A stretch of DNA of 15,167 nt from an uncultured archaeon (lineage in GTDB: Archaea > Asgardarchaeota > Lokiarchaeia > Sigyniarchaeales > SOKP01). Under the pieces are notes generated by a model. The model was not told the DNA's origin, made no database searches, and was given only the letters and a program-made list of their open reading frames with translations. Below, in pieces: positions 1-15,167 of the stretch. Each line of letters starts with the position of its first letter. Position 1 is the first letter of the stretch. Made by a program: the position numbers and the translations under genes. Location of the stretch: positions 43,202 through 58,368 of the forward strand of contig CAYUTF010000013.1 in NCBI GenBank assembly GCA_964447495.1, in the 5' to 3' direction.

Positions 1-228
1 TTTTTGTAGAAAATTGGTCCTAATGGATTTATATTTAGTTTTGGATTATCAATATTTAATTTATCGATTTCATGCTTATCAAGGGATAGAACAGCGAAAT
101 CTATTTCTATAATGTAAAGAGAAATAGATAAATGATCTTTTTTATCTTTTTCTCTTTACTATCCTAATAAAATATTACTTCTTATTATTACTTCTTTGCA
201 TTAATTTAAGAATGTTCAATCTAATTAT

Positions 229-807
229 TTATTGCTTTTTTCTCAAATAGTACCCCTTATCTATGATATTAATGGCTACTTTATCTATGGCTTGCAAATC
301 CGAAAGGTCTTCATTCTCTAAAACATATTTTCCAATAGCTAATATTTCATTTTGTTGATTTACTATTAGTATTTCATCATCTTTTTTTATATCTTGGGAC
401 GCTTTTGTTATCATACCATAAGATAAGTCATTTCCATAAAGAATGGACCGCTCCCCTCTTTCCTTTACAGTGATTTTTTTTTCATTTATAAGAAGCCCTC
501 TTTGTTTAAGAAATTCAAAAAATTCAAGACTAATCAAAAATTTTCCCTGCTTTATAAAACCCATATAGAGGCCTGCAGAATAGATACATTCTAAGTTTCC
601 AAAATTTTCTGTAAAATCGCGTTGTTTATGTGAGATAAGATATAGTAAAGGATAATTTTGGGTTTTCCAAATAAAATTGATGGAAATATATGTAAAAAAC
701 TCTTTATTTAAAAGATTAAGTAGATTGGGATTGAATTTTAATAACGAAGTTTGAATTATTTCTTTTTCAGCTGCATTTATTGGTCTGAACTTATTTTGTG
801 GTTTCAT
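229..807 (-). CDS. nip7: NIP7-family ribosome biogenesis protein (pre-PUA + PUA RNA-binding domain)
   Basis: FRPINAAEKEII, SAGLYMGFIK, GERSILYGNDL and terminal DKGYYLR parallel NIP7 motifs (MRPLTEEE, SLGTCFGKF, AEQSFLYGNHV, DIGEYVR). ATG at 807 (MKPQNKFRP) is preferred over the track start at 855, which would leave only 31 bp to the divergent gene. Confidence 0.8.
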   Translation of the reverse strand: MKPQNKFRPINAAEKEIIQTSLLKFNPNLLNLLNKEFFTYISINFIWKTQNYPLLYLISHKQRDFTENFGNLECIYSAGLYMGFIKQGKFLISLEFFEFLKQRGLLINEKKITVKERGERSILYGNDLSYGMITKASQDIKKDDEILIVNQQNEILAIGKYVLENEDLSDLQAIDKVAINIIDKGYYLRKKQ

Positions 808-886
808 CGCGGAACAAAATAGAAAGAAATAAGAATTTTTATTATTATTAATCATTAAAGGTATTAAAAAATAGTGTTAACTAAAA

Positions 887-1606
887 ATGGGAATTCGTAA
901 GATTGAAGATGAGATCGATTTAAGAGAAGCAATGAAAAAGAAAGCAACAGAACTAAAGATAAAAGATATTCAAGCTAAAGCGGCCACAGAAAATTTCACA
1001 AAGGATAAGTTAAACGAACTAGCAAAGAAGCATGGTGTGATTTTAGCTTTAACTCCTGAACTTAAAGAAGAGGTAAAATTATTACAAAAAAAATATAATA
1101 TCCCTTCTTCTAAAATCATAACTGAACAAATAACTGAAAATGATGTATTAATCAAATTTTCAAAAATTGATCATGAAAAACTGGGAATGCTAGCTTATCA
1201 ACGAGTTTTAATGCAAAAAGAAGAGATTGGGGTTGGATTACTTCCCTTAACTGAAGTCTATGATTTAGTGAATACGGGTATTTTAAGAGGAATATTGGAA
1301 ATTAAAGATTTACACAAAGCATTAAAAATATTAAAGAAGTCACATGTTATTGATGATCTTAAGGAATTAGAATCAGGGGTAATTATGGTGAGATTCTTTC
1401 CTGTTCAATATACGGGAGATCAAGTCAAAGTCATTGGTGTAGCGAAAGATAAAGGATTTATTGCACTGGAAGATGTATGTGTTGCACTTAATTGGTCCCA
1501 AGATCGAGCATTAGAAACATTGAAATCCTTAGAGGAAACGGGAGTTGCTAAATTTCGAGAATCATTACTAAAAGGAAAACAATGGTATTTTCCCTCAATT
1601 AATTAA
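887..1606 (+). CDS. vps22: ESCRT-II subunit Vps22/SNF8-like (EAP30 domain, tandem winged helix)
   Basis: LNELAKKHG..PELKEEV resembles SNF8 LEEFASKHK..PEFRVQF. Also a C-terminal winged helix (LNWSQDRALETLKSLEETG), terminal WYFPS like SNF8 WFP, and adjacency to vps25/vps4/ESCRT-III. Confidence 0.8.
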   Translation: MGIRKIEDEIDLREAMKKKATELKIKDIQAKAATENFTKDKLNELAKKHGVILALTPELKEEVKLLQKKYNIPSSKIITEQITENDVLIKFSKIDHEKLGMLAYQRVLMQKEEIGVGLLPLTEVYDLVNTGILRGILEIKDLHKALKILKKSHVIDDLKELESGVIMVRFFPVQYTGDQVKVIGVAKDKGFIALEDVCVALNWSQDRALETLKSLEETGVAKFRESLLKGKQWYFPSIN

Positions 1607-1608
1607 TT

Positions 1609-2514
1609 TTATTCTACGTTTATTTTAAATGATATCTGTCCATCTTCTAATTTGATTATTTTTCCCTTGTCGTTTTTCTCAAGCATTTTAAATATCTTTA
1701 GAATATCTTCTTTAGGCAGATTACTAAATTCTTTATTTGACTCTCTTATCTCAAAAATAAGAATTGGCTCTAAAGGGGAGATCTCCATTGCCCATTCATA
1801 TATTTCTTCAGCCCAATTGTCAAGTGATTTCCAATAAACCCTTAATTTCTCTTTACTTTTTGATAACCATTCCGCTTGCTGTTTTTGAACTAATTCTTCG
1901 GCAATTTCTTTTAATGATTCTGTCCGATCTTCAAAATTGGAAAATGGTTTTTCAGATTCGAGTTTTCGTAAATATAAGATATGTAATATCGCATATCTCG
2001 CATAATCAAAAAGAATTTTGGACCACTCACTCTTCCAAGATTCGAAATCCTTCAAATCTTTTTTTTTGTTTGGCAAGCTATACATAAATACATATCGTTT
2101 CTCTTCTAACCATGGATAATCATTTACTAAAAGTTCATAGGAAGAAACTTCTTTTGCTACTACTCCTTTTTCTCCAACAATCTCACGTTCAATTAATTGA
2201 AGTTCCTTTTCGACTTCTTCTGCGTTTTGTTGATATGCGTTTATATCTACTTCTCCAAGTTTGGAAGTCAAAAAATCCTCGATCTTATCTAATCTCGCTT
2301 CTATGTCTTCACTTTTAAAAGTAGAAATTTCACCATCTTCCACATTCTCTTCCGAATCATTTTCTGGTTCATTTGTATTAATTCGCTCCAATTCTTTTTG
2401 TTTCTTTAATTCTTTTAGTCTTGCTAGCTCTTTTTTTAATTCCTCTAATTCTTTCTCAGATTTCTCCTTTTCCTCTTTAACGAGTTCCTCTGGCTTTTCT
2501 CTTTGGCGCTCCAT
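1609..2514 (-). CDS. vps25: ESCRT-II subunit Vps25-like with ~125-aa acidic coiled-coil N-terminal extension
   Basis: C-terminal ~170 aa match Vps25 motifs: YPW..FMYSLP (WPW..FFTLQP), WKSEWSKILFDY, VYWKSLDNWAEEIYEWA (IMWRRPEEWGKLIYQWV) and EFSNLPKEDILKIFKMLEK (EFHGLDEATLLRALQAL). Confidence 0.82.
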   Translation of the reverse strand: MERQREKPEELVKEEKEKSEKELEELKKELARLKELKKQKELERINTNEPENDSEENVEDGEISTFKSEDIEARLDKIEDFLTSKLGEVDINAYQQNAEEVEKELQLIEREIVGEKGVVAKEVSSYELLVNDYPWLEEKRYVFMYSLPNKKKDLKDFESWKSEWSKILFDYARYAILHILYLRKLESEKPFSNFEDRTESLKEIAEELVQKQQAEWLSKSKEKLRVYWKSLDNWAEEIYEWAMEISPLEPILIFEIRESNKEFSNLPKEDILKIFKMLEKNDKGKIIKLEDGQISFKINVE

Positions 2515-2537
2515 TAATTCTCATCAATTATTATTTA

Positions 2538-3755
2538 TTAGTACTCTCCATATTCTGCTGCCCAATCTTGATATTTCCTCAATTCAGAACCAGTTGTCAT
2601 TGGTTTTACTTTTTTAAGAGTTTTAATAAAATCTTTTAAAGTTATATCCCGAACTACAACCTCCTTTTCTGAATTTTCAAGTAAACCCCCCATATCTAAT
2701 TCTCTTATGGGGATCATTATTACTTCTCTACATACATTTGCGATATCTCTTCCTGAGTAACCATCAGCTCGAACAGCTAGTTCTATATAATCCTCATCAG
2801 TCAAATCCGAATTAATTCCAGCAGTATGTATTTTAAAAATACCAATTCTTGCTGGCATATCAGGAAGAGGAACATACACTTTTTTTTCAAAACGGCTAAG
2901 CATGGCAGTATCAATATCCCATGGTCGATTTGTTGCTCCTAATACCAATAAAGGTTTGTCATATGTTGATTTCATCCCTTGAATTTCACTTAACAATTGC
3001 GTTTTAACTCGTCTCTCGCCGCCACCTTCATGACCTTCTCCTCTTCTTGTTGCAACAGAGTCAATTTCATCCATAAAAATTAAACTAGGCGCTTTTATTC
3101 GAGCAACTTTAAATAAGGAACTAATTAATTTTTCACTTTCCCCTAACCATTTGCTTAATAAATCTGCGGATGAGACACTAAAGAAAGTAGCTTTACATTC
3201 GGTTGCTGCTGCTTTTGCTAATAAAGTTTTCCCACATCCTGGAGGACCGAATAATAATATTCCCGACCAAGGTTTTCTTGCACCAGTAAATAGTTCTGGT
3301 TTCATAATAGGTAATACAATAGCTTCTCTTAAAGATTGTTTGCAATCCTCTAAACCAGCAATATCCAACCATTTTACATTAGGGGATTCTGTTAAAATAG
3401 TACCAGATATTGAATCTATTATTTCCTGCTCTTCAGAAGAATATAAACTTGGCTCATCCTTAGATTCACTGCTTTTAGAATCGCTTGGACTAGGTTTAGA
3501 GCTTATTCTTCTTGCTCGTGGACCACTTAAATGCTCCTTTAATGCTTGTGCCCGACTCACATATTGCTCAATTTGCTCTTGACATCGTTTAATCATAATA
3601 GGATTCTTGTTATATTTAACAAATTGAATAAGAATTTCAGCAGCTCTTTGATATTTATTTATAGCTTGACGATAATGTCCTTTTTCGTCTAAGGAAACTG
3701 CAGACTGAGCTTCTTGAACCGCGTACTGATAAAGTTTGCTATCAACACTTGACAT
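2538..3755 (-). CDS. vps4: Vps4 AAA+ ATPase with N-terminal MIT domain
   Basis: MIT three-helix region (AQSAVSLDEKGHYRQAINKYQRAAEIL..YVSRAQAL), VKWLDIAGL, Walker A GPPGCGKT, pore loop SKWLGESEK, Walker B IFMDEID, GATNRPW and C-terminal helix YQDWAAEYG. Confidence 0.95.
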   Translation of the reverse strand: MSSVDSKLYQYAVQEAQSAVSLDEKGHYRQAINKYQRAAEILIQFVKYNKNPIMIKRCQEQIEQYVSRAQALKEHLSGPRARRISSKPSPSDSKSSESKDEPSLYSSEEQEIIDSISGTILTESPNVKWLDIAGLEDCKQSLREAIVLPIMKPELFTGARKPWSGILLFGPPGCGKTLLAKAAATECKATFFSVSSADLLSKWLGESEKLISSLFKVARIKAPSLIFMDEIDSVATRRGEGHEGGGERRVKTQLLSEIQGMKSTYDKPLLVLGATNRPWDIDTAMLSRFEKKVYVPLPDMPARIGIFKIHTAGINSDLTDEDYIELAVRADGYSGRDIANVCREVIMIPIRELDMGGLLENSEKEVVVRDITLKDFIKTLKKVKPMTTGSELRKYQDWAAEYGEY

Positions 3756-3917
3756 CGTAAATGACCTTCAAAATTAGTTATTTATTTTATAAAATTCTTA
3801 CTATTTATAGATAATCTAGTTCGATATTTGTTTTTATATATATATCTAAATATATCAAATTTTCTTTTGTTTAATTCACAGTAATAATTGGTCTACAAAA
3901 AATTATATAATTGCGAA

Positions 3918-3938
3918 TTTTTATATAATATATAAAAA
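3918..3938 (+). promoter_or_regulatory. Candidate TATA element of the ESCRT-III gene within a perfect AT palindrome
   Basis: TTTTTATATA-A-TATATAAAAA (10-bp arms) ends 23 nt before ATG 3962, a spacing compatible with a nearly leaderless archaeal transcript. Low complexity weakens the call. Confidence 0.4.
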
Positions 3939-3961
3939 CTACTAAAATTTGATGTTTTGAT

Positions 3962-4588
3962 ATGGGTTTTCTTAAGGATATGAGTAAATGGCTCTCTGGT
4001 GGCAAAAAGAAAGATACTGTCCGTTCTGCAACTGTAAAATTGAAAGTATTTAACAAACGATTAATGAGACAAACTAAGAAAATGGAAATGACTGGTAAAC
4101 TTGCTCGCGATAAAGCTGTGAATTTACGAAAGAATGGTGACTTGGATGGCTCTGCTTTCCATGCCAGGAATTATCTTCAAGTAAAAAAACAAGCGAGGGC
4201 GATAGAAATGTTTCGAACGAATTTAGAAGGAATGGTCTTTAAATTAGAACAAGCTACAGCGGTAAAAGATGTTGCTGACGTCATGCAAGGAATTGCGGCC
4301 AGTTTAAGCGCTCTAAAAAGTCAATTATCCATTCCACAACTAACTGATCTCATGGATAATATCGGAATCGATATGGAAGACTTTGATCTTACCCAAGAAA
4401 TCACTTCAGATGGTATCAGCGATATCCAAATGGATTCTGCAGTCACGGATGCTCAAGTTAAGGAAGTATTAGGTGAAATCGATGCAGAGATAGGTGCAGA
4501 GATAGGCGGCGCACTTCCTACGGTGGATCCTGACGGTAAAGTGAAAGAGCTTGAAGAAGAATTAAATAAATTGAAATCAAGAGATTAG
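3962..4588 (+). CDS. ESCRT-III (Snf7-fold) protein, Vps2/24/46 (CHMP1-3) class
   Basis: N-terminal amphipathic helix MGFLKDMSKWLSGG, basic helical hairpin with GDLDGSAFHARNYL (like the CHMP1 A-x-I-HAENAI segment), acidic C-terminal half and terminal MIM1-like helix ELEEELNKLKSRD. Confidence 0.9.
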   Translation: MGFLKDMSKWLSGGKKKDTVRSATVKLKVFNKRLMRQTKKMEMTGKLARDKAVNLRKNGDLDGSAFHARNYLQVKKQARAIEMFRTNLEGMVFKLEQATAVKDVADVMQGIAASLSALKSQLSIPQLTDLMDNIGIDMEDFDLTQEITSDGISDIQMDSAVTDAQVKEVLGEIDAEIGAEIGGALPTVDPDGKVKELEEELNKLKSRD

Positions 4589-4778
4589 ACTTTATTTTTT
4601 TAGATTTTTCTTGAATTTTTAATTTCATTTCAATAAACAAGATTATTTACGATTTTACACCCTTTTTAATTTATTGATATCGAGAGATTAAACTTATCTT
4701 TTTAGAGGTCTCTTTTTTATAACACTTAATATTATTTTAATAGTTCAATATTTTCATATGTTAAACTAAAAAAATGCT

Positions 4779-4851
4779 GATTTGGTTAAGTTTGGCTAAC
4801 TTATATGGATATTATATCCTATTTTTTTTTCCATTTTATCCATTCCAAATC
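4779..4851 (-). other. Three-helix-junction element in the 3' UTR of the peroxiredoxin-like gene (candidate non-canonical SECIS or RNA-stability element)
   Basis: Perfect pairings 4779-4785/4845-4851 (7 bp), 4787-4792/4798-4803 (6 bp) and 4805-4811/4837-4843 (7 bp), joined by single nucleotides. A T7 tract follows on the minus strand at 4768-4774. Confidence 0.45.
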
Positions 4852-4855
4852 GTTA

Positions 4856-5335
4856 TTAATTTATTTTTTTTAACTCGTTCAAAATTTCCTCATTTCCGGG
4901 TATATCTTTCATACTATCGCTGTAATAAGCATATTGTATGATTCCTTGCTTGTCAATGATTAATAGTCCTGGCATCCTTCCTCCTTTCCACATTTTTACT
5001 TGTTGTTTCAGAAGTTTTGGTATTATTTTTGATTCGTCATAAAATATGGCATATTTCCGTGCGTATTTTTGCTCCATTTTCTGAGCATTTTTTTCATTAT
5101 CGGCTAAAATTGGATATAAGAATCCATCTAAAGCTTCAAATTTTTCAAAATCTCGTCGTAATTCTGCCGCATGCCATCGACAATATGGTCAATGAATATC
5201 CCTAAATAAAATTATAATAACTTTTTTGGTGTTTTCAAATTCTCTGATATTTACGGTTTTCCCTCTCGAATTTGGTAGTTCAAACTCAGCTATTTTCGTA
5301 CCCACTAACTGAAATTTATCTTTAATGATGTTCAC
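4856..5335 (-). CDS. Peroxiredoxin-like (AhpC/TSA, thioredoxin fold) probable selenoprotein, UxxC motif, 159 aa
   Basis: Manual extension upstream of the 73-aa track ORF gives GTG(5335)-NIIKDKFQLVGTKIAEFELPNSRGKTVNIREFENTKKVIIILFRDIH-TGA(5189-5191)-PYCRWHAAELRRDFEKFEALDGFLYPILADNEKNAQK-MEQKY...PGLLIIDKQGIIQYAY. The single TGA sits at the first Cys position of a CxxC motif. The start codon is uncertain because there is no in-frame ATG upstream of the TGA. Confidence 0.85.
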
Positions 5336-5533
5336 TTTAAATTTGTTGTTGCTTAAAAAACAAGACGATCTTCGAATATAAATAATTAAGGTCTATAATC
5401 CAAAAATTCTTACTGTTCCTTATTTTAGATTTTCCGACAATTTTTTTTAATTGTCATATTTCTTTCTACATAAAATTATTATATCCTAAACTCCATTTTT
5501 AATTTATTCGATAAATGTTAAAATTAAATATTA

Positions 5534-6556
5534 GTGGTGGAATTGAATCCAGAATTAATTACTATTGGTAGTTGTACCCTTGATTGTATAATTCAAGTTA
5601 AAGATATTCTTAGATTTGAATTATTTGATAAAGATATAGTTAAAAAATATACAGCAATCGAATACAGTCGAAAATTAAACGTAGAAAATATTATATTCGT
5701 TCCGGGTGGTTCTGGGGCAAATATCGCTGCGAATTGTGCTATGCTTGGGATACGATCAACATATATTGGTGTGATAGGAAAAGATTTTTCTGCTCAAATT
5801 TGTTTGGATGATTTAAAAAAAAGAGGTGTCGATATATCGCACATCACACAAACGAATGAGGATAATACCGCATTTTCAGTTATACTTAAGACAGAGTGGG
5901 GAAAAGATAGGAGTATATTAGCCTATAAAGGCGCAAATAATTTAATTACTCCAGAGCATGTGAAAGAAGAACTCTTTAGCCATATTAAAGCATTTGCATG
6001 GAGTTCACTTACATCAGAAAATGGGTGTAAAGCAATTGAAAAAGCGATAACACTTACAAAGAATAATAATGGACTGGTCTTTGCCGCGCCTAGTATGTCA
6101 ATTATTAAAAATAATCCTAAATGGGCGAAAATTCTCATCGCTAACTCTGACGTTGTTTCTATGAATGCAGAAGAGGCGATAGAGTTTACTAAAGAGCCCG
6201 AACGATATTATGCCGTTAAAAAAATATTTGATTTAGGTCCTAGATTAGTCTCAATTACCGACGGGGCAAGTGGCTCCATATTTACCGATGGAAATAAGGT
6301 TGTCAAAAGCGGTATTTACTCTGTTGATGTAAAGGACACAACTGGGGCAGGAGATGCTTTTCTAAGTGGCATTTTACTTTCTAAATTGAAAGGTTATCCC
6401 TTAGAAAAAACAACCCAAATAGCAACCGCGCTTTCTTCATTGGAATCTATGGAAGTTGGCGTAAGAGAAGGTATGCCAAAGGGACTAAATGAATTAGAGA
6501 AATTTACTGAAACTCATAAATTAAAGCAGATGGTTTCAGAGTTTTCTCAATTTTAA
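5534..6556 (+). CDS. PfkB/ribokinase-family carbohydrate kinase
   Basis: PGGSGANIA, YIGVIGKD, NAEEA and the C-terminal signature DTTGAGDAF; GTG start. Confidence 0.93.
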   Translation: MVELNPELITIGSCTLDCIIQVKDILRFELFDKDIVKKYTAIEYSRKLNVENIIFVPGGSGANIAANCAMLGIRSTYIGVIGKDFSAQICLDDLKKRGVDISHITQTNEDNTAFSVILKTEWGKDRSILAYKGANNLITPEHVKEELFSHIKAFAWSSLTSENGCKAIEKAITLTKNNNGLVFAAPSMSIIKNNPKWAKILIANSDVVSMNAEEAIEFTKEPERYYAVKKIFDLGPRLVSITDGASGSIFTDGNKVVKSGIYSVDVKDTTGAGDAFLSGILLSKLKGYPLEKTTQIATALSSLESMEVGVREGMPKGLNELEKFTETHKLKQMVSEFSQF

Positions 6557-6657
6557 TATTGAAATGAAATTTTTACTATAACGTTTAATTTATCATATAT
6601 CAAATCATTAAGTTTTAATTTTTTATTATATATTATGATACATAGTTGTATTTTTTT

Positions 6658-6729
6658 GCGCTGCTAGTATAGTGGTCAGTATGCCAGGTTGCCAACTTGG
6701 CGACCCGGGTTCAATCCCCGGGCGGCGCA
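6658..6729 (+). tRNA. tRNA-Gly(GCC), intronless, CCA not encoded
   Basis: Cloverleaf: acceptor GCGCTGC/GCGGCGC with discriminator A, anticodon stem CCAGG/CTTGG with loop TTGCCAA (GCC at 6691-6693), T arm CCGGG-TTCAATC-CCCGG. Confidence 0.97.
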
Positions 6730-6857
6730 TCCTACATTTTTATTAAAGAACATTTAGATTTCCAAAATGTATGATTTATTTACTTGATAAAGAATCTTTT
6801 ATTAAAAAAAAAAATAATAAATTATAATAATAAAATTAACTATAAATTCATGAATAG

Positions 6858-6878
6858 ATACTTAAAGAGCTTAAGTAT
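6858..6878. promoter_or_regulatory. Inverted repeat, candidate transcription-factor operator upstream of the 7TM-longin gene
   Basis: ATACTTAA-AGAGC-TTAAGTAT, perfect 8-bp arms, ending 13 nt before ATG 6892. Confidence 0.35.
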
Positions 6879-6891
6879 AAAGTTATAAGCC

Positions 6892-8214
6892 ATGAATTGG
6901 ACCCCAGAAATAATAGTTGAAATCATTGTTAGCTTTAGCCTCTTTTTAGCAGCATATATAACGTATATTGAGCCTAAAACTAAAAAAGTCCAATCTTTAA
7001 TATATATTCGCTTAGGATTAATTTTCATGGGGTTGCTTTTTGCTTTAGATTTAATTGCAAACCTATTTTTAAGTTCCTTTCTTACTCGCATCTCGGGCTT
7101 AATGCTATTACCTGCTGCTATCTTTTTTGTAATAGGTGTAAACTATATAATAAGGGAATCTTATAATTCTGTTTTTCTTGTTGGTGTTTGCTGTGCGGGA
7201 TTTCTGTTTTGTTATTTAGCTTTTCAACCTGGAGCTGTTGGATTAGCCACTAATATGGGATTTATAAATATCAACTGGACTGGATTATATGAATTAATGG
7301 GATCCCTTTTTATAATCTTCATGGGAAGTATTTCATTTTATTGGGGCTTTAAAACATGGTTAAATGCTCCTTTTCTGATTAAAAGGGAGGCTTCCATATT
7401 TCTATTGGGAGTAGTTATTAACGGACCGGTAACATTATCAATTTATCTGCTTTCCTATTGGAATCCCTTATTCATTCTATTTGCTTATACTTCGATAGGT
7501 ATTGGAACTTTGATTTTTTGTATAGTGATGGTACGAGAGCCGAAATTGCTATATATTTTACCTTTTACTCTTTATCGGATTATTGTAAAAGATCGAGAAG
7601 GATATATCTTATTTGATCACGATTGGTCCAGTTCAAATGTGCATGAATCCGTTTTTACGGGATTCATTAATGCTGTTCAAATTATGAGTGAAGATGTAAT
7701 GAACTTGGGGGGGCTTTTAGATATAAATTTAGAGGATTCTATTTTAATTTTGAATGAATTGGAATCGATTACTGTAGGTTTATTATCCTCGAAATCCTCA
7801 AAATTATTAAGGGGTTTGGTGGTGAGTTTCTCAAAAACGTTTCAGGAGAGGTTTAATAAAGAACTAAAGGCACTTTGTAGAGAAAAAGTAAAATATAATC
7901 CGGCTTATGAATTAATTGACCAATATTTCTCCAATTTTCCTTCTAAAATAATTAAAAGCAGAAAACAACCGCTACTTTTATCATACAAAGTAACCACGAT
8001 TTCACCCAAGTTATCTGAAAAATTGAATACTATGTCCTTGAATGATGCTGAGCAAGCATTGATAAAATCAGAGATACAGAAAGCTCACTTAGCATTAAGT
8101 CCAGGATTTCTTTCTCTCTATGATGAGATAAAACGCGAATTAGAGCAAAAAAAAGATGAAGAGGCAGAGCATCTTGATGATAAAACGAAGTCCAAAAACT
8201 ATGGCAAAAATTAA
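6892..8214 (+). CDS. Seven-TM membrane protein with C-terminal longin-like cytoplasmic domain
   Basis: Seven hydrophobic segments in aa 1-215. They are followed by RIIVKDREGYILFDHDW..VFTGFINAVQIMSEDVM..LLDINLEDSILIL..ITVGLL..LLRGLVVSFSKTFQERF, a beta-beta-alpha-beta-beta-beta-alpha pattern typical of longin folds. The ORF is secure; the domain call is an inference. Confidence 0.6.
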   Translation: MNWTPEIIVEIIVSFSLFLAAYITYIEPKTKKVQSLIYIRLGLIFMGLLFALDLIANLFLSSFLTRISGLMLLPAAIFFVIGVNYIIRESYNSVFLVGVCCAGFLFCYLAFQPGAVGLATNMGFININWTGLYELMGSLFIIFMGSISFYWGFKTWLNAPFLIKREASIFLLGVVINGPVTLSIYLLSYWNPLFILFAYTSIGIGTLIFCIVMVREPKLLYILPFTLYRIIVKDREGYILFDHDWSSSNVHESVFTGFINAVQIMSEDVMNLGGLLDINLEDSILILNELESITVGLLSSKSSKLLRGLVVSFSKTFQERFNKELKALCREKVKYNPAYELIDQYFSNFPSKIIKSRKQPLLLSYKVTTISPKLSEKLNTMSLNDAEQALIKSEIQKAHLALSPGFLSLYDEIKRELEQKKDEEAEHLDDKTKSKNYGKN

Positions 8215-8704
8215 AAAATTCATTATTTCACTTTCTTTACCTTTTATTGTGACTACAATTATTCCTTCATTGATAATTATATTAATTGAAAAAACACCTA
8301 TTACGAGAATACTCAATAGGAATATATTTCAAATTATTTCGGGTATAGGTATTATAGCTATTGGTTTTATTTTAGTAAGTTGGTGTATAAAAATCTTCTT
8401 TAAGTTAGGAAAAGGTACACTAATGCCAATTTCAAAGTTAGAAACCCAAAAATTAGTGATAAAAGGGCCATATAGATATATCCGGCATCCTATGATTCTT
8501 GGAGTAATTATTATTCTTTTAGGAGAGTCGGTTTTATTTGGATCTTGGTGGTTATTAGGATTTTGCATACTTTTTTTCATTTTAAATCTTATATACCTTC
8601 CACTAGTCGAAGAAAGAGGATTAGAAAAAAGGTTTGGAGATAAATATTTACAATATAAAGCTAAAGTTCATGGTTGGCTGCCAATAAAGAAGTATAAACC
8701 ATGA
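8201..8704 (+). CDS. Isoprenylcysteine carboxyl methyltransferase (ICMT/PEMT)-family membrane methyltransferase
   Basis: LVIKGPYRYIRHPMILG and EERGLEKRFGDKYLQYKAKVHGWLP signatures. ATG 8201 (MAKIKK, 14-nt overlap with the upstream gene) is preferred over 8156. Confidence 0.88.
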   Translation: MAKIKKFIISLSLPFIVTTIIPSLIIILIEKTPITRILNRNIFQIISGIGIIAIGFILVSWCIKIFFKLGKGTLMPISKLETQKLVIKGPYRYIRHPMILGVIIILLGESVLFGSWWLLGFCILFFILNLIYLPLVEERGLEKRFGDKYLQYKAKVHGWLPIKKYKP

Positions 8705-8763
8705 AGATAAGTGCAAAAATTGACCTCCTAAATATTTAATACATTCTCATAATAGTATCTAAT

Positions 8764-10014
8764 GTGAATATCATGTCTTATTTAAATTTAATTGAATTAT
8801 TACAAAAAATGGGATTATCTCGTAAAGATCTTTCAGGAGAGGTCGCTCTTATCACGGGAGGCGGCCAAGGTATTGGAAAAGAACTATCAAGAGCTTTAGC
8901 ATGGTTAGGAGCAAAAGTTGTTATTGCTGAGATTGCTGATACTGGTAAAGATGTTGAAGATTTAATCAAATCAGAAGGTGGAGAAGCAGTTTTCATAAAA
9001 ACAGATGTATCAAGTGAGAAGAGTATGAGAGAATTATTTAAAAAAAGCCATCAGATCTATGGTAAAGTAGACATTCTCATCAACAACGCGATTATTTATA
9101 CTATCGGGTCAATTAAAGACCAGCCAATTGAAAATTGGATAAAAGTGTTTAATGTTAATTTGTTTGGTGCAGTATTTGGTATAAACTTATTTTTACCGGA
9201 AATGCTTAATAGGAAGCGAGGTGTCATAGTAACTATAACCTCAGATGAGGGGACTGCTTATTTGGCTCCCTATTCGGCTTCAAAATCAGCTCTACAATCT
9301 TTAGGATATTCTCTGGCTAGTGAATTAGGAGAAAATAGTGGTATATCCACTTTCGTTTTTGGACCTGGATTAGTTGACACTCCAGGGGGAAAATATGCAT
9401 TTGAAAAATTAGCCCCTCTCTATAAAGTTAGTTTTGACGAGTTTGTAAAACTGGGAAGTGTAGGAGGATTTGATGGGATGATGCCTGTAGAATATTGTGC
9501 TTCTGGCTTTGCCTATGCGATTGTTCATGCTCAAGAATATCATGGACAAATTATTGACCCTTTTAGACCTTTAGGTAAATTTGGTCTATTACCTAAAATA
9601 AATGACCAGAAAAGTGAAGAATATCTTTCCATACGCTCAATGTCATCCACATTAGAAGCTGCTATAGGGTTAAAGAAAGTTTTAAAAGCTATTAAAAAAG
9701 AAACTGAAGAATTGAATTTTTTTGCAAAAAAATGGATGGAAAAAGTCTATGTAAAAAGAACAAGTTTATCCATCCAAGATTGGCTTGATACTATTGATGA
9801 TGTTATCAAACTCTTTGAAAATAAAGATTTGGATACATTCTCCACAAAACACGAATGGTTACTATCGATTTTAAGGAAACTTGAGAAAAACTTTGAACAG
9901 ACTAAAAATGATGCGAAAGGTTATATTAAGGACGTAGAAAATTTGAAAGAAGCATTGCAAGTTATTGAATATCGAAGAAAGTCCGTTGAAATCTTGTTAA
10001 ATGAACTATCTTAG
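8764..10014 (+). CDS. Short-chain dehydrogenase/reductase with C-terminal helical extension
   Basis: ALITGGGQGIG (TGxxxGxG), TDVS, DILINNA, catalytic S (ITS) and YSASK, PGLVDT. The start could be GTG 8764 or ATG 8773. Confidence 0.9.
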   Translation: MNIMSYLNLIELLQKMGLSRKDLSGEVALITGGGQGIGKELSRALAWLGAKVVIAEIADTGKDVEDLIKSEGGEAVFIKTDVSSEKSMRELFKKSHQIYGKVDILINNAIIYTIGSIKDQPIENWIKVFNVNLFGAVFGINLFLPEMLNRKRGVIVTITSDEGTAYLAPYSASKSALQSLGYSLASELGENSGISTFVFGPGLVDTPGGKYAFEKLAPLYKVSFDEFVKLGSVGGFDGMMPVEYCASGFAYAIVHAQEYHGQIIDPFRPLGKFGLLPKINDQKSEEYLSIRSMSSTLEAAIGLKKVLKAIKKETEELNFFAKKWMEKVYVKRTSLSIQDWLDTIDDVIKLFENKDLDTFSTKHEWLLSILRKLEKNFEQTKNDAKGYIKDVENLKEALQVIEYRRKSVEILLNELS

Positions 10015-10025
10015 ATGGGTTTTTC

Positions 10026-10049
10026 TTCGTGAAATCCACCTTTCACGAA
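10026..10049. terminator. Hairpin between convergent SDR and permease genes (possible bidirectional terminator)
   Basis: TTCGTGAAA-TCCACC-TTTCACGAA, perfect 9-bp stem with a 6-nt loop, in the 69-bp gap between stops at 10014 and 10084. Confidence 0.45.
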
Positions 10050-10083
10050 ATTCTTCTAAAATATTAAAATTAAAAAAAAGGAA

Positions 10084-11628
10084 TTACTTCTTATTTCGAC
10101 GGAAATTAAAAACAGCTGGTTCCTTTAATCCAAAGTACAAAGAGAAGAAACCTATTATTAATATCCATAACCCTAATCCTGGCCAAAGAGATGCCCAAGG
10201 TGAACTAAACAAGTTGTTTTTTGCTAAATTAATGTTTGATCCTAATTGCACTGATGAATCGATCAAGCCAATGAATCCTAGGCTTTCAATAAAAATTATT
10301 GTAAAACCCATGAATAAGGGGCTATAAATTAATATTTTTCTAAATGCGATTTTAGCATTAAAATCATGGTCTCCAAGTAATATCATGAATCCGGGAATCA
10401 AAAATATTCCTATTAACAGAATGACCGATTCTATGACCCTTCCATTGATATTAAGCACCAATGCTATTAAAAACACCGTAGGAATAGAAAAGAGTAACAT
10501 CATTGCCCCTACTAATATCGATACAATCATACTGTGGAGTTTATTTAAGATGCTAAATGTAAACCCTCCAACAATTCCAATAAGAAGAGGAATACTTCCT
10601 AAAATCATACCATTTTGTATTCCATATACCAATATAGCAAGGACGTCATGGCCAAGATAAGCCTGCCCTAAAGGATATGAAGGACTTGGGGGATTATAAG
10701 GACCAGCAAAAAAACCAGAAAGGTGATCTACAGAATAAGGGGTTAGAATTCCAGGAAAAATGCTTATAATTATAGCAAATATGACAATTAGCAACCCTAT
10801 TATAGTAAGAGGTGATTCTAATCGATGTAATATGAATTCTTTAAAATTATCATCTGATTCAATACTATTCTTAAATATATTATCTCTTCTTTCTTCAACA
10901 ATCCCACGAAATACTTTAACCCTAGGAGACTCTGACTCAGCTAAAACATGATGATAAAAGATATATATACCGTTTGATAGAGCTAGAACAATCACGTTTA
11001 TAATTACGATCAGAAAGATACACGACTCAACAATTGCATAATCGCTATATTCTAAAGCCTCAGTGAGTACCCAAAAAAGCCCCCTAAGGTTAAAAACTCT
11101 TTCAAGAATAAAACTTATAATAAAGATAACCCCCATGTTCATTACTGTTTGCAAAGTATGTGGAATTATATATTTCTCTTTAGATATTCGGGTATAATTA
11201 GAACGAACTTGTCTGGTTATAAGACATGTTGTTGATGCACACAAAATTAATGATGGTACAAAGGGATCTCCTATTGCTGGAAATAAAGGTAGTTGATATG
11301 ACAATGTGTATTGAAGCCACATTCCGATAAAAAATGGGGGCAATGCAATTCCTAAAATAATCAAAATTTGAAAAAACAGATTAACTACCTTATATCTAAT
11401 TTTGATTGATATTATCCCAATAATTATTCCTAATAAAACTCCAAAAATAATTGGGATAACCATATACCCAATAGTGATAGAAATACCTGAATTAACCATT
11501 TCTGGTGGAATAATAAAACTGGGAGGGAGAGATCCAACAAGAAACGCATTCAACATCAGACCAACAATAAGAAATAGAATTAAGATCGCTACAGTATAAA
11601 TTATATCAATAATTAATGTTTTATTCAT
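10084..11628 (-). CDS. Fused DppB/OppB-DppC/OppC-like ABC permease, degenerate (EAA loops absent)
   Basis: DppB-like motifs GIALPPFFIGMWL, LITRQVR and ILERVFNLRGL. DppC-like motifs PLTIIGLLIV, PPSPSYPLGQAYLGHDVLAILVYG, ESLGFIGL and PWASLWPGL. Confidence 0.8.
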   Translation of the reverse strand: MNKTLIIDIIYTVAILILFLIVGLMLNAFLVGSLPPSFIIPPEMVNSGISITIGYMVIPIIFGVLLGIIIGIISIKIRYKVVNLFFQILIILGIALPPFFIGMWLQYTLSYQLPLFPAIGDPFVPSLILCASTTCLITRQVRSNYTRISKEKYIIPHTLQTVMNMGVIFIISFILERVFNLRGLFWVLTEALEYSDYAIVESCIFLIVIINVIVLALSNGIYIFYHHVLAESESPRVKVFRGIVEERRDNIFKNSIESDDNFKEFILHRLESPLTIIGLLIVIFAIIISIFPGILTPYSVDHLSGFFAGPYNPPSPSYPLGQAYLGHDVLAILVYGIQNGMILGSIPLLIGIVGGFTFSILNKLHSMIVSILVGAMMLLFSIPTVFLIALVLNINGRVIESVILLIGIFLIPGFMILLGDHDFNAKIAFRKILIYSPLFMGFTIIFIESLGFIGLIDSSVQLGSNINLAKNNLFSSPWASLWPGLGLWILIIGFFSLYFGLKEPAVFNFRRNKK

Positions 11629-11645
11629 TTATAATCGCCTTCTAT

Positions 11646-11665
11646 ATTAGAACTAACGTTCTAAT
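11646..11665. promoter_or_regulatory. Palindromic operator candidate over the predicted transcription start of the permease gene
   Basis: ATTAGAAC-TAAC-GTTCTAAT, perfect 8-bp arms, 18-37 nt upstream of ATG 11628. A minus-strand TTTATAT box lies at about 11687-11693. Confidence 0.5.
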
Positions 11666-11801
11666 TTATTCTTAAGATATTTAGCCATATAAATATGATT
11701 ATAAAAACTAAAGAAAATGTAACATTACTGCGTTTTGGATTGTTTTATGAGTAGAGCCACTAACCAGAAAGTTTTTTACGTAAGAAAGCATCTTTAGAGT
11801 T

Positions 11802-12278
11802 ATGAAAGTACTAATTATATATTTCACAATGGGAGGAAGAACAAAAAAGATTGCTGAAGCAATTGCGAGCACTCTAATTAATCATGAAGTGAGTTATTTT
11901 TCATTAGAAATAACAGGAAAATTTAGTGAGAAGTTAAAGGTATTAGAGAAGTTTCGTAATAATGATTTTTCTTTAATAGAGCCCCAACTTAACACTCTAA
12001 ATCCAGCAAATTATGAGATGATAATTTTTGGAATGCCTACTCATGGGGGATTTCCTCCAGTTGTATTTAATGAAATCATAAAACGGATAGGACCCCTTAA
12101 TGGGAAAAAAGGAATTGTATTCACTACTGCCCGTATGACTGGGAGAAAGGCACTTAACTATATGGAAGCTGAGGTTGAGAAAGCAGGTGCTCAGATATTA
12201 GATAAAAGCAATTTTAGAGTATTCTTCTCACTTGGAATAAAAAAAGCCATTAAATTTGGTGCGCAATTCAATATCTGA
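11802..12278 (+). CDS. Flavodoxin-family protein
   Basis: MKVLIIYFTMGGRTKKIAEAIA FMN-phosphate loop, IIFGMPTHGG and LNGKKGIVFTT. Confidence 0.88.
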   Translation: MKVLIIYFTMGGRTKKIAEAIASTLINHEVSYFSLEITGKFSEKLKVLEKFRNNDFSLIEPQLNTLNPANYEMIIFGMPTHGGFPPVVFNEIIKRIGPLNGKKGIVFTTARMTGRKALNYMEAEVEKAGAQILDKSNFRVFFSLGIKKAIKFGAQFNI

Positions 12279-12297
12279 GCATTTTTTTAAACAAATT

Positions 12298-13140
12298 TTA
12301 TAGTGTTCCAAGAAAATTCGTAATATTAGAAGATTTTGGAATTTTCACATTAAAATAGTTCTCTACAATTTCATATAAAAAGTTTAAGTAAGGCATGGAG
12401 ACTTTAATATTATGTTTGTTCTCTAAATCTTCAATTAATTGTTTCAAGTAAATATTTTTACCTTTTTCAAGACTCTGGATAATTTCTATGATTGATTTAG
12501 ATAATTCATATGTTTTCCGAACTTCATTTTTCATTATTATTAAACTGGAAGTAGGTTCATACTCGCTTATGAATCGTTGTGCTATCGTTTTCTCGACATT
12601 TAATTTCTGCTTCTCAAAAATCTTATTCGGGTCATTGATTAAATTACTTCCCTTTAAAATTATGTAGTCTTTATAATTTTCATTTCTAAAATTAGCTTCA
12701 TCTATAAATCGAATGTATAATTCAAATGAATTCTGAGTAATATATTCGAAAAATTGTGTTAGTTTATCGAATAAAAAGTCTTGGTTTGATATTACAAGGA
12801 CTTTATTTCTATACACCATAGCTCGAAAGATATAGGCAATACTTGATACTGTTAAATTAAGTTTGATCAAACTGACATCAATTAACTCGGAAAGAGATTT
12901 ATCTTCCTCTTCCTCTTTTTTTGGCAATATATCGGGTAGTTGAATTTGGAAATCTGCTGTATAGGTATCTCTAATGGCTAAATTTTTATCAACGTAAGCA
13001 ATAAAAGAATGTGAGCATACAATTCCCTCTGTAATATTTACAGCAAATAAACCTCTTGTGCTACTTTTCACTTCTTCTTCCGAAACTTCGATATGCCCTC
13101 TAGTTGAACAGATAGGACATCGAACTTCAAGTTTAACCAT
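12298..13140 (-). CDS. Hypothetical protein with N-terminal Zn ribbon (C8, C11, C42, H44) and possible DENN-like core
   Basis: CPIC..CSH metal-binding pattern in a clean 280-aa ORF. The central segment resembles the cDENN pattern (inference). Confidence 0.65.
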   Translation of the reverse strand: MVKLEVRCPICSTRGHIEVSEEEVKSSTRGLFAVNITEGIVCSHSFIAYVDKNLAIRDTYTADFQIQLPDILPKKEEEEDKSLSELIDVSLIKLNLTVSSIAYIFRAMVYRNKVLVISNQDFLFDKLTQFFEYITQNSFELYIRFIDEANFRNENYKDYIILKGSNLINDPNKIFEKQKLNVEKTIAQRFISEYEPTSSLIIMKNEVRKTYELSKSIIEIIQSLEKGKNIYLKQLIEDLENKHNIKVSMPYLNFLYEIVENYFNVKIPKSSNITNFLGTL

Positions 13141-13265
13141 AATTGTCTATAATAATGAACAGTTATAATTTTAAAAATAATATATTATATAGATTATGAT
13201 ATAACTATTTTTAATTTAATATTTAAATTTTAATAGCAATTAAAGTTATTATTTCTTGCGAAAAT

Positions 13266-13745
13266 TTAATACCTTTTAATTCTCCCATAGCGCTTTTCAA
13301 TAAAATTCGCTATTAATAAACAGATTAATGCAGCAAAATTTTCCGCCACTAAAAATGATAAAGCTTTTCCTAAAAATGTAGCACAAAAGAAGTATGAACT
13401 AAAGAATAAAGCGGTGAATATAGCGAACATAATAAGTAGTGGTCTAACAACTGGAAAATATAAAAAACGCTCTATATTGGAGGAATGACCTTGAGCCTTT
13501 TGAAATTGAGTCTTAAGCTTTCGATTTCTTTCTACTTGAGCATAAGATTCAAATATTATCATAGAACCGAAAAATAAAGCAATTGTTACTCCAGTTGGAA
13601 TTAAAATTACAACATAAACATTTCCTACATTAAGAAGATATTGAGCTATAAAGATAAATAATACTTGAAAGATACCACATGTTCCTAAAAGCATTAATGC
13701 AAATGGAAAATAATCTTTAGTCGTCCAACGAACGCGGATTGGCAT
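13266..13745 (-). CDS. Hypothetical four-TM membrane protein (159 aa)
   Basis: Four hydrophobic segments. The real start is likely ATG 13745 (MPIRVRW), preceded by SD-like AGGAG; the track start at 13811 lies inside tRNA-Val. Confidence 0.75.
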   Translation of the reverse strand: MPIRVRWTTKDYFPFALMLLGTCGIFQVLFIFIAQYLLNVGNVYVVILIPTGVTIALFFGSMIIFESYAQVERNRKLKTQFQKAQGHSSNIERFLYFPVVRPLLIMFAIFTALFFSSYFFCATFLGKALSFLVAENFAALICLLIANFIEKRYGRIKRY

Positions 13746-13774
13746 AATATCATAACTCCTATATATTATTATAG

Positions 13775-13882
13775 TGGGCCCGGCGTGAATTGAACACGCG
13801 ACCTTCCGCACGTCAAGCGGACGTCATACCAGGCTTTTAAGTTTATTACACTTTCAAGTTTACCGGGCTAGACCACGGGCCC
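13775..13882 (-). tRNA. tRNA-Val(GAC) with a 34-nt non-canonical intron at the D-loop 21/22 position (intron 13827-13860)
   Basis: Exon 1 GGGCCCGTGGTCTAGCCCGGTA plus exon 2 TGACGTCCGCTTGACGTGCGGAAGGTCGCGTGTTCAATTCACGCCGGGCCCA give a 74-nt cloverleaf (acceptor GGGCCCG/CGGGCCC, anticodon stem TCCGC/GCGGA, T stem GCGTG/CACGC). CCA is not encoded. Confidence 0.93.
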
Positions 13883-14082
13883 ATTTTTAATACTTTTATA
13901 ACTATTAATATTATCCAAATTTCTAATAAGTATTTTAGATAATTAAAAAATAAATATTTTATTAAATACTATAAAGACGATATTAAAATTTCTTACTATA
14001 GTGTGAACTTTATATATGAAGTATATATGTAGATTATTGATACAAAATAATTAGTTATCTCAAATTAATTAATTTGAGAAAC

Positions 14083-14295
14083 CTATTTTTTATATTTTTT
14101 ATAAAGTTTAGTACCAAAAAAACCTAGAATTATAGCTGATAATATCGATAGAAGTAAATTAGGATTATAATATAAAAAGAATACTATTAAACTAATAGTA
14201 ATAAGAACATTCAAACAACATATAGCAATTACTAACCATTTTAATCGCTCTAAGATCTCTTTCTTGGTAAAATATTCATTTTCTTTGTTTTCCAT
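14083..14295 (-). CDS. Small two-TM hypothetical membrane protein
   Basis: 70 aa with two hydrophobic helices and a basic C-terminus; ATG preceded by purine-rich AGGAGA. No family recognised. Confidence 0.55.
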   Translation of the reverse strand: MENKENEYFTKKEILERLKWLVIAICCLNVLITISLIVFFLYYNPNLLLSILSAIILGFFGTKLYKKYKK

Positions 14296-14495
14296 TTTTT
14301 CTCGCTTATCTCCTTTTTATTGATTTTATTTAAGAAGAATCTAAATATAGATTTTTTCTTCAAATGACTGATTTAAAAATATACATCCTGTTTAACTATG
14401 GTCTATAAGATGAAAATGAAATTGTAAGTTATTTATTTACTTGTAGAGAATCAGAATTAATCAAATTGTTATTTATTTCCTAAATTCTTTATTAA

Positions 14496-14942
14496 TTATA
14501 AGAAAGGTAAAAATTTATCTAAAGATACCTTCACTCCTATTTTTGACGGAATCCCCACAGCTTTCTTTACTTCATCATAAGAATAGCCCTTTTCATACAA
14601 ACTTTCTATAGCAGGAGAAAAAACTTTCTTATAATATTTATCACTAATCTTATTAATAATTTTATCAAATTCCTTAACAGTTATCCATTGTTCTTTCTCT
14701 CTATGGGTAATTGATATACCCTTCTCTTTTCCTTTTTGTTCTAATTTATATTTCTGAGCCTCCTTTCCTAATCGTGCTTGGTATCCCACAATCGCAATTA
14801 CGATTCCGTGAATCTTTGACTCTTCTTCATTATGTCCTGCTTTGAGCCAATCAATGCGATGATATTCAGAGATAATATCCCATTTACCTACGTTAATAGC
14901 CTTTATTTCTTCTAATTCTTTTGAAGTAAACGTTTTCGACAT
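14496..14942 (-). CDS. Hypothetical protein (148 aa)
   Basis: Full-length ATG ORF with globular protein-like composition, on the same strand as its neighbours. No family recognised with confidence. Confidence 0.7.
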   Translation of the reverse strand: MSKTFTSKELEEIKAINVGKWDIISEYHRIDWLKAGHNEEESKIHGIVIAIVGYQARLGKEAQKYKLEQKGKEKGISITHREKEQWITVKEFDKIINKISDKYYKKVFSPAIESLYEKGYSYDEVKKAVGIPSKIGVKVSLDKFLPFL

Positions 14943-15057
14943 TATTTTATTTATTTATATTTTATTATGTAGTTTTAAGAAATGAGTGAATTAAACATTT
15001 AAGATGCTTTATGTTAAAATAATAAAATTCTTAAAATAATAAAATATGAAAAAAAAA

Positions 15058-15167
15058 TTAGAGTTTCTTCTCTCTTAAAGCTTTAATCATCGGCAAGTCT
15101 TTTCCTGATAGAATTTCTAACATTGCGCCTCCTGCAGTGGATATAAAGGAAACTTGGTCTGCTAAAC
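15058..15167 (-). CDS. pgk: Phosphoglycerate kinase, C-terminal end (partial, runs off window)
   Basis: Manual translation [35 protein letters not shown]-stop matches the PGK C-terminal motif [21 protein letters not shown]. Not in the ORF track. Confidence 0.88.

What the first reader, a model, noticed from the sequence alone, without database searches (positions are those of the whole stretch)
4856..5335. Hidden selenoprotein: peroxiredoxin-like gene with in-frame TGA at the redox site (U49-P-Y-C52)
Seen: the track reports only the last 73 aa, but the frame continues upstream with AhpC/TSA motifs (VGTKIAEFELPNSRGKTVNI; VIIILFR) and a single stop, TGA at 5189-5191, exactly at the first Cys of CxxC. 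TGA ends other genes here (8702-8704, 12276-12278), so global codon reassignment is unlikely. Established: UxxC thioredoxin-fold selenoproteins exist and Lokiarchaeia encode Sec machinery. Standard pipelines would miss this gene or call it a pseudogene.
Basis: partly seen in the sequence, partly recalled or inferred. Interest (0 to 1): 0.78.

Follow-up and report, generated by a model that had tools for sequence, protein, structure and literature searches.

The report
Known Loki selenoprotein PrxL, three-armed SECIS
This is a real gene for a small peroxiredoxin-like redox protein whose active-site cysteine is replaced by selenocysteine, a family already published for Loki-type (Asgard) archaea; the unusual part is the RNA signal behind the gene.

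Summary
A minus-strand frame from GTG 5335 to TAA 4856 is open except for one TGA at 5189-5191. That TGA sits at the first position of a U49-P-Y-C52 redox box in an AhpC/TSA-Redoxin fold.

The TGA is almost certainly selenocysteine:
- It is kept at the same column in 29 of 31 close homologues and in 79 of 80 public Asgard loci.
- Both halves of the gene are under strong purifying selection.
- The genome holds tRNA-Sec, SepSecS, a Sec-containing SelD, a PSTK-like gene and SelB/EFSec.
- TGA ends other Pfam-supported genes in the window.

The family is not new. It is PrxL, the Prx-like selenoprotein of Lokiarchaeota (Mariotti 2016), reported in 43% of Sec-using Asgard archaea (Huang 2024).

The 3' UTR differs from the papers' text. 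It has no AUGA-9 bp-11 nt-9 bp-GA lokiSECIS, although hdrA-vhuD in this genome has one. Instead a covarying three-armed element starts 6 nt after the stop. It is conserved across the phylum and was found only behind Sec-prxL genes. Many copies, this one included, carry tandem GA/GA at the apex of the long arm, a SECIS-core-like motif on swapped strands.

Earlier agents of this scan noted the same odd SECIS on other genomes.

The parts
4856..5335 (-). prxL coding sequence: 159 codons plus TAA, with one in-frame UGA. It encodes a Prx-like thioredoxin-fold selenoprotein.
   Evidence: Translation. Pfam AhpC-TSA 6e-19 and Redoxin 1.1e-12. AF2 model with pLDDT 94.4, and Foldseek best matches to BCP/PrxQ/AhpE with TM 0.80-0.84. 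Orthologues.
5333..5335 (-). GTG start codon
   Evidence: GTG stands four codons before the conserved KDKF in 5 of the 5 closest sequences, the window included. More distant relatives start with ATG or TTG directly at (M)KDKF. Inferred, not shown.
5189..5191 (-). UGA codon 49, read as selenocysteine. It is the first position of the redox box U-P-Y-C.
   Evidence: Same column in 29 of 31, 31 of 31 and 79 of 80 homologous loci. Unchanged in contigs of runs X3, X4 and X5.
5180..5182 (-). TGT, Cys52, the resolving partner of Sec49 and the only Cys of the protein
   Evidence: This position is Cys in the orthologous clade, Ala/Ser/Thr in a paralogous clade, and Sec in one UGVU relative.
4778..4852 (-). 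Three-armed (Y-shaped) 3'-UTR RNA element, the presumed SECIS of prxL
   Evidence: The MFE fold is Y-shaped, -14.4 kcal/mol, z -2.7. Model R1 scores 79.1 bits, and the only other hit in the genome lies behind the second prxL. Covariation is shown.
4845..4851 (-). P1 5' arm GAUUUGG, pairing with 4779-4785 (CCAAAUC)
   Evidence: 98% of cells paired. In GC-rich and Lokiarchaeum-type relatives the arms are fully exchanged, for example CAAAC/GUUUG and GAUGC/GCAUC.
4805..4843 (-). P2 long hairpin. Arms are 4833-4843 and 4805-4815: 9 pairs plus two A.A mismatches. The apex 4816-4832 has G.U, G.A and A.G closing the 11-nt loop AAAAAAAAUAG.
   Evidence: All 11 P2 pairs show changes on both sides across 81 distinct sequences. 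The apex motif is counted. Relatives L022 and L076 have A-U where the window has A.A.
4787..4803 (-). P3 short hairpin with the near-invariant loop motif UAGCCA
   Evidence: invariant T..CC columns; 5 of 5 pairs with changes on both sides.
4768..4774 (-). T7 run directly after the element, a likely archaeal transcription stop
   Evidence: T-rich runs follow the element in most relatives. Inferred.
5375..5385 (-). A/T-rich TATA-like box about 40-50 nt upstream of the GTG
   Evidence: Sequence only. Inferred. An RNA-library contig of a 95%-alike relative ends at 5341, which is only a weak hint.

Best explanation
This is an intact prxL gene of a Loki-type (Promethearchaeota/Asgard) archaeon. UGA-49 is decoded as selenocysteine by the genome's own archaeal/eukaryal-type Sec pathway: tRNA-Sec, PSTK, SepSecS, a Sec-containing SelD, and EFSec/SelB.

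The product is a 159-residue thioredoxin-fold, peroxiredoxin-like protein. Its Sec49 sits just before the first long helix, with Cys52 one turn later. It most likely cycles between a selenol/thiol and a selenenylsulfide, so it would act as a thiol:disulfide-type oxidoreductase or peroxide reductase (inferred; no member has been characterised).

Recoding is most likely directed by the three-armed RNA that starts 6 nt after the stop (window 4778-4852). Its long arm, P2, resembles the helix and A-rich loop of the published lokiSECIS. It lacks the AUGA_GA kink-turn at its base and instead carries tandem G.A/A.G pairs at its apex. A third arm carries the invariant loop UAGCCA.

Shown: the gene, the conserved UGA, the machinery, and the conserved structure with its exclusive link to Sec-prxL. 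Inferred: Sec insertion itself, the element's role as SECIS, and the chemistry. The confidence of 0.85 is for the gene being a Sec-encoding prxL; for the element being its SECIS I put about 0.7.
For: Gene and UGA:
- establish the frame and the fold family.
- 37 of 39 strong matches in relatives carry an in-frame TGA.
- Sec is at the same column in 29 of 31, 31 of 31 and 79 of 80 loci.
- dN/dS against the three closest orthologues is 0.034-0.075 upstream and 0.040-0.078 downstream of the TGA.
- The Sec column aligns with Cys of CPY in 2cvb.
- In the AF2 model (pLDDT 94.4) residue 49 directly precedes helix 50-61, and the fold matches BCP/AhpE at TM 0.80-0.84.

Machinery:
- tRNA-Sec with a 9/4 acceptor/T arm.
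- SepSecS at 475 bits, next to the tRNA.
- SelD with GUSCK.
- A PSTK-like gene at 145 bits.
- SelB at 245 bits.
- TGA ends other real genes.

Element:
- The MFE fold is Y-shaped.
- 26 of 33 relatives' UTRs fold the same way.
- 93.6% of cells are paired, and 20 of 23 pairs change on both sides, against 10.6 in shuffles and 27-52% paired when slid.
- R1 hits only the two prxL UTRs in this genome.
- R1 hits 75 of 151 genomes of the class.
- 31 of 31 fetched hits lie right behind a Sec-prxL.
- 79 of 80 public prxL loci have it.
- The two Asp-containing paralogues lack it.
- The apical symmetric GA...GA, with [A/G]UGA on the 3' side, occurs in 26 of 66 distinct UxxC elements, against a mean of 2.7 and a maximum of 9 in 1000 loop shuffles.
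Against: - There is no direct evidence of Sec insertion: no protein or labelling data.
- The canonical lokiSECIS pattern is absent from the UTR, and Rfam finds no SECIS. Calling the element a SECIS therefore rests on association and partial likeness.
- Only two non-Sec paralogues were available as negative controls.
- The apical GA/GA motif is not universal. It is missing on the 5' side in the UPFC clade and in the U-P-Y-A paralogues.
- The window's own P2 has two A.A mismatches where close relatives pair.
- The PSTK match is below NCBIfam's cut-off.
- dS exceeds 1 in all comparisons, so the dN/dS ratios are rough.
- Alignments A4 and A6 were fitted to the model, which favours the structure.
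Confidence: 0.85

Rival explanations
1. The three-armed element is not the SECIS. It would be a terminator, stability or regulatory structure specific to prxL mRNAs, and Sec insertion would be directed by something else, such as a signal inside the coding sequence or a weak eSECIS-like hairpin further downstream.
For: The AUGA_GA core named in both papers is lacking. A T7 run follows it, as after a terminator hairpin. The loose published eSECIS-like model does match twice further downstream in the UTR.
Against: Those two downstream matches are at chance level: 95% of shuffles give at least one, with a mean of 2.9. They also lie beyond the T-run, in sequence that is not conserved in relatives. 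The element is conserved in sequence and structure across Asgard classes, always 0-30 nt after the stop of Sec-containing prxL, and is absent from the two Asp paralogues. In one clade its P2 loop is nearly the same as the loop of the canonical lokiSECIS of this genome.
Confidence: 0.15
2. The TGA is a true stop. The gene would be a pseudogene or split gene, and only a C-terminal fragment (73-110 aa), or nothing, would be made.
For: Table 11 gives only the 73-aa ORF. NCBI records annotate 90-100 aa fragments.
Against: The TGA is kept at one column across the phylum. The 45 codons upstream are under dN/dS 0.03-0.08 and carry the N-terminal half of the fold, including the redox box. A fragment would lack the active site.
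Confidence: 0.03
3. UGA-49 is read as a standard amino acid (Trp, Cys or Gly), either by near-cognate read-through or by a reassigned code.
For: Public gene calls on short contigs translate it as W and give full-length products.
Against: TGA ends Pfam-supported genes in the same window. The W-containing calls also run through the real stop region into the UTR. The column is the catalytic Cys of the fold. A complete Sec pathway and other multi-Sec genes (hdrA-vhuD, selD) are present.
Confidence: 0.03

Closest known systems
PrxL (Prx-like) selenoproteins of Lokiarchaeota: PrxL.2 = UxxC, PrxL.1 = UxxU (Mariotti et al. 2016, PMC4989117). Called 'Prx-like protein' in Huang et al. 2024, PMC11227280.
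   Same: Same AhpC/TSA-type fold. A CxxC-type redox box replaces the Prx T/SxxC motif, with Sec at the first position. There is no Cys outside the box. The host is an Asgard archaeon, the signal lies in the 3' UTR close to the stop, and public annotation truncates the gene.
   Different: The papers' text describes the PrxL SECIS as AUGA, a 9-bp stem, an 11-nt loop and GA. Here that core is absent, and the hairpin is one arm of a three-way junction with two further conserved helices. I could not tell whether the published PrxL.2 is this orthologue, because the supplements are closed.
lokiSECIS / type I eSECIS-like element (Mariotti 2016; Huang 2024)
   Same: A roughly 9-bp AU-rich helix is capped by an A-rich loop ending in AG or GAG, placed right after the stop. 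The [A/G]UGA and GA dinucleotides can form tandem G.A pairs. The same genome uses the canonical form behind hdrA-vhuD.
   Different: The GA/GA motif sits at the apex of the helix, with [A/G]UGA on the 3' strand, not at its base with AUGA on the 5' strand. P1 and P3 (loop UAGCCA) are added. The element was found only behind prxL.
Bacterial Prx-like thiol:disulfide oxidoreductase selenoproteins (UxxC, UxxU; table in PMC13188914) and eukaryotic SelL (UxxU)
   Same: Same Pfam family (PF00578) and the same redox-box logic. The NCBIfam model 'SelL-related redox protein' is the best hit.
   Different: That hit scores 50 bits against a cut-off of 120, so this protein is not a member of that subfamily. 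The decoding system and SECIS type also differ.
BCP/PrxQ and AhpE peroxiredoxins (for example 3hjp, 3drn, 1xxu) and the thioredoxin-like protein 2cvb
   Same: Same fold at TM 0.80-0.84. 2cvb shares the CPY motif at the Sec column.
   Different: Typical Prx have Thr/Ser at the position of Sec49 and their peroxidatic Cys at the position of Cys52. Sequence identity is only 14-22%.
K-loop (box C'/D'-type kink-turn closed by a loop) of archaeal sRNAs. This resemblance is recalled from memory and was not tested.
   Same: A helix ends in N.N, G.A and A.G pairs closed by a terminal loop, as at the P2 apex.
   Different: No binding protein is known here. The motif is absent from some clades of the element.

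Membership tests
PrxL (Prx-like selenoprotein of Asgard archaea) | AhpC/TSA-Redoxin (thioredoxin-like) fold | tested here: met
   Pfam PF00578 6e-19 and PF08534 1.1e-12. AF2 pLDDT 94.4 and Foldseek TM 0.80-0.84 to BCP/AhpE.
PrxL (Prx-like selenoprotein of Asgard archaea) | A CxxC-type redox box instead of the Prx T/SxxC motif, with the first position encoded by in-frame UGA | tested here: met
   U49-P-Y-C52. The same column is Sec in 29 of 31 and 79 of 80 homologues.
PrxL (Prx-like selenoprotein of Asgard archaea) | No Cys outside the redox box (stated in PMC4989117, section 10) | tested here: met
   The only Cys in the 159-residue product is C52.
PrxL (Prx-like selenoprotein of Asgard archaea) | The host genome encodes the archaeal/eukaryal Sec pathway | tested here: met
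   tRNA-Sec, SepSecS at 475 bits, SelD with Sec and SelB at 245 bits. The PSTK-like gene scores 145 bits, below the cut-off of 290.
PrxL (Prx-like selenoprotein of Asgard archaea) | Sec is actually incorporated (protein evidence) | not testable with these tools
   No proteomic or labelling data are available. An RNA-library contig of a 95%-alike relative spans the UGA, but this shows neither transcription nor translation with certainty.
lokiSECIS / type I eSECIS-like element | AUGA immediately 5' and GA (or AA) immediately 3' of a roughly 9-bp stem with an 11-nt A-rich loop | tested here: not met
   The pattern scan of 300 nt after the stop, with stems 7-12, loops 7-19 and at most 1 mismatch, gave no hit for the window. 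The strict scan finds it only behind the two hdrA-vhuD pairs of this genome. The base of P2 is Watson-Crick paired and covaries.
lokiSECIS / type I eSECIS-like element | A 9-bp helix capped by a loop that begins with a run of A and ends in AG, close to the stop codon | tested here: met
   The window's apex loop is AAAAAAAAUAG (11 nt) and the element starts 6 nt after the stop. The UPFC clade has a 9-bp core and the loop AAUAAAAAUGAG, against AAAAAAAUGAG in the canonical element of this genome.
lokiSECIS / type I eSECIS-like element | Loose model of Huang 2024: GA_[G/A]A around a 7-15 bp stem (at most 2 mismatches) with an 8-20 nt loop | tested here: inconclusive
   Two matches lie 160 and 177 nt after the stop, but 95% of shuffled UTRs also match, with a mean of 2.9. 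The model does not discriminate in this AT-rich sequence.
Typical peroxiredoxin (Prx: BCP/PrxQ, AhpC, AhpE) | Active-site motif PxxxT/SxxC with a peroxidatic Cys | tested here: not met
   The motif is RDIH-U-PY-C. Sec stands at the T/S position and there is no Pro four residues before it. Only the fold is shared.
SelL-related redox protein (NCBIfam NF040769) | Score over the curated cut-off | tested here: not met
   50.2 bits against a cut-off of 120.

The most novel reading that the evidence does not exclude
The prxL selenoprotein genes of Asgard archaea use a distinct, phylum-wide SECIS architecture that the published descriptions I could read do not mention. It is a three-way junction in which the SECIS-core dinucleotides ([A/G]UGA and GA) sit on swapped strands at the apex of the roughly 9-11-bp helix, closed by an A-rich loop like a K-loop. 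The mRNA enters and leaves through the end that is the apical loop in the canonical lokiSECIS. In effect this is a circularly permuted SECIS, with an extra arm carrying the invariant loop UAGCCA. One genome would then decode UGA with two topologically different signals, canonical behind hdrA-vhuD and permuted behind prxL. That would constrain what the unknown Asgard SECIS-binding factor recognises.
Probability: 0.35. Interest if true: 0.6.

Novelty: new member of a known kind. Interest (0 to 1): 0.38.

Why it matters
For annotation, this gene and its paralogue on another contig are cut to fragments or mistranslated with Trp in public records, and they should be called as selenoproteins. For biology, the gene itself adds nothing beyond the 2016 and 2024 papers.

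The RNA behind it is the more interesting part. Asgard SECIS elements are used to argue how the eukaryotic SECIS arose. This one is a conserved, covarying three-armed signal without the basal kink-turn, next to canonical elements in the same genome. It shows that the Asgard decoding factor accepts more than the published shape. It also offers a natural pair of test substrates for finding that factor.

Tried and rejected
- Rfam, E <= 10, on 4000-6000 gave no SECIS family, only chance-level snoRNA/sRNA matches.
- RNAalifold on the raw MAFFT alignment of whole UTRs predicted no pairs. The alignment with flanks was too poor, so I trimmed the elements and named the structure myself.
- The strict lokiSECIS pattern in homologues' UTRs gave only a few weak AT-rich matches that are not in register.
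- Model R1 with default filters did not find the GC-rich or strand-swapped versions (L035, L038, L044, L047, L056, L057, L161). Their Y-shape rests on single-sequence folds only.
- The P3 loop might pair with the mRNA near the UGA or with tRNA-Sec. I found no complement of 6 nt or more in 68 loci and none in tRNA-Sec.
- A basal kink-turn or k-junction at the three-way junction is rejected. There are no conserved GA dinucleotides there, and the base of P2 covaries as Watson-Crick pairs.
- My first hairpin parser for the apex motif mis-assigned arms in several sequences, the window included. The second parse, restricted to the region after P1, still misparses the window, so the window's own apex pairs are read by hand.
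- Depth and coverage of the laid contigs say nothing on expression. Parts without cover in X4, X5 and X16 are no finding.
- A look-up of earlier findings by the element's sequence returned nothing.

Full report
**1. The observation**

On the minus strand, the frame from GTG 5335 to TAA 4856 is open except for one TGA at 5191-5189. With TGA read through, the product is 159 residues and carries ...LFRDIH-U49-P-Y-C52-RWH...

Pfam matches the read-through protein across the TGA: AhpC-TSA 6e-19 and Redoxin 1.1e-12, over residues 26-157 of the 174-residue translation.

TGA at 8702-8704 and 12276-12278 closes ORFs that match PEMT/ICMT and flavodoxin families. TGA is therefore a normal stop in this organism.

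Contigs of three further DNA runs cover the codon without a difference. They share a habitat label with the likely source, so they exclude an assembly slip but are not fully independent.

**2. Is the TGA conserved and coding?**

A six-frame search of 61 related genomes gave 39 matches with E <= 3e-23, and 37 of them contain an in-frame TGA.

- From 30 fetched loci I extracted 31 homologous frames. 29 have TGA at the very column of U49. The other 2, which are tandem or stand-alone paralogues, have Asp there in the motif MDLFCQ.
- A scan of one genome per species (GTDB) gave 80 loci. 79 parse with Sec at the redox box. The 80th (L107) was mis-registered because the match joined two tandem genes.
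- The record titles of those loci name Promethearchaeota and also Freyarchaeota, Jordarchaeia, Atabeyarchaeia, Borrarchaeum, and Hermod-, Hod- and Thorarchaeota-labelled MAGs, as well as Candidatus Lokiarchaeum ossiferum.
- Against the three closest orthologues, dN/dS is 0.034, 0.039 and 0.075 for the 45 codons upstream of the TGA, and 0.040, 0.058 and 0.078 for the 110 codons downstream. dS exceeds 1, so the ratios are rough, but both halves are clearly under purifying selection.
- GTG 5335 is kept four codons before KDKF in the 5 closest sequences, the window included.

**3. Sec machinery**

- ARAGORN finds one tRNA-Sec (anticodon TCA, 93 nt, 9-bp acceptor and 4-bp T stem) on contig C19.
- SepSecS lies directly beside it: 475 bits against a cut-off of 225.
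- SelB/EFSec is 4 kb away: 245 bits against a cut-off of 242.
- SelD matches at 177 bits and itself contains TGA in the motif GUSCK.
- The best PSTK-like gene scores 145 bits, below the cut-off of 290.
- Two hdrA-vhuD tandems with several Sec codons are each followed by a textbook lokiSECIS: ATGA, a 9-bp stem, an 11-nt loop AAAAAAAUGAG or AAAAAUAAUAG, then GA. This agrees with earlier notes of this scan on the same genome.

**4. What the protein is**

- The AF2 model is confident (pLDDT 94.4, pTM 0.90). Residue 49 lies directly before helix 50-61.
- Foldseek's best solved matches are BCP/PrxQ, AhpE and AhpC-type peroxiredoxins and ResA-type oxidoreductases, at TM 0.72-0.84 and 10-22% identity.
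- By sequence, the best solved relative is 2cvb, a thioredoxin-like protein whose CPY aligns with U-P-Y.
- NCBIfam's best model is 'SelL-related redox protein', at 50 bits and far below its cut-off.
- Sec occupies the position of the Thr/Ser of the Prx motif, and Cys52 the position of the peroxidatic Cys. This is the definition of 'Prx-like' given in PMC4989117 (section 10).
- The protein has no other Cys.

The mechanism I commit to is a Sec49-Cys52 selenenylsulfide redox couple, acting as a thiol:disulfide oxidoreductase or as a peroxide or disulfide reductase. This is an inference from the fold and the motif. According to that paper, the family has never been characterised.

**5. Comparison with what is known**

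PMC4989117 (sections 10, 11 and 17 read, plus passages) reports PrxL.1 (UxxU) and PrxL.2 (UxxC) in Lokiarchaeota. PMC11227280 (sections 7, 14 and 16 read, plus passages) finds Prx-like selenoproteins in 43.2% of Sec-using Asgard archaea. PMC13188914 (passages read) lists 'Prx-like thiol:disulfide oxidoreductase, UxxC, UxxU' among predicted prokaryotic selenoproteins. The gene is therefore a further member of a published family.

Public protein records confirm the annotation problem. NCBI entries are 90-100 aa C-terminal fragments named redoxin domain-containing protein or thioredoxin peroxidase. The 'full-length' entries from short contigs carry W at the Sec site, and some run on into the UTR, so they were called with TGA=Trp.

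**6. The 3' UTR**

The published lokiSECIS pattern is absent. My scan of the 300 nt after the stop gave nothing for the window, and Rfam has no match.

Instead, all Sec-containing homologues carry a conserved element 0-30 nt after the stop. In the window it spans 4852-4778. Its parts are:
- P1: GAUUUGG pairing with CCAAAUC.
- P2: a long hairpin.
- P3: a short hairpin with the loop UAGCCA.
- A T7 run directly after the element.

Evidence for the fold:
- The window's MFE fold is this Y-shape: -14.4 kcal/mol, z -2.7.
- 26 of 33 relatives' UTRs fold the same way in one fixed frame. 28 of 33 do so in at least one of the frames tried.
- On a MAFFT alignment of 22 elements with the structure I named, 89.9% of cells pair, and 13 of 23 pairs change on both sides, against 5.1 in shuffles and 28-53% paired when slid.
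- On model-fitted alignments, which lean towards the structure, 43 distinct rows give 93.2% paired and 19 of 23 pairs, and 81 distinct rows give 93.6% and 20 of 23 pairs.
- GC-rich relatives and the Lokiarchaeum-type version keep the three arms with entirely different stem sequences. The model did not detect these, so they rest on single-sequence folds.

**7. Link to Sec**

- In the own genome, model R1 hits exactly two places: the UTRs of this gene and of a second prxL on contig C48, whose box is U-P-Y-A.
- In 151 genomes of the class, 75 have a hit, mostly one each.
- All 31 loci fetched for the best hits have a Sec-prxL frame ending just upstream.
- 79 of 80 public prxL loci have a hit. The miss is L161, which has the strand-swapped P1.
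- The two Asp paralogues have no such element.
- A distinct, distantly related UxxU gene (L051) has an AUGA...AA hairpin instead.

The element is thus tied to Sec-containing members of this prxL family. It is the only conserved structure between the stop and the T-run. I take it to be their SECIS, with confidence of about 0.7.

**8. How it relates to the lokiSECIS**

P2 has a 9-bp core plus 1-2 weaker pairs. In the UPFC clade its loop is AAUAAAAAUGAG, almost the same as the loop of the canonical element in this genome. The base of P2 is Watson-Crick paired and covaries, so there is no kink-turn there.

In many UxxC elements from several Asgard classes the apex reads N-GA-AAA...[A/G]UGA-N. The two GA dinucleotides are equally far from the helix end, so tandem G.A/A.G pairs can form.
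- A strict parse finds this in 26 of 66 distinct UxxC elements, against a mean of 2.7 and a maximum of 9 in 1000 loop shuffles. It finds it in 1 of 13 other elements.
- The parser misreads some sequences, the window among them.
- By hand, the window's apex is G4832.U4816, G4831.A4817 and A4830.G4818, around the 11-nt loop AAAAAAAAUAG.

This is the SECIS-core pair of motifs ([A/G]UGA and GA, as named in PMC11227280) on swapped strands, at the other end of the helix. It looks like a circular permutation closed by a loop. The likeness to K-loops is recalled, not tested.

Several results count against a general rule. The UPFC clade lacks the 5' GA. The U-P-Y-A paralogues have only the 3' UGA. The window's P2 has two A.A mismatches where L022 and L076 pair.

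The loose published model (GA_[G/A]A, at most 2 mismatches) would report 'eSECIS-like' hairpins in this UTR. It does so in 95% of shuffles too, so such calls in AT-rich Asgard UTRs are weak.

**9. Earlier findings of this scan**

Follow-up agents described the same situation on other genomes: 'Known Loki selenoprotein PrxL, odd SECIS' and 'three-armed SECIS behind prxL'. Others found canonical lokiSECIS elements behind PrxL genes elsewhere. I treated these notes as leads.
- The absence of the basal core and the three arms were tested here on this window and across the phylum.
- The apical GA/GA reading is not in those notes as shown to me.

**10. Verdict**

The gene is an ordinary new member of a published selenoprotein family. 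The one point of wider interest is the prxL-specific three-armed signal.

Whether that signal is undescribed cannot be settled while the supplements of the two key papers are closed. My searches found no paper that describes such a structure in the titles, abstracts and passages I read: 'Lokiarchaeota, selenocysteine, SECIS' gave 22 papers and 'SECIS, Prx-like, Asgard' gave 4 papers.

Noticed in passing
window 887-4588: An Asgard ESCRT gene cluster lies next to prxL: an EAP30/Vps36-family gene (887-1606, +), an ESCRT-II subunit (1609-2514, -), Vps4 with MIT, AAA and Vps4_C domains (2538-3755, -) and Snf7/ESCRT-III (3962-4588, +). The Snf7 gene is convergent with prxL.
   Followed up: partly
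G000 contig C48:7760-8319 (locus L060): The genome has a second prxL paralogue with the redox box U-P-Y-A, so it has no resolving Cys. It carries the same three-armed element behind it. This paralogous clade (UPYA/UPYS/UPYT/UPHA) is widespread and would have to work as a one-Sec enzyme.
   Followed up: partly
proteins P0002-P0050: Public 'full-length' entries of this family carry Trp at the Sec position (HWPYC), and some continue into the 3' UTR. This is evidently because gene callers chose a TGA=Trp code for short, low-GC contigs. It is a systematic mistranslation in metagenome protein catalogues.
   Followed up: partly
G000 contig C19:37873-44471: The Sec machinery is clustered: SepSecS, tRNA-Sec directly beside it, and SelB/EFSec about 4 kb away.
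   Followed up: no
G000 contigs C25 (about 14610, -) and C51 (about 4564, +): Two hdrA-vhuD tandems with several in-frame TGA codons each share one canonical lokiSECIS after vhuD. This was already noted by earlier agents on this genome.
   Followed up: partly
window 4805-4843: The window's copy of P2 has two adjacent A.A mismatches (TT to AA in the 3' arm) where the closest relatives L022 and L076 have A-U or G.U pairs. One G.U has become G-C. Whether this weakens the signal is unknown.
   Followed up: no
loci L066, L090/L126, L167, L169: Several genomes carry two Sec-prxL genes in tandem, each with its own three-armed element. Examples are a UPFC gene plus a UPYA gene 1.2 kb apart in L066, and two element hits in each of the Borrarchaeum loci.
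   Followed up: no
locus L051 (G050:C1:3622539-3624229): A distantly related Prx-like gene has a FUSHU box (two Sec) and an AUGA...AA hairpin after the stop. This is probably the PrxL.1-type gene with a more canonical SECIS.
   Followed up: no
window 5075-5341: A contig from a metatranscriptome library (run X16, about 95% alike, so from a relative) spans the start region and the TGA and ends 6 nt upstream of the GTG. This is compatible with a short leader, but DNA carry-over cannot be excluded.
   Followed up: no
G000 contig C15:28156-28256: ARAGORN reports a 101-nt 'tRNA-???' with a four-letter anticodon (aacc). It may be an intron-containing tRNA.
   Followed up: no
window 6657-6732: tRNA-Gly (GCC) on the plus strand.
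   Followed up: no
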